NCBI GenBank assembly: GCA_028714495.1
Contig: JAQTMH010000001.1
Location: 179,814 to 243,813 of the forward strand
DNA length: 64,000 nucleotides
Source of the DNA: Patescibacteria group bacterium
Lineage (GTDB): Bacteria > Patescibacteriota > Patescibacteriia > JAHIZJ01
Direction of reading: 5' to 3'
Position numbers and translations under genes: made by a program
In this document: in pieces, positions 1 through 64,000 of the stretch
Layout of the letters: every line of letters begins with the position of its first letter
Position numbering within the stretch: the first letter of the stretch is position 1
Notes under the pieces: model-generated
Seen by the model: only the letters and a program-made list of their open reading frames with translations
Told to the model about the DNA's origin: nothing
Database searches by the model: none

Positions 1-1165
1 CGATCACTATGGCCCTCCTCGACAAAGTTGATGACACCCAACTCGGCCTCGCACCCTGTGTCGGCCTCTTGGTCTTCCGTGATCAGGGCGGTATCATCAT
101 CGGTGCCCAGAAGCTTGTTCCCTCATCAGCCCAGCGTTGAGACCAAACAGCGCCTGTCAGCCTGCGCTTTTCAAAGGCTGACTTTTTTATAAAAAAACGG
201 GCTGGCTCGGAAATGAGCAGCCCGGTTGTGCGATTTTGAGAGACCTTCGTCTCTAGTACCATGGTCTTGGCCGCATCAGCGTGCCGCACCGCCCGCACTT
301 CACAACCTCGAGTACACCCTCACGGAAACGCATCTTGATTGTCGGATTGCGATACTGCGAACAGCTGCTACAAGCGCCAGAGATGTTGAAGGCCATTGGC
401 AGATCACTGAATGAAGGCAGGGGTGGCGGTGGCGGCGGAACAAACGCCATCGGATAGCCGATCTGCATCCACTAAAAGCCACCGTTTGGATGGTCTACTC
501 GGTATCCAATCCTATGACCGGTACCGCCTCGAGTCGTTGGCAAACTTCCGTTATGCGTTACCACTTGAAGGGCCATCAGTACCTCCTTTGGTTAGACCAG
601 GTTTCCGTAACCCGGGAAAGGCCGTCCCATGCGACGCAGATGCCGACAACGGGCATAGTGCAGCGCCCCACAAAAAGCATGAAAGACACGACTGCCACGA
701 AACTCACGTACACGCCGGCGCTTGCGATTGGCTTCCTGTATGACTGGCTCAATCTTGCTCGATCAGCGCTGTCAGCAAAGTCATAGGCGGCCCTGGCAAA
801 GGAAGCAGTTTCAAATCGGCTTGATCAATGGTAACACTGTATCCCTGCCGGTCATAGAGAATGTCCAATAGATCTCTCGGATACCACATTTCACACCTCG
901 CTATTGATATGGCCTGGCACGGCTTGTCTGTGAAAACATTGAACGAACATCTACCCTCTCGGCAGGCTACCGGACATTTTCCGGCAACGCCCAAAGTTAA
1001 ACATAATTATATATAACAAGTCAAGTCAATATTTTGTAGGCGAGGTTGGCCAATCTTATCAAAACTTATTTCGTAAGCGAGCATTAACGCTCGCCTTATC
1101 CAATTTTGATTGATTCATTGGCTTATTTGTATTATTATTTATAAGGAAACTGATAATAAACCCAG

Positions 1166-1810
1166 ATGTATAGAGAAGTTATCGATTACCAACCCAGGAA
1201 TTCCGAGGAACTTTTCAGAGATACTCTTAGTCGGGATGACAAAGACAGAAATTTTCGGACCCATTTTCCTCCCATTATAGAACCTGGCGCTCCGGTTACC
1301 ATGCTTCCGGATAATAACGATGGATCGTCAAACTGGCAATTCGAAGAATATATTCCTCGGGATGGTATTGTTGTTATAAAAGTACCGTCAGAACAAAATC
1401 CAAAAGCATACTATAAACGAGAGGAGTTGCCACTATTAGTTTTTTATTTATTAAATCCAAACGCGGCCCCTCCTGAACTATCCTTGCCCTTACAATATTA
1501 TCTGGAGGTATGGGATACGTATACGCCTGATCCCAGCAAAAGGGCATACGGAAAATACGGAGATGAAATGAGCGATGAAATATGGGCTGCGCTAACCGCT
1601 GATCCTGACTGTCGGGAACGCCAGGCAATGACCTTGTTTAACATAGAGGCAGGGAAGACGAAAGTGCGCCAGCTTACCCGGATGCTGGAAACGGATAACC
1701 AGGCGACACTGCCACAGGACAAGTGTCCTTTTGATTTAATCCGGCGAGATACCCTGTTCGGTAAATTAGCAAAGGAAGCTGAGGACCAAAGGACCTTAGT
1801 AGCAAACTGA
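1166..1810 (+). CDS. hypothetical protein
   Basis: 214-aa ORF in AT-rich context after an AT-rich leader; no recognisable motifs. Confidence 0.4.
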   Translation: MYREVIDYQPRNSEELFRDTLSRDDKDRNFRTHFPPIIEPGAPVTMLPDNNDGSSNWQFEEYIPRDGIVVIKVPSEQNPKAYYKREELPLLVFYLLNPNAAPPELSLPLQYYLEVWDTYTPDPSKRAYGKYGDEMSDEIWAALTADPDCRERQAMTLFNIEAGKTKVRQLTRMLETDNQATLPQDKCPFDLIRRDTLFGKLAKEAEDQRTLVAN

Positions 1811-1876
1811 CATTACCCTGGACAAAAGTCGAAAATTGCGCTATAATTAAGGAAGAAAAATAAACACAAAAACCAA

Positions 1877-4090
1877 ATGCTACTTAAGTCCAGCAATAAG
1901 CTTTTGATAGGCTTTCTTGCGCTATTGGGTATCACTCTGGCCCTAGGCGCCGGAGTTGAAGTACTGGCCAAGCCCGCCGGCTTAAAAACTCAAACTTTCA
2001 AACAATCATCTCTGGCTGACGTCAATAGTTCAGCTTTTTTGTTTGATTCAAACTATACTTCTCCCACTCTGACCACCGAAGAAAAAATGAACGTCCTCGG
2101 CTTCAAATGGCAGGGTGATAAAAACGCGCGCTTCTGGATTCAAACTTCGCGCGATGAAAACTGGTCAGACTGGCTAAGGGTGCCCCAAATGGAAGGCCTC
2201 GCCGGCAAAAGCGATGAATATAATTACTCTGATTTGATTTTTTTCCCGGATACGAAAAGTTTCCGCTATCGCTATGAATCAGCCGAGGAAATAACCGGTG
2301 TTGAGGCGATAACCCTTAACCCAAGTGCTGGCCGAAATGTCCTAGGTTTTCTGAGGGCGCTGATTCCCGGAGCCAAGGCTGAATTAACGGTCATACCCCG
2401 AACCGAATGGGGCGCTGATGAAACAATTTCCACCTGGGAACCGGAATACGCCGAGCCGGTAAAATTCATCATCCACCACACGGCCGGGTCTGATGGATCG
2501 GTTGAACCTGAAGGGAGCCTGAGAGCTATTCAATACTGGCACGCCGTGGTCATGGGCTGGGGCGATATCGGCTACAATTACATCATCGACGCCAGTGGGA
2601 AAGTCTATGAGGGACGAAAAGGCGGCGACGGCGCGATCGGCGCCCACGCCTATCGCAATAGTACCTGCAATGAGCAACGTTTCGGCGGCAGCGACACGGG
2701 GATTGATTTCAACCGCGGGACAATCGGCATCGCCGTCATGGGTAACTATGAAGACAACGCACTGCCGGAAAGTTTGCTCGAGCCGATTGCCAATCTCATT
2801 GCGGAGAAATCTAAAGTTTTTGGGATTGAGCCGAATGGCGCGAGCGATTTTCAAGATTTAATAAACCTCCCAAATATATCCAGCCACCAGGATGTTGACT
2901 GCACACTCTGCCCGGGGAAAAACCTCTACGCCAGCCTGCCTCAAATCCGCGAACTGGCCCAAAATCTGTACCAAGCCGGCGGTGGCGTTCAACCGATCGT
3001 TTCAGCCAGGCTGACCAACACAAGCATCAGTCAATTTGAGCTCAAGGCCGGCGCGACTACCACTCTCTGGGCTGACTTCGTAAATACCGGCAATACCACT
3101 TGGCATAGCTATGGCAGTCCGCCGGTTCTATCCACGGCCAGCCCTGCTTCGGTTCTAAAAGCCGATTCCTGGGTTTCCAGCGCCACTGTCGCCCGACTAA
3201 CCACACCCAATGTCGCGCCAGGTGAAACCGGCCGTTTCGAATTCACTGTCGCGGCTCCAAATGACCGGCTGGAGGCAAGCGAAGTTTTTTATCTGGCTTA
3301 TAACGACCTGCCTCTGGCCGAAAGCGGCTTTGAGATAAAAGTCCAGGTCACCGGCCTGGAGCGGGCGGCGAAATTGGTTTCAGCAGACGTGAAAAAGGCT
3401 TCGTTCCTTGGGGCCCGTCTTAAAACCGTTCTAAAATATGAAAACCTCGGCACTAAGACTTGGACCCCGGCCGACACCTTCTTAAATATCTACGACCTGG
3501 GCGATAAAATCAGCCGCTACCGCGATAAATCGTGGAATGATGATTCCGGTAAAATTGCCCTCAAAGAGGCTTCGGTGCCAGCTGGCGGAACCGGCACTTT
3601 TGAATTCTACGAAATCTCTCCGAATCAAACCGGCCTTTACCGGCAAATTTTCCGTCTCTTTAACGAGAACCGGGACATAATTAATTCTTCCGCGTCGCTC
3701 ATTTCCCGGGTTGATTCTCTGTTTCGAGCCGAGCTGGTTTCAACTGATTTGCCTCTGGCTGTCAAAGCCGGCTGGCAGCCGACAGTCACGCTGAAATTTA
3801 AAAATACCGGCGGGGCCACCTGGGATAAGAATCTACGGCTCCAGATCTTTGACCAGGGCTTGAAAACCAGCCCCTTCTACAGCTCCACCTGGTCAACAGC
3901 CTCGGGCAATATCCGCTTAAAAGAAACAAGCGTTAAGCCAGGTGAAATTGGAACTTTCATCTTTAAGCTAAAATCGCCAAAACAGGTTGGACTCTTTCGC
4001 CACGTCTTTCGTCTCAAAAGCCAGAGCTATCCTTATAGTATCGAGGGCGGTGAAGTTACCCGGCTGACTCGGGTTGATCGGGTAATTTAA
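1877..4090 (+). CDS. N-acetylmuramoyl-L-alanine amidase (Amidase_2/PGRP domain) with N-terminal signal/TM and four C-terminal ~100-aa repeats
   Basis: Signal-like N-terminus MLLKSSNKLLIGFLALLGITLALGAG; amidase_2 core EWGADETISTW...IIHHTAGSDG...YWHAVVMGWGDIGYNYIIDASGKVYEGRKGG; internally repeated modules (LKAGATTTLWADFVNTGNTTW..., LKYENLGTKTWTP..., LKFKNTGGATWDK...). Confidence 0.75.
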   Translation: MLLKSSNKLLIGFLALLGITLALGAGVEVLAKPAGLKTQTFKQSSLADVNSSAFLFDSNYTSPTLTTEEKMNVLGFKWQGDKNARFWIQTSRDENWSDWLRVPQMEGLAGKSDEYNYSDLIFFPDTKSFRYRYESAEEITGVEAITLNPSAGRNVLGFLRALIPGAKAELTVIPRTEWGADETISTWEPEYAEPVKFIIHHTAGSDGSVEPEGSLRAIQYWHAVVMGWGDIGYNYIIDASGKVYEGRKGGDGAIGAHAYRNSTCNEQRFGGSDTGIDFNRGTIGIAVMGNYEDNALPESLLEPIANLIAEKSKVFGIEPNGASDFQDLINLPNISSHQDVDCTLCPGKNLYASLPQIRELAQNLYQAGGGVQPIVSARLTNTSISQFELKAGATTTLWADFVNTGNTTWHSYGSPPVLSTASPASVLKADSWVSSATVARLTTPNVAPGETGRFEFTVAAPNDRLEASEVFYLAYNDLPLAESGFEIKVQVTGLERAAKLVSADVKKASFLGARLKTVLKYENLGTKTWTPADTFLNIYDLGDKISRYRDKSWNDDSGKIALKEASVPAGGTGTFEFYEISPNQTGLYRQIFRLFNENRDIINSSASLISRVDSLFRAELVSTDLPLAVKAGWQPTVTLKFKNTGGATWDKNLRLQIFDQGLKTSPFYSSTWSTASGNIRLKETSVKPGEIGTFIFKLKSPKQVGLFRHVFRLKSQSYPYSIEGGEVTRLTRVDRVI

Positions 4091-4117
4091 TCACTTGCCT
4101 AAATTATAATAAAAAAA

Positions 4118-4150
4118 GAGGACCTGGTTGGAAAAACCTGGGTCCTTTGA
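4118..4150 (+). terminator. putative intrinsic terminator after amidase gene
   Basis: aggacctgg...cctgggtcct stem followed by tttgattt. Confidence 0.4.
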
Positions 4151-4188
4151 TTTCTCGAAGCGGAAGCTGAATTTCAGGTCAGATCAGT

Positions 4189-4470
4189 CTAAACCTGGGT
4201 CCGCCGGGCCTTCCTGCCCCTCTTTCCATTCTGCCGGGGAATCCTGGTCCTTACTGGTACAGCTCCGTTGCGGCCAGACGGTTGGCCTCCACCACTAGCT
4301 CGACGGTTCTCTTCGCGGATTCGCTCGTAGATCTCCTCGCGATGAACTGCTACGTGAGGCGGCGCGTCAATGCCGAGCTTCACTTGCCCGCCCTTGATAT
4401 CCAAAATGGTGACCTTGATCTTGTCGCCGATCCGGATATTCTCCCCCAACTTCCGTGTAAGAATGAGCAT
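4189..4470 (-). CDS. csrA: carbon storage regulator CsrA homolog with long basic/Gly-rich C-terminal extension
   Basis: [51 protein letters not shown] matches CsrA core; track ORF begins 9 codons upstream (MSDEHEEES) but MLIL is the conserved start; sits in a G+C-richer patch. Confidence 0.7.
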
Positions 4471-4743
4471 ACTTTCCTCCTCGTGTTCATCTGACACCTC
4501 TGTCCCTGAGGCATCCGCCCGACAGTCTATGTCATGAGATAAACTACCCCTCTGGTCGAACGCGTCATGCGGTGAAATACCGCTAATCTATGGGAAAGCC
4601 ATATCGGCCTAATAGCTAGTGGATTATAACAAGCTAAAACCCCATGTCAAGCGACTTTTAAAGGCAAAAAATGCCTTTACTTTGAGTCAAAAATATGGTA
4701 ATCTTGAATACGTATAAATTTATATCCACATATCAATTTTTTT

Positions 4744-5379
4744 ATGTACCTATCCTGGCTCGGCCTCAATTGCTTCAAAATTCAGACTAAAGATAGCGTT
4801 ATTATTACCGACCCTTTTCAGGACCAAACCGGCCTAAAAATGCCCCGTCTTCAGGCTGAATTGGTGCTTGTCACAGAGCCGGAAAATTCTCAATTTAACA
4901 ATATCCAAAGGCTTTCAGGCGAACCTTTCATAATTACTGGGGCTGGCGAGTATGAAATCAAGCAAATCTTCATCCGAGGCCTGGCCGACCAATTAAACGG
5001 ACAGCCGCTGCAGCCTGGCTCTAAAACTCTGTACTTTTTTGAAATCGAAAAAATCGCCTTTGGCCATTTAGGCGCCATCGACCATCTTTTAACAGACGCT
5101 CAGCTGGAAATCTTTGAGGATGTAGACGTTTTATTGGTTCCGATTGGCGGCAACCCCTCGCTCACCGCTGAAAAGGCCGCTGAGGTCATCAGCCAGATTG
5201 AGCCGAGAATCGTCATCCCAATGTACTACAAAACGCCCGGCCTAAAAGTCAATCTTCAGCCTCTGCAAAAATTTCTCACGGTCATGGGCATAAAAACTCC
5301 GGAGGAGTCGTCCCGGCTGAAGCTTACCCGCAATGAACTGCCTCAGGACGAAACTCGAACAATTATTCTCAAACCCTAA
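4744..5379 (+). CDS. MBL-fold metal-dependent hydrolase (UPF0173-like)
   Basis: N-terminal MYLSWLGLNCFKIQTKDSVIITDPF and FGHLGAIDH pattern typical of beta-lactamase-fold hydrolases. Confidence 0.6.
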   Translation: MYLSWLGLNCFKIQTKDSVIITDPFQDQTGLKMPRLQAELVLVTEPENSQFNNIQRLSGEPFIITGAGEYEIKQIFIRGLADQLNGQPLQPGSKTLYFFEIEKIAFGHLGAIDHLLTDAQLEIFEDVDVLLVPIGGNPSLTAEKAAEVISQIEPRIVIPMYYKTPGLKVNLQPLQKFLTVMGIKTPEESSRLKLTRNELPQDETRTIILKP

Positions 5380-5384
5380 GCCAT

Positions 5385-5834
5385 ATGCCGACTGCTAAAA
5401 CGAAAAAAACCATCAAAAGATCGCAGGCGCTAAGAGTTCGGGTAGTTAAAGAAGATCGATTGACCCGGCCTGAAGCTAAGGCTAATCCCCCGACCCTGAT
5501 CCAAGCACAAACCCAGGTGAAAAAAGAAAATAAAATCGAAAAACCGGGGCGAGTCTTTAAGCAAAAACAATACGCCTGGATTGGCGCCACTGCCAGTTTT
5601 GTGATTATCATGGTTGCCTGGCTGACCCTGGGTCAATATTTGCCCGGTCGCCACAGGTCAAATGAGGCTGATCAATCTCTAAAATCGCTGGGTAATTTAT
5701 TTTCAAAAATCACCACTGATTTTGATCAACACGCTGAAGATATCCGTTCGCAGATTTTTGGCGTAAAGAATTCTGCCAACAGCGAAGAGATTGTAAACCT
5801 GGAACAGCGCGTCTTCCCCCAATTTAATAAATAA
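5385..5834 (+). CDS. hypothetical membrane-anchored protein
   Basis: Lys-rich N-terminus then one TM (WIGATASFVIIMVAWLTLG). Confidence 0.35.
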   Translation: MPTAKTKKTIKRSQALRVRVVKEDRLTRPEAKANPPTLIQAQTQVKKENKIEKPGRVFKQKQYAWIGATASFVIIMVAWLTLGQYLPGRHRSNEADQSLKSLGNLFSKITTDFDQHAEDIRSQIFGVKNSANSEEIVNLEQRVFPQFNK

Positions 5835-5861
5835 AATCCTAACGTCAGTTCAATAAATCTT

Positions 5862-8309
5862 ATGGCTGAATCAATCGGAAAAGTAGCGCCCCGCCAAATT
5901 ACCGAAGAAATGAAGGAGTCTTATCTTGACTACGCCATGTCGGTAATAGTCGCCCGAGCCTTGCCTGATGTCCGCGACGGCCTGAAACCGGTTCACCGCC
6001 GCATCCTTTACGCCATGTGGGGCATCGGTCTCAGGCCCGGTTCAAAATTCAGAAAATCCGCCACGGTTGTCGGCGAAGTCTTGGGTAAATACCATCCCCA
6101 CGGCGACACCGCGGTTTATGATTCAATGGTCAGGCTGGCTCAAACCTTTTCTCTCCGCTATCCGCTGGTAGAGGGCCAGGGCAATTTCGGTTCAATAGAC
6201 GGGGATAACGCCGCGGCCATGCGCTACACTGAATCTCGTCTGGCCAAGATCTCCGAGGAGATGCTTTTTAATATTGAGAAAAAGACGGTTAATTTTATTC
6301 CAAACTACGACGGCTCCCAGGAAGAGCCCCAAGTCATGCCCGCCAGATTGCCCAATCTCTTGCTCAATGGCACTATGGGCATCGCCGTGGGCATGGCTAC
6401 CAACATCCCGCCTCATAATCTGGGCGAGGTGGTCGACGCGATAATCTGCCTGATTGATAATCCGAGTGCCTCGATCGAAGACTTGATGGAATTTGTGAAA
6501 GGACCCGATTTCCCGACCGGCGCCCAGATTTTCGGACTGAGCGACATCAAACAAGCCTATGCCACCGGCAAAGGCAGTGTGGTGATACGGTCAAAGGCAG
6601 AAATCGTCGAAGATAAATCAGGCCGCTTCAATATCATTGTCACCGAAATCCCCTACCAGGTAAATAAATCTCAGCTTCTGGAACACATTGCCAATCTGGT
6701 CCAGGAAAAGAAAATCGACGGCATTAAAGACCTGCGCGACGAATCTGACCGAGACGGCATCCGAATCGTGATCGAACTGAAAAAAGAAGCCTATCCAAAA
6801 AAGACTCTTAACCGCCTTTTTGACCTGACCCAGCTCCAGGATACTTTTCACTCCAATATGCTGGCTTTGGTCGACGGGATCCAGCCAAGAGTCCTAACTC
6901 TGAAAATGATTCTCGAGGAATATCTGAAGCACCAGCAAGAGGTGACCCGGCGCTATTTGACTTTTGATCTGGAACGGGCCAAGGAACGCGCTCACGTGCT
7001 TGAGGGCCTGAAAATCGCCCTGAAACAACTTGACCCGGTCATCCGAACGATCAAAAAGTCGAAAGATCGCGAGGAAGCAAAAGTAAACCTGATGAAACGC
7101 TTTCGACTGAGCGAGATCCAGAGTTTAGCCATTCTGGAAATGAAGCTTTCCCAGCTCGCCAACCTTGAGCAGCAAAAAATCTTGGATGAACTCAAGGAAA
7201 AGCTCAAACTGATCGCCGAATTAAAGTCTCTTTTGGCCTCGCCAAAAAAGATGCTGGCAGTGATAAAAAAAGACTTGCTCGAAATGAAAGCCAAATTCAA
7301 TAATCCCCGGCGCACCCAGGTCTTCCCCAACCCCGTCGATAAATTCACCCAGGAAGATCTGATTCCCAATGTCTCGACAATTGTTATGACTACTCGCGAC
7401 GGGTATATCAAACGAGTCGAACCGACGGCTTTCAAGACCCAGGGTCGCGGCGGCAAAGGCGTAATCGGCCTAACTACCAAGGAAGAAGACATGGTGGAGC
7501 ATTTCTTCACCACCATGACTCACGCCGACCTTCTCTTTTTCACTACCAAGGGCCGCGTTTTCCAGATGAAAACCTACGACATTCCCCAGGCCAGCCGCAC
7601 GGCTAAAGGCCAGGCGATCGTCAACTTTTTACAGCTCCCCAGCGATGAAAAGATTTCTGTGGTCCTGCCGCTTTCCGAACTGGGCGAATACAAATATCTC
7701 ACCATGGTGACCCGCGGCGGGGTGATTAAGAAAGTTGATATCGAAGAATTTACAAAGGTTCGCCGCTCCGGCCTCATCGCCATCCATATCAAACCAGGCG
7801 ACACGCTTGAATGGGTCAAGCCGTCAATCGGCCAGGATGATCTGATTCTGGTCAGCCGCGAGGGCAAGGCCATTCATTTCCGGGAAAAAGACGTCCGGCC
7901 CATGGGCCGAAGCGCCGCCGGCGTCCGCGGCATCAGGCTGAAAAAGGGCGATGAGGTAAGCGGCATGGATGTAATTCCTCAGGGAAAGATTCAAATTCAC
8001 GAACAGCTTTTGGTCGTAATGGAGAACGGCTTTGGCAAAAGGACCAATTTAAAGAATTATCGGATCCAGGGACGCGGCGGCACAGGCATTAAAACAGCCC
8101 ATATTACCCCGAAAACCGGTAAGATTGTTTCAGCCTTTATCGTCAATGCCAAACTGGAAAAAGAAGATTTAATAATCATGTCTGGCAAGGGACAAGTCAT
8201 CCGACTGCCCTTGAAATCCATCTCGGTTCTTGGCCGGGCAACCCAGGGAGTGCGTTTGATGCGCTTCTCAGAAGCGAATGATAAGGTCGCGTCAGTTACC
8301 TTCATTTAA
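5862..8309 (+). CDS. gyrA: DNA gyrase subunit A
   Basis: Canonical GyrA N-terminus: [34 protein letters not shown]; C-terminal beta-pinwheel repeats. Confidence 0.95.
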
Positions 8310-8338
8310 CTCTTTTCTCCCCTTCAATATCAAAATCC

Positions 8339-8376
8339 GTAGGCGAGGATGATCATCCCCGCCTGCTGTTTTTTTG
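8339..8376 (+). terminator. putative intrinsic terminator after gyrA
   Basis: aggcgagg..ccccgcct hairpin followed by gctgttttttt. Confidence 0.45.
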
Positions 8377-8432
8377 TGAAATAAAAATGCCCCGAGGTTA
8401 TTCAACCGCGGGGCGAGCAAACTTGCTCCAAG

Positions 8433-8777
8433 CTAGTACGAACTCACGACGATGACTGTGCCGTCAAACCAGGGCTGCTTGGTGATGATGGCGAAGCAGC
8501 CGTTATTACCGACCATGAAACGAAACACTCCATCCTTTGTCACTGCGATCTCGGCGAGGAGGAGTTCGACACAGATGTACTGACCGGCCGGTGCCAACTC
8601 GAGAATCCCATTTACAAGAGACCTCGAAAAAGTCTGAACGCAGATCCTCGGCGACCCTGGAGGCGTCGGCATCACTAGCTTGTACTCATTGTATTTCTGT
8701 CTCCCAAAACCGTTCACGTAGTTGCCAAATGTGCTGCCTTCGCTGTCAACTGGTCTTCCGTGTTCATCCGTTTTCAT
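8433..8777 (-). CDS. hypothetical protein (G+C-rich patch)
   Basis: 114-aa ORF with strong RBS (ggaggaagtc before ATG); no recognisable family. Confidence 0.4.
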   Translation of the reverse strand: MKTDEHGRPVDSEGSTFGNYVNGFGRQKYNEYKLVMPTPPGSPRICVQTFSRSLVNGILELAPAGQYICVELLLAEIAVTKDGVFRFMVGNNGCFAIITKQPWFDGTVIVVSSY

Positions 8778-9303
8778 GACTTCCTCCCAAGAAATGAACG
8801 GCTAACCCCGGGTTTTTGCGCGGCGGTGCCTGTCCGCATTCCGGGTATTACCTGTTGGCACCGCTTTCTTTTTATCACATTGGGTTATTTTGTCAATACA
8901 AACTATATACGCAATCAAAGAAGTGATGTTTTCTTTATCCGCCTTTTTCGAAAAAATGTGACAAAAGCGCCGCCCCCAGACCTTCCTAGCCACTTTAGTG
9001 GCGTACCCGACTATCCCGCCATAGAGCGGGATCCCGCCTTCCTAAGATATTTTTATAATAAGGTGGCGGGAAATCGGTTTGAAGAAGAGCGGGCGGCGCT
9101 TTTCGTCAAGTTTCCGCACTCGAAGAAAATAAAAGCTCTCCTACCAAGTCGATAGCCATACAAGTCCGCAAATAACGCTGGCTTTTTATTATTTTGACTT
9201 GTTGGATAAAAGGTGATAATTTATTAGCTGCGTTCATTAACAGGAAAAGGGTCGGAAAACCCGAAGGTCAATAGACCGCCAGCCCAGGGAAGGAGGGGTA
9301 ATC

Positions 9304-9789
9304 ATGAGCCAGCGAGTCAGCGAATTGATTTGGAACGGAAACCTTCGTCTTCAGCGAGGCTTGGACTTCTGGATTGAGCGGATCGGTGCTATCCGGCGTC
9401 GGAATATTGGCCATTTCGTTCTTGGCGCCTTTATTTCCGGCGTTGTTTCGCTCGTGTTCTACTTCTTCATTTTGGTTATCCTGGCGCTCTTTCTTGGAAT
9501 CGACATCTTCACCAATTTCCTGCCCAGATACTCCTTCTATGGGCTGGTATTGGTCAACACAGTTGTGGCCGGTCTTTCACTGGCGGTAAATCTGGGGCAA
9601 TGCGGCTTGAACGTCACTGGACGGCAGACTTTCCTTACCGCGTTTGTTCTTTTGGCAGTTCTGTCAGTCATCATCGTACTGTCCGGCCTAATGGCCAACG
9701 TCGAGAATCTGGGACACCCAGCACTCTGGATTTTCCTGGTTGCCTTGGGCGGTTTGATTCCGGCTTGTTCAGTCAAGACCTTTCTGTAA
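9304..9789 (+). CDS. hypothetical integral membrane protein
   Basis: aggagg RBS; four predicted TM segments. Confidence 0.45.
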   Translation: MSQRVSELIWNGNLRLQRGLDFWIERIGAIRRRNIGHFVLGAFISGVVSLVFYFFILVILALFLGIDIFTNFLPRYSFYGLVLVNTVVAGLSLAVNLGQCGLNVTGRQTFLTAFVLLAVLSVIIVLSGLMANVENLGHPALWIFLVALGGLIPACSVKTFL

Positions 9790-9995
9790 TTGATACAAGC
9801 CGCGCTTAAAAAGCGCTTCAAACCTCTTCGGCATCAACCGCAAGGGGTTTTTTCTTTGCCCAAAACCGGTATTAATGACACTACTAAACAAACCATCTGG
9901 AGATATCCTTGACAAAATCACCCGGAAAGCATATATTTACACGGATCAAATCCGACCTTGCCAAATCGCTAAAAAAATAATATACTTTAACCACT

Positions 9996-10220
9996 ATGGG
10001 ACTTCCAGGGAAAAAATGTCCGAGATCGGGAAAACGTCATCGCCTGGCTTGGTTTAAACAGAAAGCTGGCGTCTTAAGTATTTGCCCGAAATGTAAAAAG
10101 CCGGTGCGGCCTCATCACGCCTGCGGTTTTTGCGGTTATTACCGGGGTCGTTCGATTCTGGCCATAAAAATTAAAAAAACTAAGCCCGGCCAGAAAAAAA
10201 AGGAAGATAAGAAAGACTAA
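9996..10220 (+). CDS. rpmF: 50S ribosomal protein L32 with Lys-rich tail
   Basis: KRHRLAW..ICPKCKKPVRPHHACGFCGYY zinc-ribbon pattern of L32; immediately upstream of nusB. Confidence 0.65.
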   Translation: MGLPGKKCPRSGKRHRLAWFKQKAGVLSICPKCKKPVRPHHACGFCGYYRGRSILAIKIKKTKPGQKKKEDKKD

Positions 10221-10238
10221 AATACAAGCTTATTTAAG

Positions 10239-10688
10239 ATGTCAAATCGCCATCTCGGTCGCACCCTGGCTATGCAAACCCTTTATGAGTGGGATTTCAA
10301 CGGCCAAAAACGTACTGATTTAACGGCTACCGCCAAGGCCAATGTCGAAAAATTCGCTCCGGGCTTTGACGATATTGATTTTACGCTCCAGATAATCAAC
10401 GGCATCTTGAAAAATCTCAAGCCGATTGACCAAATAATTACTAAATACGCCCCGGAGTGGCCGCTGGAACAAATCACTGTGGTTGACCGCAATATCCTGC
10501 GCCTTGGCGTCTATGAATTGAAATTCGCCCCGGATATCCCGCCCAAAGTCGCCATCAATGAAGCGATTGAGCTGGCCAAAACCTTCGGCGGAGAATCATC
10601 GGGTAAATTCGTCAATGGCGTTCTAGGCGCGATTTACAAAGATATGGGCGACGCGCCAAAAGAAGCCGCCGTACCATCTAAAAAATAA
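10239..10688 (+). CDS. nusB: transcription antitermination factor NusB
   Basis: [13 protein letters not shown]..., [28 protein letters not shown] typical NusB. Confidence 0.85.
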
Positions 10689-10773
10689 CCCTTAACCTCA
10701 TCGGCGCAGGAAGCCCCGAGATCTTAAGACAAAGATATCGGGTTCCCTCTGCCGAGCGTCTCGAGGAAAAATT

Positions 10774-11475
10774 ATGAAAGACCTCTCAAAGCTCGAAGCT
10801 ATCATCGGCTGTACGTTCAAAAATATCAAACTCCTGGAACAAAGCCTAGTTCACCGCTCGTATCTCAACGAGCATCCGGATTTTCCGCTGAAGCACAACG
10901 AGCGGATGGAATTTTTAGGCGACGCCGTACTGGAGTTGGCTGTCACCAGATACCTTTTTCAAAAGTTTCAAGAAAAATCCGAAGGCGAATTGACCAATTG
11001 GCGCGCCAGCCTGGTAAAAAGTGAAACACTGGCTGACACTGCCGAAAGTATCGATCTCAACGATTTTCTGTACCTAAGCCGGGGCGAGGCTAAAGATACC
11101 AATTCAAAAGCGCGGCGCTACATATTGGCCAACGCTCTCGAAGCTCTCATCGGCGCCATTTATCTCGATCAGGGGTTTGAAGCCGCCGAGAAATTCATTG
11201 GCAGCTTCTTGCTTACAAAACTGGACGATATCTTGCAGAATCATCTCTATCTCGATCCGAAGAGCCGCTTCCAGGAAAAAAGCCAGGAGATCGCCGGAAT
11301 CACACCTCACTATAAAGTGCTCTCCGAGTCCGGCCCTGATCACGCCAAACGTTTTAACATCGGAGTATTTCTGGGTGATGACGAGATCGCTGTCGGTGAG
11401 GGCGCCTCAAAACAAGAAGCCGAGGAAAGCGCGGCGCAGCGGGCGCTCAAAGCCAAAGACTGGAATGGCACTTAA
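10774..11475 (+). CDS. rnc: ribonuclease III
   Basis: RNase III signature ERMEFLGDAVLELAV and C-terminal dsRBD (GPDHAKRFNIGV...GASKQEAEESAAQRAL). Confidence 0.9.
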   Translation: MKDLSKLEAIIGCTFKNIKLLEQSLVHRSYLNEHPDFPLKHNERMEFLGDAVLELAVTRYLFQKFQEKSEGELTNWRASLVKSETLADTAESIDLNDFLYLSRGEAKDTNSKARRYILANALEALIGAIYLDQGFEAAEKFIGSFLLTKLDDILQNHLYLDPKSRFQEKSQEIAGITPHYKVLSESGPDHAKRFNIGVFLGDDEIAVGEGASKQEAEESAAQRALKAKDWNGT

Positions 11476-11498
11476 ATAAATCATTTAATAATACCAGG

Positions 11499-11987
11499 AT
11501 GGAAATACTCAATTTTCTCCTCGTCGTTATCACCGCCCTGCTTATGGTAGTGGGGTTTTTGGGTACAATATTTCCGAGCATGCCCGGCTTGCCTTTGCTT
11601 TGGAGCGTCGTGGTAATTTACGCGTTAGTTACCGATTTTCAAAAAATCAATATTAATTTTCTTATCTTTACCACCTCACTGGTGGTATTGGTATTTTTTC
11701 TCGATTTTATCGCCAGCATCAGAGGTACGCGCAAGCTTGAGGCAAGTTTTTGGGGCGTGGGCGGCGCGCTGGCTGGTGGGGTTGTCGGCGCCGGTTTTAA
11801 TTCCCTGCCTGTCTTAGTCATTTTGCCGGTGGTTGGCGCTGTAATCGGCGAGCTTATTTCCGGCCGAGATGCGATTTACAAGATTGAAACCGAGGAATAC
11901 CATTTGGTCGGGTTTGTCGGCGGCACTATCGTGAAAGTGGCTGTGGGTGTCACTTTGATCGGCCTCTTCCTGTATAAAGTGCTGTAA
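11499..11987 (+). CDS. DUF456-like small membrane protein
   Basis: Gly-rich multi-TM protein; MEILNFLLVVITALLMVVGFLGTIFPSMPGLPLLW pattern. Confidence 0.5.
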   Translation: MEILNFLLVVITALLMVVGFLGTIFPSMPGLPLLWSVVVIYALVTDFQKININFLIFTTSLVVLVFFLDFIASIRGTRKLEASFWGVGGALAGGVVGAGFNSLPVLVILPVVGAVIGELISGRDAIYKIETEEYHLVGFVGGTIVKVAVGVTLIGLFLYKVL

Positions 11988-12048
11988 ATTCAACTAGCAA
12001 TTAATTATCCAAAAGCTGATTTATTCATGGCTTTTTTTATTTGGATCC

Positions 12049-12146
12049 ATGGAAGAAATTCAGAATTCAGAATTAAGAAGTAATAATTATTGAAGTCCCG
12101 CAACGGGACAACCGACCTTCTTCCTTCTGCATTCTGAATTATAAAT
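12049..12146. repeat. AT-rich palindromic element (gaattcagaatt family), copy A, left flank of pyrF/pyrE cassette
   Basis: gaagaaattcagaattcagaattaagaagtaataattattga-[gtcccgcaacgggac hairpin]-...cttctgcattctgaattataaatt; termini inverted-complementary. Confidence 0.6.
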
Positions 12147-12281
12147 TGTGTTCATTGGTCATACCAAGTTCCGCCCTTGGGGGATATTTGACCCCTTGTT
12201 TTATTTTTGTTAAGCTTTGGCCGATGTTGCACTCGAATGGTCATTGAAATAAAGGCGTCTTCAACAAAAAGGGGGTAGCCA

Positions 12282-13172
12282 ATGGGTTTCAGAGAACGAC
12301 TGGAACAGGCCTGGGCTCTGCAAAACAGTTTGGTCTGCGTCGGGCTGGACACCGATGTCCGGAAAATACCACTTCATCTTCGCGACCGGCCAGAGCATCT
12401 GGCAGTGCGCCGATTCAACGAAGACATTGTCAGGGCCTGCGCGCCATACTGTTCCGTGTTCAAGCTTCAGTTTGCCTTTTATCTCGAGGCTGGTCTGGTC
12501 CAAGTGGTGATCGACACCATCGCTTTCATCCGGCAGCACTACCCCAACCATGTGATCATTCTGGATGCCAAGTGGGGTGATGTGAAAGAAACGGCCAAGG
12601 CCTACCAGCGTTTTGGTAGCGGTCTCCTGAATTACGACGCAGTCACGCTCTGGCCAGGTACTGGTTCAGAATCAATGCGCCCCTTCTTCGATGATCCCGA
12701 GCACGGCGCCATCTTCGTCTGCCGGACTTCCAACCCAGGTAGCCCGGAACTACAGGATGCCCCTGTTTTCATTGGCTATGACGACGGCACCAGGGCCGCG
12801 AAAACCGAACCCTACTGGTTCTGGCAGGGCAAGCAAATTGCCCACTGGAATCAGCATGGCAATGTCGGACTGGTCATGGGCGCCACCTTCCCGGGCGAAC
12901 TCCGGCAGATGCGCGAAGCCGTGGGTGATGATATGTTCTCCCTGAATCCCGGCATTGGCGCACAAACAAAAGAGCAAGGAATCGAAAACCCAATCCAGGC
13001 CGCAGTCGAAGCCGGCCAGGACTCGAGTGGAAAAGGTATGATCATTAATTCCTCGCGCGGCATCATCTTTGCCTCTTCAGGTGAAGACTATGCTGAAGCC
13101 GCAGCTCGGGAAACCGAACGGCTCCGCGATGAGATCAACCGCTTCCGTATCCGACAGGAGGTGACTCGATGA
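12282..13172 (+). CDS. pyrF: orotidine 5'-phosphate decarboxylase, type 2-like
   Basis: LVCVGLDTD and DAKWGDV motifs correspond to OMPdecase LCVGLDP / DAKRGDI; aagggggt RBS; G+C-rich. Confidence 0.7.
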   Translation: MGFRERLEQAWALQNSLVCVGLDTDVRKIPLHLRDRPEHLAVRRFNEDIVRACAPYCSVFKLQFAFYLEAGLVQVVIDTIAFIRQHYPNHVIILDAKWGDVKETAKAYQRFGSGLLNYDAVTLWPGTGSESMRPFFDDPEHGAIFVCRTSNPGSPELQDAPVFIGYDDGTRAAKTEPYWFWQGKQIAHWNQHGNVGLVMGATFPGELRQMREAVGDDMFSLNPGIGAQTKEQGIENPIQAAVEAGQDSSGKGMIINSSRGIIFASSGEDYAEAAARETERLRDEINRFRIRQEVTR

Positions 13173-13894
13173 CCAAAGAACAAGTGCTGGCAATCCACGA
13201 TGTGGCTGGTTTGCGTCAACTCGGTCCTTGCAACTTCATGGATCGGGACATGACCGTCGAGGAGTTCCGGCATATCGCCGAACTCTGCGGCGCGTTCTGG
13301 ATCAGGCCGGATGTCCGAGATCCAAACATTCCACACGCTCTCTTGACCAAAGGTGGGCACAGCGACGGATTCGTGAACACCTTGGTCGTACTGTCCTACA
13401 CCAATCTCTGCCACATCCTAGCTCATCAGCTGGTGAATCGGATTCGCCGTGTCTATGATGGTCCAGTCGGCTGGGTCGTCGGCTCTGACCATGCTGGCGC
13501 CGCTTTTTCGCACAGCGTCGCTTTCATCCTTGGCGCCCGGCACGATTTTACCGAGAAAGGACCAAATGATACCCAGATCTGGAAACGCTTCCAGATCCTA
13601 CCTGGTGAAGTCGTACTCCAGGTCGAAGAACTGATGACCAGTTCCGGCACCCTGATGGCTGTCAGAAACGGCATCCGAGCGGGGAATGTTGAGCCGGTTA
13701 CCTTCGCTCCAGTGGTGGGTGTACTCGTCCACCGCTCTACAGTGTACGAAATCGAAGACGGGCCAGTAATCAGCGCCTTCCACTACGACATGACCAACTG
13801 GACGCAAGAAGAGTGTCATCTCTGCCCGATCGGCTCCGAAGCTCTGCCTCCCAAGGCGATCTGGGAGCAATTCGTTGCCAAGGGGAAGCCTTGA
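13169..13894 (+). CDS. type I phosphoribosyltransferase, orotate PRTase-like
   Basis: PRPP-binding motif VVLQVEELMTSSGTL; start overlaps pyrF stop (ATGA coupling). Confidence 0.6.
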   Translation: MTKEQVLAIHDVAGLRQLGPCNFMDRDMTVEEFRHIAELCGAFWIRPDVRDPNIPHALLTKGGHSDGFVNTLVVLSYTNLCHILAHQLVNRIRRVYDGPVGWVVGSDHAGAAFSHSVAFILGARHDFTEKGPNDTQIWKRFQILPGEVVLQVEELMTSSGTLMAVRNGIRAGNVEPVTFAPVVGVLVHRSTVYEIEDGPVISAFHYDMTNWTQEECHLCPIGSEALPPKAIWEQFVAKGKP

Positions 13895-13919
13895 GCTCTG
13901 TTAACTTCATTAGCCTATA

Positions 13920-13960
13920 GGGACAATTCCTGTCTTTATAGGCTATTTTTTATTTGCCTA
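13920..13960 (+). terminator. putative terminator after PRTase gene
   Basis: agcctataggg...ataggcta hairpin then tttttatttg. Confidence 0.45.
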
Positions 13961-14133
13961 GAGTTAATACAAGTAACGAATAATAGAAAATAATTTGGCA
14001 ATTATATCTTCAAATCCACCGCAAATAACCCGCCGTAAGCCCCAGATATTACCCAGCATGCAATAAGCTAGTTAAAAATGAAAATTGATAATGCTAATTA
14101 AATGCCAACCGGAGGCGGGTATTTGGGCCAACT

Positions 14134-14245
14134 GAAGAAATTCAGAATTCATCCCCGACTAGATCAGGGATCAGAAGTAATAATTATTGAACCCGCCTAT
14201 GGCGGGATACCTTCATTCTTACTTCTGAATTCTGAATTATAAATT
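14134..14245. repeat. AT-rich palindromic element (gaattcagaatt family), copy B, right flank of pyrF/pyrE cassette
   Basis: gaagaaattcagaattcat...gaagtaataattattgaa-[cccgcctatggcggg hairpin]-...acttctgaattctgaattataaattg; shares termini and core with copy A. Confidence 0.6.
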
Positions 14246-14738
14246 GGTACTAGATAAACTCATTTGATCCTAAACAATAAATTTTATTACCTAATCTTAG
14301 CCAAAATACCCTGTTGATAACTTATTGGCTCTAGGCATTGACAATTTGTCCGACATCTTCTATGCTTGGGGGCTTAGAAGACAAAACAAAATCTTTACAA
14401 TATAATATTAATAGTATCCGTGAGGCGATGAACTGCAGCCTGAATCTGGTCGCTTTCCCCCTAGAGTTTATTAAACTTTTGGGGGCGGGCTGCGGGGAGC
14501 TAGTAGCGAAACCGACATGGCGGAGGAAGTCCTTCGATACCAAAAACTGCCGCCGCCTCACGCCCAAGAGGCGTTTTTTGTTGGCCTGACCTTATTACCG
14601 GTTGCCTTTAGTGAAATACCTAAAGACAGCCGGTTTGTAAGGTTACTAAGCTCTTTGACAACACGGTGTAAGCGGAACAAAACGCCGAAATACAGCGCGA
14701 AGTTGTTTTCGGGGTTACCACAAAAAGGAGGACCGGTC

Positions 14739-15452
14739 ATGAAGCGCCTGTTTGTATTCTGTTTGGTGTTGACGTCCGTTCTGCTGGCCACGACGGCGAG
14801 TGGAGCGGATCGAGCCTTGGTTGAACGTACGCTGGTCTGGGTGGAGGGCAATCCCATTCCGCCGGACAGCACGCTCAATTCGTCAGGCTATCAATGGGGT
14901 GTTGCTCAAGACTCCCTGATTACCGTCAACGGATTCGTTGCCCAGGTTGCGCGCAAGCCGCCGGTAAAGGCCAAGGTGTATGCTGACACGCCCTACGGCC
15001 GTATGTGCGAGCGGGCTTTTGCCGCGGCAGTTTCGGCACGGGACCAGGGCAAGAACGATTGGGAAGCCGCTCAGGCTGGCGCGGCGGTCATGGAGAACGA
15101 ACGCAGCTTAGTCCGCTCAGCCAGTGTGATCGAGGGTGGATGGGAAGTCGAGTACACCAACGGCGAATCCGAATCATTCGAGCTGGGTCCGCCCGAGAAC
15201 AGAGGATCGCAAACGCCCCAAGAGAAGGCGGCGTTCTACCAGGAAGTTACCGACCAGGGCAAAATGATTGTGCTCGCATGGAATGGGGAGTGCAGATGGT
15301 TTCTGACACCGGCCAGCAGGGTGCTGTGGAACGAGCAGATTCTACGAGTATGGGACAACGAGCCGAACCCGCCTGGCCCTATGCCGCCACAGTTGGTGAG
15401 CCTGTTCTGTGATCCTACGCCCCTCAACCGCGAGAGCCACAAGGAGGAGTAA
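14739..15452 (+). CDS. secreted hypothetical protein (G+C-rich island)
   Basis: aaaaaggagga RBS; signal peptide MKRLFVFCLVLTSVLLATTASGA; track ORF starts earlier at 14517 but signal peptide and RBS favour 14739. Confidence 0.5.
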   Translation: MKRLFVFCLVLTSVLLATTASGADRALVERTLVWVEGNPIPPDSTLNSSGYQWGVAQDSLITVNGFVAQVARKPPVKAKVYADTPYGRMCERAFAAAVSARDQGKNDWEAAQAGAAVMENERSLVRSASVIEGGWEVEYTNGESESFELGPPENRGSQTPQEKAAFYQEVTDQGKMIVLAWNGECRWFLTPASRVLWNEQILRVWDNEPNPPGPMPPQLVSLFCDPTPLNRESHKEE

Positions 15453-15455
15453 GCC

Positions 15456-18284
15456 ATGAAGATCTCATTGATCTTGCTTGCGCTCCTTCTGATGTTCGGT
15501 TCAGCGGGAGCGACCAACCGCGATCCGGTCGGATCCTCGGCACTCCAGTATCATCCCTACGAATTTGGACTTGGGTGGGACGGACAGGAGTTCATCAATC
15601 TGGCGATTTCACAGGGACGAGACGCCATAGACTTCCATAACACCAGCGGAGGAAGCCAGATCCCGCAATGTGGTCTCGATCTGTTCAAGTGGTACCTAAA
15701 CGGCGGTCAAAGCGGATTCCGCGCGATTATCGAGGTGAGTACTCACGGCAACTCAAACCAGGCGACACATGAGGCCTTCCGCGACTCTACGAACAGAGAA
15801 ACCGCCTGGACATACCACTTACAGAACGGCTGGAGCACGACTGAGATCATCAGAACACAGTCGGTTGACGGCTATGGTATCGGCATCAAGGCGCCGGCCT
15901 TAGCCAGCCTATTCGACGGCGGCCACCAGGAGCTGGTCATCTATCACTCCTGCCATGCCTATGACTGGTTGAACACCGGGTACAACGATGCTCGGTGCGA
16001 GATCGGCTGTGTGGATTCAGACAACTGCCTGGTCAGTTACTTCTTGACACTGTTCAACCGGTTGGATGGACAGGAAGGACTGGAAAAGCGGGCGGTCAAT
16101 CAAGCGCTGTCTGGCTTAACATACCTCGGGTATCAGGGGAATGGCGAGACTGTGCTGGCCGCTTGCGTAACCAATGTCCTTCCGGCAGCCGGAACCGTGC
16201 TCACGGGAAACACTCAAGCAACTGTGTCTTTCGACACCGAGATGGACAATGATTTGTCATTCCGCTGGCCAGTAGTGATCGGAGACAATGCCCTAGTTGA
16301 TAATGTTGTTTGGTATCCGGACTACCTTGAGTTCACGCTGATACCCTATCGCGTCGGGCCAGTGACAGTTGAAATCCAGGCCTTGAGCAAGGGTGTAAAC
16401 GAACTGGATGGAAATCAAGTGCCGGTCGGTACGAACGGACAGGGTCCCAGCGAAGATCACTATGTGTTTTCGCTGACCAGCGCCGTCGATAACCCGAACA
16501 CTGCGGTGAGCTTTGAAGGCGCCGGAGCTTTCTCGGCCGAGGACGGCACCCACGTCTGGTGGGTAACCGATCCTGAGCTGGGTTCGCAACAGTTCGAAGT
16601 GTACGGCGGCGTAAACCGGTCACAACTCCTGGCTTCAGTGCCGGCGAGCGGCGGACCGGACCGGTCGTACTTCTACGAACTGGTCGTGCCGCCAAGCGAG
16701 TCGTATGAGGTGGTTGAGATCGACAATGATCCAACCACTGAATACTCGACCCGGCCGTTCTATCCGAGCGGCCCACCCGCGAACCTGGACCTTCTGCGCT
16801 CCATGAATGCCAAGTACGGCACGTGGACGCCCTGGGTATGGGAGGAGGGCGGACGGGATAACCCCATCTATGAACCGACCAACTTCGTCTACTACTCATC
16901 TCGGTCCGACTTTCTCGATCTCTGCCAGCCGGTCATCGACTGGTGGGAGGGCAAAGGTTTCACGTCGCAGGTAGTGACGGGAACCGAAAACCCCTACGAC
17001 TGCCAAGCGGTAGCAGAAGCTGTGTATAACGCGGCGATTGAGCATGAACTTCCCTGGCTGCCGTTTCTGGTGATCGTGGGCGAGGCCAACCAAGGGTCAG
17101 TCCCGGCTTACAATATAGTCGGGACAATCTACGTGGATGACGAAGACGATCAGTGTTACTGGTCAAGCTGCGCTTCTGATGCCAGCATCGTCGAGTTCGA
17201 TGGAGATAAGATCCCGAACATGCCGTGGAGTAGAGTGCCCGTTCACACGACCACGGAGCTGCAGTATGAAGTTACCTCGACCATGGAGTATTACGGACGG
17301 CTCCGGCCACAATCTCTGAGGGCAGTCATCTTCGACGGCGACCTGAACCCCAGCTGCAATCAGATGATCGAGCCGCGGGCCACGCTGACCATGATCCAAA
17401 CCCAGCTTGAAGCCGCAGGCATATCGACTGTGATGCTGAACGATTCTGACATTGAAGACTGCGGCGACATGGAAACACGGCACGACTGGGCTTGCGCGGA
17501 AATCAACGCCGGCATCACCGAACTGCTAGGCAATGGGTTTGGCACGAGCCGGTCGATTCTGCCAGGCTATTTCCAGGAAAAGATGTTCAATCCGGTCTTT
17601 ACCATGGCGGACCTGCCACGGTTGCAACGGATCGTGGTCGAATTTCCGGGTTGTGGCATGGGTGACATAGACCGGGACAATCCCTCCTATTACCCGTCCA
17701 TACCAAAGATGTATCTGACCGCGAATCCGGCCAACGGGACAACAGCAGTTGCCTGGATATCGCATTCCCGCGGCGGCCTACAATCTCTGCATCTGGCATT
17801 GGCTCGCGCCTATTTCGAGCAACGTGTTCGGTACCTGTATCGAACCGTGCAGGAAAACAACTTCCGGGCAATCCGACAGCTGGGTACGGAAAATCCGGCT
17901 GCTCGTGACTATCTCTTGATGGCCGGCGCCTATGGTTTCCCGGCGCGCATCGTCGAGATGTACGAAGCAGGAGCAACGCCGGAAACGGTTGCGGCCGATA
18001 TTCCGACCGGCTTGAGCATTAGTCCGAATCCGGTAGTCAGCAGCCTCAGCCATCTGTCTTTCGGGATGAAGGGCTATGGCCGCGTCGATCTGAAGCTCTA
18101 TGATATTCAGGGACGCTGTCAGCGGACCCTGGCTGACCGAGTTGTTCTTGAGCCCGGACTACACCGTATCGCGTGGGATGGACGCGACGACGCGGGTCGA
18201 TTGCTGTCAGCTGGCGTATACTACGCCCGGCTGTCGGTCAACCGGCATGATCGCGCGGCGGCGAAATTCGTGCTCGTGCGCTAG
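15456..18284 (+). CDS. large secreted protein with putative His/Cys (CD-clan-like) peptidase region and C-terminal beta-sandwich sorting-type domain (FlgD-Ig / Por_Secre_tail-like)
   Basis: aaggagg RBS; signal peptide MKISLILLALLLMFGSAGA; STHGN...VIYHSCHAYDW; C-terminus ...GRVDLKLYDIQGRCQRTLADRVVLEPGLHRIAWDGRDDAGRLLSAGVYYARL. Confidence 0.55.
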   Translation: MKISLILLALLLMFGSAGATNRDPVGSSALQYHPYEFGLGWDGQEFINLAISQGRDAIDFHNTSGGSQIPQCGLDLFKWYLNGGQSGFRAIIEVSTHGNSNQATHEAFRDSTNRETAWTYHLQNGWSTTEIIRTQSVDGYGIGIKAPALASLFDGGHQELVIYHSCHAYDWLNTGYNDARCEIGCVDSDNCLVSYFLTLFNRLDGQEGLEKRAVNQALSGLTYLGYQGNGETVLAACVTNVLPAAGTVLTGNTQATVSFDTEMDNDLSFRWPVVIGDNALVDNVVWYPDYLEFTLIPYRVGPVTVEIQALSKGVNELDGNQVPVGTNGQGPSEDHYVFSLTSAVDNPNTAVSFEGAGAFSAEDGTHVWWVTDPELGSQQFEVYGGVNRSQLLASVPASGGPDRSYFYELVVPPSESYEVVEIDNDPTTEYSTRPFYPSGPPANLDLLRSMNAKYGTWTPWVWEEGGRDNPIYEPTNFVYYSSRSDFLDLCQPVIDWWEGKGFTSQVVTGTENPYDCQAVAEAVYNAAIEHELPWLPFLVIVGEANQGSVPAYNIVGTIYVDDEDDQCYWSSCASDASIVEFDGDKIPNMPWSRVPVHTTTELQYEVTSTMEYYGRLRPQSLRAVIFDGDLNPSCNQMIEPRATLTMIQTQLEAAGISTVMLNDSDIEDCGDMETRHDWACAEINAGITELLGNGFGTSRSILPGYFQEKMFNPVFTMADLPRLQRIVVEFPGCGMGDIDRDNPSYYPSIPKMYLTANPANGTTAVAWISHSRGGLQSLHLALARAYFEQRVRYLYRTVQENNFRAIRQLGTENPAARDYLLMAGAYGFPARIVEMYEAGATPETVAADIPTGLSISPNPVVSSLSHLSFGMKGYGRVDLKLYDIQGRCQRTLADRVVLEPGLHRIAWDGRDDAGRLLSAGVYYARLSVNRHDRAAAKFVLVR

Positions 18285-18373
18285 TATTGGACCTTCAATC
18301 AGTGCCGTTCTTCGCTTGATGGGAGAACGGCCTTTATCTGAAAGTCTAATAATTATCCAAACTAGGAAAGGGG

Positions 18374-18592
18374 GTGACATACATGAAACGTTTTAATCAC
18401 ATATTACTATGGGGAATAATGATAGTAATAGAAGCGATTGTACTAAGTGTGGTTTTTTTTAGCGTAAAACCGAAACCGGTTGCTGCGCAGGGATCGGTCG
18501 TTGTAATAGACACTTGGGGATGCGCAAAGTGGTGTATGACACAGCCAGATCCTTGGGTTTGTATCGAGCGAAACTGCACAAAAGGGGAATAG
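18374..18592 (+). CDS. small membrane-anchored Cys-containing peptide
   Basis: agggggtga RBS; one TM then CAKWC...C...C. Confidence 0.3.
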   Translation: MTYMKRFNHILLWGIMIVIEAIVLSVVFFSVKPKPVAAQGSVVVIDTWGCAKWCMTQPDPWVCIERNCTKGE

Positions 18593-18802
18593 TAATGAGT
18601 GGGTAGTTAAGCATTTGTCTTAAACACTAGGGGCATGGGAGGGAAGGCAATCTTACACAAAAATATCCATCAACCATAAAAACCGTTCATTATTGGACGG
18701 TTTTTTGGTTGGCAAAGCTCACCTTGATTTATTGCTCAAAAACCATTACAATATCTATTGTGAATCCTGAAGTATTGTTCAAAAAATAGTCTCTGTTTTT
18801 TT

Positions 18803-21478
18803 ATGCATCTCCAGAAAATAGATATCCAGGGCTTTAAATCGTTCGCCAACAAAACCTCGATGGAATTCAATCGCGGAATTGCTGCTATTGTCGGGCCAAA
18901 CGGCTCGGGCAAATCAAACGTGGCCGACGCCATCCGCTGGGTCATGGGCGAGCAAAGTTTGAAGATCCTCCGCGGCAAAAAATCCGAGGATGTCATATTC
19001 TCCGGCTCAGACAAGAAGGCCCGTCTGGGCATGGCCGAAGTCACCCTACATATTAACAATGAGGACGGAGCCATGCCGATTGATTATCCCGAAGTGGCTA
19101 TCACGCGCCGGGTTTATCGGAACGGCGAGGCTGAATATCTTTTGAACAAACAGCGAGCCCGGCTTCAGGATATCATTTTGCTCTTGGCTAAATCTAACTT
19201 CGGCCAGCGGAGTTACTCGGTCATCGGCCAAGGAATGATCGATTCCATTCTGACTTCCAGTCCGCAGGAACGGAAGGATTTTTTTGACGAGGCGGCTGGC
19301 GTCCGACAGTTCCAAATCAAGCGCGAACAGGCCGAACAAAAACTCGAACGAACCAAAGACAATCTGCGGCAAGCCGATCTCCTGATGCAGGAAATCGAGC
19401 CGCGCCTGCGCTCCCTCACCCGCCAGGTTCGCCGCCTGGAGCGCCGGGAAACAATCGAGAGCGAGCTGCGAACCATCCAAAAGGAATACTATTCAAATCT
19501 CTGGAAAGAAATATCTGACGAACTGTCAAAAGTGCAAAATGAACAGTCAACCGCCAACCAAAAACATCAGCAGGCAGCCGCCAGCTTAAAAAAGGTGCAG
19601 CAGGAATTAGAAACGCTGGAAAAGGAAATTAGCCGGGAGGAGACATTTCGCCAACTTCAAAAAGAATACAACCGGATCCTGGACCAAAAAAATTCCCTGC
19701 TTCAAGACCAGGCCGTGCACAAAGCCCGTTGGGAGATCGAAGCGATCCAGGCCGGCGAGGTCAATCGCGTCTGGCTGGAGAAACGCATAGAGACTCTTAA
19801 CCGGCTGGCAAATGAAATTGTTGAGGATTTAAAACCGCTCCAGGCCAGCTTAATCGAAACTCAGAAAACGCTTGACGCAAAAAAGTCAGAGCAGGCAAAA
19901 ATTGTCAGTCAATTCGAGGAAATCGAAAAAAGATTGCTTCTGGCCAAAGAACGTCTGGAAAGCAAAAAGTCTATCGGCATGCCAGAAATCCAGGGACGCC
20001 TAACTGAGATCCAAAATAGCTACATTGAATTTATCGCCCGACTGGACCGTGCGACAACGCCTGAAGACGTGTCGAAGCTTAAACGCGCCGCCCGGGAAAT
20101 CCAGACTAATTTAAATAACTACATCAAAGAGCTCGGACGATCAGCGCCCGGCGCCACGCCGGAAGAGGTTTTAATACTGCAGAGCGAATTAACCAATTTT
20201 CTAAAAAGTAAGGACAGCTTAGTAAATGAAATAAACGAGTTGACTGTCAAACTGCGCACCCTCCAGGAAAAAGGCGGCCTTTTGCAAAACCAGCAAAACG
20301 AGGTTGAGGGCGAACTGAACCACCTGAAAAAAGAGATTGACCAGATTGACCAGCAGTCGAAATTGCCAGCCCAGGCTCGCGAATCCTACGAAAAAGACAG
20401 CGTGGAAATGGACCAACGTCTTCACGCGCTGGATCAGGAATTGAAAGTCGCTCGGGTAAAAATTACCGAATTTAACCAGGAAGAGCAAAAAAAGAAAGAT
20501 CATTTATTCAACCTTCAAAAAAGGTTCCGTGACGAGCAAAACAGCCTCAACGCCGTAACTCAAACACTGAATGAATTGCGCGTCAAACAGGTTAGGCTTG
20601 AAACCCGGCTCGACGATCTGGACCGGGAAATGAAAGAGGAAACGCCCGAGCCGATCCAGCAAGAAATAAAAGCTGATTTTGCCAAACTAATCGGCCAGTC
20701 TTCAAATTCTTTATTGCTAGATAAAATCCATCAACTAAAGCACCAGCTGGAGCTCACCGGAGGAATCGACGAGAACGTGACCGGTGAATATTCGCAAACA
20801 AACGAACGCTATACCTTCCTGAAAACCCAGTCGGATGATTTAAATAAAGCCATAATCTCTCTTGAGCAGGCTATCACCGATCTTGACGAAACCATCAAAC
20901 GCCAATTCGACGAATCGTTTCAAAAAATCAGCAAAGAATTTACAAAATATTTTAAAATGCTTTTCCGCGGCGGCAATGCCAAGCTGATTCTGCAGAAAAC
21001 CGATATTCTGGCCGAGGAAGAAAGCGACGACAATAGTGAAGACGAAGAAACGGAGGAGAAAGAAGAGGCTTCAGAGCCTGAACCGAAAAAAGTTATCGGC
21101 AAGGTTGTCTCAGGCATAGAAATCCAGGCTACTCCGCCGGGTAAAAGGCTCAGCAACGTCAATGTACTTTCCGGCGGTGAAAAAGCCCTCACTTCAATCG
21201 CCCTGATCTGCGCCATCATCGCCCATAATCCTTCGCCTTTCGTCGTTCTGGACGAAGTCGACGCCGCTCTGGATGAATCCAACTCAATCAAATTTTCAAG
21301 CATCCTTGACGAGCTTTCCCACAAAACCCAATTTATCACCATTACCCATAACCGCGCCACTATGTCAAAAGCCAATATCCTCTATGGCGTCACCATGCAG
21401 AGCGATGGGGTGTCAAAACTTCTCTCGGTTAAAATGGAGGAGGCAGAAGAGGTAATCAAACGGCATGGGAATAGGTGA
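18803..21478 (+). CDS. smc: chromosome segregation protein SMC (short form)
   Basis: N-terminal Walker A FKSFANKTSMEFNRGIAAIVGPNGSGKSNVADAIRWVMGEQS; long coiled coil; C-terminal LSGGEKALTSIALICAI...VVLDEVDAALD. Confidence 0.85.
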   Translation: MHLQKIDIQGFKSFANKTSMEFNRGIAAIVGPNGSGKSNVADAIRWVMGEQSLKILRGKKSEDVIFSGSDKKARLGMAEVTLHINNEDGAMPIDYPEVAITRRVYRNGEAEYLLNKQRARLQDIILLLAKSNFGQRSYSVIGQGMIDSILTSSPQERKDFFDEAAGVRQFQIKREQAEQKLERTKDNLRQADLLMQEIEPRLRSLTRQVRRLERRETIESELRTIQKEYYSNLWKEISDELSKVQNEQSTANQKHQQAAASLKKVQQELETLEKEISREETFRQLQKEYNRILDQKNSLLQDQAVHKARWEIEAIQAGEVNRVWLEKRIETLNRLANEIVEDLKPLQASLIETQKTLDAKKSEQAKIVSQFEEIEKRLLLAKERLESKKSIGMPEIQGRLTEIQNSYIEFIARLDRATTPEDVSKLKRAAREIQTNLNNYIKELGRSAPGATPEEVLILQSELTNFLKSKDSLVNEINELTVKLRTLQEKGGLLQNQQNEVEGELNHLKKEIDQIDQQSKLPAQARESYEKDSVEMDQRLHALDQELKVARVKITEFNQEEQKKKDHLFNLQKRFRDEQNSLNAVTQTLNELRVKQVRLETRLDDLDREMKEETPEPIQQEIKADFAKLIGQSSNSLLLDKIHQLKHQLELTGGIDENVTGEYSQTNERYTFLKTQSDDLNKAIISLEQAITDLDETIKRQFDESFQKISKEFTKYFKMLFRGGNAKLILQKTDILAEEESDDNSEDEETEEKEEASEPEPKKVIGKVVSGIEIQATPPGKRLSNVNVLSGGEKALTSIALICAIIAHNPSPFVVLDEVDAALDESNSIKFSSILDELSHKTQFITITHNRATMSKANILYGVTMQSDGVSKLLSVKMEEAEEVIKRHGNR

Positions 21479-21612
21479 CCCATTGACAAGGCAACATCAA
21501 TTGTTTAATATCACTCTAGCCATCAATGTGCTCGATATAGCAATTCAAAATTAAAAACGCAAAATTAAAAACCTTCATTATTGAATTCTAAATTTTTAAT
21601 TTTACATTCATC

Positions 21613-22122
21613 ATGTTAATGCTTCGACTCTCACCAACCGGCAAACGCGGTCAGAAATTCTTCCGCCTGATTGTCTCAGAAAAAACCAAGGACGTCTTCG
21701 GCAAATACCTGGAGCTTTTAGGCAACTACAATAACCACAAGTCCCCGGCTGAAGCAAATCTGAAGGTTGATCGAATAAAATACTGGCTGTCCCAGGGCGC
21801 TCAGCCTTCCCCTACTGTCCATAATCTTCTGGTTGATCAAAAAATAATTACCGAACCAAAAGTCGCCGCCTGGAAACCGAAGAAGAAAAAGGACGAAGAA
21901 GGGGCACCCAGGGCTGAAGGTGATAAAAAACCCGAAGCTTCGGCTGAAGTCATAAAAGAAAAACCAGCTGAGGCTCCGGTCGAAACGCCAGCTGAAAAAC
22001 CAGAGCCTAAGCCGTCGCAAACAAAACCTGAAGCGCCAGCTGAAAAACCAGCGGAAAAGAAATCCGAGGCCCCGGTGGAAAAACCCACTGAGTCCGCTCC
22101 GGAAAAGTCGAAAAGTGAATAA
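21613..22122 (+). CDS. rpsP: 30S ribosomal protein S16 with long K/E/P/A-rich C-terminal extension
   Basis: MLRLSPTGKRGQKFFRLIVSEKTKDVFGKYLELLGNYN matches S16 N-terminus; about 90-aa low-complexity tail. Confidence 0.85.
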   Translation: MLMLRLSPTGKRGQKFFRLIVSEKTKDVFGKYLELLGNYNNHKSPAEANLKVDRIKYWLSQGAQPSPTVHNLLVDQKIITEPKVAAWKPKKKKDEEGAPRAEGDKKPEASAEVIKEKPAEAPVETPAEKPEPKPSQTKPEAPAEKPAEKKSEAPVEKPTESAPEKSKSE

Positions 22123-22140
22123 CCGTTTGAATTTAAATAA

Positions 22141-22318
22141 TTAGGACTTACGCGTTTGAGACAAGTTCGAGGAAAAATGCGAGGATTTTGCGAGGCGTAG
22201 TCAAACTACGACGAGCAAGGACGCAGCATTTTGACGAAGAAATTGGCCAAAGCCGCTTACTGACCCGGCTTCGCCGGGTCAGTAAGCGGCAAGCGCGTAA
22301 GTCCTAATAATCACGAAG
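22141..22318. mobile_element. MITE-like element with 13-14 bp terminal inverted repeats, copy 1
   Basis: ttaggacttacgcg ... cgcgtaagtcctaa termini; internal hairpins cgtagtcaaactacg and gcttactgacccggcttcgccgggtcagtaagc; second copy at 51253-51425. Confidence 0.6.
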
Positions 22319-22457
22319 GGGGTATTGACACCTCCTTTGTTTTTTATATAATACAAATACATAGCCACGGCTGTATTCCCTCTCAAAACTAAAGCGAGAG
22401 TCGAAGTCGAACAGCTTTACCCGGCTATCGAACGTTACAATTAACTGTACACGAGCA

Positions 22458-22781
22458 ATGGCGAAAGAACATGACCAAGAGTTTATCGAGTATGTGGTCA
22501 AGGCGTTGGTTGACCGCCCCGAGGACGTAGCCTCCGACCGGACGGTTGACGAGATGGGTGTCTTAATCACCCTGAAAGTCAATCCTCAGGATCTGGGACA
22601 GGTTATCGGCCGACAGGGACAAACGGCCAAAGCGCTCCGCACTCTCCTTCGAGTCGTCGGAGCCAAAAACCACGCCCGGGTGAATTTGAAGATTTATGAG
22701 CCAGAAGGTTTCCGGAAAGGCGCCCTGCGAAGCGGACCAAAAGAGGACGCTGACACGGGCATGGATGACCTAAAACTGTAA
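22458..22781 (+). CDS. khpA: KH-domain RNA-binding protein (KhpA/YlqC-like)
   Basis: GVLITLKVNPQDLGQVIGRQGQTAKALRTLL KH motif (GxxG); lies between rpsP and trmD. Confidence 0.7.
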   Translation: MAKEHDQEFIEYVVKALVDRPEDVASDRTVDEMGVLITLKVNPQDLGQVIGRQGQTAKALRTLLRVVGAKNHARVNLKIYEPEGFRKGALRSGPKEDADTGMDDLKL

Positions 22782-22860
22782 CACTCTCTTGAGAGGACAA
22801 AAGCCGCTGAGTATGATACAATTCATCACAGCGGTTTTTGTATATTAAGTCGATGTAAAA

Positions 22861-22950
22861 TTCAAAATTAAAAAGGAAGAATTATTGTACCTGCCCTTGG
22901 CAGGTTCCAACATTATTACTTCTAAATTATTAATTCTGAATTGATTTTCC
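22861..22950. repeat. divergent member of AT-rich palindromic element family (copy C)
   Basis: aattcaaaattaaaaaggaagaattattgtacctgcc-cttg-ggcaggttccaacattattacttctaaattattaattctgaatt; GC hairpin in AT palindrome. Confidence 0.4.
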
Positions 22951-22952
22951 TT

Positions 22953-23618
22953 ATGCGTTTCGACATCTTGACAATATTTCCAAACATTTTTGACTCATAC
23001 CTTAATGAGAGTATCCTCAAGCGGGCTCAAAAAGCTGGGTTGGTTGAATTTCAAATTCACGACTTGCGCCGATTTACCAAAGACAAGCATAAAACCACCG
23101 ATGACCGACCCTATGGCGGCGGTCCAGGCATGGTAATGAAAGTCGAGCCGATTTATTCCGCCCTCAAATCACTCGCTGCCTTGCCGCCTAAGAAATCGAG
23201 GTCTCACGGCGTTATTCTTCTGACACCCCAGGGGCGAATCTTCTCCCAGGCAGAAGCCAAACGGCTGATAAAATTCAAACGTCTAACCCTGATTTGCGGT
23301 CACTATGAAGGATTTGACGAGCGAATCCGGGATTATGTTGATGAACAAATTTCGATCGGTGACTATGTCCTGACCGGCGGCGAATTGCCGGCCATGGTAA
23401 TTGTGGACGCGATATCCCGCCTGATTCCCGGGGTATTAGGCGACGCTGATTCATCGAAAGACGAGTCGTTTTCCAAAGACCAAAAAACTCTCGAATATCC
23501 ACATTACACCCGGCCGGAAAACTTTTTGGGCCAGCGCGTACCAAAAATCCTTCTCTCCGGCAACCACGCTCAGATCGCGGCCTGGCGGAATAAACATCTC
23601 AGAAAAAAACCTACCTAA
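22953..23618 (+). CDS. trmD: tRNA (guanine37-N1)-methyltransferase
   Basis: MRFDILTIFPNIF...DRPYGGGPGMVMKVEPI...LICGHYEGFDERI; track ORF begins 4 codons upstream. Confidence 0.9.
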   Translation: MRFDILTIFPNIFDSYLNESILKRAQKAGLVEFQIHDLRRFTKDKHKTTDDRPYGGGPGMVMKVEPIYSALKSLAALPPKKSRSHGVILLTPQGRIFSQAEAKRLIKFKRLTLICGHYEGFDERIRDYVDEQISIGDYVLTGGELPAMVIVDAISRLIPGVLGDADSSKDESFSKDQKTLEYPHYTRPENFLGQRVPKILLSGNHAQIAAWRNKHLRKKPT

Positions 23619-23621
23619 TTT

Positions 23622-24914
23622 ATGTCCCTCAGCAAATACCTCGGCATCGTTAGATATCCAAATTTCCTCAAACTTTGGGGTGCTCAAGTCTGTACCAAGC
23701 TGGCCGAGAATATGTTAAATTTCAGTCTGGTTATCCTGGTATTCCAGTTAAGCCAATCCAGTTTTCTAGTCAGCGTGCTGATAGTTCTCATCAGCATTCC
23801 ACCGATTCTCCTTTCGGCCGCGGCCGGAGTCGTCGCCGACATTCGCAATCGAAAAACAATTCTTGTCCTGTCAAACGTGCTCCGTTTCTTCCTCGTTATT
23901 TTGGCCATTGCTTTTAACCATCAGGCGTATGTTCTAATCGGAGTGGCTTTTATGTTGTCGGTGATCGCCCAGTTTTTCTCTCCAGCTGAAGTATCCTCTA
24001 TTCCAACCCTGGTTCCGAAAGAAAATCTTTTCACTGCCAACAGTTTTTATCAGTTCACGAGTTACGCCATGTTTCTCGCCGGGTACTCGATCGCCGGACC
24101 ATTTTTAAACCGCCTTGGCGCCAACAAGCTTTTTCTCTTTATCATGGGCCTCTACGCTGTCTCAAGTCTTCTAACTAGCCTTTTGCCGCCACTCGTTGAA
24201 CATCTGAAGAACCTTGCTGCCACTGAACTGCCGAGGATTTTTGACTGGCGAGCATTTAGCAAAAGGATGGTTGATGGGATTCGCTATATCTGGACCAACC
24301 ATATTATTCGGTTCGTTATTTTTCAGGCCGCGGTTGTCTTCAGCATCGAGCGAGCTTTTATTTCCCTGGCTCCGAGCTTTTCTCAAGACTTTCTTCGTCT
24401 GGACGTCGAGGGTTTGAGCCTCTTTGTTATTCTGCCGACTGGGATCGGAACGCTCTGCGGGGTCCTGCTCGCGAATAAACTCAAACATAAAATTAACAAA
24501 GGGAAGCTAATCACCGCTGGACTGTTTTTAGACGGTTTCGCTTTAACCGCGCTGGCTCTTTGGACCAGCATCCTTAGTTTAGTCCACGGACTTGGGATCC
24601 AAGTGTCAACTGAGGCGTTTATTCCAATTTTCGTAATTATCCTGGCTTGGATTTCGGGCTTGGCCGATCCCCTTATCCTGGTACCGGTTCAGACTACGAT
24701 TCACGAGCGCACTCCGGCTGAAGATCGCGGCCGGGTTTTTGGCGGGCTTTACACTTTCTCAAATCTCATGGGTTTAATTCCCGTCTTGATTATCGGCGCT
24801 TTATCAGCCGTTATAAAAATAAATCTTATTGTTATCGGCCTTGGGATAATTATTTTAGCCGTTACTGTCCAGGGCATCTTTTTCTTCCGTCGGTACAGCC
24901 TGGGAACAGAGTAG
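23622..24914 (+). CDS. MFS-family transporter
   Basis: about 12 predicted TM helices, MFS-like architecture. Confidence 0.65.
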   Translation: MSLSKYLGIVRYPNFLKLWGAQVCTKLAENMLNFSLVILVFQLSQSSFLVSVLIVLISIPPILLSAAAGVVADIRNRKTILVLSNVLRFFLVILAIAFNHQAYVLIGVAFMLSVIAQFFSPAEVSSIPTLVPKENLFTANSFYQFTSYAMFLAGYSIAGPFLNRLGANKLFLFIMGLYAVSSLLTSLLPPLVEHLKNLAATELPRIFDWRAFSKRMVDGIRYIWTNHIIRFVIFQAAVVFSIERAFISLAPSFSQDFLRLDVEGLSLFVILPTGIGTLCGVLLANKLKHKINKGKLITAGLFLDGFALTALALWTSILSLVHGLGIQVSTEAFIPIFVIILAWISGLADPLILVPVQTTIHERTPAEDRGRVFGGLYTFSNLMGLIPVLIIGALSAVIKINLIVIGLGIIILAVTVQGIFFFRRYSLGTE

Positions 24915-25260
24915 CTATTTGACAGACCCAGTAGAATACTATATATTGTAGGTGCGGGTGGAAAACCTGTGAAAACAAAAAATAGCCCATAATCATTAAA
25001 TGGGAGACAATATTTGACCTAAATTAGCCTTAAAACTGTTCGTTATCAAACAGGAGAAAAAACAGGGGTATCTGTAATTCGGGTATCACTGTTTTTTCTT
25101 CACTAAAAAATAGTGACGAGAAATGACCTTTGACATTCGCAAAGTGATAAGAAAGGCTCTAAAAATTCAATTCCAAGTCCTTTGATCCAAGCCCCTTCGG
25201 GGGCTTAAAGATTAAAGGCAAACATAAGAGCTATGGTCCTGTCTTAATTGACAGACCCAA
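24915..25260 (+). promoter_or_regulatory. rRNA leader with two promoter-like repeats
   Basis: atttgacagacccagtagaatactatatat (about 24916) and aattgacagacccaactctatttaat (about 25246), each a TTGACA -35 with an AT-rich -10 candidate. Confidence 0.4.
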
Positions 25261-25265
25261 CTCTA

Positions 25266-26770
<1,505 letters not shown>

Positions 26771-26927
26771 CTAGGGAGAAAAGTAGGGCAGGAGCTCTCA
26801 TGTTCCTGAAAAACAATCGTACGGTGTACGTATTGCCTTACAACAGTGGTCGGACCCGATCCTCGAATTTATTTCGGGGCATCGGGAGTAAATGCCTTTC
26901 TTATCACCTTGAGGATGTCAATGGAAA

Positions 26928-26956
26928 TAAAAATCCGTCTGTTTAGAGACGGGTTT
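26928..26956 (+). terminator. intrinsic terminator downstream of 16S
   Basis: ccgtctgtttagagacgg hairpin followed by ttttttaatt. Confidence 0.6.
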
Positions 26957-26993
26957 TTTAATTATTGGCATCTGATCAAATAAATATGTTTAC

Positions 26994-27476
26994 CTAAACA
27001 AAAGACAAAACAAATCCGATTAATAGCCCAAAAACAAGAATAAAGCTGGCAAATTTCAATATTTTAGATTTCGGTTTTATCGAGTAATTCGTCATCGTCC
27101 AAATTTCGCGCATATATTCCTCGGCCATTTTATCGTCAGAATCGAATACCTTCTTCAATTTATCTTCGTATTCTTCGAGTCCTTTGTCCGAAAAACCCCA
27201 CCAGCAAATAAAACTAAGGCGTTCTTTCCGCTTTCCGCGAAAAGGAAGAAAAACAACAGTTATCGCCATAACGAGCGTAATAAAGGAGCTGATGGCCAGT
27301 ACCAAAAAATTTGAGGCCTCAATGCGAATCATACTCAATCCAAAGATAACCGCGGCGATGCCAACCAAGAAAGAAGCTTTCTGGTCCAAACTGCCCCGCA
27401 GGCTGTTTTGAAGAGTAAGTGAATCACGCAATAAATTAATCGAGTTTTGATTGACTACCATATTTTTATCGATCAA
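26994..27476 (-). CDS. hypothetical membrane protein
   Basis: 160-aa ORF with two central TM helices and one C-terminal TM helix; adjacent to tRNA cluster. Confidence 0.4.
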   Translation of the reverse strand: MIDKNMVVNQNSINLLRDSLTLQNSLRGSLDQKASFLVGIAAVIFGLSMIRIEASNFLVLAISSFITLVMAITVVFLPFRGKRKERLSFICWWGFSDKGLEEYEDKLKKVFDSDDKMAEEYMREIWTMTNYSIKPKSKILKFASFILVFGLLIGFVLSFV

Positions 27477-27570
27477 TTATCAAACTGCATAATCAAATTA
27501 TAACCATTAGTTTATCCATCGTTCTTGATTGGTCGGGGATCGCGGACTCGAACCGCGGACCTCTCGCTCC

Positions 27571-27846
27571 CCCGCCCGACTGCCATGTAATATTTCTGTC
27601 AAACTATTGGTTGGGACGGCGAGCCTCGGATTATAATCCGAGGGAAATTGCTGTCTTCCCGCACCGAGTCGGGGTGCGCGGACTTGAACCGCGGACCTCT
27701 CGCTCCCAAAGCGAGCGTTCTAGCCAACTGAACTACACCCCGACTCGAGGCAGGACGTGCTTCTGCACTACGCCCCGACCAATCGCTGGACTGAACAATT
27801 GTAATTATCAAAGTATAGAGCAACGTAAGCAGCCAGGGCGGGCGGG
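27571..27846 (-). other. 276-nt intervening sequence in tRNA-Pro carrying tRNA-Pro copy B; termini cccgcccg...cgggcggg
   Basis: begins cccgcccgccctggctgc and ends ggcagtcgggcggg in tRNA orientation; no ORF; no recognisable group I P/Q/R/S elements by eye. Confidence 0.5.
27669..27742 (-). tRNA. tRNA-Pro(TGG), intact, no encoded CCA, nested in the insertion
   Basis: cggggtg ta gttc agttggcta gaac g ctcgc tttggga gcgag aggtc cgcgg ttcaagt ccgcg caccccg a. Confidence 0.8.
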
Positions 27847-28046
27847 CAAAGCGAGCGTTCTAGCCAACTGAACTAATCCCCGATGAAAAAATCCCATGTT
27901 TGGGAAAAGCTTTTCTTGTTTTTATATTTTAAGCCTGTTTTTATTACCCGCTGGTGCCGAGGGCCGGAATCCCGCACCACGCAGGGTGCGGGACAAGTCG
28001 AACCAGCATAATTATGAAATGGGCCTCTTTAGTAATTCCGCCCAAA

Positions 28047-28119
28047 TGCCTGGGGTCGGAGTTGAACCGACGACGCAAGGATTTTCAGTCCTTCGCTCTA
28101 CCACCTGAGCTACCCAGGC
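28047..28119 (-). tRNA. tRNA-Phe(GAA), no encoded CCA
   Basis: gcctggg ta gctc aggtggta gagc g aagga ctgaaaa tcctt gcgtc gtcgg ttcaact ccgac cccaggc a; flanked by inverted repeat aattccgcccaaatgcc / ggcatttgggcggaatt. Confidence 0.85.
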
Positions 28120-28182
28120 AGGCATTTGGGCGGAATTGATTTCACAGTAGGATTATATTAGCATATTTCAGTCCGGAGTTCA

Positions 28183-28225
28183 CCCCGTGCTTGTCACGGG
28201 GCTCTACCGACTGAGCTACCTCGGC
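28183..28225 (-). pseudogene. tRNA 5'-half-like fragment fused to GC hairpin
   Basis: gccgagg ta gctc agtcggta gagc followed by perfect hairpin ccccgtg-acaag-cacgggg; no T-arm or acceptor 3' strand found. Confidence 0.35.
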
Positions 28226-28258
28226 AAGTGCCCACGGCACCAGCGGGAAATCAATATT

Positions 28259-28299
28259 TGGTGGGCGATCCAGGAGTCGAACCTGGGACCTCGTCATTA
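28259..28299 (-). pseudogene. tRNA 3'-half fragment (Ile-like), CCA encoded, no matching 5' half
   Basis: taatgacgag gtc ccagg ttcgact cctgg atcgccc a cca; closely resembles the 3' half of tRNA-Ile(GAT) at 28396-28472 but with a different acceptor. Confidence 0.45.
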
Positions 28300-28334
28300 C
28301 CCGCCCGACTGCTCCGCACTCGGAGGCGGGCGGG
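28300..28334. repeat. 35-nt palindromic element sharing termini with the tRNA-Pro intervening sequence
   Basis: cccgcccgactgctccgcactcggaggcgggcggg; termini cccgcccg/cgggcggg; same cccgcccgactgc start as the 276-nt insertion; abuts the tRNA 3' half in its anticodon-loop position. Confidence 0.5.
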
Positions 28335-28395
28335 TGACCCCGCACAACTCGCCAGAGCTCGTTTGCGGGGCAGGCGCGCTGAACTCACAGGCGGA

Positions 28396-28472
28396 TGGTG
28401 GGCATGGGAGGAGTCGAACCTCCGACCTCGTCATTATCAGTGACGCGCTCTAACCATCTGAGCTACATGCCC
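28396..28472 (-). tRNA. tRNA-Ile(GAT), CCA encoded
   Basis: gggcatg ta gctc agatggtta gagc g cgtca ctgataa tgacg aggtc ggagg ttcgact cctcc catgccc a cca; flanked by ggcggatggtg / caccatccgcc helix. Confidence 0.85.
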
Positions 28473-28807
28473 ACCATCCGCCCATGCTATGTTCTAAAAT
28501 ACACTTCCCGCCTCGCACTCGACGAATAACACGAGGAGTGGTTAGAATTAACCATCTGCTTGCCCTGAACCATTACAGTACAGGGCTTGCCCCGAACCGA
28601 ACGACCGAAGGGAGTTCTGGTTCGGGGAGCTAATCGCCCTCGATCGGTTTTTATGGGGGCACTCTGACTATCCAAATCATTTGCCAAAAAATGTACGGCA
28701 ACTCCCAAACTTTAACAGAAATAGAATGTTTTGACAAGGGGTGCTATAATAACTATAGACTATGGGTATTATCATAATAACTCGATAAAAAGTAAACATT
28801 CAATATA

Positions 28808-29731
28808 ATGATCATGGCAGAATTTGACCATCTTTCCTACAAACCCTATCAACATCGGGTTTTTTTGATGCTTCTGCTATCTTTTTTCGTTTTTATGTTG
28901 GTCGCTGACGCCACGGTTTATTATCTTTTAACAAACGCCGCCTTCAGGCAAACCCAGAAAACACTTAAAGACGTCGCGACAGAAGTCTCGGCCAAAGTAC
29001 CAGTCGCTACGCTTGAACGTCTCATCGATTCTAGCCAACAGAATTCTGACGAATACCGCGAAATTGAATCAATCTTCCAGTCAGCCATGAGCGGAAATCC
29101 TTCGATTGACGATATCTACACTTTAAGACAAACGGCCACGCCTAATCGAATGTCCTTTATCGTAACTGGCGATACCACGCGGGATAGTAACGGCAACAAT
29201 GTCATTGAAGAATTCGAACAAAAAGCTATGCTTGGAGAAATCTATGATACTACAGATTTTCCTGAACTGGTAGCGGCCATGGAAAAACCAAGCGTTGATA
29301 AAACCATCACTTATGACAAGTGGGGCGCTTGGCTTTCCGGTTATGCCCCACTAAGAAACGCCAGCGGACAGAGCGTGGCTATACTCGGCGTTGATTATTC
29401 GGCTGAGATAATCCAGAAACAACGCAACGACACTCTTCAATCCCTCTTAATCGCTGACTTGATATTTCTACCGATACTTCTCCTGGCTTCATATTTTCTA
29501 TCTTTGCGTCTCAGCCGGCCTTTCCGCATTCTGGCGCAAGGCATGGACAAGCTGGCACAAGGTGATTTCAAATATCACCTACCCCTAAAACACCGCGGGG
29601 AAGAAAAGATCTTTGTCGAACTTTTCAATAATATCACGACTATGTTTTCCTCTAGACGGATTCGGGACGATAAAAAAAATTCGCCCGGGGAGGAAGCCGA
29701 TAAAACCGATCTGCCGATGAATGAGGAGTAG
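28808..29731 (+). CDS. membrane sensor protein with extracytoplasmic domain and HAMP domain, no output domain
   Basis: N-terminal TM, about 170-aa periplasmic region, second TM (LLIADLIFLPILLLASYFLSL), HAMP-like RPFRILAQGMDKLAQGDFKYHL. Confidence 0.5.
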   Translation: MIMAEFDHLSYKPYQHRVFLMLLLSFFVFMLVADATVYYLLTNAAFRQTQKTLKDVATEVSAKVPVATLERLIDSSQQNSDEYREIESIFQSAMSGNPSIDDIYTLRQTATPNRMSFIVTGDTTRDSNGNNVIEEFEQKAMLGEIYDTTDFPELVAAMEKPSVDKTITYDKWGAWLSGYAPLRNASGQSVAILGVDYSAEIIQKQRNDTLQSLLIADLIFLPILLLASYFLSLRLSRPFRILAQGMDKLAQGDFKYHLPLKHRGEEKIFVELFNNITTMFSSRRIRDDKKNSPGEEADKTDLPMNEE

Positions 29732-29766
29732 CCATTTCTCTATAGCTCTTAGTAATACAGACAAAT

Positions 29767-30897
29767 TTGCTATATTTCACCAGAACAAAACGTCCCTTAG
29801 TATATTGGAGTTTATGCGCTCTGGTTATAGTTCTCGCCGTTCTTACGGCTTTTTTTATTTTCCGCCGCGAACCAGATCCCACATTCAATATTATTTCTAT
29901 CATTACTAATACCGGAGATACAAATAACGAGGTTGACAATCAAAACCTCAATTCAAAGCCAACCGAAACCTCGCTTATTGCCGTCGGCGATATCATGCTT
30001 TCCCGAGTAGTGGGCAGCAAGTTGAAAAAAAATGGTTTTGATTACTCTTTTCGCGAAACCGCTGAATATTTAAAAACTGGAGATATCGTCTTCGGCAATT
30101 TGGAAACTTCGATCACGCCCGGACGTCAGATAAATACCGGCGAATTAAGTTTTCGGGCTGATCCAGGAGTCGAAACGGCTATGAAAGACGCGGGCTTTTC
30201 CCTAGTCTCTCTGGCCAATAACCATACGCCTAATTTCGGAGCGCCGGGGCTGTCCGATACCTTTTCCTATCTAAATGCCGCGGGCATTGATTTTGTCGGC
30301 GCCGGCGAAAACGAGGAACAAGCCTATGCTCCCGTATATATCGAACGACTGGGGCTGACTTTCGCCTTTCTGGCCTATAATGATGACGATGTGGTTCCAG
30401 CCGGCTATAAGGCTGGGTCGGATAGACCCGGTACGGCCTTTATGGACATTGCGAAACTAACTGAGTCAATTCAAAAAGCGAGAGAAAGGGCGAACTTCGT
30501 TATTATCTCAATGCACTCGGGTACTGAATACACGACTGAACCAAATAAATCGCAAAAAGAATTTGCCCATGCCGCCATTGACGCCGGCGCCGAATTGGTC
30601 ATCGGCCATCACCCGCACGTCATTCAAAAAGCCGAGATCTACCAAGGCAAATATATTTTCTACAGCCTGGGCAATTTCGTCTTTGACCAGATGTGGTCGC
30701 AGGAAACGCGCGAGGGTTTGGTGGCGAAATTTCTTTTCAATGCAAAAGGCTTGTTTAAAATCGAATTCCTGCCAATAATCATTTACGACTATGCTCAGCC
30801 CAAAGCGGCCGATACCGAATCAGCAATAAAAATGTTGGATATTCTAAATCTTGAAAATATCATCAATAACCGGTATATTGAACTCAAGCAACCCTAA
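29767..30897 (+). CDS. CapA/PGA_cap family metallophosphatase-like protein (poly-gamma-glutamate capsule synthesis family)
   Basis: LIAVGDIMLSR...FGNLET...LANNHTPNFG...ISMHSGTEY...VIGHHPHVIQ motifs. Confidence 0.7.
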   Translation: MLYFTRTKRPLVYWSLCALVIVLAVLTAFFIFRREPDPTFNIISIITNTGDTNNEVDNQNLNSKPTETSLIAVGDIMLSRVVGSKLKKNGFDYSFRETAEYLKTGDIVFGNLETSITPGRQINTGELSFRADPGVETAMKDAGFSLVSLANNHTPNFGAPGLSDTFSYLNAAGIDFVGAGENEEQAYAPVYIERLGLTFAFLAYNDDDVVPAGYKAGSDRPGTAFMDIAKLTESIQKARERANFVIISMHSGTEYTTEPNKSQKEFAHAAIDAGAELVIGHHPHVIQKAEIYQGKYIFYSLGNFVFDQMWSQETREGLVAKFLFNAKGLFKIEFLPIIIYDYAQPKAADTESAIKMLDILNLENIINNRYIELKQP

Positions 30898-30916
30898 CTA
30901 CTTTACGATTTTATCT

Positions 30917-31441
30917 ATGCCAAAAATCAAAACCATCCTCTACATAGCTACCACGATAAACGGCTACGTGGCCAAAGAAAACGATACCACTAGCTTTGTC
31001 TCTGATGTTGAGTGGCGAAGTTTTTTGGTCATGGTCAAGCGCACCGGCAACATGATAATCGGCCGACGAACCTACGAGGTTATGCGCCGGGCCGGAGAAT
31101 TAAAAGCCCTGGATCCAGTTACTATCATGGTAGTCACCTCTCAAGCTAAATACAAAGTCATTGGACCTAATAATTACGCAGTGAGAACTCCAATTAAAGC
31201 CTTAGATTATCTAAAAAAACTCGGCTTCAAAGAAGCTCTGGTCGCCGGTGGCGGGATTTTGAACTCGTCTTTTATCGCTAAAAAATTGATTGATGAAATA
31301 TATCTCGTCATTGAACCAGTGGCCTTTGGCAAGGGAATAAAGCTTTTTGCCGATAAGCCCTTCGACTTCAATCTCCAATTGCTTGACTTCAAGCGCCTCT
31401 CACCAGACGAAATCCAATTGCACTACAAAGTAATTAAATAA
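30917..31441 (+). CDS. dihydrofolate reductase family protein (RibD C-terminal domain-like)
   Basis: ILYIATTINGYVAK...MIIGRRTYEV...LVAGGGILNSSF pattern; internal Met start preferred over track start 30851. Confidence 0.65.
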   Translation: MPKIKTILYIATTINGYVAKENDTTSFVSDVEWRSFLVMVKRTGNMIIGRRTYEVMRRAGELKALDPVTIMVVTSQAKYKVIGPNNYAVRTPIKALDYLKKLGFKEALVAGGGILNSSFIAKKLIDEIYLVIEPVAFGKGIKLFADKPFDFNLQLLDFKRLSPDEIQLHYKVIK

Positions 31442-31487
31442 GCCTACAAATGAACTAGGGTGGCTGGATTTCTTTGGTTTTTTCAAT

Positions 31488-31520
31488 ATAAAAAACCCGC
31501 TTTGTCTGGGTTTTTTTACT
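31488..31520. terminator. putative bidirectional terminator between convergent genes
   Basis: aaaaaaccc-gctttgtct-gggttttttt. Confidence 0.45.
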
Positions 31521-31532
31521 TTATTAATCGCT

Positions 31533-32390
31533 TTATTTAAGCTCTTTCAGAAACGGGGTTAAGTCAACTTTTTCGGTTGGTCGTGAAACTAGGGTTTGAT
31601 TGGCCAGCGCCTTGAAATGACTTTCAAAAGTCGGGCGCGCTTCTTGGAAAAAAATACCGATAGGCAGGCGCGCGGTTTCGCCGGCCTTTTGATAAGCCGC
31701 CTGCCGGTTATTTGTCGGCCAGTTTTTCGAGTCCAGCTTGTATATTTTTGACCGGTATTCGTCGCGGATATTTTTAGCGTCGTAAAAAATCACACACGGC
31801 TGTAATAGCTCGACTACCGAGAAGCCTTTGTGGGTAAGGGCGCGTTTGTAAATTTCTTTCAAACTGGCCGTATCATCGGCGAAACCGCGCGCTACAAAAG
31901 TGGCTCCGGCTGTCAGCGCGATTTGCGGTCCATTGAGCGGCTGGTCAATTGAACCGACCAGGGCGGTTTTGGTTTTATCACCCAGTCGCGTTGTCGGCGA
32001 GGTTTGGCCAGTAGTTAAGCTATAGCGCTCGTTATTGTGGATAATGAGAGTCATGTTGACATTGCGACGGCAAGCGTGCAAAAAATGATTTCCACCTTCG
32101 CCATAGCCTCCGCCGTCTCCGGATAAAGCTACTACCGTCAAATCGTTATTGGCTAACTTAACCGCGGTCGCCACCGGAATGGTCCGGCCGTGAAGGCTGT
32201 GAAAACCGTAAAGGCGGTAATTATTCGCGCCGTTGCCATTGCAGCCAATATCAAATGTCATCACAACCTGATGGGGTTCCAAGCCCAGCTCGGCAAAGGC
32301 TTGGGTTAAAGCCGCGTAGGATCCATAGTTGCCACAAGCCGGGCACCAGGTCGGTTTATTATTTGTTTGAAAATCTTTTGCTTGAGCCAT
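31533..32390 (-). CDS. korB: 2-oxoacid:ferredoxin oxidoreductase beta subunit (TPP-binding)
   Basis: TWCPACGNYGSYAAL...GCNGNGANNYRLYGFHSLHGR...ALSGDGGGYGEGGNHF. Confidence 0.85.
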   Translation of the reverse strand: MAQAKDFQTNNKPTWCPACGNYGSYAALTQAFAELGLEPHQVVMTFDIGCNGNGANNYRLYGFHSLHGRTIPVATAVKLANNDLTVVALSGDGGGYGEGGNHFLHACRRNVNMTLIIHNNERYSLTTGQTSPTTRLGDKTKTALVGSIDQPLNGPQIALTAGATFVARGFADDTASLKEIYKRALTHKGFSVVELLQPCVIFYDAKNIRDEYRSKIYKLDSKNWPTNNRQAAYQKAGETARLPIGIFFQEARPTFESHFKALANQTLVSRPTEKVDLTPFLKELK

Positions 32391-32392
32391 AT

Positions 32393-34141
32393 TTAACCTT
32401 TTGAAGTGATTAAGCGCTTGACTTGTGCGACAATTTCATCAGGGTAAAATTGAGCGCCGTTATATTTTGAAATTCGGTCAGTAACTTTTATCCCAGTCTG
32501 TCCGCGCAAAATTTCCGCGAATTGACCGGTAAAATTATTCTCAATCGCCACTATCCGGCGTTGCCCTTGTAAAGCTTTTTTCATGGTTGATTCGCTCATT
32601 GGCCAGGGCGCCGTGATATGCAAATAATTCACCTGAGGCAAATCCTTCATCGCCTCTAGCACCGGACCTTTTGTTGAACCCCAGCCGAGAAGTGTTAATC
32701 GGGCCTTTTTCGGGCCAAAAAGCTTTGGTTTCGGCAGTTCAGCAAGCAGACGACTAAGCTTTCTAAATCGTTTTTCGGCTTGTTCAGCCACTACTTTGGC
32801 GGAAAAACCCTCAATCGAATAGCCAAACTCATCATGCTCGTCGCTGTTTGCCAGATGAATTCCGCCGCGACAGCCTGGAATAGCTCTGGGTGAAATGCCC
32901 GTCTTGGTATTGAGATAGCGTTTGTATCCCTTAATCCCGGCTAAGTCCTTTTCCGTCAAAATCTCGCCGCGTTCGATTTTAAAATTATTCGCCGGTACGG
33001 CTATCGACTGGTGGCCTTCTAAAATATATTTATCAAGGAGAATGAACACCGGAATCTGGTATTTCTCGGCGAGATTGAAGGCCTGTCCGGTCAATTCATA
33101 GGCTTCGGCCGCGTCGCCAGGCGCCAAAATTACCCGGATGAATTCCCCGTGGCCGGCTTTGGTGAGATAGGCCAGATCACCCTGGGCGGTCCAGGTCGGC
33201 AAACCCGTGGCTGGACCTGGCCGCTGGCCTTCAACTATGACCAGAGGCGTTTCAGTCATCGCGGCCAGGGCTAATCCTTCGGTCATCAGCGCGAAGCCGC
33301 CGCCTGACGTGGCTGTCATGGAACGGACGCCGGCATAGGCAGCGCCGATCGCCATGTGAATGGCTGAAATCTCGTCCTCCGGCTGTATCACAAACATGCC
33401 GGATTTTTCTGCCCAGTTAATTAAGTCATGAAGTATGGGCGAGGCCGGAGTCATTGGGTAGGAGGCCAGAAATTTACAGCCGGCTGAAATTGCTCCCAGC
33501 GCCACCATGTCGCTCGCGGTCACCAGTATTTTATCTGCTGGCCGGTTTTTAACCGGACTTAGGGTAAATGGGAATTTCCCAGGCTCAAGATTTTTCCGGG
33601 CATAGTCAAAGCCGGCCTGGACTGCCTTTTGGTTCATGACCACGACTTCGCTGCCTTTATCCCTGAAAACTTCGGCAATCGTCTGCCGGACAATAGCCAG
33701 GTCATATTTCAGAAGCGCCACAGTCGCTCCGATTGCCAGCATATTCGCGGCCAAAGGCGGTATCCCAGCCTCGTCGCCTAATTTTTTCAAAGGCAGCGGA
33801 TAAGCTTTTATCCCGTCAAATCCCTTCCGGCCCGGTTTAAAAGTGTCGCTGTCATAGAGGATGACCCCGCCCGATACCACATCAGGCTGGCAGTAGTCAA
33901 AAGCCTCCTGGGTCAGGGCGATTAAAAGCTGAGTTGACCGGTAGATCGCGGTCACCGGCTTGTTTGATATGCTTAAGCGATAAGTCACCAGGCCGCCGCG
34001 GATCCGCGAGGGGTACTCGGAACTGTCAAACGTAAAAAGTCCGCCCCGGCTGCACGCCTTGGCAAAAATTAAACCGGCTACCTGTTGGCCAGCGCCGGCA
34101 ACACCTCCGATTTTCCAGGTTAGTACTTCCGTTTTTGTCAT
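32393..34141 (-). CDS. korA: 2-oxoacid:ferredoxin oxidoreductase alpha subunit with N-terminal gamma domain
   Basis: gamma-type start TWKIGGVAGAGQQVAGLIFAKA...; alpha core ...MTATSGGGFALMTEGLALAAMTETPLVIV. Confidence 0.85.
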   Translation of the reverse strand: MTKTEVLTWKIGGVAGAGQQVAGLIFAKACSRGGLFTFDSSEYPSRIRGGLVTYRLSISNKPVTAIYRSTQLLIALTQEAFDYCQPDVVSGGVILYDSDTFKPGRKGFDGIKAYPLPLKKLGDEAGIPPLAANMLAIGATVALLKYDLAIVRQTIAEVFRDKGSEVVVMNQKAVQAGFDYARKNLEPGKFPFTLSPVKNRPADKILVTASDMVALGAISAGCKFLASYPMTPASPILHDLINWAEKSGMFVIQPEDEISAIHMAIGAAYAGVRSMTATSGGGFALMTEGLALAAMTETPLVIVEGQRPGPATGLPTWTAQGDLAYLTKAGHGEFIRVILAPGDAAEAYELTGQAFNLAEKYQIPVFILLDKYILEGHQSIAVPANNFKIERGEILTEKDLAGIKGYKRYLNTKTGISPRAIPGCRGGIHLANSDEHDEFGYSIEGFSAKVVAEQAEKRFRKLSRLLAELPKPKLFGPKKARLTLLGWGSTKGPVLEAMKDLPQVNYLHITAPWPMSESTMKKALQGQRRIVAIENNFTGQFAEILRGQTGIKVTDRISKYNGAQFYPDEIVAQVKRLITSKG

Positions 34142-34214
34142 ACTTTATACAGTTTAGCAAACTTTTTCTGATTGGTAAATCTCAAAAAAACACCCTTGAT
34201 TTTATCGGCCTATT

Positions 34215-34547
34215 TTGATACAATCCAGGAAGAATATGGATTTTTTCAAAGAAGTTTATCGTCTGGCGAAACAAATCTCCAGAGGCAAAGTCGCCACCTA
34301 TGGTCAAATTGCTGGCCTTATTTCAACGCCCCGGGCCGCTCGTCTGGTTGGATTTGCCCTGCGCCGCTCGCCTAACGACGTCCCTTGGCAGCGCGTGATC
34401 AATTCAAAGGGCATGATTTCAATCGAAAATCTCCATTGCCCCAAAGAATTGCAGGCCAAATTGCTTAAAAATGAAGGGGTTGAAGTTTTTAAAAGAGACG
34501 GCAATTACTTTGTTAATTTGAAAGCATACCAATGGCAACCAAAATAA
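34215..34547 (+). CDS. atl: alkyltransferase-like protein (MGMT DNA-binding domain; Trp replaces the active-site Cys)
   Basis: KVATYGQIAGLISTPRAARLVGFAL...VPWQRVINSKG; PCHRV position reads PWQRV. Confidence 0.65.
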   Translation: MIQSRKNMDFFKEVYRLAKQISRGKVATYGQIAGLISTPRAARLVGFALRRSPNDVPWQRVINSKGMISIENLHCPKELQAKLLKNEGVEVFKRDGNYFVNLKAYQWQPK

Positions 34548-35329
34548 ATCCAGCCAAACCGCTTAAAGTTATCAAAGCAAACGTTAATCCTCTGACAATC
34601 GCCAATCAGTATCTGTATCATGAGTTTCTAAAAATATTCTGGGATGTGGCTGACGCTCCTTTTAGAAAAAAAATTAAACGCTCAATCAACCGAATGTATC
34701 GGCGCGACGGCGCTCATAATTATTGGCTGCTGGTCGCGGCCATTTCCGAAGGCTGGAGACTTAAGTGGGTATTCCGGCTGCTGACCAACCCGGCCTATCG
34801 CTGGAATCTGGAGCTTCGAAAAATCAGCAATTTAACCATGACTGGTTTCAACCCGGCTGAAGTTGATAAACTAATTTTCAAATGCCGCCGCAATTTTTCC
34901 GAGTTCGCCGAATATTACCGAAACCATCCGGCTTTTTTCAAAAAATATATGCCGAATCTGAAGCCGCGACCAGAGCGTGACCAACATCCGGTTTTAGCTT
35001 ATTGGAATCTCCAGGAGAAACAACTGAGGCTATTTGACGGAATGCGCCGAGCCACTCTGGCTGCGATAAACAAAAAGCCTTATATCAAAGCCTACATCGG
35101 TTATCCAATCAAACAGGGCGGGCCAGCCGTGAATCTTGATAAAATTCAATTCCTGAAATTTCTCTTTGACGGCGCCCGAAGAGACGCTGGTACTGACCGG
35201 GCCTTTGTCAAAGTTGCTCGTGAAACAGTCAGGCAATACCAAAACGGCGCTCAAGCCTTCCGTCAAAGCCTCAAACCCTGGTCAGATGCGCGCACGAAAA
35301 AGTTTATCAAAGCTGTTTTAAAAAAATAA
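34532..35329 (+). CDS. hypothetical basic protein
   Basis: 265-aa ORF overlapping atl 3' end by 16 nt; no motif recognised. Confidence 0.4.
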   Translation: MATKINPAKPLKVIKANVNPLTIANQYLYHEFLKIFWDVADAPFRKKIKRSINRMYRRDGAHNYWLLVAAISEGWRLKWVFRLLTNPAYRWNLELRKISNLTMTGFNPAEVDKLIFKCRRNFSEFAEYYRNHPAFFKKYMPNLKPRPERDQHPVLAYWNLQEKQLRLFDGMRRATLAAINKKPYIKAYIGYPIKQGGPAVNLDKIQFLKFLFDGARRDAGTDRAFVKVARETVRQYQNGAQAFRQSLKPWSDARTKKFIKAVLKK

Positions 35330-35331
35330 CC

Positions 35332-35709
35332 ATGCCTAAAATAAAGAAAATCTACTATAATAAGCTGATTCGAGACAAGATTCCTCAAGTGATGGAGAAA
35401 AGCGGCGCTCGATACAATGTTCACGTTATATCGCAGAAACAGTTCAAGGAGGAACTGCTCAAAAAAGTCGGGGAAGAAGCTAGCGGTCTTCTGACATCAA
35501 AAAATAAAATCGGGGTTATCCAGGAAATTGGCGACGTGATAACGGTGATTGAAGAAATTAAACGGATTTTTAAAATCACTGACCGAGAGATAAAACAAAC
35601 AATGGTTAGGGCGTTCAAACGCAAAGGTGGATTCCGGAAAAGGCTTTACCTGGTCTGGTCAGAAGACACGGGCTATCGGACAAATGAGCGTCGGAATACT
35701 AAAAAATAA
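35332..35709 (+). CDS. MazG-like all-alpha NTP pyrophosphohydrolase family protein
   Basis: N-terminal KLIRDKIPQVMEKSG pattern typical of the small MazG/HisE-like family. Confidence 0.45.
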   Translation: MPKIKKIYYNKLIRDKIPQVMEKSGARYNVHVISQKQFKEELLKKVGEEASGLLTSKNKIGVIQEIGDVITVIEEIKRIFKITDREIKQTMVRAFKRKGGFRKRLYLVWSEDTGYRTNERRNTKK

Positions 35710-35714
35710 CACTC

Positions 35715-35788
35715 GCGGGTATCGTATAGTGGTAATACCACAGGTTTCCAACCTGTTGCCGGGGGTTCGATTCCCCCTACCCGCTCCA
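35715..35788 (+). tRNA. tRNA-Gly(TCC), CCA encoded
   Basis: gcgggta tc gtat agtggta atac c acagg tttccaa cctgt tgcc ggggg ttcgatt ccccc tacccgc t cca. Confidence 0.85.
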
Positions 35789-35899
35789 ACTGTCAATAAG
35801 ATTAATCTAGAACAGTTCTCCGCCCCCTAATAAAAAATCTAATAAACGGCGGATCCCCGCCAGCCGTCGGGCAGGCACCTTTGGCGGAGATGGACTTTA

Positions 35900-35936
35900 C
35901 CCCGCTGCTCGCGAGCGGCGGGGCCTACCCGCTCCA
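35900..35936 (+). repeat. GC hairpin fused to copy of tRNA-Gly(TCC) 3' acceptor end
   Basis: ccccgctgctcgcgagcggcgggg + cctacccgctcca; 12-nt direct repeat ctacccgctcca with the tRNA 3' end 147 bp upstream. Confidence 0.5.
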
Positions 35937-35981
35937 AATAATTAGATTCAATATATTTAATTCAATTCTAATTTAACATCA

Positions 35982-36410
35982 ATGGCCGACCAACCAACTA
36001 AAAAATTTAATCTCTGGCTTGGTAAAATCGAAACCAAAGAACAAGCTCTGAAAGTGATAAAAAACGTGTCTCTGGGTTTTTATTTTGTTGCAGGGTTGCA
36101 GATTCTTCTGGGTATCATTATCGGCAGTTGGGAAATCGTCGTTGACGGCGCAATTTTTGCCGTTTTCAGTTTCTTATTCAGTAAATTCAAAAATCGAACC
36201 TTGGCGATTATCTTGTTGGTTCTAAGCTGTCTGGCCCTGCTCTCGACCGGTTATAATATCGTCAGCAGCGGCCTCGGCGGTACTAATATTATTCTGGCGA
36301 TTATCATGGTTTGGGCAAGCATTAGGGCGATGCAAGCCACGGCTGTTTTATCAAAATCTAATCTTCTCACTCAAAATCCGCCGCCGCCTCCATCAACACC
36401 AATAAAATGA
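35982..36410 (+). CDS. hypothetical membrane protein with Pro-rich tail
   Basis: three TM helices; C-terminal NPPPPPSTP. Confidence 0.4.
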   Translation: MADQPTKKFNLWLGKIETKEQALKVIKNVSLGFYFVAGLQILLGIIIGSWEIVVDGAIFAVFSFLFSKFKNRTLAIILLVLSCLALLSTGYNIVSSGLGGTNIILAIIMVWASIRAMQATAVLSKSNLLTQNPPPPPSTPIK

Positions 36411-37147
36411 GCGACCAAATAATAAAGTATTGGGAGGAGCAACTCCCGGTTTTTGATAAAATTAAAGCCTTGGGTTTTAATCGTTATATCAATACTCTGC
36501 CAGATTTCAGCCGAGCGTTCATGCTCAAAGATAACTGCCTGCGTTGTATTGACGAAGGCACGCCTGGCGGGATTCGTTTGGCTGGCTCTGGAATCCTGCT
36601 GTCGGAAAACGAGGCAATAAGTGTTTTGAAAAATGCTGGAGTAGATGGAATTTACAGTCACGAGGAATGTGGGGCAGCCAAACTTTACGCCAAGGAAAAT
36701 AATCTCGATCCAAACCAAGCCGATAAATATGGCCAAGATTGGGCAAAAAAGCTGGCCAAGAAGTTTAATATAGGTTATAAAGGCTTTTTGAAAATAACCG
36801 AGATGGCCCGTCCCAGTGGATTTCATATCGCCCGAGTAGCTTATTACGACGGTACTGGAAAATTCAATCCCGATGAGGTAAAGGGCTTGCCTTCCGGTTT
36901 TGTTATCAGCCGGCGATATCTAAATCGTGAATACGCCTTAAAAGAAATGGGAATCGCGATTTCCATCGCCCTGAGTGACCATGGTTTTGGCGAGCTAATA
37001 ACTCCCGCTGAACCGTTTTTCCTGGTGCCGATTGGCGATTTAAACGATTCAAAAATGTCTCTAGAAGAGCTAACCAAAGAACTTCAACCACTGACTGAGA
37101 AATATCAAAAGAGAGTAATAATCGATGGTTTTGCGGCTACCATTTGA
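36407..37147 (+). CDS. hypothetical protein (Cys/His-containing, possible metal site)
   Basis: CIDEGTPGG and HEECGAA motifs loosely recall CxDxR / HxxCG of beta-carbonic anhydrases; not assignable. Confidence 0.4.
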   Translation: MSDQIIKYWEEQLPVFDKIKALGFNRYINTLPDFSRAFMLKDNCLRCIDEGTPGGIRLAGSGILLSENEAISVLKNAGVDGIYSHEECGAAKLYAKENNLDPNQADKYGQDWAKKLAKKFNIGYKGFLKITEMARPSGFHIARVAYYDGTGKFNPDEVKGLPSGFVISRRYLNREYALKEMGIAISIALSDHGFGELITPAEPFFLVPIGDLNDSKMSLEELTKELQPLTEKYQKRVIIDGFAATI

Positions 37148-37161
37148 AAATTAGAATATAA

Positions 37162-37196
37162 AAACAATCTTCTAATCAGAGATTGTTTTTTTATTG
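37162..37196 (+). terminator. intrinsic terminator
   Basis: aacaatcttctaatcagagattgtt hairpin then ttttttatt. Confidence 0.55.
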
Positions 37197-37270
37197 GTGG
37201 ACCCTACCGGGCTCGAACCGGTCACCTCCGCGATGCAAACGCGGCGCTCTACCAAATGAGCTAAGGGCCC
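37195..37270 (-). tRNA. tRNA-Ala(TGC), CCA encoded
   Basis: gggccct ta gctc atttggta gagc g ccgcg tttgcat cgcgg aggtg accgg ttcgagc ccggt agggtcc a cca. Confidence 0.85.
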
Positions 37271-37275
37271 AAATT

Positions 37276-37509
37276 CTAAGTTCCAAACATGCCTCTTAGT
37301 GAACTGAAGTCAGCAAACATAATCACACCTGCTAGAATTATCATTACTATTCCGATGAGTTGGATGAAAAAACGCGATCCGCCAAAAGTCGCGAATACTC
37401 CTCTTTCCGCTACACCGATCCGGCCATAAAAGCTTTGGATCCATTGTGGCTTAAGAGTAAAAACAAAACCGCCAGCCAAAATTAGAAATCCGATTAAAAA
37501 CTTCGTCAT
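37276..37509 (-). CDS. small membrane protein, hypothetical
   Basis: 77-aa ORF with two TM helices. Confidence 0.3.
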   Translation of the reverse strand: MTKFLIGFLILAGGFVFTLKPQWIQSFYGRIGVAERGVFATFGGSRFFIQLIGIVMIILAGVIMFADFSSLRGMFGT

Positions 37510-37529
37510 AAAAATTAAAGCTTATTTAA

Positions 37530-37604
37530 TGGTGGGCGCGGTAGGACTCGAACCTACGACTCTCTGCGTGTAGAGCAGATACTCTGCCACTGAGTTACGC
37601 GCCC
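37530..37604 (-). tRNA. tRNA-Val(TAC) with C at position 33 (tentative)
   Basis: gggcgcg ta actc agtggca gagt a tctgc tctacac gcaga gagtc gtagg ttcgagt cctac cgcgccc a cca. Confidence 0.65.
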
Positions 37605-37888
37605 AAAATAGCAGATGTTTAAAAAATATTCTAAAGAGGGGGGTCCCCATTGCAGTCTAAGGAGCGAAGCGACTGTTTGCGCTGGGGCAAGGGGCATGCG
37701 CCCTAAAGGCGGGGTGGAAACAGCTTGTCTGCTTACATGCGGGGGATGCCTTTGTTCTATGTCGGGGCCTCCATCGCGGTCTAAGGAACGAGAAGTGACT
37801 GAACGCGATGGGGAGAGGGGGCGCCTTGCTAAGGGTGAAGCGAACCGGACACCTCCGGTGCGCGTAACCCGCAGCAAGTGCGAACCCG

Positions 37889-37974
37889 TGGTGCCCAGGG
37901 CGGGACTTGAACCCGCACCCTCTTGCGAGGCTAGGCCCTCAACCTAGTGTGTATACCAATTCCACCACCTGGGC
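37889..37974 (-). tRNA. tRNA-Leu(GAG), long variable arm, CCA encoded
   Basis: gcccagg tg gtgg aattggtat acac a ctagg ttgaggg cctag cctcgcaagagggt gcggg ttcaagt cccgc cctgggc a cca. Confidence 0.8.
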
Positions 37975-38240
37975 AGGTAGATTACCTCTTTACATTATTT
38001 AAAATAACAAATATTAGTATTATACCAACCCAGAACCACGAGGGGGTTCTGGGCCCCGCACCTAACATGGTGCGGGGTTCCACCACCTGGGCAGGTAGAT
38101 TAGCCCTTTACCTTATTTGAAATAACAATATCTGCAACATACCGATTTAAACCACGAAGGTTCTTGTTACCTATCATTAATATTACGAGATTCCGACAAG
38201 CCCTGAACCCAACGTGGTTCAGGGCACCACCTGGGCAATA
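37975..38240. repeat. two degenerate repeat units upstream of tRNA-Leu, each a GC hairpin plus copy of the tRNA-Leu 5' end
   Basis: ccaccacctgggca(g/a) recurs at about 37962, 38081 and 38226; hairpins ccagaacc-acgaggg-ggttctgg, ccccgcacc-taacatg-gtgcgggg, ccctgaaccc-aacg-tggttcaggg. Confidence 0.5.
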
Positions 38241-38245
38241 AATCT

Positions 38246-38611
38246 CTAGGTCTTGCTTTTGGCTTTTAGGGTTTTTGATGCTTCTTTGACCGGACGGGCA
38301 TATGTATTGCGAAGATAATATAACTTTGCCCGGCGCACCTGGCCCTGTTTCACGATATCAATTTTGGCGATTCGCGGAGAATGAATAGGAAATATTCTTT
38401 CTACCCCCACACCCTCGGAAATCTTTCGGACTGTAATCGTAGCGTTAAGGCCTTGGCCGCCGTGCCGCGAAATTATCACCCCTTCAAAAATCTGAATGCG
38501 TTCTTTCTCTCCCTCGGTCACTTTTTGATGCACCCGGATGGTTTGTCCAGGTTTCAAATCAGGCAAATCGGTTTTTAGCTTCGACTTTTCGTTTTCCTTA
38601 AGAAGATCCAT
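38246..38611 (-). CDS. rplS: 50S ribosomal protein L19
   Basis: [83 protein letters not shown]. Confidence 0.85.
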
Positions 38612-38668
38612 AACAAAATAATTCAAATTATTAGACTAGAATAAGTATAGTCAAAACCCCTCTATCAG

Positions 38669-39595
38669 TCAACCCTGCCTAAGCTCAGTTATTATTTCTT
38701 TGAGTTGGGGAGGAAGGTCAATAAAAAACTTCTTTTCCTGACCAGCCGGATCGACCAAGGTCAAATGGTCGGCACAGAGGAACAGGCTGGTCCAGTGCTT
38801 TAAGCGGATATAACGTTTGATTTGATAAAGATTGTCGCCAACCAGCGGATGCCCTAAGCCGTGAAAATGAGCTCGGATTTGATGGGTTCGACCGGTCAGG
38901 GTGGTTACCTTAACCAGAGTGTATTTAGAAAACCTTTCGATAACTTCATACTCAGTCTCCGCCCATTTGGCGGGTTTCGTGCCAGGGGCGGTTTCTGAAA
39001 CACTGACTATTTTGCCGTCCTTTGAACGCTGCAGAAGGAAATTAATTGTGCCGCTGTCAGGTAAGCCCGCGCCGTAAACTAAAGCGGTGTAGCTTTTTTT
39101 AACAGCGTGAGCCTGAAAAAGCTTTTTGAAATGCTCAAACGCTTCCTGGGTGAGTGCCACGATCATTAAACCCGAAACTTCCTTATCCAGTCGGTGGACA
39201 ATGCCAGGACGCAAAGGGTCGTCACCAACTTTGATGATTTGAGGATATCTTGAAACCAAACCATTAACCAGGGTTTTGCTCTTGGTCGCCTCAGAGGGAT
39301 GGACGACCAGACCGGCCGGTTTATTGATTATCAGATAGTCGGGCGACTCAAAAACCGTCTCCCAGGTAATGGCCGGGTCAGGCGTTAAATCGATTTCCGG
39401 CGGTGATAATATTTCACCCGCGACAACATCGCCGCTCCGCAATTGCTGATGGGGCGAAGCGTCTTTCCCGTTGACCGATACCTGACCAGCGATAATCTGT
39501 TTCTGAATCCAGCTCCGGCTATAGCCCGGGAGCTGCAGACGAAGATAGATATCAAGCCGTTCTCCGTTTTTTTCGACTGTATATTTTATTTCCAT
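38669..39595 (-). CDS. rluD: RluA-family pseudouridine synthase with S4 domain (RluD-like)
   Basis: N-terminal S4 domain; LVVHPS...HRLDKEVSGLMIVA catalytic motif. Confidence 0.85.
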   Translation of the reverse strand: MEIKYTVEKNGERLDIYLRLQLPGYSRSWIQKQIIAGQVSVNGKDASPHQQLRSGDVVAGEILSPPEIDLTPDPAITWETVFESPDYLIINKPAGLVVHPSEATKSKTLVNGLVSRYPQIIKVGDDPLRPGIVHRLDKEVSGLMIVALTQEAFEHFKKLFQAHAVKKSYTALVYGAGLPDSGTINFLLQRSKDGKIVSVSETAPGTKPAKWAETEYEVIERFSKYTLVKVTTLTGRTHQIRAHFHGLGHPLVGDNLYQIKRYIRLKHWTSLFLCADHLTLVDPAGQEKKFFIDLPPQLKEIITELRQG

Positions 39596-41048
39596 ATTGA
39601 CGATCTAAAAATCCGAGGGCTTGCTTTTTAGTCCGTATCTTGCCCCGAAGCTGGGTTGCTCTCAATTGATGGATTATCTCTCCAATCAGAGGGCCAGGTT
39701 TAAGTTTTAATCGGGACATGATATCACGGCCGTTGAGCAAAATTTTCGGTTGCTTCTTTTTTTCATAACCAAGCCTTTTGATTTCCTTGGTCAGTTCCAC
39801 GGCATCGTAAAAATTCTTGAGTGAAGGCTCTCCCTCCATTGACAGACTGGCCGCCTGGTCGGCAAATATCAATTGGAGTAATTTTTGGCCCAGGGTCGGC
39901 TCGAGAAAATATTTTTCAAAGGTCGCCCGGTTAAACTTTATCGGGGAAGTGTGGGTAATGATCAAGTGGTAATGAATCAGCCAGGCCAGATGGCTTGAGT
40001 CAACTTTGCCCTGGTAACTTGAAAGGCGTAGACGTTCGGCGATATCAAAAGCCAGTTCGCCCCCTACTTGTTCGTGGCCGTAAAATGACAAGTGGTGGTT
40101 TAATCTAAGCTTCCGGGTATACGGCTTGCCGAGATCATGAAACAAAGTTGCTAAAATCAATTCTAAATCTGGCTTTACTCCTGGAAAATGCTTGTGAAAC
40201 ATCGGCGAAAATAAACGCTCCAACGCCAACCGGGTATGCGTCCAGACGTCGCCCTCAGAATGATATTCGGGTCCCTGCTGGCAATCTTTCAGATGAAGCA
40301 GCTCGGGGATCAAAGTCCGAAAAACGCCGCTTAATTCAAAAACATCAAACGCCCGCACCGCGTCAGCTTCAAAAGACTTGAGCAATTCGCGAGCGACTAT
40401 TTCCCGAGGCAGCTTTGAATTATTAAGAAACCCGATCATGGCTTTTGTTGCCTGCCAGGTTTTTGATTCAAAAGTAAACCGAAGCTGAATGGCCAGTCGC
40501 AGACCTCTCAAAATCCGCGAGTAGTCCTCTTGAAAACGTTTTTCGGTCTGTCCAACCGCCCGAATTATTCCAGCGGCTAAATCAGACAGTCCACCAGTTG
40601 GGTCAATGAGTTTTTTTCGCTTTAAATCCCAGGCCAGAGCGTTTATGGTGAAATCGCGCCTCAATAAATCTTCTTCAATCGGCATCTGATAATCAGTCTT
40701 GACCGCGAACTCGCGGTACCCGCCAGCCAGGTACAGCGAGTGTTCAGTCCGAGGTAGAGCAATATCGATCGGCTCGCCAAGAACAGAGTCTTTGGGCTGG
40801 AATTTAAATACCCCGAACGTTTTCCCTACCAGGTCAACTCGACCGAGACTTTTTAAAAATTTCTCCAGGGTGGCGGGCTTTACTCCGGAAATGACAAAGT
40901 CATAATCTTTTGAAGGCCGCCCCAAAATGATATCTCGAACCATGCCCCCAACCAGATACGCTTTGGCCTGGGGGAATTTTTTGAATAGCTTGGCGAAGTA
41001 GCCTAGGCTCGTTTCCTTGGCAATTGTTTGAGCGATATTTTCCATCAC
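39552..41048 (-). CDS. cca: tRNA nucleotidyltransferase (CCA-adding enzyme) with HD domain
   Basis: LVGGMVRDIILGRPSKDYDFVISG PolB-type head; HD domain (LFHDLGKP) C-terminal. Confidence 0.8.
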   Translation of the reverse strand: MMENIAQTIAKETSLGYFAKLFKKFPQAKAYLVGGMVRDIILGRPSKDYDFVISGVKPATLEKFLKSLGRVDLVGKTFGVFKFQPKDSVLGEPIDIALPRTEHSLYLAGGYREFAVKTDYQMPIEEDLLRRDFTINALAWDLKRKKLIDPTGGLSDLAAGIIRAVGQTEKRFQEDYSRILRGLRLAIQLRFTFESKTWQATKAMIGFLNNSKLPREIVARELLKSFEADAVRAFDVFELSGVFRTLIPELLHLKDCQQGPEYHSEGDVWTHTRLALERLFSPMFHKHFPGVKPDLELILATLFHDLGKPYTRKLRLNHHLSFYGHEQVGGELAFDIAERLRLSSYQGKVDSSHLAWLIHYHLIITHTSPIKFNRATFEKYFLEPTLGQKLLQLIFADQAASLSMEGEPSLKNFYDAVELTKEIKRLGYEKKKQPKILLNGRDIMSRLKLKPGPLIGEIIHQLRATQLRGKIRTKKQALGFLDRQYGNKIYSRKKRRTA

Positions 41049-41085
41049 CTACAATTGTACCATACTCCGAAAAGAAAAGAACCCG

Positions 41086-41637
41086 CTACCTTGGGGTGAC
41101 GGGTGCCGGCGAATGAGACAGATAATACTTAGCGGATTCTCGAGAAATGTGCAGACCCGAACAAAGGCGGGCCCTGAGCTTGACGACCTGGAAATCAGAC
41201 CTTTCCGGGTCATCAGTCAATTCGATCTCATCCCAGTGATGAGTAATCAGTCCAGCCATGGCGGCTTCTTTCACCCGATAGGCCATAAGCGCCTCTGGAC
41301 AATGAATCGGCTCATCTCCATGAAGCTTAGCCAACACATTGCCTATGGTGTTAGCCAAAACAGCGATTTCATACAGCTCCGAAGCCAAATCTAGGGCATC
41401 AATCTCTAGTTCCTTGAAGGCCTGACCGAACGGCTCTAGGTCTTCAAACGTAAGCCGTTCCTTCGTTCGCTGGAGACATTCCCTCAATAGAAGACGGCCT
41501 AGTGGTGAGACTAATAGTTCTTTGGCTCCGTGGTATCTCCTAACTAGATCATGGAAATCGTCCGGGTTCAGCTGATGGGCTGGTTTACCGAAAAAACTCC
41601 TAACCGGGGTATGCCTTCTATGCGGTTTGCGTTTCAT
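41086..41637 (-). CDS. hypothetical protein (G+C-rich patch adjoining tRNA-Val)
   Basis: track ORF runs into tRNA-Val; internal start MKRKPHRRH preferred; no family recognised. Confidence 0.35.
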   Translation of the reverse strand: MKRKPHRRHTPVRSFFGKPAHQLNPDDFHDLVRRYHGAKELLVSPLGRLLLRECLQRTKERLTFEDLEPFGQAFKELEIDALDLASELYEIAVLANTIGNVLAKLHGDEPIHCPEALMAYRVKEAAMAGLITHHWDEIELTDDPERSDFQVVKLRARLCSGLHISRESAKYYLSHSPAPVTPR

Positions 41638-41730
41638 GGCGCTTCTCCTTCTCTTCCGATGGGCTGTTCTAAAAAGAACGAGGGTTGTATGTGCTCGGGT
41701 GGGCGGGGTGATCTCCATCCCCCATCTTCC

Positions 41731-41807
41731 TGGTGCGCGTACCTGGACTTGAACCAGGGACCTCCACAATGTCAATGTGGCGCTCTAACCAACTGAGCTA
41801 TACGCGC
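41731..41807 (-). tRNA. tRNA-Val(GAC), CCA encoded
   Basis: gcgcgta ta gctc agttggtta gagc g ccaca ttgacat tgtgg aggtc cctgg ttcaagt ccagg tacgcgc a cca; flanked by ccatcccccatcttcc / ggaagatgggggat helix; partial copy aatgtggcgctctaaccaac plus hairpin cccccgtgaaaacggggg upstream. Confidence 0.85.
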
Positions 41808-42071
41808 GCACTAGGAAGATGGGGGATCAATGTGGCGCTCTAACCAACCTTGCCCCCGTGAAAACGGGGGTGAGCTAGACGCCCACCTGAACAAACAAAA
41901 TAAATTTAACGACATACATAATCACTTCTTACCTCATAGTGAGCATGCCCCGGATTATCCCCGATTAAATCGGGGACGGGGGACCCCCTGCCTTATAGCG
42001 ACGCTTCTGATATTATGGAAAGGTGTTGTAGCGTCGATATATCGATGACCTACCTATTTATTCACATTCTC

Positions 42072-42148
42072 ATGGTGGGCATGGATGGATTTGAACCATC
42101 GACCCCCGTCTTATAAGGGCGGTGCTCTAACCGCTGAGCTACATGCCC
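42072..42148 (-). tRNA. tRNA-Ile with TAT anticodon (tentative), CCA encoded
   Basis: gggcatg ta gctc agcggtta gagc a ccgcc cttataa gacgg gggtc gatgg ttcaaat ccatc catgccc a cca; same acceptor as tRNA-Ile(GAT); one C-A mismatch in anticodon stem. Confidence 0.6.
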
Positions 42149-42273
42149 ACCATGAGAATTAAATTGTATAGGTCATCGCTATAAGGGCGGTGTCCCGATC
42201 GGCTTGGCCGCGTCAAGACTGCCTACCCCAAAATATGCCCTAACTTTCCGCCAAATATATTCAATTTCTGTGG

Positions 42274-43260
42274 CTATCTTACTCCTGGCTGAGATTTCCG
42301 TCCAGCCAGACGTTCTGCCCACATTATTATTTTGCTCAACTTTTTTCCTTGGTCCAGTTTGAGAAAAAACAGTACCCAGGCGCTAAATTGAAAAGACGAG
42401 AGAACAGAGCCAACGAATACCGTAACCAGAAGAATAATAGCCGTCAGGACGTAGAGCAAAACATTGCTGGCGCCGGCCATACCCTGACTTAAAATCACAA
42501 CCAGGAGAAGGAACGGAACAGAAACTATTACCAGTACAATTATCAAACCGAGGCTGACAATAAAATTAATAACGAATATTATTACGGCCATCTCGATACT
42601 GGCCAGCCAATTTTTTATAAAAAGCTTCCAGCCTGACCGCACTGCCTCAGTCAGAGTTTGGCCCCGGGCGACCACGTAGCAAGCCGCGTATTTTGCCACA
42701 AAGCCAATAATCAAGCTAACGGCGAATGAAAGTAAAATCATTATCACGCTGACCACCACTCCAATAACCCCAAAAGCCACCAGCGAGGCGACCAAACCAG
42801 TCAGGATCAAGAAAATATAGTCAGCGATTTTCGCCAAAAGATAGACAATAAGGTTTTTCCAAAAATGTTTCTGGCCGATGGCAAAGGCTTGATTATACGC
42901 AACCGCCTTGCCGTTTTCAGCCTGGATCGTACTGTGGATTATCCCGCCCACCGAAATTACCGTCAGCCAAACCACTAGGATTAAAAGTAAAACAAACACC
43001 AGCATGACCACCACCGCGGTCAATGTGGTCGAGCTCACCAGTCCCCAGGCATCGGAAAATATTCCGCCAAAACCGCTTTTAAAAAGCTCACGCCAGCTGT
43101 CTAGAGATAGGGAACCCTCGGTTTGAAGATAATAATTCCTGATAAGAGTCTCAACCTCCTGGCCAATCCAGACCAGAAACAATCCAAAAAACCACAAAAA
43201 TTTATTGCGCCAAATGATTCTCCAGGCTTTTTTAATAATGTCGTTGTAAATGGAAACCAT
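42274..43260 (-). CDS. hypothetical polytopic membrane protein
   Basis: 328 aa, six or more TM helices. Confidence 0.45.
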   Translation of the reverse strand: MVSIYNDIIKKAWRIIWRNKFLWFFGLFLVWIGQEVETLIRNYYLQTEGSLSLDSWRELFKSGFGGIFSDAWGLVSSTTLTAVVVMLVFVLLLILVVWLTVISVGGIIHSTIQAENGKAVAYNQAFAIGQKHFWKNLIVYLLAKIADYIFLILTGLVASLVAFGVIGVVVSVIMILLSFAVSLIIGFVAKYAACYVVARGQTLTEAVRSGWKLFIKNWLASIEMAVIIFVINFIVSLGLIIVLVIVSVPFLLLVVILSQGMAGASNVLLYVLTAIILLVTVFVGSVLSSFQFSAWVLFFLKLDQGKKLSKIIMWAERLAGRKSQPGVR

Positions 43261-43317
43261 ATTTTTTCCTCCTGTTTATCCCTTAAGACTCGGTCTAAAC
43301 CAAAATCCTTCGGGTTT

Positions 43318-45144
43318 TTATGCTAAAGGTTTTTTATCAAAGAGGGCGTTAAACTCCGCTTGTTCAATCGTCTCTTTCTTGAGCAATAAACCAGCCAGCT
43401 GTTCGATTTTCGGTTTCATCTGAATAATGATTTTTTGGGCTCTGACATAGCACTGGCGAATTATTTTATTAACTTCGCGGTCGATTTGTGTAGCCGTAGC
43501 GTCGCCGTAATCCTGCTGCTCATGGATTTCCCGGCCCAGAAAAATCATTTCCTCGTGCTCGCCATAAGTGCGCGGACCGAGAGTGTCGCTCATGCCATAA
43601 CGGGTTACCAGCTTCCGGGTCAACTGAGTAGCTTCTTTCAGATCATTGCTGGCTCCGGTCGTAACCTCATTAAAAATATATTTCTCCACGGCGTGGCCAG
43701 CCAATAATACTGAGATTTCATCTATAAAATACGAACGAGAATGAAGATGTCTGTCTTCGGTCGGAAGCTTCAGGGTGTAACCGGCGGCGCTGCCCCGCGA
43801 CATGATCGAAACTTTTCGGATTGGATCGGCGTGCGGTGAAAAATGAGCCACAATGGCGTGGCCAGCCTCGTGAAAGGCCGCGATTTTTTTCTCCGTTTGA
43901 TTGAGTATATGGCTTTTGCGTTCCGGGCCCAGTAAAACCTTATCAATGCTTTCAAGGCATTCATCCATCGTCACTTTCTTTTTATTCCGCCGGGCGGTTA
44001 AAATCGCCGCCTCATTCAGCAAATTAGACAAATCAGCTCCGGAAAAACCCGGCGTCCGTTCAGCCAAGCTGCGCAAGTCAATATCCGGGGCCAGGGGCTT
44101 GCCCAGGGCGTGGACTTTGAGAATCGCCTCTCGGTCGCCGATATCCGGAAGATCAAGCATCACGCGGCGGTCAAAACGACCGGGCCTGAGCAAGGCCGGA
44201 TCGAGAACATCAGGCCGGTTCGTAGCCGCCATCACAATCACGTTTGTGTCAGTGTCAAAACCGTCCATCTCAACCAAAATTTGGTTCAGGGTCTGTTCGC
44301 GCTCGTCGTGCGAGCCGCCCAAACCCGAGCCGCGCTGCCGGCCAACCGCGTCTATCTCATCGATAAAGATTATGCAGGGCGCGGTTTTCTTTGCCCGCTT
44401 GAATAAATCGCGGACGCGTGAAGCGCCGACACCAACGAACATTTCGACAAACTCCGAGCCGGAAATATGAAAAAAGGGCACGTTGGCTTCACCGGCCACG
44501 GCTCTAGCCAATAATGTTTTTCCGGTTCCCGGCGGTCCGATCAGCAAAACGCCCTTGGGAATCCTAGCGCCCAGGGAAAGAAACCGCCGCGGCGTTTTAA
44601 GGAATTCAACGACTTCGGCTAATTCTTCCTTGGCTTCCTTAACGCCAGCCACGTCTTTAAACAAAATTCGGTTCTTAATATTGTTCTGATTTTCTCGGGC
44701 GCGGCTTTGGCCAAAAGTCATGGCCCGGTTGTTGCTTCCCTGAACCTGCCGCAACATGAAATAAATAAACCCGCCAATCAGCAAAAATGGCAGAAGAAAA
44801 GGCAGCAGCGTGCCCAGCCAGAAAGAAGTGCTGGAATCCGGCCTGACCTCGACATTCAAGCCTTTGATCTTTTCTTCAGCCACACCATAATTTTTCAAAA
44901 GGTCGCTTAAGGATTCAGTTGTCTCCTTATTGGCCGTTTGTTTTGTTCCATCATTGAGGCTGATATTGAGCTTGCTGCCTTCGACAATTATTTGTTTAAC
45001 GTCGGATTTTTCAATCTCTTGAACTAGCTGATTCAGGCTTACGACACCGACTTTTTGAGTTGTCGCTTGGTACAAACTGAACAAGCCCCCTACTAGCAAG
45101 AAGATTATTACAAAGACAATAAAGTTTTTTAGAGTTTTACTCAT
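43318..45144 (-). CDS. ftsH: ATP-dependent zinc metalloprotease FtsH
   Basis: AAA Walker [12 protein letters not shown], zinc motif HEAGHAIV. Confidence 0.95.
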
Positions 45145-45269
45145 TGTTTGGTTAAGCTAAGCTAATATATTATAAATGAATTTAGGACTTTTGGCAAATT
45201 TACGCAACAACCGGCTAGCCTGTGTGGCTCCAGGATTTTTTTAGTCTTTGGTTATATCTAATCTCTAAT

Positions 45270-46520
45270 TTAAGCGGCTGGCTGATCAGTGGGGGCCGGC
45301 TTTTCACCGGTAGCATCACCGGTTTCCCCTTTTTCGGCCTCAGGTAAATTTTCAGCAGTTGATGGTTCGGGCTTTTTCTCTTCTGCCTTGGGGCTAGCTG
45401 GTTCTTCTAAGGCTTTAATCGACAGCCCCAGGCGGTGATTGTCTGGTTCAATCGACAGAATTTTGAAATCGCGCACTTCTCCTTCTTTGACAATGTCTCC
45501 AGGGTGGCGGACAAGTTTTGAAGAAAGTTCCGATATATGCGCTAGCCCATGGATATCTTTATCCAGTTCGACAAACACGCCAAAGGGATTAAGCTTTAAC
45601 ACCTGACCTTTAACTACCTGACCGACCTTGTATTTATTAATCGCTTTTCTCCAGGGATCCTCCAGCAATTGCTTCAAACTTAGAGATATCCGGGCGTTAT
45701 CCAGGCTGATTATTTTCGCTTTTACCTTATCGCCGACTTTAATAATGTCCCGCGGGTCATCAATTCTCTGCCAGGCTAACTCCGATATGTGAACCAGGCC
45801 CTCGAGCCCGTCGCCGAATTCCACGAACGCTCCAAAATCAACCACGCCCGTAACCTTGCCTTCGACGATCTCTCCCAGCTTGTATTTTCCAATGGCTTCT
45901 TTCTGTTTTTCCTCCCAAGCCATTTTTTCGGAAACGATCAATTTTTCCTCGGCTTCATCAACATCAATTACCCGAACGCGGAAGTTCTGGCTAATGTATT
46001 GATTCAGCCTTTCCAAGATTTTATCTTTGTCGCCGCCCTCGACGCGCGGATAGTGCTCGACGGTCAGCTGGGAAACCGGTAAAAAACCGGCCACCCGTCC
46101 GACTTTTATCATCAAGCCGCCGCGGTTGGCCTCCGTGATCTCGGCGTCGACAATCTGTTTATCGCCCATCAGCTTGATTAGATTGTCCCAGGCTTTCTTG
46201 TGGCCGGCCTGACGGAAAGAAAGTTCCATCACGCCCTTCTCGTTTTCCAATTCCAGCACCGTGGCTTGGACCGTATCGCCTACCTTGACGTCAGTGTACT
46301 CCCCCGATTCATCGAAAAGCTCCCGGCCGCGCACCAGCCCGCTGCTTAAACCCTCAATGTCAACATGCGCCTCGTTTTTTGAGACGCTTAGGACTTTTCC
46401 CTCGATAATATCCCCGACTCGGGGTATTTTCATCAGCCCCTGCTCATCCAAAAGCTTCTCCATCTCTGAGGGGGGGGTAGGGGCAGCTTCGATATCCTTA
46501 TCTTTCTTAGCTGTTTTCAT
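45270..46520 (-). CDS. rpsA: 30S ribosomal protein S1 (four S1 domains)
   Basis: repeated S1 domains (GDIIEGKV..., GDTVQATV..., GEIVEGKV..., GQVVKGQV...). Confidence 0.9.
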   Translation of the reverse strand: MKTAKKDKDIEAAPTPPSEMEKLLDEQGLMKIPRVGDIIEGKVLSVSKNEAHVDIEGLSSGLVRGRELFDESGEYTDVKVGDTVQATVLELENEKGVMELSFRQAGHKKAWDNLIKLMGDKQIVDAEITEANRGGLMIKVGRVAGFLPVSQLTVEHYPRVEGGDKDKILERLNQYISQNFRVRVIDVDEAEEKLIVSEKMAWEEKQKEAIGKYKLGEIVEGKVTGVVDFGAFVEFGDGLEGLVHISELAWQRIDDPRDIIKVGDKVKAKIISLDNARISLSLKQLLEDPWRKAINKYKVGQVVKGQVLKLNPFGVFVELDKDIHGLAHISELSSKLVRHPGDIVKEGEVRDFKILSIEPDNHRLGLSIKALEEPASPKAEEKKPEPSTAENLPEAEKGETGDATGEKPAPTDQPAA

Positions 46521-46650
46521 AATGTTTTGGTTAATTATTAGGCATCAAAAAAACAGGCTTATTAAGAATTATAGGGCAAGTGGATTTTTTTGGCAAGAGT
46601 TCGGACCAACAACCTTTGACAAATACAACTTTTTGTGTTATGATGTAAAT

Positions 46651-47325
46651 ATGAAGTTACCTCAAGGCAGAATTAGTAGGCAAGCTCTAAACAACGCCAT
46701 TAAACCATTGGCCAAGGGCGGCATGTGGAATGTTAATCGTGCTTTGAAAAAAGAAGGGCTTGGTTATAAAAATAAACCTTCGGTTGCTTTGCATGACGTA
46801 AAAAGGATTGCCAAAGCTCTTCATCAAGGAAGAGGCAAATTTACCCTAAAAACTGACTGGCGGAAAACTACTCTGGTCGATCGAGTGAAACAAGCGCAAA
46901 AAGGCCTGAACGAACCAGCAAAATCCAGCCAGCCCAAACCGCAAGAAACCAACCAGGCTCTCGAAGCTAGGCTCAAACGAGCTAGAAATATTACCGGCAT
47001 GGATCGATATCAAAGCATCGGCGATTTCCGTCGCCACAAAGCGACAGACGCGCAAATAAAATCAGCCCAAGCCACGGCTGGCAGCCAAGTAAAAAAACCT
47101 TCTTTTGGGCGTCCAGCTGTGGTACCTACCAGCGTCGGCGGAATCCGCCCTGAAGAAATCTCACCAAAACGCGCCCATTCAATTGAAGCTCCCGAGGCTA
47201 GGAATGAAAATCCTATTCCAAAGCCTCCCGCGGAAAAAGATAGGTCAGCCGAGAATAACAAGAAAGATACTGAAAAGCCACTCAAAGATAGTGGCAATCT
47301 GCCTGACGATATGGCAATCGATTAA
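46651..47325 (+). CDS. hypothetical basic low-complexity protein
   Basis: track ORF starts at 46261 inside rpsA on the opposite strand; ATG at 46651 (MKLPQGRISRQALNN...) preferred. Confidence 0.35.
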   Translation: MKLPQGRISRQALNNAIKPLAKGGMWNVNRALKKEGLGYKNKPSVALHDVKRIAKALHQGRGKFTLKTDWRKTTLVDRVKQAQKGLNEPAKSSQPKPQETNQALEARLKRARNITGMDRYQSIGDFRRHKATDAQIKSAQATAGSQVKKPSFGRPAVVPTSVGGIRPEEISPKRAHSIEAPEARNENPIPKPPAEKDRSAENNKKDTEKPLKDSGNLPDDMAID

Positions 47326-47339
47326 ATTTCATAAAAATA

Positions 47340-47378
47340 AAAAACAGTGTGATATTTATACGCTGTTTTTTTATTAAA
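47340..47378. terminator. putative bidirectional terminator
   Basis: aaaaaacagtgtgatatttatacgctgttttttt. Confidence 0.5.
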
Positions 47379-47418
47379 AGAAAAGGGGGTGGCCAAAAGT
47401 CACCCCACACGCGCGAAG

Positions 47419-48534
47419 TTATCGAAACATGGCCTTCAAGCTGCCCCAGGAGCAATGTTCAACCGGCGTCTGATCAGCCGGGAAAGCGCCGATCAGCTCA
47501 TCAACGCAGCCAGTCGGATGGTTGCCTGACTGGCACGGCGATGTGGCTGACAAACGGTAACCGCCCGATGCCCGGTCAGAGAATTCAGGGTCCAGGGAGA
47601 AATTGCCGCCAGCGTCAATCCCGCACATCTCATCTCCAAAAGTGTGGCCGAAGATATCGCAGCACTGGAACGAACTGCCGCTGTCACAAACGCAACATAC
47701 GGCCGGACCGATGCCATAAGCCAGGATTGAGCAGTAGAAAGACACATAGCCCAAGCAGGTGATGTAAAATGAAGCCCCACGCTCAGCTTCGTTATCAGAC
47801 ACGGTGCAGTTGTTGAACACGGCTTGAGTATTGCTCGCCCAGATGCCGCCACCGCCCGATGAACACGTATTGTGATCGATCAAACAGCGGGTAAAGGTCG
47901 GGTCGCCACCGCTGTCAACGCAAGCAACACCTCCTCCGCCAACGTGGGCTATATTCTCAGAGAACCGACAGTCCTCAAACACCGAATTTGATCCGGCACA
48001 GTAGAGGCCGCCGCCGTAGTAGTCTGCCTGGTTGCCCGCAAAGACGCAATCTGAGAAGTGATTCGCTCCCCCGGATATTGATACGCCTCCGCCTCTGCAT
48101 CCAACGTTGTTGGTGATAATGTCGTTGACGAATTCAATTTCCGAGTAAGCACAGCTAATGCCGGCTCCATCACGCATGGACAGAAGACCCCCCCTGATGG
48201 TAAAGCCTTCAATCCGAGTCCCTGAATCACAAGAATCAGCCAGTATGACCCGACCCAGACTCTGGGCATCAATGATCGTGGTTTCTGGCCCGGCTTCGCT
48301 GATCAGAGAGACTCCACTCTTCATCACTACGCAGTGGTATATAACACCATACTGATCTCCAATTTCATGAACGCAGTCAGTATAGGTACCAGGACCCACG
48401 CTGACCACATCCCCGGCTTCGGCCACGTCAATCGCCGCCTGAATCGTAGCGTACTGATCCGGCACAGAATAGGTTTCAGCCAGACCGACACCAGCCATCG
48501 AAAAAACACACAGCGCAACAATCAACGTCCTCAT
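47419..48534 (-). CDS. secreted right-handed parallel beta-helix repeat protein (G+C-rich)
   Basis: signal peptide MRTLIVALCVFSMAGVGLA; repeated ...NxVxxNxAxxGGGG... beta-helix units (GGGVSISGG, GGGLYCAGS, GGGGVACVDSGG, SSGGGGIWAS). Confidence 0.65.
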   Translation of the reverse strand: MRTLIVALCVFSMAGVGLAETYSVPDQYATIQAAIDVAEAGDVVSVGPGTYTDCVHEIGDQYGVIYHCVVMKSGVSLISEAGPETTIIDAQSLGRVILADSCDSGTRIEGFTIRGGLLSMRDGAGISCAYSEIEFVNDIITNNVGCRGGGVSISGGANHFSDCVFAGNQADYYGGGLYCAGSNSVFEDCRFSENIAHVGGGGVACVDSGGDPTFTRCLIDHNTCSSGGGGIWASNTQAVFNNCTVSDNEAERGASFYITCLGYVSFYCSILAYGIGPAVCCVCDSGSSFQCCDIFGHTFGDEMCGIDAGGNFSLDPEFSDRASGGYRLSATSPCQSGNHPTGCVDELIGAFPADQTPVEHCSWGSLKAMFR

Positions 48535-48715
48535 TTCTCTACCCTCCTTCTTGGCTTTTTTGGCCCAGATTTATCAAAGAACAAGGTCCTTTCCCAGTAA
48601 TTTGACCTTAGGCCGATTAGTTTAAAATGTCAATATAAAAACAAAACAACGGGGGTTAATAATCCCTGTCGTCTTTATTTAGTGTACCTCTTCCACTATC
48701 TAAGCGTTTATTGAC

Positions 48716-48758
48716 TGGAGCGGGAGACCCCGCCGCTCGCGAGCGGCGGGGCGACCTC
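48716..48758 (-). repeat. copy of tRNA-Gly(GCC) acceptor ends with T-arm replaced by GC hairpin
   Basis: tggagcgggaga-ccccgccgctcgcgagcggcgggg-cgacctc versus genuine tggagcgggagacgggattcgcacccgcgacctc at 48834; same hairpin as at 35900. Confidence 0.5.
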
Positions 48759-48833
48759 TATAACAATTTGGCGGAAGAGGTCGCACCTATATCGAATAAC
48801 AAAAACACCCGGTATAACCGAGATGTCTTTGAC

Positions 48834-48908
48834 TGGAGCGGGAGACGGGATTCGCACCCGCGACCTCTTCCTTGGCAAGGAAGCATTCTACTACTGAACT
48901 ACTCCCGC
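48834..48908 (-). tRNA. tRNA-Gly(GCC), CCA encoded
   Basis: gcgggag ta gttc agtagta gaat g cttcc ttgccaa ggaag aggtc gcggg tgcgaat cccgt ctcccgc t cca. Confidence 0.85.
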
Positions 48909-49035
48909 AAGTGTCGTGGATAAACGCGAAGGTGGGTTGGCAAGTAAACATCAAACTATGCTGCCCGGCATACCCGACTAGATCAGGAACCGGGGGGAAC
49001 CGCCGTATAGGGGTTTTGTCCCGCAGCCCACGCTT

Positions 49036-49110
49036 TGGAGGCCAGGAGGGGAATCGAACCCCTGTATAAGGGTTTTGCAGACCCTCGCCTTACCGCTTGG
49101 CTACCTGGCC
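49036..49110 (-). tRNA. tRNA-Cys(GCA), CCA encoded
   Basis: ggccagg ta gcca agcggtaa ggcg a agggt ctgcaaa accct tatac agggg ttcgatt cccct cctggcc t cca; flanked by cacgctttgg / ccaaagcgtg helix. Confidence 0.85.
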
Positions 49111-49133
49111 ATCAGCTTCCAAAGCGTGGGAAC

Positions 49134-49204
49134 GGGATCCCGCCTTCATTATACTGTATAAAGGTGGCGGGACAGACCGCCGCCTTGCTACTTGGCTACC
49201 ACGC
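49134..49204 (-). pseudogene. degenerate tRNA-Cys-like tandem copy
   Basis: ggcgtgg ta gcca agtagcaa ggcg... retains the acceptor/D-arm of tRNA-Cys but anticodon and T arms are disrupted (cccgccacc...aaggcgggatcccg hairpin, also seen at about 9030-9070). Confidence 0.4.
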
Positions 49205-49278
49205 CAGATTACTGCGCTTTTACAACTATACCAAAAATTTAAAGAGGTGGTCAACGCCACTGCCACTAATTTAATCGG

Positions 49279-49791
49279 TTATAAAACCTCGATTTTCAGT
49301 ACCTTTACACCCCACTGCTTGGCCTCGGCCTTGCTCGGCATCCATATGTCAAAATGGTATTGGCTGGCGCCAGCACGCAGTCTGTCTTGAACGATAAAGG
49401 TTTTATTACCCGTTGTTCCAGGAATTCTGACTTTTGATCCGAAAGGTAAATAATTATAGGCAACAACTCCGGCATGGGTTTTTGAGCCTGAAGCAGTTGT
49501 AAATGGATCACCATCAGTTTCATCTATCGAGCTTGAATAAGCCGTAACCGTAGCGATGATAGTTTTCTTCACCGGCCGGTCCGGTACCTCAGGCAAACGT
49601 TCACAGGTCAATAAGCTAGAATTATTACCAGTCAATCTCAAATCCCTATAGATTGCCTCATGGGCATCAACTGTGATTGTCCGAATGCCATAAGCTGTCG
49701 TTTGCTGGGGGTAGATAAATTCAATCAAACCAAAGAATATCGCTATCGATGCAACTTTGCGTCTGGCCTTCAATTCTTTCAAATAAGACAT
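49279..49791 (-). CDS. 3D-domain (MltA-like) cell-wall-binding protein
   Basis: ATVTAYSSSIDETDGDPFTTASG...GVVAYNYLPFGSKVRIPG...FIVQDRLR 3D-domain pattern; N-terminal TM. Confidence 0.7.
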   Translation of the reverse strand: MSYLKELKARRKVASIAIFFGLIEFIYPQQTTAYGIRTITVDAHEAIYRDLRLTGNNSSLLTCERLPEVPDRPVKKTIIATVTAYSSSIDETDGDPFTTASGSKTHAGVVAYNYLPFGSKVRIPGTTGNKTFIVQDRLRAGASQYHFDIWMPSKAEAKQWGVKVLKIEVL

Positions 49792-49972
49792 ATTTTAAGC
49801 CTTTATTAATAATGTTTGACAAATTAAAAAAATCCTGGCATTACAGGATTTTTTGGCTACTGGCAGCATCCTAGCACAACTCTAAAATGCTGTCAATGGT
49901 GTTTTACGACACCTTAAAATGACTCACTATTTTCAGTAATTTTTAGGGTGATCTTTTGTATCCTAATTTATC

Positions 49973-50164
49973 TTAAGGCTTGAGCGAAATCGCCTGATAC
50001 GGGCAACTGTCTGCCGCGGCCTGGCAGTCACAACCAGCCTCTTCGCAAGTTCCTTTGGCGATTACTTGTGATTTGCCGCTATCATCCAGGGCGAAGACGT
50101 TCGGGCAAAGAGCAACGCAAGTACCGCAGCCCTGGCACTTTTCTTTATCAACAGTTGGTTTCAT
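49973..50164 (-). CDS. 4Fe-4S ferredoxin
   Basis: CQGCGTCVALCP ... CEEAGCDCQAAADSCP. Confidence 0.8.
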   Translation of the reverse strand: MKPTVDKEKCQGCGTCVALCPNVFALDDSGKSQVIAKGTCEEAGCDCQAAADSCPYQAISLKP

Positions 50165-50182
50165 TTTTTAGGATTTTTATTA

Positions 50183-50764
50183 TTAATTTTTTATCTTTCT
50201 AAGATCAGCACCGAGGCTGGCTCGAGTTACCTTTCGTCCAAGCTTTAAGCGGAGATACTCCCCGATTAAGAAACCTACCGGAACCAAAACCACATTACCG
50301 ATAAGCTGAGGTTTCAGGAAAGGCAGGCCCATGTAGTAGCAATAAAGAAGCCCATTCAAGCTTTTTTCATACCAAGGGGTAATCAGCCAGACTCCGAAAT
50401 TGGTATAGAGGTAGAAGAACAGGGAAAACGCCAAACCAGAGCCCAAACCCGCAAGAACAATTTTCTTGTTCAGTCCCATGAGCCTCAAACCCAGCCCCAA
50501 GCCACCTCCAATCAGATAGGCTGACCAGGTAAAAACGAAGATACTCGTGTTTCCGATGGCCATGTCCGAGCCTACCATTATTCCCAGTGGCACCGCGAAG
50601 GCATAAATTCCGCCCAGAAAAAAACCGGCGACTAGGGACAAGGTCGTGACCAGCTCAACATTCGGCGCGATGTGAAAAACCGTCCGACTACAAATACCAA
50701 TTATGATTAATCCAACGGCTAGAACCGCCTTGCGTCCGAGATAGGACAATATTTTTTCTCTCAT
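50183..50764 (-). CDS. ECF-transporter S-component-like membrane protein (candidate cobalamin uptake)
   Basis: about 6 TM helices, about 190 aa; downstream of cobalamin riboswitch and DUF4430-like gene. Confidence 0.45.
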   Translation of the reverse strand: MREKILSYLGRKAVLAVGLIIIGICSRTVFHIAPNVELVTTLSLVAGFFLGGIYAFAVPLGIMVGSDMAIGNTSIFVFTWSAYLIGGGLGLGLRLMGLNKKIVLAGLGSGLAFSLFFYLYTNFGVWLITPWYEKSLNGLLYCYYMGLPFLKPQLIGNVVLVPVGFLIGEYLRLKLGRKVTRASLGADLRKIKN

Positions 50765-50776
50765 GCTTTTTAAGGT

Positions 50777-51232
50777 TTAGAAGATGCTCTCTTGAAAACG
50801 AAATTCAATTTTGTCGCCGGCCTGAACTAACTGCTGATCAGCTCCGACCTGGGCTGACTCTCCATTGACATACAAAATCCAATACTTGTTATTTGTGCCA
50901 TTTTTCTGGCCGTTGATGCTTTCGATCAATACACCGGTGCTGTAGGATTTGGTTTCGTAGGCGAAAGATTTAAGCTTTGCCGCTCGTTCCAGAGTTTGAA
51001 GCGCGGTTTGGCCAGGCACCGGAGAGATGTTTTGATTGGTGATGTCATTGCCGTCATCGATAACCAGCTGAACATAATAACCCTGAGTTTCCGCTCCAGC
51101 TACCTTGCCTCGATCTTGAGGCTTTAGAGCGGCTAGTTCTGGTTGGGGTAGAGCTGACATGCTGTACATTAGAACCCCAGACACCAGGGCTGAAACGACT
51201 AACACTAACATTGATAATTGTGATTTTTTCAT
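50777..51232 (-). CDS. DUF4430-like secreted protein (B12-uptake-associated family)
   Basis: signal/TM N-terminus; YYVQLVIDDGN...WILYVNGESAQVGADQQLVQAGDKIEFRF pattern. Confidence 0.55.
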   Translation of the reverse strand: MKKSQLSMLVLVVSALVSGVLMYSMSALPQPELAALKPQDRGKVAGAETQGYYVQLVIDDGNDITNQNISPVPGQTALQTLERAAKLKSFAYETKSYSTGVLIESINGQKNGTNNKYWILYVNGESAQVGADQQLVQAGDKIEFRFQESIF

Positions 51233-51252
51233 ATTAGTTTTCTCTTAATTGT

Positions 51253-51425
51253 TAGGATAGGACTTACGCGTTTGAGCCAAGTTCAAGGCAAAATGCGAGG
51301 ATTGGGCGAAGCCGTAGTGGAACTACGGTGAGTCCAACCGCAGCATTTTAACGCAGAAATTGGCCAAAGCCGATTGCGGGCGGGCTCTGCCCGCTCGAAA
51401 ATCGGCAAACGCGTAATGTTCTAAA
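51253..51425. mobile_element. MITE-like TIR element, copy 2, inserted between the riboswitch and its gene
   Basis: taggacttacgcgtttgagccaagttcaagg...cgcgtaatgttctaa; collinear with copy 1 at 22141-22318, with different (compensatory) internal hairpins cgtagtggaactacg and gcgggcgggctctgcccgc. Confidence 0.6.
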
Positions 51426-51439
51426 TAAAAATCCCGAAA

Positions 51440-51630
51440 CCTTCGGGATGGGCCATCTTTTCGACCGAAGATTGGCAATATTTAATAGGGTATCCTGACT
51501 TATGGAGGAATTGCTCGTTGCGCCTTCCCACCCAGCCCATCACGATAGGCTGGACAGTGGCTTTTCACAACTTGCTTCTCCACTTACAGTGGCGGGACCG
51601 CGCTGGATTTTCACCAGCTTCCCCTTATAT
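51440..51630 (-). promoter_or_regulatory. cobalamin riboswitch
   Basis: minus-strand reading ggaagctggtgaaaatccagcgcggtcccgccactgtaagtggagaagc...aagtcaggataccc; diagnostic gguGAAAAUCC / CGGUCCCGCCACUGU core and B12-box-like AAGTCAGGA. Confidence 0.75.
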
Positions 51631-51785
51631 GTCTAATTGTTAATAAACTGCGACTTGACCTGTTGTTTTTTAATTCTAGTCTAAGCGTATTATGATGTCA
51701 AATTAGAATTCAAAATTCTAAATGTTAAATCATTGTTTCCGCCTCTCGACCCTGCTCTAGGCGGCTTCCTTCATTTTTAATTCTC

Positions 51786-52319
51786 TTAATAATCTATCCC
51801 GGGCTGGGCCAGAATACCCTTTCGAAACGGGTGCTTGATTTCTTTCATTTCGGTAACCAGGTCAGCCATTTTAATCACTCTGGGGTGGGCGCGGCGGCCG
51901 GTCAGGACTAAAGTCAACGAGTTGGGTTTATGTTTGATGAGATCGATAACTTTATTGAGCGGGATAAGCTTGCCAGCGACTGCGCCGTTTATTTCATCGA
52001 GTATTAATACATCGCACCGCTTAAGCCAATGCCTGGCCTCGCGGAAAGCCGCCCGAGCGGCCTTTTGATGCGCTGACAACGGCTGAGTGTCCTTTTGGAT
52101 CCCGACATAACCTCGACCCAGGGCCCTGATAATAAATCTTGGTTTCAGGCGCTGGGCAATTTTCATCTCTCCAGACTCTTTGGCGGATTTTACGAACTGC
52201 ACCATGGCCACCTTTTTATTATAGGCAGCCGCGCGCAGGGCTAAACCCAGAGCCGCGGTGGTTTTTCCCTTGCCCTGGCCGGTGTAAACGATTGTAAGCC
52301 CCCCGGGTTTTTTGGCCAT
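51786..52319 (-). CDS. cobO: cob(I)alamin adenosyltransferase (CobO/BtuR type)
   Basis: LTIVYTGQGKGKTTAALGLALRAAAYNKKVAMVQF...VLILDEINGA; internal Met start preferred. Confidence 0.85.
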   Translation of the reverse strand: MAKKPGGLTIVYTGQGKGKTTAALGLALRAAAYNKKVAMVQFVKSAKESGEMKIAQRLKPRFIIRALGRGYVGIQKDTQPLSAHQKAARAAFREARHWLKRCDVLILDEINGAVAGKLIPLNKVIDLIKHKPNSLTLVLTGRRAHPRVIKMADLVTEMKEIKHPFRKGILAQPGIDY

Positions 52320-52324
52320 AGCAT

Positions 52325-54613
52325 CTATGAAATACTGCAAGCTGAAAAGCCGCAGCCGGGACAGCTCATGCAGCCTTCTTTGATTTCAAGACGTGAGCCG
52401 CATTCTGGGCACTTATCCTTATCCACCATCTCACCCAAGGTCACCTCTTGTTTGATCGAACGGGTGCCGACAGAATCATCCTCCTTTTTCTTTTCCTCGG
52501 CGCCAATATTCAGCACCTGGGTTTCGCGGCTGCGATCGCGGTAAATAGTCACCCCCTTGCAACCAAGCTTGTAGGCTAAGAGGTAGACTTTTTCAACGTC
52601 ATCGATCGTGGCGTTGTGCGGAAAATTCACCGTCTTGGATACGGCATTGTCAGTATATTTCTGAAAAGCCGCCTGCATTTTAATATGGTCTTCGGGAGTG
52701 ATGTCATGAGCCGTTACGAAAACCTTCCGGACTTTTTCCGGTATTTCGGTGAATGACTGAATTGTGCCTTTTTCGGCGATTTTCCGCATCAATTCGTCGC
52801 TGTAAAAACCCTCGTCTTTCGCCACCCTTTCAAAATAGGGATTAACTTCGATCAGAGTATCGCCTGAATCGAGGATATTTTTCCGGACATAGGATATGGC
52901 AAATAACGGTTCGATGCCGGAAGAACATCCGGCGATGATGGAAATGGTGCCGGTGGGCGCGATGGTAGTCCGGGTGGAATTGCGGATTTTCTTGCCTTTT
53001 TTATCAGAGGCGTAAATGCTTTGGGTAAAGCTCGGAAAGGCGCCCCGAACATCCGCTAATTCTTCTGACATGGTCCGGGCTTCCCGGTTGACAAACTGCA
53101 TTATTTTTTCGCCCAGCTTCAAAGCCTCGGACGAGTTATAAGGCACCTCAAGTTGAACCAAAAGGTCGGCAAAGCCCATTATACCCAGGCCGATTTTCCG
53201 GTTCTTTTCCACCATTTCTTCAATCTGGGACAAGGGGAAACGGTTCATGTCAATTACGTTATCCAGAAAATGGGTCGCCGTGCGGACCGTGCGCCTGAGC
53301 GCGTCCCAATCAATTTCTTTCTTATCCGTTACTATCTTCGCCAAGTTAATTGAGCCAAGATTGCATGATTCAAAAGGCAGAAGCGGCTGCTCACCGCAGG
53401 GATTCGTTGACTCAATCTCGCCGATGGCCGGCGTTGGATTATGCCGGTTCATCTGGTCAATGAAGATTATTCCGGGATCGCCGTTTTTCCAGGCCATCGT
53501 AGTCATCAAATCAAAAACCTTGCTGGCTGAAATCTTTTTTGAAACTAATTTATTGCGGGGATTGATCAGTTCATAATCGCGGTCTTTCTCGACCGCTTTC
53601 ATAAATTCCTCGGTCACGGCCACTGAAATATTGAAATTATTCAGTTCCTGATTATTTTCCTTGCAGGTGATAAATTCGAAAATGTCCGGGTGATCAACTC
53701 TAATAATGCCCATGTTGGCTCCCCGCCTGGTACCGCCCTGTTTGACCGCTTCCGTGGCCGCGTTAAAAACCCGCATGAAGGAAATCGGGCCCGAGGCTAC
53801 CCCACCGGTTGATTTTACGATATCGCCCTTGGGTCGAAGCCGCGTAAAAGAAAAACCCGTGCCGCCGCCGCTTTGGTGGATCAAGGCCGTGTTTTTTATT
53901 GCTTCGAAAATGCTCGACATGTCATCGTCGACCGGCAGGACAAAACAGCCGGCCAATTGCTGGAGATCGCGGCCGGCGTTCATCAACGTCGGCGAATTCG
54001 GCAAAAATTCAAAGTTGCTCATCACCCGATAAAATTCCTTGGCCGTATCCTCAATATTCACGTCCTGGTGGTAGAGCGTTTTGTAGAGATTGTCGGCGTA
54101 AGCAATGTTATTGGCAACACGCTTAAACATTTCTTCGGGCGATTCCGTAATCTTGCCCTGTTCGTCCTTGCTCAAATACCTCTTTTGCAAAACCACCATG
54201 GCGTTGGGCGTGGATTTCACCTTGACCTGGTATTCCTGCAGCATTTTGCGGGCTTCGCGGATTTCCTTGTGCTTCTGACGGTAAATGATGTACGCTTTGG
54301 CCACTTTAAATAGGCTGCTGCGAACCAATATTTCCTCAACAATATCCTGCACCCCCTCGACTGCCGGAATCGCCCCAGCCGGCAATCGTTCAACTAAAAT
54401 GGTTACCGCTTCATCAGCCAGCCTGCGAGCCAAGGATTTATTCAGCTCATTGACCGAGATCATCGCTTTTTGGATGGCCAGGGCTATTTTATTATGGTCA
54501 AAGGGGACAACCTGGCCGTCACGCTTGCGAATTTCCTTCGGCATTTGCTTAAATCTTTTACTCAGAAGCCGGGTGGCGAAGTTTGTGGGTTGAGAAGTAG
54601 CTGTTTCTTTCAT
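52325..54613 (-). CDS. nrdJ: class II (adenosylcobalamin-dependent) ribonucleotide reductase with ATP-cone and C-terminal zinc ribbon
   Basis: ATP-cone IRKRDGQVVPFDHNKIALAIQKA; catalytic core NPCGEQPL, TIAPTGTISI; C-terminal CPECGS...CPGCGFSAC. Confidence 0.9.
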   Translation of the reverse strand: MKETATSQPTNFATRLLSKRFKQMPKEIRKRDGQVVPFDHNKIALAIQKAMISVNELNKSLARRLADEAVTILVERLPAGAIPAVEGVQDIVEEILVRSSLFKVAKAYIIYRQKHKEIREARKMLQEYQVKVKSTPNAMVVLQKRYLSKDEQGKITESPEEMFKRVANNIAYADNLYKTLYHQDVNIEDTAKEFYRVMSNFEFLPNSPTLMNAGRDLQQLAGCFVLPVDDDMSSIFEAIKNTALIHQSGGGTGFSFTRLRPKGDIVKSTGGVASGPISFMRVFNAATEAVKQGGTRRGANMGIIRVDHPDIFEFITCKENNQELNNFNISVAVTEEFMKAVEKDRDYELINPRNKLVSKKISASKVFDLMTTMAWKNGDPGIIFIDQMNRHNPTPAIGEIESTNPCGEQPLLPFESCNLGSINLAKIVTDKKEIDWDALRRTVRTATHFLDNVIDMNRFPLSQIEEMVEKNRKIGLGIMGFADLLVQLEVPYNSSEALKLGEKIMQFVNREARTMSEELADVRGAFPSFTQSIYASDKKGKKIRNSTRTTIAPTGTISIIAGCSSGIEPLFAISYVRKNILDSGDTLIEVNPYFERVAKDEGFYSDELMRKIAEKGTIQSFTEIPEKVRKVFVTAHDITPEDHIKMQAAFQKYTDNAVSKTVNFPHNATIDDVEKVYLLAYKLGCKGVTIYRDRSRETQVLNIGAEEKKKEDDSVGTRSIKQEVTLGEMVDKDKCPECGSRLEIKEGCMSCPGCGFSACSIS

Positions 54614-54621
54614 ATATTTAG

Positions 54622-55077
54622 TTATTTATCGGCTTTTTTTAATTTATCAATCTCCGAATCAAAAGTCTGCAGATCAGGGAAGGATTTATAAACCGAGGCG
54701 AATCTTAAATAGGCGACCGGATCCAGTTCTTTCAGCTTATCAATCACTATTTGGCCGATCTTTTGACTCGAAATTTGGCCGCCGCCGATTTTCTGGATCT
54801 CAATCTCAATCTGGGTAACCAGTTTTTGAATGTCCTCTTCGCTGAAAGGCCGCTTCTCGAGAGCCTTGCGAATGCCAGTCTCGAGCTTGACCCGCTTGTA
54901 AGCTTCGCGATTGCCGTCCTTCTTTATCACCTGGACGTCTAGGAGCACGATCCGCTCGTGGGTGGTGAAGCGAAAACGGCAGCTTAAACACTCCCGCCGG
55001 CGCCTGACCGTCATCTCGGCCGGAAAGACCCGGGAATCAACTACCTTAGTTTCAGCCTGACAGATGGGACACTGCAT
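54622..55077 (-). CDS. nrdR: transcriptional repressor NrdR
   Basis: MQCPICQAETKVVDSR...RRRRECLSCRFRFTTHERI zinc ribbon + ATP-cone. Confidence 0.9.
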   Translation of the reverse strand: MQCPICQAETKVVDSRVFPAEMTVRRRRECLSCRFRFTTHERIVLLDVQVIKKDGNREAYKRVKLETGIRKALEKRPFSEEDIQKLVTQIEIEIQKIGGGQISSQKIGQIVIDKLKELDPVAYLRFASVYKSFPDLQTFDSEIDKLKKADK

Positions 55078-55390
55078 AAGGAATTAGATCCCCGATTAAA
55101 TCGGGGACAAGATTAAAAATGTAAAAATTAATAAATAATAAGGAAAATTCGGGACTTAATTGAAGAGCAAAAAAAATTAAGCGGTTCTTCTGCCAATTTC
55201 ACCCTGCCTCCCACATCTCGTGCTGTGTTTATCAGTATAGCACAATTGTTCAGCCAGTGAAAAAAACAGTTAGCTTTATTTTTGGCTTATTTCAGGCCAG
55301 TAAACAAACGATGTGTGTCGGAAAACAAAATGGTGTGGATAACTTGATTGCTACTAGAGCGGAAAGCTGGATTTTCTTCAACTGGGCAAT

Positions 55391-55660
55391 TCAGCGTTCA
55401 CCCACAATCTCCTTTAAGAGACATTTTCCGCCGGAGGTATGCTTTATTTCAATTTGGGCGTTATTGGCAATTGTGTTTTTGGCAAGCATTTTCAAATTAA
55501 AACGTAAATTGGCCGGAGTTATCTCCTCACCGTGATCCTTTACCTCACCCAAATCGATCACCAGCTTGGTGATTTTCTTAAGTTTCTTGGTTTTGGCTGT
55601 ATTCATGGCCGCTCCAAGAATATCCTGAGCCGCGTAGAGATCGTGCATAATATTTATCAA
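55391..55660 (-). CDS. hypothetical small protein
   Basis: 89-aa ORF; no family recognised. Confidence 0.3.
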   Translation of the reverse strand: MINIMHDLYAAQDILGAAMNTAKTKKLKKITKLVIDLGEVKDHGEEITPANLRFNLKMLAKNTIANNAQIEIKHTSGGKCLLKEIVGER

Positions 55661-55762
55661 TCAACTAATTAACAAATAAACAATATTCATAATTTGTTTT
55701 TCACGGGTTAATTGGTTGATTAGTAAATTAATGGGTGGCGCAGGTCATGCGACCACCTGCAG

Positions 55763-56137
55763 TCACCCCAATTCCTGATTTACTCTTCGCACGAGATCCG
55801 ATGGCGTGATTTGCGTTTTTACGATGAAATCTACAGCGCCGAGCCGCTCGCTTTGTAGCTTCATCTCCTTTTTGGCTAGATTTGTCAGCATGATGACCGG
55901 AATATCGCGCGTGACGTCGTCACTTTTCAGCTTTTTCAGCACTTCGACGCCGCTTTCATTTACCAGGATCAAATCCAGTAGGATAATGTCGGGTTTTTCA
56001 GACCTGGCGGCCGTTATTCCCTCCCCGCCGTTTCGCGCCGATATTAATACAAAACCTTCTTTTTCAAACTTAAATCGGTACATATTAATCTGATCCTGAT
56101 CGTCTTCAATGAGTAAAATCTTGCATGTATTTGTCAT
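55763..56137 (-). CDS. response regulator, receiver domain only
   Basis: KILLIEDDQDQ...PDIILLDLIL...IMLTNLAKKE CheY-like. Confidence 0.8.
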   Translation of the reverse strand: MTNTCKILLIEDDQDQINMYRFKFEKEGFVLISARNGGEGITAARSEKPDIILLDLILVNESGVEVLKKLKSDDVTRDIPVIMLTNLAKKEMKLQSERLGAVDFIVKTQITPSDLVRRVNQELG

Positions 56138-56149
56138 TATTGTAGTCAG

Positions 56150-57373
56150 TTAGTGGGTAACGGGAACTGACTGATTACTCTTGGGCAGTGCATTTACTTG
56201 TTTATCCGGTCGGGCAATCGGCAGGCTGATATATATGTTCGTACCCTTTTTCAATTCACTTTCCGCCCATACCTTACCGTAATGGCCTTCGACGATCGCT
56301 TTTACGATAAACAAACCCAGACCGCTGCCGTCCGTGTACATGGCCGTGGCATTTTCCGCCCGGGCAAACTTATGAAACAACTTGCCGATCTCTTCCTTCG
56401 GGATGCCAATACCATTATCACTGACACAAACTATGATGTTTTCCCGTTCCTTCTTAACCGTAACCCTGACTACGCCTTTTTGCTGGCGTGTTGCTCTAGC
56501 CTCTTTGACCATCGCGGTGGACGGCGTGTATTTCAGCGCGTTACTAATCAAATTGTACACCGCTTGTTCCAAATACTTCGCTTCCCCCCGTATCATTGGC
56601 AGAGGCCTCTTCGGCTTCTGCCATCGCAGATCGATTTCCCGCTGTTTGGCTTCCAGCCGTGAGTTTTTCACTGCCTCATCTACTACGTCTTCCATGTGGA
56701 TAACGAGCGAATCCGTTTTGATGGAGAATTTATTGGCATCAAATTCCGAAGCGCAAAGAATGTCATTGATGATCATTTCCAGCTTTGTGCTTTTGTCCCT
56801 AACGCCTTGGAGGAATTCCCGCTGTTTGGCCTTGGGCAGGTCGTCCATATCTCCGTCCAGAATCATCGAAATCACTCCTTTGATGACCGACACGGGGGTG
56901 CGCAGCTGGTGGGAAGAGATATCGAGAAACTCCGATTGGGTACGAAGCATTTTTTGGAGATGTTTATTCTTTTCTTTGATGTCTTTGGTTTGGTCGCTGA
57001 CTTTTTGTTTCAAAGTCTCCGTTAATTCTATAAAGGCTTTTTTGGCTTTTCTTTCCGAAAAATTAGCCACAATTATACTTTCCGTGCTCCGGTCAAAATA
57101 ATATCCATAGACAATAATCAACACAAAAAGAGAAATAACCAGCGGTTCTGATATTTTTCTTTCGATCAAAAAGGAAGTGAGCAGCAGCGCGACGACCAAT
57201 ATCGAACTAATAAGCAAAAAGCGGGCGAACAAACATTTTTTGAATGCCAATTCACAATAGCGGCAACGTTTGGTAGGTGGTCCGTTGACGTTATTGGCCA
57301 GCCAACAGTTTTTATTGATATACCCCGCGCAGCCTAATTCCTTGCCAGTTTGCGCCCCTTGATTAGTCCCCAT
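56150..57373 (-). CDS. sensor histidine kinase (two N-terminal TM helices, HisKA + HATPase_c)
   Basis: H-box SSHQLRTPVSVIKG; N/G boxes ...NLISNALKYTP..., DNGIGIP, GSGLGLFIVK. Confidence 0.8.
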   Translation of the reverse strand: MGTNQGAQTGKELGCAGYINKNCWLANNVNGPPTKRCRYCELAFKKCLFARFLLISSILVVALLLTSFLIERKISEPLVISLFVLIIVYGYYFDRSTESIIVANFSERKAKKAFIELTETLKQKVSDQTKDIKEKNKHLQKMLRTQSEFLDISSHQLRTPVSVIKGVISMILDGDMDDLPKAKQREFLQGVRDKSTKLEMIINDILCASEFDANKFSIKTDSLVIHMEDVVDEAVKNSRLEAKQREIDLRWQKPKRPLPMIRGEAKYLEQAVYNLISNALKYTPSTAMVKEARATRQQKGVVRVTVKKERENIIVCVSDNGIGIPKEEIGKLFHKFARAENATAMYTDGSGLGLFIVKAIVEGHYGKVWAESELKKGTNIYISLPIARPDKQVNALPKSNQSVPVTH

Positions 57374-57806
57374 GTGCGCCGCGCTTAGTTAGCTTCTTGA
57401 AAAGCACGTACATAAGAGCGGCCAGACAAACATTGGCAAAACTTGCCAAGAGCGTCAGAAAAGACACCAACAAATCTAAACCCCAGGCAAACGTGGTAGA
57501 TTTGCCGTAATAGAGAAGAACAAACGATATCAGAAAAAGGGTTGCCGTAAATCCGTAGACGAACCTTAGTTCTCCCGGATCTTTTCCGATCGGCGTCTGG
57601 CTATGTTTCAGCACGTTTTTGGAAAACAAACTGTATAATTGATACAGAATGTTAAATTTCATCGAAAACACTCCAAATAAAAACAACAGGCCGGTTATGA
57701 GTACCAGCCAGATATTATGAATCAAGAAAGCGATCAGGGCTAAAAAACCGCACGTGGCCCTGAAAAAGTTCAAGGCGCGATTGTCGTAGATTTCGCATTG
57801 TGACAT
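57363..57806 (-). CDS. hypothetical membrane protein
   Basis: 147 aa, four TM helices. Confidence 0.4.
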   Translation of the reverse strand: MSQCEIYDNRALNFFRATCGFLALIAFLIHNIWLVLITGLLFLFGVFSMKFNILYQLYSLFSKNVLKHSQTPIGKDPGELRFVYGFTATLFLISFVLLYYGKSTTFAWGLDLLVSFLTLLASFANVCLAALMYVLFKKLTKRGAHGD

Positions 57807-57839
57807 GGTGTTTTTTTAAAAAAATTACTTATGTTTATA

Positions 57840-59165
57840 TTAGGGCTGAACACATTTTTTCACGGCGGAACACGCCTTTCTTACGTCCTCAAGGTCGTTA
57901 TAAACGTAAAAACTCAGCCGGCAACTCGCGGCCGGATCTAAACCGTAATAATGGTGCGCTAACGTCGCGCAATGGCAACCGGCCCTGGATTCCACGCCCC
58001 TGGCGCTTAATTCCTCGGCGATGGCAAACGGACTTTTGCCGGCGCAAGTGAAAGCAACCAAGGAGGTTCTGTGCGCTGGGTTTTTGGGACCAAATATACG
58101 CAAAGACGGCAGTTGTTCTAACATCCCCAGAGCCTCTGTTATCAACATAGTCTCGTGTTCTTCTACCGCCTTCATCGCCTCCTCAACGGCCGGCGCTTCC
58201 AGGGCTTTCTTGGTCATGAAATAATTTTTCTTTCCGGGATTTAAACTAAAATCCATGAGCAGTCGTATGGCTTGGGCCGAGAGAATCGTTCCTAAAATAT
58301 TGGGCGTGCCGGCCGTAAATTTCCAGGGAAGCTGGTTATACATTACCTTTTCGGGGCTGACCTGTCCCTCGGCGATCATGTCACCGCCATAGAGAAACGG
58401 CCTCATTTTCTCAAGCAGCTCCTGCCTGGCATATAGAGCACCAACTCCGAAAGGCGCCAGCATTTTATGAAAAGACCAAACAAAAAAATCAACGTCCAGC
58501 TGACTGACATTTACAAACATATTCGGAACAACTTGAGCTCCATCAATCAAGAGGTAAGATTTTTTTTCTCCATTCGGCTGAACATATCCGCTGGCGTCGG
58601 CAATGGCTCTTATTTTTTTCATGGGATTTTTCGTTCCTAAAAAATTCGATGCTCCGACGCAACAAACCAACTTGGTTCTCTCGTCAACCAACGACTTCAA
58701 GTGGTCAAGATCGAGTTCACCCGTTTCTTTATCGAATTTTGCGATTCTGCATTCTACATTAATTCCAAACTTTGGCAGTATTTCTTTGGATAGCGCATAC
58801 CATGGAACATAATTTGAATTATGCTCCATAAATGTCGTCACGACATTGTCCCCGTCTTTGAACTCAGTCATTAAAGAATACATGACTGAATTTATCGCCT
58901 CAGTCGCGTTTCTGTATAAAATAATATTTTTTCTCGACGGAGCGCCGATAAACTGAGCGATGGTATCATAAGAAGACTCAAACTCTTCGGTAGTCAGGAT
59001 CGAAGATTGCGACTGGCCACGATGGACATTGTCATATCGTACGATAAGTTTTTTCAATAAATCAAATAATTGTATCGGGACTTGCGTACTAGCAGCGTTA
59101 TTTGTAAGAATTCTTCCAGATTTTATCGCCGGGAAAAATTTTCTTATCTTTTTGGTTTCGATCAT
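57840..59165 (-). CDS. class V aminotransferase / cysteine desulfurase family protein
   Basis: PLP-Lys region SFHKMLAPFGVGALYAR; overall SufS/CsdA-like. Confidence 0.75.
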   Translation of the reverse strand: MIETKKIRKFFPAIKSGRILTNNAASTQVPIQLFDLLKKLIVRYDNVHRGQSQSSILTTEEFESSYDTIAQFIGAPSRKNIILYRNATEAINSVMYSLMTEFKDGDNVVTTFMEHNSNYVPWYALSKEILPKFGINVECRIAKFDKETGELDLDHLKSLVDERTKLVCCVGASNFLGTKNPMKKIRAIADASGYVQPNGEKKSYLLIDGAQVVPNMFVNVSQLDVDFFVWSFHKMLAPFGVGALYARQELLEKMRPFLYGGDMIAEGQVSPEKVMYNQLPWKFTAGTPNILGTILSAQAIRLLMDFSLNPGKKNYFMTKKALEAPAVEEAMKAVEEHETMLITEALGMLEQLPSLRIFGPKNPAHRTSLVAFTCAGKSPFAIAEELSARGVESRAGCHCATLAHHYYGLDPAASCRLSFYVYNDLEDVRKACSAVKKCVQP

Positions 59166-59468
59166 GGGTCGGTTATTTTTTATTCCTTTTTAATACTCTA
59201 AGCAGCTTGATTTTAATACTCCAGAGCTGTCAGTAGTACCTGTTTGCTGACGTTTCAGTTAAAAATCCTCCTAGATTTTCTACCTGATACGATAATTATA
59301 GCACAAAGTTGGCTAATTTTCAAGTCTTTTTCCCATTTTAAAAAATATCCTGCGCGACACAGGAGTCGTGTATGACAAGAAATTAAAAATTTAAATGAAT
59401 AATGAAATTAGTTCCGCGTTGCGGAATACAATAATTCTTCCTTCATAATTCTTAATTCTTCATTGTCT

Positions 59469-60719
59469 TCAATGGGTAGCGCAAGTCATGCAGGGATCAT
59501 AAGCCCGAATCAGTTTTTTAATGCTGGCGTGGCTGGCTGAATCATTGGTCTTGCCTTTTAAGAAAATCTTCAAATCAGCTTCCAGATTTGCCAGCATCTG
59601 GACAGTCGGGGTAATGATATTGCACTGACGGATAATTCCGTTTTTGTCGATTTCATAATAGTGGTAGAGCGTGCCGCGCGGGGCTTCAACCGCGCCCACC
59701 CCTTGGCCGGCTTTGAGTTTGTAGGCCTTGGCCGGCTGGGTCAATTCGCGCCTGGATAGGGGCTTTAAAAGCTTTTGAACTTCTTCAAGCGAGTGCATTA
59801 TCTCAATCAGCTGAGCGTAAATATTGTAGAAGTTGTTATAAATCGGCCGCGGGGGCAGGTATTTCAAGATTGATTTGGCCTTTGGATTCAGATTCTTTTC
59901 ATTCAAATGCAGTCTGGCCAGCGCGCCAACAAAATAACTCTTAGTTTTCCAAAAAGCTCGTTTCGACATTTCATATGGCCGCTGGATTTCCGTGACATCG
60001 TGTTCAAACTTACCGACTGGGATTTTTAAACCCTGGCTGGAAACGATCTGGTCGCCTTGATAAAAAGTGTATTTATGGCTATCCGTCAGAGCGTAAAATT
60101 CAGTCGGCCGGTTAAATTCGGGAAATTTTACTTTCCGATATACCTCTACCAAAGACCTGGCTTGATTGATTACCCGGGGAATGTCTTGAAGGATCTTTTT
60201 TATCTCGGCCTGAGTGGGAAGTTTTGTAAAGCCTCCAACTTTTGTCCTGAGCGGATGAATGCTCCGGCCGCCGAGCGTGGCAATCAGCCGGTTTCCAAAA
60301 TCACGGATTTTTAAGGCGTTAACCGTAGCTTCAGGAAAGCGCTTGCCCAGATCAAAGGCGTGCTTAAGGCCGAAATAATCACCCAAGGCCATAAAATAAG
60401 CGTGGAGGGCGTGACTTTGAATTGTCTGGCCCAATTCCATCACCTCGCGCAAAATAATATTCTGTGGAGAGAGCGTGATGCCCAGGGCGTTCTCCAGGGC
60501 TTTCAGCGAACAAAGGTTGTGCACCACCGGGCAAACTCCGCAAATCCTGGCGGTAATGAGCGGCGCCTCTTCGTAAGAGCGGCCAACTAAAATCGCCTCA
60601 ATCAAGCGGGCGCCTTCGTGAGTTTTTATCTTGGCTGATTTTATATCGCCGTTTTCAAGATCCGCTTCCAGACCGCCGTGGCCTTCGATTTTCGCGATGT
60701 GTTTTATGGTAATTTTCAT
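59469..60719 (-). CDS. NiFe hydrogenase large (catalytic) subunit, group 3-type
   Basis: N-terminal RICGVCPVVH and C-terminal DPCMTCATH metal-binding motifs. Confidence 0.9.
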   Translation of the reverse strand: MKITIKHIAKIEGHGGLEADLENGDIKSAKIKTHEGARLIEAILVGRSYEEAPLITARICGVCPVVHNLCSLKALENALGITLSPQNIILREVMELGQTIQSHALHAYFMALGDYFGLKHAFDLGKRFPEATVNALKIRDFGNRLIATLGGRSIHPLRTKVGGFTKLPTQAEIKKILQDIPRVINQARSLVEVYRKVKFPEFNRPTEFYALTDSHKYTFYQGDQIVSSQGLKIPVGKFEHDVTEIQRPYEMSKRAFWKTKSYFVGALARLHLNEKNLNPKAKSILKYLPPRPIYNNFYNIYAQLIEIMHSLEEVQKLLKPLSRRELTQPAKAYKLKAGQGVGAVEAPRGTLYHYYEIDKNGIIRQCNIITPTVQMLANLEADLKIFLKGKTNDSASHASIKKLIRAYDPCMTCATH

Positions 60720-60728
60720 CTGGCTTGG

Positions 60729-61505
60729 TTATTTAAATTTTTTCGCTTGGTTGGCTTGATCAATAAGCATTTTTTGGACGCCGTAAACCTGGAGGGCGTG
60801 CTTATATTCCTCTCGGCTGGCAAACGATTCAATCTGTCTTTGCAGGCTGTCTAAATTGGGCTCATTCACCGGCCCCCGACAACCCAGGCACTGCTGGCCA
60901 TGGGTGGTACAAATCGCCCGACAGCCGGCCCGAGTCACTGGCCCGAGGCAAATGATTTTTCGCTGCAAAAGACAGCCGGCTTGAACCAAGGGGCATTCAT
61001 AGCAAACCGGCTGGTCCGGAATCAGCGAGAGCTTACCGTCTTTTATGTCCAAAAGGTTTTGAGCGAATTCTTCATTATTTATCGGGCAGCCGGGAATTAT
61101 ATAATCGACTTTTACGTAATGCGCGATTGGAACTATTTCCGGATTTTCAATTTTATCAATCTGGGAATAGACGTATTTTAACTTTTCGTCCTTACTAACG
61201 TAGTTTTTTATTGCCTGGACGCAACCAATATGCGCGCAGTTGCCCAGGGCGATTAAAAACCCCGATTTATCCCGCATTTCTTTGAGCCGCGCCACGTCAT
61301 CGGCGGTAATGGGCGAGCCCTCGACTATGCCAATATCGTAGTGGGGCCTAGCCGGCAAATCTTCGACCAGGCTGAACTCACCTAAATCGTAATGCTTCAA
61401 TATTTCGAGCAGCCTCTCGCCCAAATCCAAAATGGCGAATTGGCAGCCCTCGCAGCAAGTCAGGCTGATTATCCCGATAACAGGTTTTTTGGGAAAGTTT
61501 GGCAT
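60729..61505 (-). CDS. NiFe hydrogenase small subunit
   Basis: ISLTCCEGCQ proximal-cluster motif; further Cys clusters CYECP, CLGPVTRAGC. Confidence 0.85.
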   Translation of the reverse strand: MPNFPKKPVIGIISLTCCEGCQFAILDLGERLLEILKHYDLGEFSLVEDLPARPHYDIGIVEGSPITADDVARLKEMRDKSGFLIALGNCAHIGCVQAIKNYVSKDEKLKYVYSQIDKIENPEIVPIAHYVKVDYIIPGCPINNEEFAQNLLDIKDGKLSLIPDQPVCYECPLVQAGCLLQRKIICLGPVTRAGCRAICTTHGQQCLGCRGPVNEPNLDSLQRQIESFASREEYKHALQVYGVQKMLIDQANQAKKFK

Positions 61506-61506
61506 A

Positions 61507-62238
61507 TTAAATCGTCAGGTTGGCTAATTTTATCGCTTCGCCGGTGTAACGGCTTAGGTTTTTTACCTGTTTCTGAGTCAAAATCTCGCAGGCGAAATTC
61601 CAATGGAAAGAAACCCAGTCTTTGATCTTAGGTTCCTGAATAAAAGTTTTTTCGTCGAATGAGCGCTGGACCGTTTTTAGTCGGGGCGAGCTTAAACGCA
61701 ACCTTCCCTCAGCCATTTCCAGAAAGCGGCTTTTTACAATTAAAGAATCTTTTTGGATCTCCTGAATCTGGCCCCAGCTCACCCGGCAATTATCCATGGT
61801 TTCGAGAGTGTGGGCAAGCGTTGGGTGGCCGGTATGAACAAAAACGTTAAAAACATGAAAAGTGTGATGCGGTTTGGCGCCTAAAGGGATTTTTCCGAGC
61901 AAATATTCCAGCGAGCGGGGACTAATCCTTTTTTTCAGATTCAAGCCTTCGGTCAAATGACGGTAAAGACCTTTCATGGCGGTTTTTTCCAAAAGATCAT
62001 TGCCGATCCAGTAAGCTTCAACCACTTTTTCATCAAATGCGTCCTCAATTAAATTACTATTGGCAATAAACCTCAAATAAGGCCAAAGGTTTTTGAAATT
62101 TACCAGAATATCCTTCAAGCCCTGATCAACCGTGTGGGTGATGCCATAGTCAAAAAGCGTCCGGTCGGCAGACGGTCCGCAATACGCCAGCCGATTGGGC
62201 ATGAAAGCGTAGGTTGTGCACGAAAGAATGCCTGACAT
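61507..62238 (-). CDS. hypothetical protein within hydrogenase cluster
   Basis: 243 aa between small subunit and EamA gene; start/stop tightly abutting neighbours. Confidence 0.4.
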   Translation of the reverse strand: MSGILSCTTYAFMPNRLAYCGPSADRTLFDYGITHTVDQGLKDILVNFKNLWPYLRFIANSNLIEDAFDEKVVEAYWIGNDLLEKTAMKGLYRHLTEGLNLKKRISPRSLEYLLGKIPLGAKPHHTFHVFNVFVHTGHPTLAHTLETMDNCRVSWGQIQEIQKDSLIVKSRFLEMAEGRLRLSSPRLKTVQRSFDEKTFIQEPKIKDWVSFHWNFACEILTQKQVKNLSRYTGEAIKLANLTI

Positions 62239-62241
62239 TGG

Positions 62242-63132
62242 TTAAACCCTTGCCGATTTAATTTGTTTTTGCCTGTTTACAAGGAAGATCAACGCCAGAC
62301 TGGCTAAAACCACAAAATTTCCAGCAGTCTGCGGCCACGAAGGAATTTGCCGGTCTATAACCAGCTGGCAAAATACCGTAATCGGAAAGCCCAAGGCCAA
62401 AATCGAAGTTGCCACAGCGACCGGGATGTACCGAAGGCCGCTATACCAAGTCACCACATAGCCAAAGAGAAAAAGCGACGTGACAATGGTCCACTGGATT
62501 TGCGGCCAAGTCAGATGAGCCAAAGCGGGCAGTTGGTTTGTCATTGTCCAAAATCCGAAAATAATAATCAGGCCGAAAAACATCCTACCCCATGAAGCCA
62601 GGAGAGGAGAAACGCTCCGCAAAACTTTTTTCGCGATAATCTGCTCGCCAGCCCATAGTAGCGTGGCCAGGAGTATCAAACCATCGCCCAGATGCAGCCC
62701 TTGCGGCGCTATTTTAAACATCAGAACCAGACCCACTACTAAGCTGGCCAATCCGAAATATGTCCAGCGGTTAATTTTCTCTTTTAGAAATACCAGGGCC
62801 AATATTGCCACCCAGACAAACATCGTTTTATGAATAAATGCGCCCTGGGCTGCGCTGGTCAAGCTTAAACCCTTGAAAAACAGCAGAAACGGCACGCCGC
62901 CACCCACCAGGCCGAGCAGCAGCAAGCCCAGCCATTGTTGTCTTCGTAATTTTTTTACTTCAGCAAATTTCTTCGTACCGGCAATTGCTAAAACAATAAA
63001 TAATACCACCAAGGCGTTTTTTAGGCCGGTAAAGATATAGGGGTTTGAAACGCTGACGCCGAACTTGTTGAAATAGACTGACAGGCCGGAAATCAGAGCC
63101 GTGGCCAGAATTAATTTGTAGCCTTTATTCAT
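62242..63132 (-). CDS. EamA/DMT-family transporter
   Basis: 10 TM helices in two 5-TM halves. Confidence 0.7.
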   Translation of the reverse strand: MNKGYKLILATALISGLSVYFNKFGVSVSNPYIFTGLKNALVVLFIVLAIAGTKKFAEVKKLRRQQWLGLLLLGLVGGGVPFLLFFKGLSLTSAAQGAFIHKTMFVWVAILALVFLKEKINRWTYFGLASLVVGLVLMFKIAPQGLHLGDGLILLATLLWAGEQIIAKKVLRSVSPLLASWGRMFFGLIIIFGFWTMTNQLPALAHLTWPQIQWTIVTSLFLFGYVVTWYSGLRYIPVAVATSILALGFPITVFCQLVIDRQIPSWPQTAGNFVVLASLALIFLVNRQKQIKSARV

Positions 63133-63319
63133 TTTTAAAAAGTTTTAATATTTTATTCGCTTCGGCCGAGCTAATTTTTTTTATCGCCAGATCGGCATTG
63201 ACCAACACCCAGTCTCCGGGCTTGGCTTTTGGGACTAGAGAGATGTCGATCGTACCAGTGCCAACCTTGGCTTTGTTATCAGCGACCGAGATAATCTTCT
63301 TGGGTACAGTCAGGCACAT
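63125..63319 (-). CDS. hypC: hydrogenase maturation factor HypC
   Basis: MCLTVPKKIISV...; HypC N-terminal MC(L/I)(A/G/T)(I/V)P. Confidence 0.8.
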   Translation of the reverse strand: MCLTVPKKIISVADNKAKVGTGTIDISLVPKAKPGDWVLVNADLAIKKISSAEANKILKLFKNE

Positions 63320-63362
63320 TTTATATCCAATTAGCTAATCAACCAATTAACTAATTAACCAA

Positions 63363-64000
63363 CTAAATCGCTCCCGGAATATCCTTTATCTTATCATAAG
63401 AAAATACCGGGCCATCTTTACAGACATAGAATGAGCCGATCGCGCAATGCTGGCAAACACCGACCGCGCAATCCATCCGGCGTTCAAAAGAAAGGTAAAT
63501 ATCCGTATCGGGAATGCCCAATTTCTTCAAACGCTCCAGCGTGAATCGGTACATGATCGGCGGACCGCAGGCTAAGACACCAACCTTCTCCATTATTTTT
63601 ACCTTATCAAAAAGATTGGTGATCAGGCCAACCTGATGCGGCCACGCGGCCGAAGGCTTGGACGCTATCAGATATAAGTCAATTTTCTTCCGCCAGTTAT
63701 CAAATTCATTGGCAAAAAGCAAATCCCTTTCGCTGGTAACGCCGAAAAATACCTGCAGCTTTTGTTTGGCGCTGGGTTTTTTCAGGTAATCAAGAATCAC
63801 GGTCCGCATGGTGACAAAGCCGCAGCCGCCGCCGATCAGAAGCAAATTCCTGTTGGCCAATTTGTTCATCGGAAAACCATGGCCATAAGGTCCGCGTATT
63901 TGAAGCCGGTCGCCGATTTTCAGTTGGTGGATCCTTTTGGTGACGGCACCGGCCTGACGCACGCAGATTTCTAAGGAACCAGTTTCCAGCGAACTTGAGC
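63363..64000 (-). CDS. hydrogenase gamma subunit, FAD/NAD(P)-binding with 2Fe-2S (PyrK-like); N-terminus beyond window edge
   Basis: LLLIGGGCGFVTMRTVI...CQHCAIGSFYVCKDGPVF; reading frame continues past position 64000. Confidence 0.75.
   Translation of the reverse strand, partial: SSSLETGSLEICVRQAGAVTKRIHQLKIGDRLQIRGPYGHGFPMNKLANRNLLLIGGGCGFVTMRTVILDYLKKPSAKQKLQVFFGVTSERDLLFANEFDNWRKKIDLYLIASKPSAAWPHQVGLITNLFDKVKIMEKVGVLACGPPIMYRFTLERLKKLGIPDTDIYLSFERRMDCAVGVCQHCAIGSFYVCKDGPVFSYDKIKDIPGAI

Follow-up and report, generated by a model that had tools for sequence, protein, structure and literature searches.

The window, i.e. the whole 64-kb stretch of DNA analyzed here, contains a spacer of 284 nt (37605-37888) between the genes for tRNA-Val(TAC) and tRNA-Leu(GAG), both of which are encoded on the - strand. 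An earlier note on this DNA had described two hairpins between these tRNA genes, and both were found on the + strand at the positions given there. The extent of 37640-37830 that it assigned to the region covers the hairpins, but the structured element reaches 37888, and its last part, the rod B', lies mostly beyond that end coordinate. The following features were identified:

37530-37604, - strand: tRNA-Val(TAC), identified by ARAGORN and Rfam; it points away from the element and forms the 5' boundary of the spacer
37627-37633, both strands: putative divergent promoters with overlapping -10-like hexamers, read from the sequence
37645-37687, + strand: first copy of module A (U1); covariance model R1, 69.9 bits, E 1.4e-16
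37688-37763, + strand: middle stretch between both hairpins (M); no recognisable module, weak fold (z -1.97)
37769-37813, + strand: second copy of module A (U2); covariance model R1, 69.5 bits; fold z -3.3
37817-37887, + strand: rod B', a long irregular hairpin; fold -45.7 kcal/mol, z -6.3
37889-37974, - strand: tRNA-Leu(GAG) with encoded CCA, identified by ARAGORN and the Rfam tRNA model (55.7 bits); its CCA end abuts B'

The G+C content of the spacer region is 0.57-0.67 compared to about 0.45 around it, and the + strand is rich in G. Folding of the spacer yielded -123.7 kcal/mol (z -4.5) for the + strand and -93.4 kcal/mol (z -3.2) for the - strand. Two mechanical open reading frames, of 110 aa (+) and 107 aa (-), run across the spacer. 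Protein coding was rejected, as both are broken by stops and frameshifts in the relatives L025 and L028. Thus, composition and broken reading frames bear out the earlier description of a G+C-rich region with no credible ORF. Nine neighbouring genes were scanned, among them those for ribosomal protein L19, a pseudouridine synthase and a CCA-adding enzyme as well as ORFs without a Pfam match. Upstream of U1, the -10-like hexamer TATTCT (37627-37632, + strand) faces the element and overlaps with TAGAAT (37633-37628, - strand), which faces tRNA-Val. The hexamer TATTCT is retained in L025 despite a diverged hairpin just 3' of it. A strict sigma-70 scan of the spacer revealed no full promoter and no strong consensus promoter on the + strand, and the divergent promoters are hence only putative.

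The first hairpin, U1, consists of a 5' arm CCCCATTGCA (37645-37654), GTC (37655-37657), a loop (37658-37670), GAC (37671-37673), TGTT and a 3' arm TGCGCTGGGG (37678-37687). Nine of its ten outer pairs are formed, in line with the imperfect stem described before. U2 is built in the same way from the arm CTCCATCGCG (37769-37778), GTC, a loop (37782-37796), GAC, TGAA and the arm CGCGATGGGG (37804-37813), and here all ten outer pairs are formed, one of them as U.G. The perfect 7-bp stem that had been assigned to the second unit is the core of this ten-pair outer stem. Both hairpins show the characteristics of module A, namely a stem of about 10 bp with a CCCC...GGGG base, an inner GUC/GAC helix and a 3' UGAA bulge. 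Their common apical sequence, GTCTAAGGA.CGA..AG.GACTG, occurs twice in the window compared to 0 expected occurrences. The loop motif claimed previously is real in this respect, since the pattern GTCTAAGGANCGAN{2,8}GACTG also has two occurrences in 64 kb and none in 100 dinucleotide shuffles. The loop of U1, GTCTAAGGAGCGAAGCGACTG, is identical to the family consensus and sits on the imperfect stem. The apex of U2 differs from the consensus GUCUAAGGAGCGAAGCGACUG by three substitutions and a 2-nt insertion, while the mini-helix is kept; in this variant an A-U pair replaces G-C in the apical mini-helix, and the loop has 5 nt.

U1 and U2 are paralogous copies (37640-37667 versus 37764-37791, 82% identity over 28 nt, period 124 nt), and the differences between their stems are compensatory. 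The stems had been reported as different, which holds for their sequences but not in the sense of unrelated stems. Only the second copy is conserved among relatives, and the hairpin belongs as one module to a larger element linked to tRNAs; neither could be seen in the earlier note. Evaluated piece by piece, the fold z-score is -0.03 for U1, which is no better than shuffled sequence, -3.3 for U2, -2.0 for M and -6.3 for B'. A scan of the whole window with R1 found U1 and U2 as sole matches; no copy lies near the other ten of the 12 tRNAs. No rod was found after U1, where M is not matched by R2, the covariance model of module B, even with filters off. The idea that M represents a second B rod was dropped for this reason, and an alignment of the two sequences of U1 plus M was uninformative.

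For identification of further copies, 185,579 species genomes were scanned for the loop pattern, which revealed eight loci. Seven of these lack a surrounding hairpin and were taken as chance matches. The remaining one (L006) lies on a complete chromosome of Ca. Peribacteria, where the loop sits on another stem with complete complementarity, and tRNA-Ser(UGA) follows on the same strand after 22 nt. One of the seven chance matches, from an Acidobacteriaceae MAG (L003, 3102-3122), is an identical 21-mer, GTCTAAGGAGCGAAGCGACTG, which lies in front of a relA/spoT-like ORF and has no hairpin around it. A scan of a metagenome collection yielded 11 loci, all of which (11/11) have the hairpin with the same loop on compensating stems. 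These metagenome loci could be placed no finer than CPR, the closest named homolog belonging to Paceibacterota with 49% identity. In viral contigs, no copy of the loop motif was detected.

Twelve copies of module A, from the window, one Peribacteria genome and 10 metagenome loci, were aligned. In this alignment, 96.8% of the stem cells are paired and changes on both sides (CG/UA/GC) occur in 5 of 13 pairs. The covariation score is 0.35 compared to 0.12 in shuffles, and none of 500 shuffles reached 0.35. Sliding the partners by 1-3 columns as a control reduced pairing to 30-50%. Copies within one sample have common stems, so that the effective number of independent lineages is about 6 rather than 12. 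The 21-nt apex is invariant or nearly so in most copies. It reads AAGGA-GC-GAA-GC-GAC, which corresponds to a small helix with two tandem G.A pairs. The apical two-pair helix (GC-GAA-GC with GA/GA flanks) is supported at one pair, which occurs as G-C, as G.U (L006) and as A-U (U2). On inspection of the apex sequence, no 3-nt bulge as the hallmark of a K-turn was seen beside the tandem G.A pairs. Five G.U cells in the alignment favour the modelled strand, which is therefore taken as the RNA strand and corresponds to the + strand in the window. Judged by sequence, module A is a new and well supported structured RNA family. The proposal that the loop of a structured RNA is under selection while the stems vary is thus supported by covariation in 12 copies; for its refutation the earlier note had named a lack of expression together with a lack of further copies or covarying homologs, and 12 loci were found.

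In 10 of 12 independent loci a promoter-like site is present 5' of module A, and a same-strand tRNA gene likewise follows it in 10 of 12. These tRNAs are Ser UGA (2x), Ser GCU, Ser GGA, Arg CCU (2x), Glu UUC (2x), Pro GGG and Lys UUU. Most loci contain a second module between hairpin A and the tRNA, termed module B, which is a rod with purine loops. Its layout is outer helix-GGA-ACCY-GNA-GCA-hairpin-UGC-GNA-RGGU-GRA-outer helix, flanked by AAGGAGCG and AAGCGACGN, and compensatory changes were found in 9 of 20 pairs among six sequences. The covariance model R2, built for module B from six canonical leaders, puts the 3' end of B 0-2 nt from position +1 of the tRNA in L011, L012, L013, L014, L017, L019 and L020. 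The B flanks and the A apex consist of the same words, and in alignments with R2 the apex of A falls on the base of the B model, the rod being treated as a deletion. This indicates that two related motifs are joined in tandem in the unit. In L013, L014 and L016, module A is preceded at a distance of 20-60 nt by sigma-70-like promoters (TTGACA-16-TATACT and similar). Since the gap between B and the tRNA is at most 10 nt, there is no room for a separate tRNA promoter, and the spacing suggests that modules A and B are part of the tRNA primary transcript. Further short leader modules were noticed in L012 (1196-1240), L013 (626-684), L016 (2600-2720), L017 (765-850) and L006 (1815-1850). They include a shorter hairpin variant A' (GGUCUAGCGAAGCGAACC) and repeated CCGAGCGC...GCGAGGGCGAA units. 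The word GAAGCGA(A)C is recurrent throughout these leaders.

In the window, the rod is not followed by a tRNA on the same strand. Instead, its 3' end (37887-37889) directly meets the CCA end of tRNA-Leu(GAG), which is encoded on the opposite strand. B' is composed of an outer helix, a 3x3 loop UAA/GCA, a helix GGGU/ACCC, a 3x3 loop GAA/GUA, a helix GCG/CGC and an apical hairpin. R2 did not match B' with default filters. With filters off, a weak end-to-end match to 37813-37889 was obtained (20.3 bits, E 4e-5 in 741 nt). B' has the same helix and loop lengths as R2, with the central helix strand-swapped, i.e. GGGU/ACCC instead of ACCC/GGGU. The head-on junction of 0-2 nt with an antisense tRNA-Leu(GAG) is present in the window, in L025, in L028/L029 and in L015. 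The last of these is an unrelated locus with other flanking genes and a different tRNA-Leu(GAG) sequence. On the opposite strand of its B-like region, a hairpin followed by six U lies directly after tRNA-Leu. This resembles a terminator of tRNA-Leu, and the head-on arrangement could therefore have a simpler cause. The + strand of the tRNA-Leu(GAG) gene itself folds into a cloverleaf-like shape ('mirror tRNA') with an 8-bp acceptor-like stem and three arms.

Conservation was analyzed among relatives of the window lineage, namely L025, whose ribosomal protein L19 is 93% identical to that of the window, and L028/L029 with 71% L19 identity and the same gene order. Identity to L025 amounts to 64% for U1, 69% for M, 92% for U2, 98.6% for the linker plus B' and 100% for tRNA-Leu, compared to 88% for the coding DNA from rluD to rplS. 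In U1 of L025, invariant loop bases are mutated. In comparison to L028, the structure of B' is kept through 8-9 compensatory pairs, including GGGU/ACCC to GGAU/AUCC. L028 has an A-like hairpin at the position of U2, in which the loop is diverged and the invariant sequence is lost, and it has no counterpart of U1 and M. U2 and B' exceed the identity of the coding DNA in L025 and B' shows compensatory pairs in L028, which argues that both are under constraint in this clade. U1 and M appear to be recent, replaced or decaying. The constraint is only partial, since U1 is decayed in L025, the loop is diverged in L028 and the element is absent from L022, L023, L027 and L030. In L027 and L030, neither a match to module A nor a recognisable B'-like rod was found beside tRNA-Leu. 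Five tRNAs of L022 and six of L028 were searched for module A in their vicinity, and no other copies were present. As far as these genomes tell, the window clade does not use module A as a general tRNA leader, yet keeps a copy at tRNA-Leu.

In L022 (6469-8040) and L023, which have the same gene order, 1.5 kb replaces the RNA element in the spacer between tRNA-Leu and tRNA-Val. This stretch carries two ORFs without a Pfam match and an 88-aa GIY-YIG ORF as called in L023. The spacer between tRNA-Leu and tRNA-Val is a variable site and possibly an insertion hotspot.

Partial tRNA sequences were observed at several positions of the window. Between rplS and tRNA-Leu(GAG) (37975-38245), three copies of the 13-15 nt from the tRNA 5' end (TGCCCAGGTGGTG, - strand) are present. 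In two of them, the repeated sequence extends by about 38 nt into the promoter-like upstream flank (51 nt per copy, 92% identity), and each partial tRNA copy is followed by G+C hairpins. L025, L028 and L022 do not have these copies; there, the tRNA starts 10-17 nt after rplS. Pieces similar to tRNA 5' halves are found on the - strand at about 27750-27900, 28130-28260 and 41810-41900, upstream of intact tRNA-Pro, tRNA-Phe and tRNA-Val(GAC). One of them resembles tRNA-Ile(GAU), with a hairpin of 20 nt as an insertion in its D loop. L018 has a 5' fragment of tRNA-Pro immediately 3' of module B (262-370), and the intact gene is found after a further 105 nt. These observations suggest that the 5' ends of tRNA genes have repeatedly been duplicated or replaced in part. 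ARAGORN also reported a 96-nt 'tRNA-???' with a 4-nt anticodon (28259-28354, - strand), the 3' half of which resembles the adjacent tRNA-Ile(GAU), while its 5' part bears no resemblance to a tRNA. A complete 16S rRNA gene is located at 25266-26770 (+ strand). It is not followed by a 23S rRNA gene within the window and the next gene is tRNA-Pro on the opposite strand, which indicates unlinked rRNA genes. A cobalamin riboswitch (51468-51659, - strand) was identified with 88.5 bits, and a c-di-GMP-II-GAG riboswitch match (14412-14526, + strand) lies just above the gathering score (45.2 compared to 40).

Several known types of element were considered for the spacer. A search against Rfam 15 (4227 families), which had been proposed before, was carried out at the gathering threshold on the whole window; no family matches the hairpins or the rod in 37605-37888. 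Lowering the threshold to E <= 10 on 37500-38300 and on modules A and B of five other loci revealed nothing beyond tRNAs and chance matches. B' has words in common with the specificity domain of class A RNase P RNA (RF00010), where UAAGGGUGAA and GUAACCC.GCAGCAAG resemble the consensus GuAAGGGUGAAA and AAaCCCCacccGgaGCAAgg. However, the pairing partners differ: on E. coli rnpB, the GUGAAA of RF00010 joins helices and CacccGgaG has its partners in the 5' strands of other helices, whereas B' contains a helix GGGU/ACCC, for which L028 has the covarying GGAU/AUCC. Mimicry of the specificity domain was therefore rejected, and RF00010 gave no match at E <= 10. An intrinsic terminator was rejected as well, since none was found by scanning 37605-37888 on either strand and the hairpins precede A/G-rich sequence with no U run. 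A small ORF after the SD-like AAGGAG of the loop was discarded, as no suitably spaced start codon is present in the leader sequences examined, and pairing of the loop with the 16S 3' end gave only the generic 6-nt SD match to CACCUCCUUUCUA. Compared to REP- or MITE-like repeats, the motif has only two copies in 64 kb, always lies beside a tRNA and has covarying arms; within the 64 kb scanned, a REP-like repeat is unsupported. No relevant description of a CPR tRNA-leader motif was found in the literature, the coverage of which was incomplete, so that an earlier description is possible.

At the level of sequence, we regard as established the RNA family, its secondary structure and strand, its fixed position against tRNA genes and the fact that U2 and B' are selectively conserved. 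Relevant to function are the invariance of the apex among lineages with drifting stems and the promoter-proximal position of the unit. A full unit would consist of a promoter, a GGGG start, hairpin A, rod B with 3x3 purine loops and, after 0-2 nt, the acceptor end of a tRNA. The RNA of the window would be transcribed from the + strand, diverging from tRNA-Val, fold as A-M-A-B' and then run into the reverse complement of tRNA-Leu(GAG). We suppose that it is most likely a discrete and stable product. Its 3' end may be set by RNase P cleavage at the adjacent tRNA-shaped fold, which would be a true tRNA in most loci and the mirror tRNA here. The invariant apex with tandem G.A pairs could be bound by a factor acting in trans, for which a protein is the most plausible candidate. 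Transcription, release by RNase P and binding of a factor are all inferred steps. A copy kept at tRNA-Leu only and a tRNA junction in either orientation fit poorly to a purely cis-acting leader and better to a discrete RNA. Together with the precedents of mirror tRNAs and 3'ETS-leuZ, this favours a tRNA-anchored structured RNA, transcribed from the + strand, with an apex that binds a factor in trans and a 3' end made by RNase P. We hold this reading tentatively, at somewhat less than even confidence. Modules A and B might further represent a new class of tRNA-anchored small RNAs in CPR, for which the tRNA shape in either orientation is only a handle for RNase P and the hairpin nucleates a dedicated RNP. 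Such a class would explain the single head-on copy at tRNA-Leu(GAG) without leader use, but we consider it speculative and rather unlikely.

The unit could also be a purely cis-acting pre-tRNA leader, the window copy being a slowly decaying relic of a rearrangement. Such a leader might determine the order of processing, protect the 5' end or control the access of RNase P, since leader positions -3 to -9 are paired within the base of B. This would agree with the 10 of 12 independent loci in which the unit is immediately followed by a tRNA on its own strand, and with the base helix of B, which occludes the leader to within 2 nt of the cleavage site. The degenerate U1 of L025, the diverged A-like loop of L028 and the missing element in L022, L027 and L030 are likewise consistent with decay. 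However, a relic is hard to reconcile with the conservation of U2 and B' above that of neighbouring coding DNA and with a B' structure kept via 8-9 compensatory changes at 71% L19 identity. The head-on junction with tRNA-Leu(GAG) is also found in the unrelated L015, and a distance of 0-2 nt in four loci is unexpected of a relic. All in all, this explanation seems somewhat unlikely, although it deserves to be taken seriously.

Distinctly less probable is a selfish or duplicative cassette at the DNA level, in which a promoter-leader segment is spread to sites next to tRNA genes by recombination or gene conversion, the hairpins representing its conserved termini. Near-identical stems within one sample (L011/L020, L014/L018 and L017/L019) would agree with such spreading, and so would the partial tRNA 5' fragments beside the cassette in L018 and beside tRNAs in the window, the variable spacer between tRNA-Leu and tRNA-Val with the GIY-YIG ORF in L022 and the U1 and M that look replaced relative to L025. 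G.U pairs and purine loops on one strand point to selection at the RNA level instead, an invariant loop with covarying stems is the opposite of a copied DNA repeat, and no transposase, integrase or target-site duplication was seen around the element. It is also conceivable that the - strand is functional, as a structured spacer or 3' trailer of co-transcribed tRNA-Leu and tRNA-Val with hairpins for processing or termination. Both flanking tRNAs are located on this strand, it also folds well (z -3.2), and in L015 the complement of the B-like region carries the hairpin with six U directly after tRNA-Leu. Against this, the + strand folds better by 30 kcal/mol, the G.U pairs would turn into A.C mismatches, the sense of module A is defined by the downstream tRNA in eleven other loci, and no U run follows any - strand hairpin in the window spacer, which makes a - strand function very improbable. 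The fact that U1 alone folds no better than shuffles would suit mere chance inverted repeats in a G+C-rich spacer. The motif never occurs in shuffles and twelve further copies show covariation, and this last explanation can be considered refuted.

Bacterial tRNA 5' leaders are generally held to be short and disposable. The tRNA-anchored RNA described here contrasts with this, as it resembles a leader, has a 21-nt invariant apex and covarying stems and is common to different tRNA genes and distant CPR lineages. It points to an undescribed step or factor of RNA processing, or to a new small RNA, in a large uncultured group with reduced genomes. Conserved non-coding sequence is rare in reduced genomes, and such sequence is therefore informative.

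Among known systems, TIGR arrays occur in CPR bacteria and phages and consist of units of about 36 nt with 8-12 nt repeats and 9-nt spacers, 5-15 repeats being located beside a Nop-domain Tas gene (PMC12045711). They are similar to the element in their tandem structured RNA units, their conserved and variable parts and the group of organisms. A TIGR array was nevertheless rejected, since two units with a period of 124 nt and a 21-nt invariant loop are present here and no Nop gene was found among the nine neighbours. Like orphan structured RNA motifs in Rfam, module A is an invariant-loop hairpin with covarying stems in a fixed genomic context; unlike them, modules A, B and B' match none of the 4227 families. 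In E. coli, 3'ETS-leuZ is a functional RNA which is cut from the spacer of a tRNA precursor (PMID 25891076, as cited in PMC10710024). The element described here is comparable in that it is a non-tRNA segment of a tRNA transcript that could be released by processing nucleases and act alone. It differs from 3'ETS-leuZ by its position on the 5' side, its highly structured and modular nature and its occurrence at many tRNA genes in distant lineages. In addition, the window element faces the tRNA head-on and has no known base-pairing target, and its release and function are only predicted.

Mirror tRNAs function as processing signals for RNase P and RNase Z in mitochondrial transcripts (PMC5435911). 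There, as in the window, a tRNA-like fold at the end of another RNA is formed by the antisense strand of a tRNA gene, in our case directly after B'. The known cases are found in organelles, while cleavage in the window is a prediction. To our knowledge, no bacterial case of mirror-tRNA processing is known, and the head-on arrangement at tRNA-Leu(GAG) would be the first bacterial hint of a mirror tRNA as processing signal.

Follow-up and report, generated by a model that had tools for sequence, protein, structure and literature searches.

Repeated tRNA-Leu(GAG) 5′ ends with GC hairpins in a Patescibacteria genome: a possible scar of a small selfish cassette

How do extra copies of a tRNA 5′ end come to lie in front of an intact tRNA gene? 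Mobile DNA classically lands in tRNA genes, nearly always by way of integrases at the 3′ end of the gene, and here it is the 5′ end that recurs. The stretch analysed, hereafter the window, comprises 64 kb of DNA from a member of the Patescibacteria (CPR), whose nearest named L19 proteins come from Patescibacteria and Kerfeldbacteria. Its tRNA-Leu(GAG) gene (37889..37974, minus strand, with an encoded CCA) was called by ARAGORN and scored 55.7 bits as an Rfam tRNA. The original prediction placed a short motif three times around this gene, at about 37962, 38081 and 38226, which held: CCACCACCTGGGCA, the reverse complement of a T plus tRNA-Leu nt 1-13, is exact at 37962-37975 and 38080-38093 and carries one mismatch at 38224-38237, while the 13-mer CACCACCTGGGCA occurs exactly three times. 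Matches with up to two mismatches numbered 5, against 0.26 expected, and none of 100 shuffles reached 5. The extra heads lie upstream of tRNA-Leu in the gene’s own orientation, with start-to-start spacings of 144 and 118 bp, in agreement with the predicted period of 115-145 bp. They form direct repeats of the tRNA-Leu 5′ end, 12-16 nt long and starting at 38236, 38092 and 37974, which bound inserted DNA.

Read along the minus strand, the locus consists of rplS, a 12-nt tRNA-Leu head, a first unit (unit A), a 15-nt head, a second unit (unit B) and the intact tRNA-Leu(GAG). The upstream neighbour of the array is rplS (ribosomal protein L19; 38246..38611, identified by its translation and by PF01245 on an identical protein), whose TAG stop codon (38248-38246) is separated by a 9-nt spacer (38245-38237) from relic 1, a tRNA-Leu head of nt 1-12 (GCCCAGGTGGTG, 38225..38236). 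Unit A opens with hairpin hp1A (CCCTGAACC-ACGTTG-GGTTCAGGG, 38201..38224), which has a 9-bp stem, or 10 bp if the G38225-C38200 pair is counted, this G being the last base of the 12-nt head. The rest of the unit (38093..38200, delimited by alignment with unit B) runs from a 33-nt segment specific to A (38200-38168) through a second hairpin (38167-38145) and a D-loop remnant (CGGTATG, 38144-38138), both decayed, to a conserved AT-rich tail of 36 nt (38128-38093). Relic 2 (tRNA-Leu nt 1-15, GCCCAGGTGGTGGAA, 38078..38092) then leads into unit B, where folding delineated a double hairpin (38029..38077) made of two perfect 9-bp hairpins, hp1B (CCCCGCACC-ATGTTA-GGTGCGGGG, 38077-38054) and hp2B (CCCAGAACC-CCCTCGT-GGTTCTGGG, 38053-38029). 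These are followed by the D-loop remnant TTGGTATA (38021..38028), which equals tRNA-Leu nt 16-23 and is also found within tRNA-Leu itself at 37959-37952, and by a 46-nt AT-rich tail (37975..38020), which over its last 36 nt matches that of unit A at 89% identity. The copies are thus genuine 5′-end fragments of tRNA-Leu, each tied to GC hairpins as had been proposed; the hairpins, said to precede the heads, in fact come after them in the orientation of the tRNA.

Could the resemblance be fortuitous, or the array a product of misassembly? The third copy is indeed short (13 nt). However, in addition to the shuffling result, the heads at 37974 and 38092 share a stretch of 51 nt at 92% identity, comprising tRNA nt 1-16 and 35 nt of upstream sequence, and the third copy sits exactly where the tRNA starts in related genomes. 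As for misassembly, two Logan assemblies from separate sequencing runs (L001 and L002) are 100% identical to the region, L001 spanning all of it, and an artefact is therefore unlikely. Together, we regard these two explanations as practically negligible.

We next turn to the orthologous junction in related genomes, four loci of which were fetched by means of their L19 or tRNA sequence. In all four, an intact tRNA-Leu(GAG) directly follows the rplS stop codon, with no repeat, hairpin or tail: the distance is 12 nt in L083 (L19 identity 93%, tRNA-Leu 100% identical to that of the window), 16 nt in L084/L085 (L19 identity 73%), 8 nt in L087 (L19 identity 75%) and 5 nt in L088. A multiple alignment accordingly displays a clean 262-bp gap opposite the array, and the window carries an insertion of that length (144 + 118 bp), being the filled allele of a conserved site that is empty in L083, L084, L087 and L088. 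The tight rplS/tRNA-Leu junction is the ancestral state, since four Saccharibacteria loci share it (gap 4-14 nt); across eight other Patescibacteria loci, the gap measures 4-16 nt. Wider searches comprised a scan of genome contigs with L19, which yielded no close relative, the best identity being 68% and most hits being from Streptococcus, with Patescibacteria loci L017, L019, L022 and L024 being included, and a metagenome scan with the tRNA-Leu sequence, which gave two loci. Nothing was found in the viral contigs scanned with the tail and tRNA head.

This comparison also bears on which head is old. The rplS-proximal copy (38236-38225), whose spacer and position are orthologous to those of L083, is the head of the ancestral gene, and the head of the working gene came with the inserted DNA. 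Nothing in the empty site corresponds to the hairpins and AT-rich tails, so the inserted DNA is foreign, and slippage or local duplication alone cannot have produced the first unit. The earlier description of the array as a local build-up of degenerate tandem copies therefore has to be given up. It had also been reasoned that a lack of conservation in relatives would point to chance similarity; this reasoning does not apply here, the units being lineage-specific and the 51-nt identity ruling out chance.

The two units follow one plan, in which tRNA nt 1-12 or 1-15 lead into stable GC hairpins (one or two), followed by what remains of nt 16-23 and by an AT-rich tail. Their homology takes in both hairpins, the D-loop remnant and the tail, with an overall identity of 78% and a 30-nt indel, and the heads break off after nt 12 (unit A) and after nt 15 (unit B). 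Unit B is presumably the younger, because its hairpins and D-loop remnant are intact and those of unit A have decayed. As the divergence between A and B (22%) is about equal to the non-coding divergence between the window and L083, two invasions would fit these data, and so would a single invasion followed by tandem duplication through unequal crossing-over between the repeated heads.

A different reading takes the array to be functional, namely a set of duplicated leader or promoter modules whose structured RNA, be it a terminator, an attenuator or a decoy, regulates tRNA-Leu or the 3′ end of rplS, the set having arisen by tandem duplication in situ. The 36-nt tail is conserved between the units above the rest of their sequence, and hp1A, lying just after the region of the rplS stop, could stabilise the mRNA 3′ end. 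Unit B also holds an extended -10-like sequence, TGGTATAAT (38027-38019), made of the D-loop remnant and the next two bases, which may act as a promoter. However, the promoter scan did not call it and found no sigma-70-type promoter inside 37975-38240, terminator-like sites in 37500-38700 numbered zero, and the hairpins are not followed by a U-tract, the post-stem sequences being CTTGTCGG and TTGGTATA. Rfam likewise assigned no family to the inserts, either at the gathering threshold or at E <= 1. Promoter duplication, one of the explanations first suggested for the repeats, thus finds no -35/-10 pair in either unit, and TGGTATAAT is confined to unit B. Moreover, none of the four relatives has the array, not even the one with 93% L19 identity, which argues against a conserved regulatory device, and the inserted sequence is not derivable from the empty site. 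We consider a functional array very unlikely.

Each of the three intact hairpins has a predicted fold of about -17 to -20 kcal/mol, better than shuffled controls, and hp1B and hp2B together, with the relic included, reach a predicted -40 kcal/mol (z = -4.5). Between hp1A and hp1B two stem positions differ, and both differences are compensated. In a census of the 64-kb window, the family CCCnGnACC-N6-7-GGTnCnGGG has six copies, all within tRNA relics at three loci (Leu, Phe and Ile-GAT): the tRNA-Leu units hold three of them, the D-loop of a tRNA-Ile(GAT) relic holds two, and the last lies in the T-loop of a tRNA-Phe relic. The family’s stems have 92% of cells paired, and none of 500 shuffles reached its covariation score, a count biased by the fact that the sequences were picked as hairpins. 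Strong CCC...GGG hairpins in the window are almost confined to tRNA genes with relics, where they occupy positions corresponding to the D-loop, anticodon loop and T-loop of the tRNA fold, and the double hairpins are stable by prediction in all cases examined. By eye, we found no convincing bulge-helix-bulge intron motif. We also considered whether the hairpins arose by fold-back copying of neighbouring tRNA sequence. The stem of hp1B has 8 nt in common with the T-arm region of tRNA-Leu; however, the same stem is present in the tRNA-Phe relic, and for want of support the idea was dropped.

The association of relics and hairpins is a general property of this window. Partial tRNA copies and GC hairpins lie near 9 of its 11 genuine tRNA genes, so that the accumulation noted in the original prediction around several tRNA genes is borne out. 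At one such place, an outer tRNA-Pro becomes perfect after removal of a 276-nt insert; its acceptor pairs 6:67 and 7:66 are A-U and U-A, in place of U-A and G-C.

The edges and contents of the insertion are informative as to the agent. In every copy the duplicated segment starts at exactly tRNA +1, and its length varies: such +1-anchored direct repeats occur in the window (twice), at tRNA-Ala in L084 and at tRNA-Ser in L022, and measure 12, 15, 21 and 36 nt. No target-site duplication of fixed length was thus seen, nor were inverted repeats found at the unit ends (CCCTGAACC.../...AATCTACCT), and the units therefore do not look like a transposon or MITE with terminal inverted repeats and a fixed duplication. 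The +1 anchor and the variable repeat length would rather fit selection for a working tRNA than the fixed stagger of a transposase. Neither unit (118 and 144 bp) contains an ORF or a recognisable ORF remnant. Apart from the match between units A and B, a search of the window and of the fetched loci yielded no further copy of the tail or of a whole unit. Pfam searches of 10 ORFs adjoining the tRNA clusters returned no nuclease or recombinase and no integrase domain, tblastn with a GIY-YIG protein had no match over the 64-kb window, and no group I or group II intron family was detected in 27300-49600 at E <= 1, tRNA-Leu being uninterrupted.

A comparable layout of relic and hairpin, in which the tail gives way to a small GIY-YIG ORF, was encountered in three to four cases elsewhere in the Patescibacteria. 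L084 has it twice, upstream of tRNA-Val(TAC) and of tRNA-Ala(TGC). These copies consist of a 5′ relic (nt 1-21), two GC hairpins, GAGCGC (tRNA-Ala nt 22-27), a ribosome-binding site, an ORF and the intact tRNA; the 88-aa ORF extends into the tRNA and encodes a GIY-YIG catalytic domain (PF01541, E = 2.7e-15), to which the closest solved structures are 1zg2 and 1ywl, both UPF0213 proteins. A single-sequence protein search with it returned only itself, and a profile search was needed. Between the two L084 copies, a core that begins at the left edge of the double hairpin and extends to about codon 73 is 98-99% identical; as their flanks are locus-specific, this core points to recent copying between the two loci.

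The Saccharibacteria locus L022 has the same succession at tRNA-Ser(CGA), namely nt 1-36, two hairpins, AAAACC (nt 37-42), an 80-aa GIY-YIG ORF and the intact tRNA-Ser, and in the Microgenomates locus L096 a 26-nt relic, one hairpin and a GIY-YIG ORF precede tRNA-Val(TAC). Two further loci concern the rplS/tRNA-Leu junction itself. In L024 (Wildermuthbacteria), a tRNA-Leu head of 7 nt comes after the rplS stop, and two GC hairpins and a tail of 30 nt then lead to tRNA-Leu, with no ORF, and in L017 (Saccharibacteria) a LAGLIDADG ORF fills the junction and reads into the tRNA. Among 12 sampled small Patescibacteria GIY-YIG ORFs (80-91 aa, catalytic domain only, UPF0213-like), nine either overlap the 5′ end of an intact same-strand tRNA or end no more than 45 nt from it; the other three comprise one adjoining a tRNA-Ile relic, one that comes after tRNA-Tyr and one with no tRNA in its vicinity. 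A crude screen of 90 sequences (the window and 89 fetched loci, with 135 tRNAs) came upon tRNA-end duplicates, 5′ or 3′, only in Patescibacteria sequences. Comparison of the window with L084, L022 and L024 disclosed no sequence similarity of hairpins or tails, and it is solely the shared architecture that suggests a link between the window units and the GIY-YIG-bearing cassettes.

Taken together, these results lead us to propose, as a moderately probable explanation, that a small selfish cassette invaded tRNA-Leu(GAG) and left this array behind; it would be a homing-endonuclease-type element, present here as an ORF-less scar or miniature, which rebuilt the 5′ part of the tRNA. The cassette would enter the DNA coding for the D-arm while carrying its own copy of the 5′ part, whereby an intact gene would be rebuilt downstream and the old head stranded upstream; at tRNA-Leu(GAG) this would have happened twice, or once with a subsequent tandem duplication. 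The autonomous form would be the layout with a small GIY-YIG (UPF0213-like) ORF in place of the tail, and the units of the window would be ORF-less remnants or non-autonomous copies. Such an element could spread in the manner of a free-standing homing-endonuclease gene, its nuclease cutting the tRNA gene and repair copying the cassette from the filled allele, with the relic head and the tRNA body serving as homology arms. Transcription of tRNA-Leu would now depend on read-through out of rplS or on TGGTATAAT, a fortuitous promoter within unit B.

Several points weigh against this cassette reading. The units have no nuclease ORF, and none is present among the neighbouring ORFs. In L084, the relic at tRNA-Val mismatches the acceptor stem of the adjacent tRNA. 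UPF0213-type GIY-YIG proteins, which have the catalytic domain only, may not be homing endonucleases, and their conserved position beside tRNA genes could reflect a cellular role. A simple homing model also does not account for how the rebuilt tRNA, an intact target, escapes re-cutting, nor for hairpins inside relics at loop-coding positions. Possibly, the hairpins break up the relic, preventing it from folding with the tRNA body or from being re-cut; they may also cap the 3′ end of the rplS mRNA or, in the ORF-bearing copies, gate translation of the nuclease.

The prominence of the hairpins raises the alternative that the GC double hairpin is itself the primary mobile agent, akin to REP or double-hairpin elements, inserting at loop-coding positions of tRNA genes, with the duplications and small ORFs being secondary, for example through rescue repair. 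The occurrence of one hairpin family at six places in three tRNA loci, with compensated stem pairs, would agree with this, as would the D-, anticodon- and T-loop positions of hairpins within relics and the sharp left edge of the 98-99% core in L084, which coincides with the edge of the double hairpin. However, the hairpin sequences are wholly different between lineages, the covariation count carries the selection bias mentioned above, and within the window no such hairpin lies inside a functional tRNA or outside the tRNA clusters. Hairpins alone would also give no reason for the duplication to start at +1. We therefore deem a hairpin-driven origin unlikely, though it is a serious alternative that may hold part of the truth.

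The units might also be att-type scars of larger integrase elements (a prophage or island with a tyrosine or serine integrase) that entered the 5′ part of tRNA-Leu with a replacement 5′ segment and were later mostly deleted. Partial-tRNA direct repeats flank inserted DNA, the gene is restored, the site is empty in relatives, and integrase targets typically gather such arrays at a single tRNA site. Indeed, the cassette may be seen as the counterpart of integrative elements that carry a replacement 3′ segment, the replacement segment being 5′ here: as in those elements, the insertion lies inside a tRNA gene, brings its own copy of the displaced segment, keeps the gene intact and leaves a partial copy as a direct repeat, and arrays can form. 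The differences are that integrative elements use the 3′ part and an integrase, whereas here the 5′ part from +1 is duplicated, the units measure 118-144 bp, GC hairpins lie in the relic and a GIY-YIG ORF is found in related copies. Integrases reportedly almost always use the 3′ part of tRNA genes, and the use of the 5′ end thus speaks against att scars. Furthermore, units as small as 118 and 144 bp that are homologous end to end would require two independent deletions that spared the same parts, which is improbable; no integrase lies nearby; and the equivalent units in relatives hold a GIY-YIG ORF or nothing, never an integrase. The att-like scars envisaged in the original prediction hence come close to the picture obtained from the relatives, but the recombinase they imply is found neither within nor adjoining the units, and we judge integrase scars to be quite unlikely.

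How does the proposed cassette compare with known free-standing and organellar elements? Phage T4 SegB is a free-standing homing endonuclease in a tRNA gene cluster (PMC2330249). Like the cassettes described here, the SegB type has a small GIY-YIG ORF between or beside tRNA genes, is present or absent at a junction that is itself conserved, and is inferred to spread through cleavage followed by repair. It differs in leaving no duplicated tRNA heads or double hairpins; the ORFs described here, moreover, encode a catalytic domain only, and the window units have none. In fungal mitochondria, mobile endonuclease ORFs duplicate an end of the host gene, as in the case of atp6. GC-rich double-hairpin elements (DHEs), thought to be mobile, have in addition been described in Allomyces and Schizosaccharomyces mtDNA (Paquin et al. 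2000 via PMC10085805). The fungal cases resemble ours in that a GIY-YIG or LAGLIDADG ORF comes with a replacement gene piece, the original is left as a relic, and GC elements of two hairpins occur alongside. They differ in being organellar and in affecting protein genes with duplication of the 3′ end, whereas here the genes are bacterial tRNA genes duplicated at the 5′ end from +1, and there is no sequence relationship.

Disrupted tRNA genes are also known from archaea, where transposable short introns at non-canonical positions and split tRNAs have been described (Fujishima et al. 2009, 2010 via PMC10714607). The archaeal genes are similar in having short structured inserts at D-, anticodon- and T-loop positions, and in being present in pieces with GC-rich complementary flanks; yet those inserts are bulge-helix-bulge introns spliced from functional genes, whereas here the hairpins lie only in redundant relics beside an uninterrupted tRNA. 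Closer in phylogeny are the group I introns in Patescibacteria tRNA genes (PMC13011429, which makes no mention of GIY-YIG genes, duplications or hairpins). They share the phylum, the use of tRNA genes as targets of selfish elements and position 35/36 as an insertion site; they differ in that the window inserts give no intron signal (E <= 1) and the functional tRNA-Leu has no interruption. For CPR rRNA genes, insertions are covered in PMC11270868. In the searchable literature, the coverage of which is incomplete, we came across no description of tRNA 5′-duplicating GIY-YIG cassettes or of layered tRNA relics in Patescibacteria. The proposed element would belong to a known kind, selfish DNA aimed at tRNA genes that mends the damage it causes, and may itself be undescribed.

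More tentatively, and short of what we would call probable, the loci may represent a new class of tRNA-gene invader in Patescibacteria: a GC double hairpin with a catalytic-domain-only GIY-YIG gene, entering at loop-coding positions and regenerating the gene by 5′ duplication from +1 or, when nested, by a whole replacement tRNA, with repeated rounds giving rise to the layered ‘tRNA-in-tRNA’ relics at 9 of the 11 genes. In a bolder version, some hairpin-bearing or split outer genes, such as the outer tRNA-Pro, would still be functional via an unfamiliar bacterial processing pathway.

The tRNA fragments are of practical concern, in that they interrupt short-read assemblies at tRNA genes and mislead tRNA annotation. 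What sets these loci apart is a rebuilt 5′ end, tiny units and, in relatives, an associated minimal GIY-YIG nuclease (UPF0213). We know of no function for the UPF0213 family, and if the link to the cassettes is true it would have one; the link would also explain the tRNA fragments that litter Patescibacteria tRNA clusters, and would provide a bacterial parallel to organellar endonuclease and double-hairpin elements and to archaeal disrupted tRNA genes. As the insertion parts tRNA-Leu from rplS, with which it is contiguous in the relatives, such an element may, on the same proviso, rewire the expression of an essential tRNA.

Two minor observations concern the handling of the wider region by standard tools. 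ARAGORN gives the label ‘tRNA-???’, its annotation being confused by the fragments, and the L001 and L002 assemblies both end inside tRNA genes.

The tRNA-Pro locus (27530-27882, minus strand) is nested, with the two halves of an outer tRNA-Pro standing on either side of an inner one. Its 5' half (nt 1-35; 27882-27847, minus strand) and its 3' half (nt 36-76 plus CCA; 27570-27530, minus strand) give, when joined, a perfect tRNA-Pro(TGG) by ARAGORN, and a 276-nt insert stands between them at position 35/36; within it lies the annotated inner tRNA-Pro (27668-27742, minus strand). The acceptor pairs of the inner gene differ from those of the outer, yet are compensated. The insert begins with CCCGCCCGCC and ends with CAGTCGGGCGGG, and these termini are mutually complementary.

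The same termini recur at tRNA-Ile(GAT), whose relic region occupies 28259-28354 and 28549-28639 on the minus strand. Here the feature that ARAGORN reported as 'tRNA-???', giving it an anticodon of four bases, is the relic of an older tRNA-Ile(GAT), of which it retains the 3' half; it is preceded on its 5' side by CCCGCCCGCC, 13 nt and CAGTCGGGCGGG. The working tRNA-Ile(GAT) has on its upstream side the matching 5' head, GGGCGATTAGCTC (28639-28627, minus strand), and the D-loop of the relic begun by this head carries two inserted GC hairpins. Similarly, the working tRNA-Phe (28046-28120, minus strand) is enclosed by an older tRNA-Phe spanning 27952-28225, of which we could recognize, all on the minus strand, the 5' part (28225-28166), which bears a hairpin between positions 25 and 26, a hairpin in the T-loop (27993-27970) and the 3' end, CCCTCGGCACCA (27963-27952).

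Nesting around tRNA-Ile(TAT) and tRNA-Val(GAC) is common to the window (41698-42191) and to L084, a relative locus (6300-6960), in the same order, i.e., outer half, structured flanks, inner gene, other outer half; in L084, tRNA-Ile(TAT) has three layers. Since this arrangement is kept between the window and a locus as distant as L084 (L19 73% identical), either the nesting is old or it recurs at the same sites. A 19-nt palindrome, TCCCCGATTAAATCGGGGA, occurs in the window in two identical copies 13 kb apart (41958-41976 and 55089-55107), one of them inside the tRNA-Ile(TAT) outer relic.

Five working tRNA genes are each flanked by perfect inverted repeats of 10-13 nt, with arms at 28473-28482/28390-28399 for tRNA-Ile(GAT), 28121-28137/28034-28050 for tRNA-Phe, 41814-41826/41718-41730 for tRNA-Val(GAC), 42149-42158/42067-42076 for tRNA-Ile(TAT) and 49118-49130/49027-49039 for tRNA-Cys. 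These repeats lengthen the acceptor stem to about 17-21 bp, including the encoded CCA where present, and could be cassette ends or, alternatively, form a helix used in processing. The stem extension of tRNA-Ile(TAT) is perfect in the window, whereas in L084 it has one mismatch.

Between tRNA-Leu and tRNA-Val(TAC) lies a GC-rich spacer of 284 nt (37605-37888, minus strand), which has no match to an Rfam family. Within it are a tRNA-Ala-like fragment, CGGAGGTGTCCGGTTCG (37857-37841), and an internal repeat of about 124 nt, with 82% identity between 37640-37667 and 37764-37791; the spacer is kept in the close relative L083, while in L084 1.5 kb stands in its place. Another relative, L088, carries a 3' duplicate behind tRNA-Gly(GCC), comparable to the window sites at 35776-35937 (plus strand) and 48711-48845 (minus strand). 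In a Parcubacteria MAG (L008), a sequence resembling tRNA-Val(TAC) (1440-1533), not called by ARAGORN, comes after rplS; in place of the 5' acceptor strand it has GGGGCCTGT plus a short hairpin, GGGAGAAATCCC.

Two short-read contigs of the same organism, L001 (window 41788-37234) and L002 (41788-37945), terminate within tRNA-Val(GAC), tRNA-Ala and tRNA-Leu, as would be expected if the tRNA relics are repeats that break assemblies.

Adjoining the tRNA-Pro cluster is a 160-aa ORF (26994-27476, minus strand) that weakly matches PF18967, the transmembrane domain of Pycsar effectors, at 27.6 bits against a cutoff of 27.2. The window holds a complete 16S rRNA gene (25266-26770, plus strand) but no 23S gene, and the next genes after the 16S are tRNAs on the opposite strand; the rRNA genes therefore appear to be unlinked. 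Two riboswitches, c-di-GMP-II-GAG (14412-14526, plus strand; 45.2 bits, gathering threshold 40) and cobalamin (51468-51659, minus strand; 88.5 bits), are located in this apparent Patescibacteria genome.

Follow-up and report, generated by a model that had tools for sequence, protein, structure and literature searches.

A tRNA-Ile gene with an encoded UAU anticodon, set among apparently nested tRNA gene fragments, in a Patescibacteria bacterium

The tRNA-Ile(TAT) gene, its neighbours and its flanking helix

The tRNA-Ile(TAT) gene occupies positions 42073–42148 on the minus strand of the window (the whole 64-kb stretch of DNA analysed), in which ARAGORN recognizes 12 tRNA genes. It is 76 nt long, with the CCA encoded, and, judging from ARAGORN, Rfam, and the cloverleaf, it is intact and appears to be the innermost, functional copy of the nest described below. 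The coding strand reads GGGCATG TA GCTC AGCGGTTA GAGC A CCGCC CTTATAA in its 5' part and, after CTTATAA, continues with GACGG GGGTC GATGG TTCAAAT CCATC CATGCCC A CCA. The Rfam tRNA model (RF00005) matches the gene with 70.7 bits (gathering score 29, E = 2e-13). The first-pass annotation had proposed a tRNA with a TAT anticodon at 42072–42148; both ARAGORN and Rfam accept a tRNA at this locus, although its start was one nucleotide off and its strand had not been given. The anticodon loop had been read as cttataa, and ARAGORN and the cloverleaf bear this out, with the TAT anticodon (tRNA positions 34–36) at 42113–42115 on the minus strand.

The cloverleaf drawn by ARAGORN has stems of 7, 4, 5, and 5 bp with one C·A pair. 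This pair, C30·A40 (spanning A40 at 42109 to C30 at 42119, minus strand), is the sole non-standard one in the anticodon stem, and the other cloverleaf pairing is perfect. The mismatch, which had made the initial call tentative, is genuine, since A40 also occurs in an independent read-level assembly (Logan contig L145), but the call itself stands. Homologues were collected by scanning a single genome for each species for a 5' half of Ile type that leads into CTTATAA, which gave at least 120 loci. In 100 bacterial homologues, the anticodon stem covaries, with 28:42, 29:41, and 30:40 each present in 4–6 pair types; as 99 of these have a standard pair at 30:40, the C·A mismatch is private to the window copy. 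The corresponding stems are CCGCC/GGCGG in locus L047 and CTGCC/GGCAG (C-G at 30:40) in the syntenic locus L131, so that one G40A transition suffices to explain the mismatch in the window.

The major isoacceptor, tRNA-Ile(GAT), is found at 28396–28472 on the minus strand (ARAGORN, Rfam). As noticed at the outset, the two genes have the same acceptor stem (GGGCATG/CATGCCC); direct comparison confirms this identity, which also extends to the D stem (GCTC/GAGC). Over the whole gene, 62 of 78 aligned columns are identical and, given that tRNA-Ile(TAT) has its own anticodon stem and T arm, it is no recent G34T mutant of the GAU gene.

Nearly all of the scan matches listed belong to the CPR, including Saccharibacteria-labelled MAGs, Peribacteria, Peregrinibacteria, Parcubacteria, Shapirobacteria, Gottesmanbacteria, Doudnabacteria, Dojkabacteria, Magasanikbacteria, Kerfeldbacteria, and Yanofskybacteria. 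Non-CPR members among the matches listed are some Ignavibacteria, one Dehalococcoidia, one Bacteroidales, and DPANN archaea. Upstream of the tRNA lies ftsH (43318–45144, minus strand), a conserved neighbour of tRNA-Ile(TAT) across the CPR. Of the 120 loci listed, 17 include ftsH, and in 15 the tRNA follows it on the same strand. The nearest named homologues of the window's FtsH come from Kerfeldbacteria and Falkowbacteria. A full bacterial 16S rRNA gene, standing alone, is also found in the window. Between ftsH and the tRNA, a 328-aa multi-pass membrane protein of no known family is encoded (42274–43260, minus strand) and is conserved in relatives. The next gene downstream is tRNA-Val(GAC) (41731–41807, minus strand; ARAGORN, repeats), flanked by a 13-bp inverted repeat and preceded by an outer 5' half; tRNA-Val(gac) accompanies tRNA-Ile(TAT) in 26 loci among the matches listed.

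The succession rpsA-ftsH-membrane protein-tRNA-Ile(TAT)-tRNA-Val occupies the same place in all seven relatives compared, and the longer order rpsA-ftsH-328-aa membrane protein-tRNA-Ile(TAT)-tRNA-Val-cca-RluD-like-rplS is fixed in L123, L131, L135–L140, and L143. In every relative examined, both the gene position and the TAT anticodon are kept. In a sister strain (GCA_028717285.1, contig JAQUOI010000001.1), the flanking genes show 97–98% nucleotide identity. The downstream RluA/RluD-family pseudouridine synthase was considered as a putative modifier of U34/U36, by analogy with the eukaryotic tRNA-Ile(ΨAΨ). This has a low probability: its architecture (S4 plus PseudoU_synth_2) is that of an ordinary RluD, and it is linked to the tRNA only by position. 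A weak 2'-5' RNA ligase match was seen for an ORF among the tRNAs of L140, which is differently called in the near-identical L139 and spans tRNA shells; the match was accordingly given no weight.

Beyond its acceptor stem, the tRNA-Ile(TAT) gene is extended by an 11-bp helix, recognized by pairing and covariation, in which the leader strand attctcatggt (42149–42159, minus strand) pairs with the A73-C-C-A of the tRNA plus the trailer tgagaat (42066–42076, minus strand). The first-pass annotation had ascribed the same extended flanking helix to tRNA-Ile(GAT). A helix of the same kind is indeed present there, but its sequence differs (gcggatggt/accatccgc), and the helix at tRNA-Ile(TAT) appears to form only the inner part of a larger cassette. 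The Pro, Phe, Val(gac), and Cys genes carry an analogous helix in looser form. Syntenic relatives display the variants ctcatggt/accatgag, ctcgtggt/accacgag, cccgtggt/accacggg, and ctgatggt/accatcag.

Covariation of the helix was tested on an alignment (A2) of five syntenic relatives, in which 95.8% of the helix cells are paired, vs. 33–50% with the partners slid. Eleven pairs are changed on both sides in this alignment, six of them being flank pairs, and none of 500 shuffles reached the observed covariation score. An acceptor helix extension of more than 3 bp was found in none of 79 other bacterial tRNA-Ile(TAT) genes. Because pairing is kept here and the extension is missing in those 79 genes, the helix stands out as a selected feature of this clade. 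On this comparative evidence, it is considered to belong to the cassette and to be under selection for pairing; it could serve in precursor processing, or as a DNA hairpin used in insertion.

Nested tRNA fragments and their turnover between strains

The surroundings of the gene contain pieces of further tRNA genes. An exact 13-nt copy of tRNA positions 25–37 (CACCGCCCTTATA, 42180–42192, minus strand) sits 68 nt upstream, interpreted as the 5'-half remnant of an outer tRNA-Ile(TAT), at a place where L131 has a complete 5' half. A tRNA-3'-half-like sequence is found downstream (41939–41997, minus strand); it would be the decayed 3' half of the same outer gene, consisting of TATAAGGCAGGGGGTC, a T arm with an inserted 24-nt hairpin, and then CATGCTCAC, and its equivalent is intact in L131. 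Directly after the outer gene's CTTATA comes the putative 5' end of a cassette (GCGATGACC, 42171–42179, minus strand), a motif also present in L131, L143, and L123-like loci. The 3' subterminal motif of the cassette, GGTCATCGATATATCGA (42034–42050, minus strand), is conserved in L131, L135, and L143, and its GGTCATCG part pairs with the 5' end. Further downstream, an outer tRNA-Val(GAC) 5' half with a D-loop hairpin (41827–41886, minus strand) ends at the anticodon (…CCACATTGA) and is conserved in L135, L139, and L143.

In L131, the flanks are complete: GGGTGCGTAGCTCAGCGGTTAGAGCACTGCCCTTATA is followed by a 182-nt insert with an intact tRNA-Ile(TAT), then by TATAAGGCAGGGGTCGATGGTTCAAATCCATCCGCACCTACCA. 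With the insert removed, the outer halves give a flawless tRNA-Ile(tat), and their acceptor strands (GGGTGCG/CGCACCT) match each other, not those of the inner gene (GGGCATG/CATGCCC). Farther out in this nest, a third layer is seen in a more advanced state of decay. The tRNA-Pro(TGG) of the window shows the same arrangement, its outer halves (27882–27847 and 27570–27531), separated by a 276-nt insert, splicing to a valid tRNA-Pro; here too, the outer halves (CGGGGAT/ATCCCCG) differ from the inner gene (CGGGGTG/CACCCCG). Partial shells surround tRNA-Val(gac), tRNA-Ile(gat), Phe, Leu, and both Gly genes. All 10 flanking fragments of the window have the polarity of a nest: on the strand of the gene, 5' pieces precede it and 3' pieces follow. 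Fragments with this polarity were also seen in other CPR loci.

Several known types of insert were considered. The Rfam group I intron covariance model gave no match in 27400–28700 or 41600–42300 (E up to 1), and a group I intron was thus rejected as the identity of the insert at the Pro and Ile nests. A bulge-helix-bulge intron was discarded by inspection, as the junctions lack staggered 3-nt bulges 4 bp apart: the tRNA-Pro junction has a 4 × 3-nt internal loop followed by an 8-bp helix, and at the tRNA-Ile junction the bases of the anticodon loop form part of an unbroken helix from which a single C32 bulges out. The inserts (182 nt at the Ile nest of L131, 276 nt at the Pro nest of the window) contain no ORF, integrase, or recombinase, only a tRNA and inverted repeats. 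That the CCCGCCCG…CGGGCGGG palindrome might be a repeat of the genome at large was also considered and rejected, since the window has it at just two sites, each in a tRNA nest.

The leading hypothesis for this architecture is the serial insertion of a tRNA-bearing cassette into its cognate gene. A cassette of ~180 nt (roughly 180–280 nt across nests), made up of inverted repeat, leader, tRNA, trailer, and inverted repeat, would have entered an older tRNA-Ile(TAT) gene at its anticodon loop, just behind CTTATA. The halves of the older gene would then decay on either side, leaving as the working gene the innermost, youngest copy of the stack.

An improbable alternative is that the flanks form no insertion nest at all, being instead chance matches, assembly artefacts, or tandem duplications, with the helix acting as a terminator or processing stem. 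A tandem duplication of 55 bp could indeed produce single fragments of the [5' half][tRNA] type, repeats may be wrongly joined in MAG assemblies from short reads, and the two Logan contigs both terminate within the tRNA or just past it. Nevertheless, the outer halves complement each other rather than the inner gene (at Pro, and at Ile in L131) and splice to valid tRNAs, and the uniform polarity of the 10 window fragments points the same way. Mis-assembly is further countered by the recurrence of the same architecture in independent NCBI, JGI, ENA, and Logan assemblies, and by the size of the repeats: these do not exceed 40 nt, whereas the k-mers usually used for assembly do.

The nests also differ between close strains. 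The sister strain L143, with flanking genes 97–98% identical to those of the window and an identical membrane protein, has the copy that is intact in the window itself disrupted, with a different intact tRNA-Ile(TAT) inside (GGGTGCA…TGCACCC, stem CTACC/GGTAG). This insert is bounded by the same cassette ends (ACGATGACC … GGTCATCGATATATCGA). The same strain also has a cassette with a new tRNA-Val(gac) in the D loop of the tRNA-Val(gac) that is intact in the window, splitting that gene. The L135 nest appears to have collapsed by recombination between copies. Exactly one intact TAT copy is present in every genome compared.

The broader proposal, still tentative and a little short of an even chance, is that tRNA genes are renewed here by small, protein-free, self-targeting cassettes. 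Each would enter the resident gene of the tRNA that it carries, at the anticodon loop or in some cases the D loop, and the acceptor-extending helix would be part of the mechanism. If this holds, these would be mobile tRNA cassettes, or a tRNA gene replacement, of a previously undescribed kind; the working gene would sit at the centre, enclosed as in a Russian doll by ever more decayed copies, and its renewal would be recent enough to differ between 97–98% identical strains.

AUA decoding and the lysidine system

Isoleucine identity was examined by comparison with E. coli. Nureki et al. are said to have identified, in 1994, A73, C4-G69, U12-A23, A35, U36, A37, and A38 as determinants for the E. 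coli isoleucyl-tRNA synthetase (IleRS), with the C29-G41 pair reportedly a minor one. All seven of the former are present in tRNA-Ile(TAT), and A73, C4-G69, U12-A23, A37, and A38 are as in the genome's tRNA-Ile(GAU). C29-G41 is absent: tRNA-Ile(TAT) has G29-C41 and the genome's tRNA-Ile(GAU) has U29-A41. As the 29-41 pair varies among GC, AT, TA, and CG in tRNA-Ile(TAT) homologues, it does not act as a determinant in this lineage and is no defining feature of the family.

The codon served by this tRNA is well used, with 152 AUA among 12,273 codons (12.4 per 1000), i.e., 17% of the isoleucine codons, in 28 long ORFs. Its meaning can be read from ftsH: across 119 homologues, the columns of its seven ATA codons contain 59% Ile, 20% Leu, 11% Val, and 1.2% Met, resembling the ATT and ATC columns; AUA is thus an isoleucine codon in this organism, for which a decoder is needed. 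One could still suppose that the UAU tRNA is not charged with isoleucine: AUA could have been given another meaning, such as the Met it has in many mitochondria, or the tRNA could have a non-translational role. Altered genetic codes do occur in some CPR lineages, which counts in favour of this supposition. The ATA columns are, however, unlike the ATG ones (56% Met), so that reassignment appears largely refuted by the codon comparison, and the identity with tRNA-Ile(GAU) in acceptor stem, D stem, A73, A37, and A38 also speaks against charging with another amino acid. Such an exception is accordingly regarded as extremely improbable.

It is very likely, then, that the gene specifies a functional tRNA-Ile with a gene-encoded UAU anticodon and that this is the AUA decoder of the Patescibacteria bacterium. 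We infer that tRNA-Ile(UAU) would be charged by IleRS, and that its U34, modified or not, would pair with the A of AUA. An IleRS adapted to U34 is marked by Arg or Lys at the position of E. coli Trp905, or by being of the eukaryote type; there is no ileS within the window or in the ~12 kb beyond its ends. Class-Ia synthetases near the tRNA in nine loci were examined as candidates for IleRS and set aside, their C-terminus being of the ValRS type.

The usual alternative, a tRNA-Ile2(CAU) modified by TilS, was looked for at several scales. Neither the 64-kb window nor the ~12 kb beyond its ends contains a tilS, and tblastn with E. coli TilS as the query found none in 1.12 Mb of tRNA-Ile(TAT) loci. 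No CAT tRNA is present among the window's 12 tRNAs (ARAGORN), and the 1.12 Mb of related loci likewise lack a CAT isoacceptor. The 328-aa ORF was considered as a divergent TilS and rejected, as its product spans the membrane several times, lacks a PP-loop, and matches nothing in Pfam or NCBIfam. PP-loop ORFs adjoining tRNA(TAT) in L055, L105, and L051 proved to be QueC, QueC, and TtuA, respectively. Southlakia epibionticum has its tilS immediately upstream of ftsH, and Tn-seq scores this tilS as essential (supplement, PMC10633639). In the window's clade there is no tilS upstream of ftsH, and rpsA occupies that position.

At the scale of the phylum, the two systems were compared using the per-amino-acid tRNA counts of 95 complete Patescibacteria genomes (Table S2, Nakagawa et al. 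2026, PMC13011429). At least two non-CAT tRNA-Ile and at most two CAT tRNAs (leaving room only for fMet and Met) are present in 40 genomes, and one non-CAT tRNA-Ile with at least three CAT tRNAs in 50. Five genomes have both (at least two non-CAT tRNA-Ile and at least three CAT), and none has neither (one non-CAT tRNA-Ile and at most two CAT). Fisher's exact test on these counts gives p = 1e-21, a statistic that ignores phylogeny. The classes with at least two Ile and at most two CAT tRNAs (Dojkabacteria, Microgenomatia, Doudnabacteria, most Paceibacteria, and ABY1) are those matched by the scan. With the first of these patterns in 40 of 95 genomes, UAU seems to replace the lysidine system in ~40% of the Patescibacteria, the assignment of the second tRNA-Ile to TAT being deduced from counts, as Table S2 gives no anticodons.

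It remains to weigh whether the UAU gene is a redundant or decaying copy, with tilS and a tRNA-Ile2(CAU) elsewhere in the genome doing the real AUA decoding. The C30·A40 pair, unique among the 100 homologues, weakens the anticodon stem, and the sister strain L143 has this copy already interrupted, with another tRNA-Ile(TAT) in charge, so that individual copies are expendable. Both systems are known together in Cyanothece, Ferrimonas, and L. casei (PMC3575796). Some CPR carry tilS (e.g., Southlakia, adjoining ftsH), and the five of 95 complete genomes fitting both systems include two of the four from ABY1, the class of the nearest named relatives, with two Ile plus three CAT tRNAs. Against this, the cloverleaf is otherwise perfect, with the C·A pair one transition from a standard pair, and the place upstream of ftsH that tilS occupies in Southlakia holds no tilS here. 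No third CAT tRNA accompanies the second tRNA-Ile in 40 of the 45 genomes that have one. Above all, each relative has exactly one intact TAT copy at the locus, and each replacement is again TAT; the keeping of exactly one intact copy per genome is the best evidence for a required function. Redundancy or decay is therefore held to be unlikely, if less so than the other two alternatives weighed above. Reliance of the window's genome on UAU alone, without the tRNA-Ile2(CAU)/TilS lysidine system, is considered probable, with less assurance than the decoding role itself.

Significance and comparison with known systems

TilS and lysidine are usually regarded as close to universal and indispensable across bacteria, with few published exceptions. 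If ~40% of complete Patescibacteria genomes use a plain UAU tRNA, a large share of bacterial diversity solves AUA/AUG discrimination differently. The way in which AUG misreading is avoided, any modification of U34, and the adaptation of IleRS are open to testing in the few cultivable CPR and in enrichments. For annotation, tilS is a standard bacterial marker gene, and its absence in such lineages should not count as genome incompleteness. The nested cassettes, if confirmed, would constitute a new route of tRNA gene turnover, and they already account for the odd ARAGORN calls ('tRNA-???'), partial tRNA matches, and assembly breaks at tRNA loci encountered here.

On present sequence evidence, the gene is a genuine tRNA-Ile(UAU), a known type of solution that is seemingly common in this phylum. 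No match linking lysidine with CPR or Patescibacteria was found in the literature searched. In Mycoplasma mobile, which lacks tilS, tRNA-Ile2(UAU) has an unmodified U34, and IleRS is adapted by Arg865 (Taniguchi et al. 2013, PMC3575796). The present case is similar in that a bacterial tRNA-Ile with a gene-encoded UAU decodes AUA, probably as a replacement of the lysidine tRNA, but the lineage is Patescibacteria and not Mollicutes, and the acceptor and D stems resemble those of its own tRNA-Ile(GAU). A tRNA-Ile3(UAU) is also described in Bifidobacterium, Neorickettsia, and the archaea Nanoarchaeum and Korarchaeum, where UAU replaces CAU and tilS/tiaS is absent (PMC8450103, PMC3575796); Bifidobacterium and Neorickettsia have an IleRS of the eukaryote type (PMC3575796). 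The window-based scan likewise matched archaea of the DPANN. Published counts of bacterial genomes with tRNA-Ile(UAU) amount to 17–19 (PMC8450103, PMC3575796). The first-pass annotation's description of an encoded UAU as known but uncommon thus suits bacteria in general, but not Patescibacteria, in which ~40 of 95 complete genomes fit the count pattern.

In the canonical tRNA-Ile2(CAU), C34 is modified by the essential TilS (lysidine), or to ava2C in some bacteria (PMC11938285). Like this system, the tRNA described here would read AUA as Ile without reading AUG, U34 being encoded instead. The canonical system is present in some CPR (Southlakia), and by the counts the two are mutually exclusive, bar the five of 95 genomes with both. 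In Bacillus subtilis, a tilS-suppressor tRNA-Ile1 G34U supports life without TilS, according to the accounts of Fabret 2011 and Kohrer 2014 given in PMC3575796 and PMC3919564. It shares with the present gene a U at position 34 on a tRNA-Ile with the body of the major isoacceptor. Unlike that laboratory point mutant, the UAU tRNA here appears to be an old, separate lineage, its T arm and anticodon stem being conserved across the CPR.

The nests can be compared with two kinds of insertion in tRNA genes. Integrative elements are of kilobase scale, carry an integrase or recombinase, and usually restore part of the gene (PMC9897764, PMC3293823). As with these elements, insertion in the anticodon loop is common, the tRNA sequence of the insert restores function, and orphan fragments remain; in contrast, the inserts here are of 182–276 nt, have no ORF, and contain a complete tRNA, and the fragments are nested rather than side by side. 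The group I introns of Patescibacteria tRNAs are self-splicing ribozymes at 33/34 to 36/37, never 37/38 (Nakagawa et al. 2026, PMC13011429), whereas the inserts described here have no Rfam intron match and contain a tRNA instead. Kilobase-scale integrative elements and introns are the closest described phenomena, and the nested cassettes are distinct from both.

Turnover of the tRNA-Ile(TAT) locus among strains and relatives

The tRNA-Ile(TAT) gene, whose UAU anticodon is encoded in the gene itself, occupies 42073-42148 (-) as the innermost copy of a nested stack, in which older tRNA gene halves surround the cassette carrying the intact tRNA. Positions 41700-42273 of the window were compared with positions 3988-4790 of L143, the corresponding locus of a sister strain (GCA_028717285.1, JAQUOI010000001.1), the flanks being 97-98% identical. 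The sister strain has one extra nested layer at this locus, and likewise at the tRNA-Val(GAC) locus, and its functional tRNA-Ile(TAT) and tRNA-Val(GAC) genes are not the same as those of the window. Judged from these sequences, the additional layers and the different functional genes indicate that tRNA gene replacement is proceeding on a strain-level timescale.

Nests are also present in syntenic relatives. In one of these (L131, 4560-5040, -), tRNA-Ile(TAT) is found in three nested layers, and the outermost 5' half is additionally interrupted in the D loop by some 80 nt of inserted sequence. The intact tRNA-Ile(TAT) of another (L135) has the leader found in L131's outermost layer together with the inner cassette's trailer, as if recombination had collapsed the nest.

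Two Logan contigs, L144 (SRR22315508) and L145 (SRR22315509), represent independent read-level assemblies of the locus, and both stop within or just past the tRNA-Ile(TAT) gene, which fits nested repeats breaking short-read assembly. Among the matches listed, exact self-fragments, 14 nt or more in length and situated at most 500 nt from a tRNA gene, were found in further loci of the Patescibacteria candidate phyla (CPR) and in one Chlorobiota locus (L027, L099, L108, L114, L037, L119, L080, L052, L081, L117, L072, L093, and L101). Their polarity is that of the window, the 5' fragments lying upstream and the 3' fragments downstream.

Nested tRNA-Pro(TGG) and tRNA-Ile(GAT) genes

Within the window, an inner tRNA-Pro(TGG) gene (27668-27742, -) is enclosed by a second, apparently intact tRNA-Pro(TGG) gene, the whole nest spanning 27531-27882 (-). 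An insert of 276 nt, with CCCGCCCG…CGGGCGGG as its ends, interrupts the outer gene after G35; splicing the outer halves (27882-27847 and 27570-27531, -) yields a valid tRNA that has a compensated acceptor stem of its own.

Directly 3' of the intact tRNA-Ile(GAT) lies a sequence (28259-28354, -) that ARAGORN reports as 'tRNA-???' with the anticodon 'ccga', and for which Rfam makes no tRNA call. A normal tRNA was ruled out here; the sequence represents a tRNA-Ile(GAT)-like shell that has decayed, although its 3' half is still well kept (TAATGACGAGGTC…ATCGCCCACCA). At its anticodon loop sits a 35-nt palindrome with the ends CCCGCCCG…CAGTCGGGCGGG, as in the tRNA-Pro insert.

Other features of the window

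The 16S rRNA gene (25266-26770, +) is solitary, with neither a 23S nor a 5S gene adjoining it. At the universal primer sites its sequence departs from the standard one, reading GGCTGCAG around position 340 and GTGCCAGCAGCAGCGGTAA at the 515 site, and the helix near E. coli position 455 is shorter by about 17 nt. A cobalamin riboswitch (51468-51659, -; 88.5 bits) is located near ribonucleotide reductase, NrdR, and CobA-like genes, and a c-di-GMP-II-GAG riboswitch (14412-14526, +; 45.2 bits) directly 5' of an ORF that precedes a 942-aa peptidase-C25-like protein. Genes for the large and small [NiFe]-hydrogenase subunits (59469-62238, -; Pfam NiFeSe_Hases, Oxidored_q6) lie near a HypC-like gene and an FAD/NAD-binding iron-sulfur protein, the assignments in this region being the Pfam labels of the identical Logan contig L133.

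Gene neighbours of tRNA-Ile(TAT)

The tRNA pair is followed, at 38669-41048 (-), by genes for a CCA-adding enzyme and for a pseudouridine synthase resembling RluD (S4 and PseudoU_synth_2); among the matches listed, one or both of these genes are at most 8 kb from tRNA-Ile(TAT), each of them in about 18 other CPR loci. The AUA-decoding component adjoins ftsH in the CAU-type and UAU-type states alike (window 43318-46520 and related loci; Southlakia). In UAU-type CPR, the order is ftsH-(membrane protein)-tRNA-Ile(UAU), with rpsA in place of tilS, and in the CAU-type Saccharibacterium Southlakia (SEML1_0729/0730), it is tilS-ftsH (supplement of PMC10633639). The ftsH adjacency shared by both AUA-decoding states may be a coincidence or a leftover of the replacement.

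Follow-up and report, generated by a model that had tools for sequence, protein, structure and literature searches.

A probable vitamin B12 salvage-and-use locus in a Patescibacteria genome and its likeness to the Lactobacillus cbrT cluster

The locus described here raises the question of whether an otherwise uncharacterised membrane protein of 193 residues, encoded beside a B12-dependent ribonucleotide reductase, takes part in the uptake of vitamin B12. The original prediction, made for a 64-kb stretch of Patescibacteria DNA (64,000 nucleotides, hereafter the window), had placed nrdR, nrdJ, cobO, a riboswitch, a DUF4430 gene and the gene of the membrane protein in one locus, and profile and covariance-model matches confirm the presence of each (Table 1). 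The locus very likely represents a vitamin B12 salvage-and-use module composed of two adjacent minus-strand operons, the Patescibacteria counterpart of the nrdJ-cbrS-cbrT-pduO cluster of Lactobacillus. For comparison, we used a set of 80 loci that encode DUF6580, the family of the membrane protein, mostly from Patescibacteria and including one from a DPANN archaeon (L012).

Organisation of the two operons

All features of the locus at 49973..55077 lie on the minus strand. The use operon contains nrdR, nrdJ and cobO in tight packing, whereas the putative uptake operon consists of its own promoter, a cobalamin riboswitch with a terminator/antiterminator platform, the DUF4430, DUF6580 and ferredoxin genes, and a terminator.

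Table 1. Features of the locus, in the direction of transcription
Feature	Position	Strand	Evidence or remark
Promoter-like site upstream of nrdR, extended -10 (TGcTATACT)	55234..55263	-	Consensus scan; putative function
nrdR, ATP/dATP-sensing repressor of ribonucleotide reductase genes	54622..55077	-	TIGR00244, 169.3 bits (cut-off 124.65)
nrdJ, class II adenosylcobalamin-dependent ribonucleotide reductase	52325..54613	-	NF006417, 1045.1 bits (cut-off 961)
cobO/cobA-type ATP:cob(I)alamin adenosyltransferase	51786..52340	-	PF02572, 192.7 bits (cut-off 25.7)
Promoter-like site of uptake operon, TTGACA-17-TAGAAT	51673..51701	-	Consensus match 11/12
Cobalamin riboswitch aptamer, long form, with P6 extension and GCCACUG box	51468..51659	-	RF00174, 88.5 bits
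Expression platform: antiterminator AAUCUUCGG/CCGAAGGUU versus hairpin and intrinsic terminator AUCCCGAAGGUUUCGGGAU, then U-run	51421..51482	-	Terminator scan, folding
Inverted-repeat element, 153 bp, terminal repeats TTACGCGTTTG / CAAACGCGTAA	51264..51416	-	In leader, terminator to DUF4430 start
Membrane-anchored DUF4430 protein, CbrS-like	50777..51232	-	PF14478, 60.8 bits (gathering score 23.8)
DUF6580 six-helix membrane protein, 193 aa, CbrT-like ECF S-component	50183..50764	-	PF20221, 98.9 bits
Single-cluster 4Fe-4S ferredoxin, 63 aa, third gene of uptake operon	49973..50164	-	PF13370, 53.3 bits
Terminator-like hairpin, end of uptake operon	49827..49854	-	11-bp stem and T-run

In the use operon, the nrdR stop is followed after 8 nt by the nrdJ start, and cobO begins either at a TTG codon, which gives a 16-nt overlap with the nrdJ stop, or at an ATG (52319) located 5 nt past it; cobO is therefore translationally coupled to nrdJ. 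NrdR is composed of a zinc ribbon (PF22811) and an ATP-cone (PF03477). NrdJ carries an N-terminal ATP-cone, the RNR barrel and a C-terminal Cys-rich zinc ribbon, the last of these visible in the translation as a CPECG...CPGCG cysteine cluster, and it also matches TIGR02504 (753.2 bits; cut-off 399.95) and PF02867 (484 bits). CobO falls marginally below both NCBIfam equivalog cut-offs (TIGR00708, 164.2 versus 167.75; NF004637, 179.2 versus 185). NrdR would regulate the nrdR-nrdJ-cobO operon. Canonical tandem 16-bp NrdR boxes (acaCwAtATaTwGtgt) were not found near nrdR or nrdJ with up to 3 mismatches allowed, and there is only a conserved, partly palindromic CAC.A.AT.T.GG box past the -10 element. 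The TGnTATACT block and this box, in the form CAC(G/A)A(G/A)AT.T(G/T)GG, are conserved in L001, L002 and L007.

The riboswitch lies 14 nt downstream of its promoter-like site, and the match to the Rfam model is full-length (positions 1-189; E 1.6e-20; gathering score 31.5). The antiterminator is predicted to fold at -10.6 kcal/mol while the 3' arm of the terminator has not yet been made, as opposed to -17 kcal/mol for the hairpin and terminator in the full sequence, and the predicted mutually exclusive pairing is also kept in L001 and L007. Plentiful cobalamin, in whichever form the riboswitch may sense, would bind the aptamer, such that the terminator replaces the antiterminator and transcription of the uptake genes stops. 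Feedback of this predicted kind, in which an RF00174 riboswitch acts on B12 uptake genes via premature transcription termination, is known from btuB and btuFCD operons; the cargo differs, being an S-component and a transcobalamin-like binder in the window, whereas those operons encode TonB-dependent receptors or type II ABC importers. The 153-bp element of the leader occurs a second time at 22148..22300, and L001 and L007 have only about 30 nt at the same site; it is a probable insertion rather than a functional component. The repeat element counts against the reading of the locus as a salvage-and-use module, as do the lack of a canonical NrdR box, the 50 related loci in which no riboswitch core motif was found and the restriction of the ferredoxin gene to the four closest relatives.

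The DUF4430 and DUF6580 proteins and their relatives

The family assignment of the DUF4430 protein was borne out by its Pfam match. Its translation begins with a hydrophobic helix. Mammalian transcobalamin, haptocorrin and intrinsic factor possess B12-binding beta domains with which the DUF4430 domain aligns at E values of 0.0017 to 0.18, and it aligns with almost nothing else in the PDB: apart from a bacterial DUF4430 structure, relatives up to E 0.6 are limited to the beta domains found in transcobalamin-1, transcobalamin-2 and intrinsic factor, the best E being 0.0017. A conserved (Y/F)W...NG segment is common to both groups; within it, W118 and N123 do not vary across 17 bacterial sequences. 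Unlike these mammalian proteins, the bacterial protein is composed of the beta domain alone on a membrane anchor, without the alpha/alpha-barrel half. Both halves are encoded in L014, as separate neighbouring genes (in the order riboswitch, DUF4430, alpha/alpha-toroid protein, DUF6580). With L. helveticus CbrS the window protein shares 30% identity (E 3e-8). We propose that it serves as an extracellular corrinoid-capture protein, which would be held at the surface by its N-terminal helix, bind the corrinoid through its transcobalamin-beta-like domain and hand it to the DUF6580 protein.

The DUF6580 protein, 98% identical to NCBI PHH01_00190, contains six transmembrane helices, and its structure superposes on solved S-components. 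BtuM and CbrT had been named as families against which to test it; it is in fact a member of DUF6580 and a remote relative of CbrT, and it is not a BtuM. Among 177,635 PDB sequences, the sole match of the DUF6580 family profile is CbrT (6fnp_A, PDB 6FNP; E 0.013), and profile-profile comparison of the two families by hhalign gives a probability of 95.3% (E 2e-8, 155 columns), the remoteness of the relation being evident in an identity of about 21% in the profile alignment. The motifs R-x6-PNV-x-VT and S(D/N) are common to both. Precomputed PF20221 matches occur on some CbrT homologues, and the window protein carries no reported match to PF12822, the Pfam family that covers CbrT. No other ECF-S family, and no non-corrinoid one among them, was matched at E ≤ 0.1. 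CbrT itself is an experimentally proven cobalamin/cobinamide S-component, encoded in the nrdJ-cbrS-cbrT-pduO cluster (PMC5997447). The original B12-uptake reading of the DUF6580 protein is thus supported by the lack of a non-corrinoid match, the CbrT relation and the matching Lactobacillus module, and we propose that the protein acts as a corrinoid translocator.

The CbrT locus of L. helveticus is ordered NrdJ, DUF4430, CbrT and PduO-type adenosyltransferase, and represents the same module as that of the window, alike in logic and gene order. Both uptake proteins have homologues there (E 3e-8 for DUF4430, which in L. helveticus is CbrS; hhalign 95.3% for the S-component), and both loci belong to organisms whose NrdJ makes them dependent on B12. 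The differences are as follows: (i) the S-component belongs to DUF6580 in the window and to PF12822 in Lactobacillus; (ii) the adenosyltransferase is CobO-type versus PduO-type, the latter occurring in 15 other CPR loci; (iii) the reductase is of the NrdJ_Z type with an ATP-cone, as opposed to the monomeric type (PF17975); and (iv) the window adds NrdR, the cobalamin riboswitch and the ferredoxin, no riboswitch having been detected at the L. helveticus cbrT locus. The locus is a distant relative within a known type of system, and its mechanism is not new.

In other bacteria, B12 riboswitches also control importers of dimethylbenzimidazole (predicted for CblT) and of cobalt (CbiM), and the membrane protein could in principle carry one of these instead. 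We consider this very improbable: no cob/cbi genes, whether for assembly or for remodelling, lie in the 64-kb window, which as far as it extends agrees with the original premise that the genome cannot make B12; NrdJ and adenosyltransferases were the only B12-linked genes found in the related loci, which were examined by tblastn and Pfam and are not fully annotated; the DUF4430 partner is homologous to binders of whole cobalamin; and CbrT, the sole sequence-level relative with a solved structure, binds cobalamin and cobinamide.

Energisation and the role of the ferredoxin

The locus had been described as a self-contained unit. The term is overstated, since neither an energising ECF module nor a corrinoid reductase was found, bar the candidate ferredoxin. 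Neither an ECF ATPase nor a T component was found in the 64-kb window, nor within 6 kb in 78 of the 80 loci. The DUF6580 protein would thus carry the corrinoid across the membrane either via an ECF ATPase module encoded elsewhere or alone, as BtuM does. The latter alternative, a minimal two-protein system in which a solitary DUF6580 transporter has the DUF4430 protein as its only partner, rivals our reading on energisation only, and is a serious possibility although not one that we favour. SMC is the only ABC ATPase in the window, just two of the 80 loci contain an ABC ATPase within 6 kb (one of them on the opposite strand), and BtuM tops the Foldseek list for the DUF6580 protein. Group II S-components, however, are normally encoded apart from the shared ECF module; its absence from the locus therefore says little. 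Moreover, while BtuM and some BioY proteins function without the module (PMC6072759), CbrT, the closest sequence relative, requires it, and CbrT on its own failed to sustain the growth of E. coli (PMC5997447).

The similarity to BtuM is one of fold only. The BtuM protein of Thiobacillus denitrificans is a B12 S-component that works alone (PMC6072759). It has no detectable sequence homology to DUF6580, and BtuM chains (8c7p, 8ovv) are not among the matches of the DUF6580 profile in PDB sequences up to E 10. BtuM is proteobacterial and its gene is co-localised with btuB, whereas the DUF6580 gene occurs with that of DUF4430. In BtuM, a conserved cysteine of loop 3, Cys80, ligates cobalt axially and is indispensable to both binding and decyanation (PMC6072759). 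An alignment of 30 DUF6580 sequences contains no Cys or His among its invariant or nearly invariant columns, and both Cys residues of the window protein sit in variable ones. This lack of a conserved counterpart of Cys80 led us to reject a BtuM identity, and it also argues against solitary transport.

The ferredoxin gene lies within the stretch covered by the original prediction, which did not name it. Its start is located 18 nt from the DUF6580 stop, with no promoter or terminator detected in the gap, and the gene is therefore under the riboswitch. With low confidence, we suggest that it donates electrons for cobalamin reduction: CobO would adenosylate cob(I)alamin, the co-transcribed ferredoxin would supply the reducing electrons, and the resulting adenosylcobalamin would serve NrdJ in the formation of deoxyribonucleotides. 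It may equally well be a passenger with a general redox role and no link to B12, the uptake operon proper being composed of the DUF4430 and DUF6580 genes. Consistent with a passenger, a ferredoxin gene follows that of DUF6580 only in the four closest of the 80 loci (L001, L002, L003 and L007), and the window also has genes for two enzymes that rely on ferredoxin-type carriers, a 2-oxoacid:ferredoxin oxidoreductase and a NiFe hydrogenase. The uninterrupted 18-nt gap speaks against it, as does the requirement of CobA-type adenosyltransferases for an outside one-electron donor in the formation of cob(I)alamin, a part played by flavodoxin in Salmonella. In addition, NrdR and NrdJ are encoded upstream in all four ferredoxin loci; a CobO-type adenosyltransferase is present in three, and tblastn found no CobO in L007.

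A broader proposal would combine these points: DUF6580 and a membrane-anchored transcobalamin-beta-like binder, which occur in Patescibacteria and in a DPANN archaeon (L012), would form a minimal, ATPase-independent B12 uptake system. Through it, ultra-small episymbiotic prokaryotes would as a standard acquire the cofactor of their sole deoxyribonucleotide source, and in the present lineage the riboswitch-controlled ferredoxin would be a dedicated reductase partner of CobO. We regard it as tentative and rather doubtful.

Conservation of the module and its significance

Among the 80 loci, DUF4430 accompanies DUF6580 in 72; 37 have NrdJ in the vicinity, and 36 have an adenosyltransferase, which is CobO-type in 21 and PduO-type in 15, a case of non-orthologous replacement. 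The core motif of the cobalamin riboswitch occurs on the same strand in 30 of the loci and was not found in the other 50. Its 33 matches all fall on the gene strand, compared to about 0.2 expected by our own estimate. Covariation supports these matches (one pair being GC in 12, UA in 8 and CG in 7), and Rfam supports those in L005, L009, L014, L016, L017, L038 and L041, of which three lie under the gathering score. Numerous short cobalamin riboswitches of these bacteria score too low for the Rfam thresholds, and several proteins with no Pfam match are under their control.

The DUF6580 family is large, with 4484 clusters at 50% identity by profile search at E ≤ 0.001 (2604 at E ≤ 1e-10). NCBI labels it only as a "putative transport protein", and neither a mention of it nor an experiment on any of its members was found in the literature searched. 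The link to CbrT gives this large uncharacterised family a specific and testable function, likely B12 transport. The only ribonucleotide reductase that these loci show is of class II, which suggests that external B12 is needed for DNA precursors in many Patescibacteria, as well as in at least one DPANN archaeon. Such a need would tie their metabolism in a concrete way to hosts or neighbours, and could guide attempts at cultivation.

Organization of the module

The whole module lies on the minus strand, from 55263 to 49827, and its features are listed in the table. Profile and Rfam matches confirmed the presence of every component named in the original prediction, i.e., NrdR, NrdJ, CobO, a cobalamin riboswitch, a DUF4430 protein and a 193-aa membrane protein; a ferredoxin gene within the same stretch was absent from that list. 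NrdJ carries an ATP-cone at its N-terminus and a CPECG...CPGCG cysteine cluster at its C-terminus. Since nrdR and nrdJ are only 8 nt apart, and cobO, depending on its start, shares 16 nt with nrdJ or begins 5 nt past it, the three genes were taken as a single transcription unit (the use operon). The region 5' of nrdR (55078..55290, minus strand) contains an extended -10 element, followed by a partly palindromic CAC(G/A)A(G/A)AT.T(G/T)GG box and eight consecutive T residues, all three of which are common to the closely related loci L001, L002 and L007. No canonical NrdR boxes were found near the operon; the upstream elements could represent a divergent NrdR site or a leader structure.

The uptake operon follows directly on the same strand. 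Folding of its leader indicated that an antiterminator (AAUCUUCGG/CCGAAGGUU) is the best fold (-10.6 kcal/mol) while the 3' arm of the terminator is untranscribed, and that in the full sequence it is outcompeted by a small hairpin plus the terminator (-17 kcal/mol). These competing pairings are also preserved in L001 (via a G-U wobble) and L007 (a perfect 8 bp), and the arrangement fits a predicted OFF switch that would act by transcription termination.

The window has about 170 nt, absent from its relatives, between the terminator and the start of DUF4430; these include a 153-bp element (51264..51416, minus strand) with terminal inverted repeats (TTACGCGTTTG/CAAACGCGTAA) of 11-15 bp, in the form (GGAC)TTACGCGTTTG ... 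CAAACGCGTAAGTCC. A second copy is located at 22148..22300; the two are about 75-80% identical, with compensatory changes in two internal hairpins. It occurs in none of 85 fetched loci, and we interpret it as a repeat element that was inserted here.

Elsewhere in the window (14412..14526, plus strand) there is a match to the c-di-GMP-II-GAG riboswitch (45.2 bits; gathering score, 40), which ends just inside the start of a Pfam-less ORF (14517..15452); a C25-peptidase-like protein of 942 aa is encoded next.

Features of the B12 module, nearby redox genes and related loci carrying a second riboswitch
Feature	Location	Strand	Support or remark
Extended -10 promoter-like site	upstream of nrdR	minus	kept in closest relatives
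NrdR	55077..54622	minus	TIGR00244, 169 bits
NrdJ	54613..52325	minus	NF006417 (B12-dependent reductase equivalog), 1045 bits, cut-off 961
CobO	52340..51786	minus	PF02572, 193 bits
Near-consensus promoter TTGACA-17-TAGAAT	51701..51673	minus	starts uptake operon
Cobalamin riboswitch, full-length	51659..51468	minus	88.5 bits, gathering score 31.5
Hairpin and U-run	51449..51421	minus	after riboswitch
DUF4430 protein, 151 aa	51232..50777	minus	
DUF6580 protein, 193 aa	50764..50183	minus	
4Fe-4S ferredoxin, single-cluster, 63 aa	50164..49973	minus	
Terminator-like hairpin	49854..49827	minus	end of uptake operon
Hydrogenase set and 2-oxoacid:ferredoxin oxidoreductase	59469..63962, 55391..55660 and 31533..34141		
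Second-riboswitch locus L005	6684-8663		
Second-riboswitch locus L019	6639-8468		
Second-riboswitch locus L030	6850-8163		
Second-riboswitch locus L042	3164-4066		
Second-riboswitch locus L053	6792-7952		
Second-riboswitch locus L055	6588-8171		
Second-riboswitch locus L071	6700-8439		

The DUF6580 and DUF4430 proteins

The organism belongs to the Patescibacteria (CPR), and its 193-aa membrane protein is 98% identical to NCBI PHH01_00190. The sole Pfam match of this protein is DUF6580 (98.9 bits). The non-corrinoid S-component families that would compete with the proposed B12-uptake role (QueT, FolT, RibU, ThiT and BioY) gave no Pfam or NCBIfam match, and the likeness to them is at the level of the fold only. 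An AlphaFold model built with 30 homologues is confident (pLDDT 90.2) and has six transmembrane helices; its top Foldseek match is BtuM, the solitary B12 S-component of Thiobacillus denitrificans, with bound cyanocobalamin (TM 0.63/0.68, weak E-value). The fold thus identifies the class of the protein, not its substrate; the sequence tells more.

Searched against all PDB sequences, the DUF6580 family profile matched one protein only, 6FNP chain A (E 0.013); this structure is the Lactobacillus delbrueckii vitamin B12 transporter, ECF-CbrT (PMC5997447). Profile-profile alignment against 18 CbrT homologues gave a probability of 95.3% (E 2e-8) over 155 columns; the motifs common to the two families include R-x6-PNV-x-VT (helix 1/loop 1) and S(D/N) (helix 3), and precomputed DUF6580 matches exist on some CbrT homologues. 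Membership in the BtuM family, whose defining residue is Cys80 (PMC6072759), was rejected, as sequence homology is absent and the DUF6580 family has no conserved counterpart of this residue. Together, the sole PDB match, the profile-profile result and the missing cysteine argue that the protein is CbrT-like, not BtuM-like, and the two CbrT comparisons uphold the uptake role that had been proposed for it. CbrT itself is said to have been predicted originally by Rodionov et al. in 2009.

In the DUF4430 protein, a hydrophobic helix is present at the N-terminus and the DUF4430 domain (60.8 bits) at the C-terminus. Its only PDB relatives at E <= 0.6 (best E, 0.0017) are the C-terminal beta domains of haptocorrin, transcobalamin and intrinsic factor, together with a small bacterial DUF4430 structure. 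A homologue search with this protein returned only itself, and its single-sequence AF2 model (pLDDT 51) was left out of the fold search. CbrT is encoded in an nrdJ-cbrS-cbrT-pduO cluster (PMC5997447), and the L. helveticus locus that we fetched codes, in order, for a class II reductase, a 136-aa DUF4430 protein, CbrT and a PduO-type adenosyltransferase. The DUF4430 proteins of L. helveticus and the window are 30% identical (E 3e-8). The window's two uptake genes are thus remote homologues of cbrS and cbrT and share their functional neighbourhood. Unlike the window, no riboswitch was found in the Lactobacillus locus.

Energisation and the ferredoxin

No ABC ATPase other than SMC was found in the 64-kb window, where a Pfam scan of the ORFs of 110 aa or more also revealed no EcfT, BtuCDF or cob/cbi genes; among 80 related loci, an ABC ATPase lies within 6 kb in only two. 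These results would fit an ECF module that is shared and encoded elsewhere, energising the DUF6580 protein as in Lactobacillus, and they would also fit solitary action in the style of BtuM; solitary CbrT is inactive in E. coli (PMC5997447).

The ferredoxin gene is under the riboswitch, but only the four closest relatives also have a ferredoxin after DUF6580. Given how CobA-type enzymes work, the protein may be the electron donor for the cob(I)alamin formation that serves CobO. It could just as well have a general redox role, since the window encodes the large and small subunits of a NiFe hydrogenase, with an FAD/NAD-binding subunit and a HypA-like protein, just upstream of the B12 module and, further from it, a two-subunit 2-oxoacid:ferredoxin oxidoreductase; these genes point to a ferredoxin-based redox metabolism.

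Related loci and their riboswitches

The comparison set comprised 80 fetched genomic loci encoding DUF6580 relatives, nearly all from Patescibacteria lineages, with one DPANN archaeon (L012) and one contig labelled Pirellulales (L038). In 72 of them, DUF6580 occurs together with a DUF4430 gene; in three of the other eight, the gene is at a contig edge or the contig is very short. NrdJ is encoded within 6 kb in 37 loci and an adenosyltransferase in 36 (21 of the CobO type and 15 of the unrelated PduO type), a non-orthologous replacement which ties the DUF4430-DUF6580 pair to B12. The archaeal locus (L012 2975-6558, an Iainarchaeum contig) contains an NrdJ-CobO-DUF4430-DUF6580 module, in which no riboswitch was found. 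Another archaeal-looking contig (L083) also bears the pair. In L014 (3803-6483), the riboswitch is followed by DUF4430, a 444-aa prenyltransferase-like alpha/alpha-toroid protein and DUF6580, such that the two halves of the transcobalamin architecture are separate neighbouring genes. In Gottesmanbacteria-type loci (L008, L009, L010, L016, L017, L023, L026 and L040), a conserved protein of 700-880 aa (e.g., L009 2957-5443) stands between the riboswitch and the DUF4430 and DUF6580 genes. It has no Pfam match in the two loci scanned (L009 and L017), and is possibly a third component of the uptake system.

With the window riboswitch as query, nhmmer convincingly matched only four close relatives, and Rfam at the gathering score detected three riboswitches in 12 loci. 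Because these yields were low, riboswitches were counted by a core-motif regular expression, checked by permissive Rfam runs and covariation. The strict motif gave 33 matches in 30 of the 80 loci, all on the gene strand, where about 0.2 would be expected by chance (our own estimate); 26 are upstream of the DUF4430-DUF6580 genes, and seven are just downstream, before Pfam-less proteins. Rfam scores are above the gathering score in L005, L009, L014 and L038 and just below it in L016, L017 and L041. Two of five re-tested matches (L008 and L010) had no Rfam match at E <= 0.1, so that the 30/80 figure rests partly on the motif and visible stem covariation. Most of these riboswitches are short, lacking the P6 extension, and many score under the Rfam gathering threshold. 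An alignment of 27 short riboswitches (L005-L071) exhibits strong covariation, with 9-11 double changes per pair in the P3 stem and one junction pair occurring as GC (12), UA (8) and CG (7). On the 3' side of the aptamer, these short riboswitches share a conserved TCCCGAGCAGGA box, which could be the regulatory loop or the region of ribosome binding.

Seven loci have a second cobalamin riboswitch, which is located just downstream of DUF6580 and precedes proteins of 300-660 aa. Five of these (L005, L019, L030, L042 and L055) were scanned and have no Pfam match above cut-off; only those of L055 and L071 are detectably related to each other. The genes are B12-regulated and carry no functional assignment.

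The literature searched contained no mention of DUF6580 and nothing relevant on cobalamin riboswitches, B12 transport or ECF uptake in Patescibacteria/CPR. In its essentials, the original interpretation of a unit for B12 salvage and use was right. A salvage-and-use cluster of this kind is already known, and the locus is its Patescibacteria form, with riboswitch feedback; it is a distant relative rather than a new mechanism. The locus supports corrinoid uptake as the probable role of the uncharacterised DUF6580 family, which comprises 4484 clusters at 50% identity.
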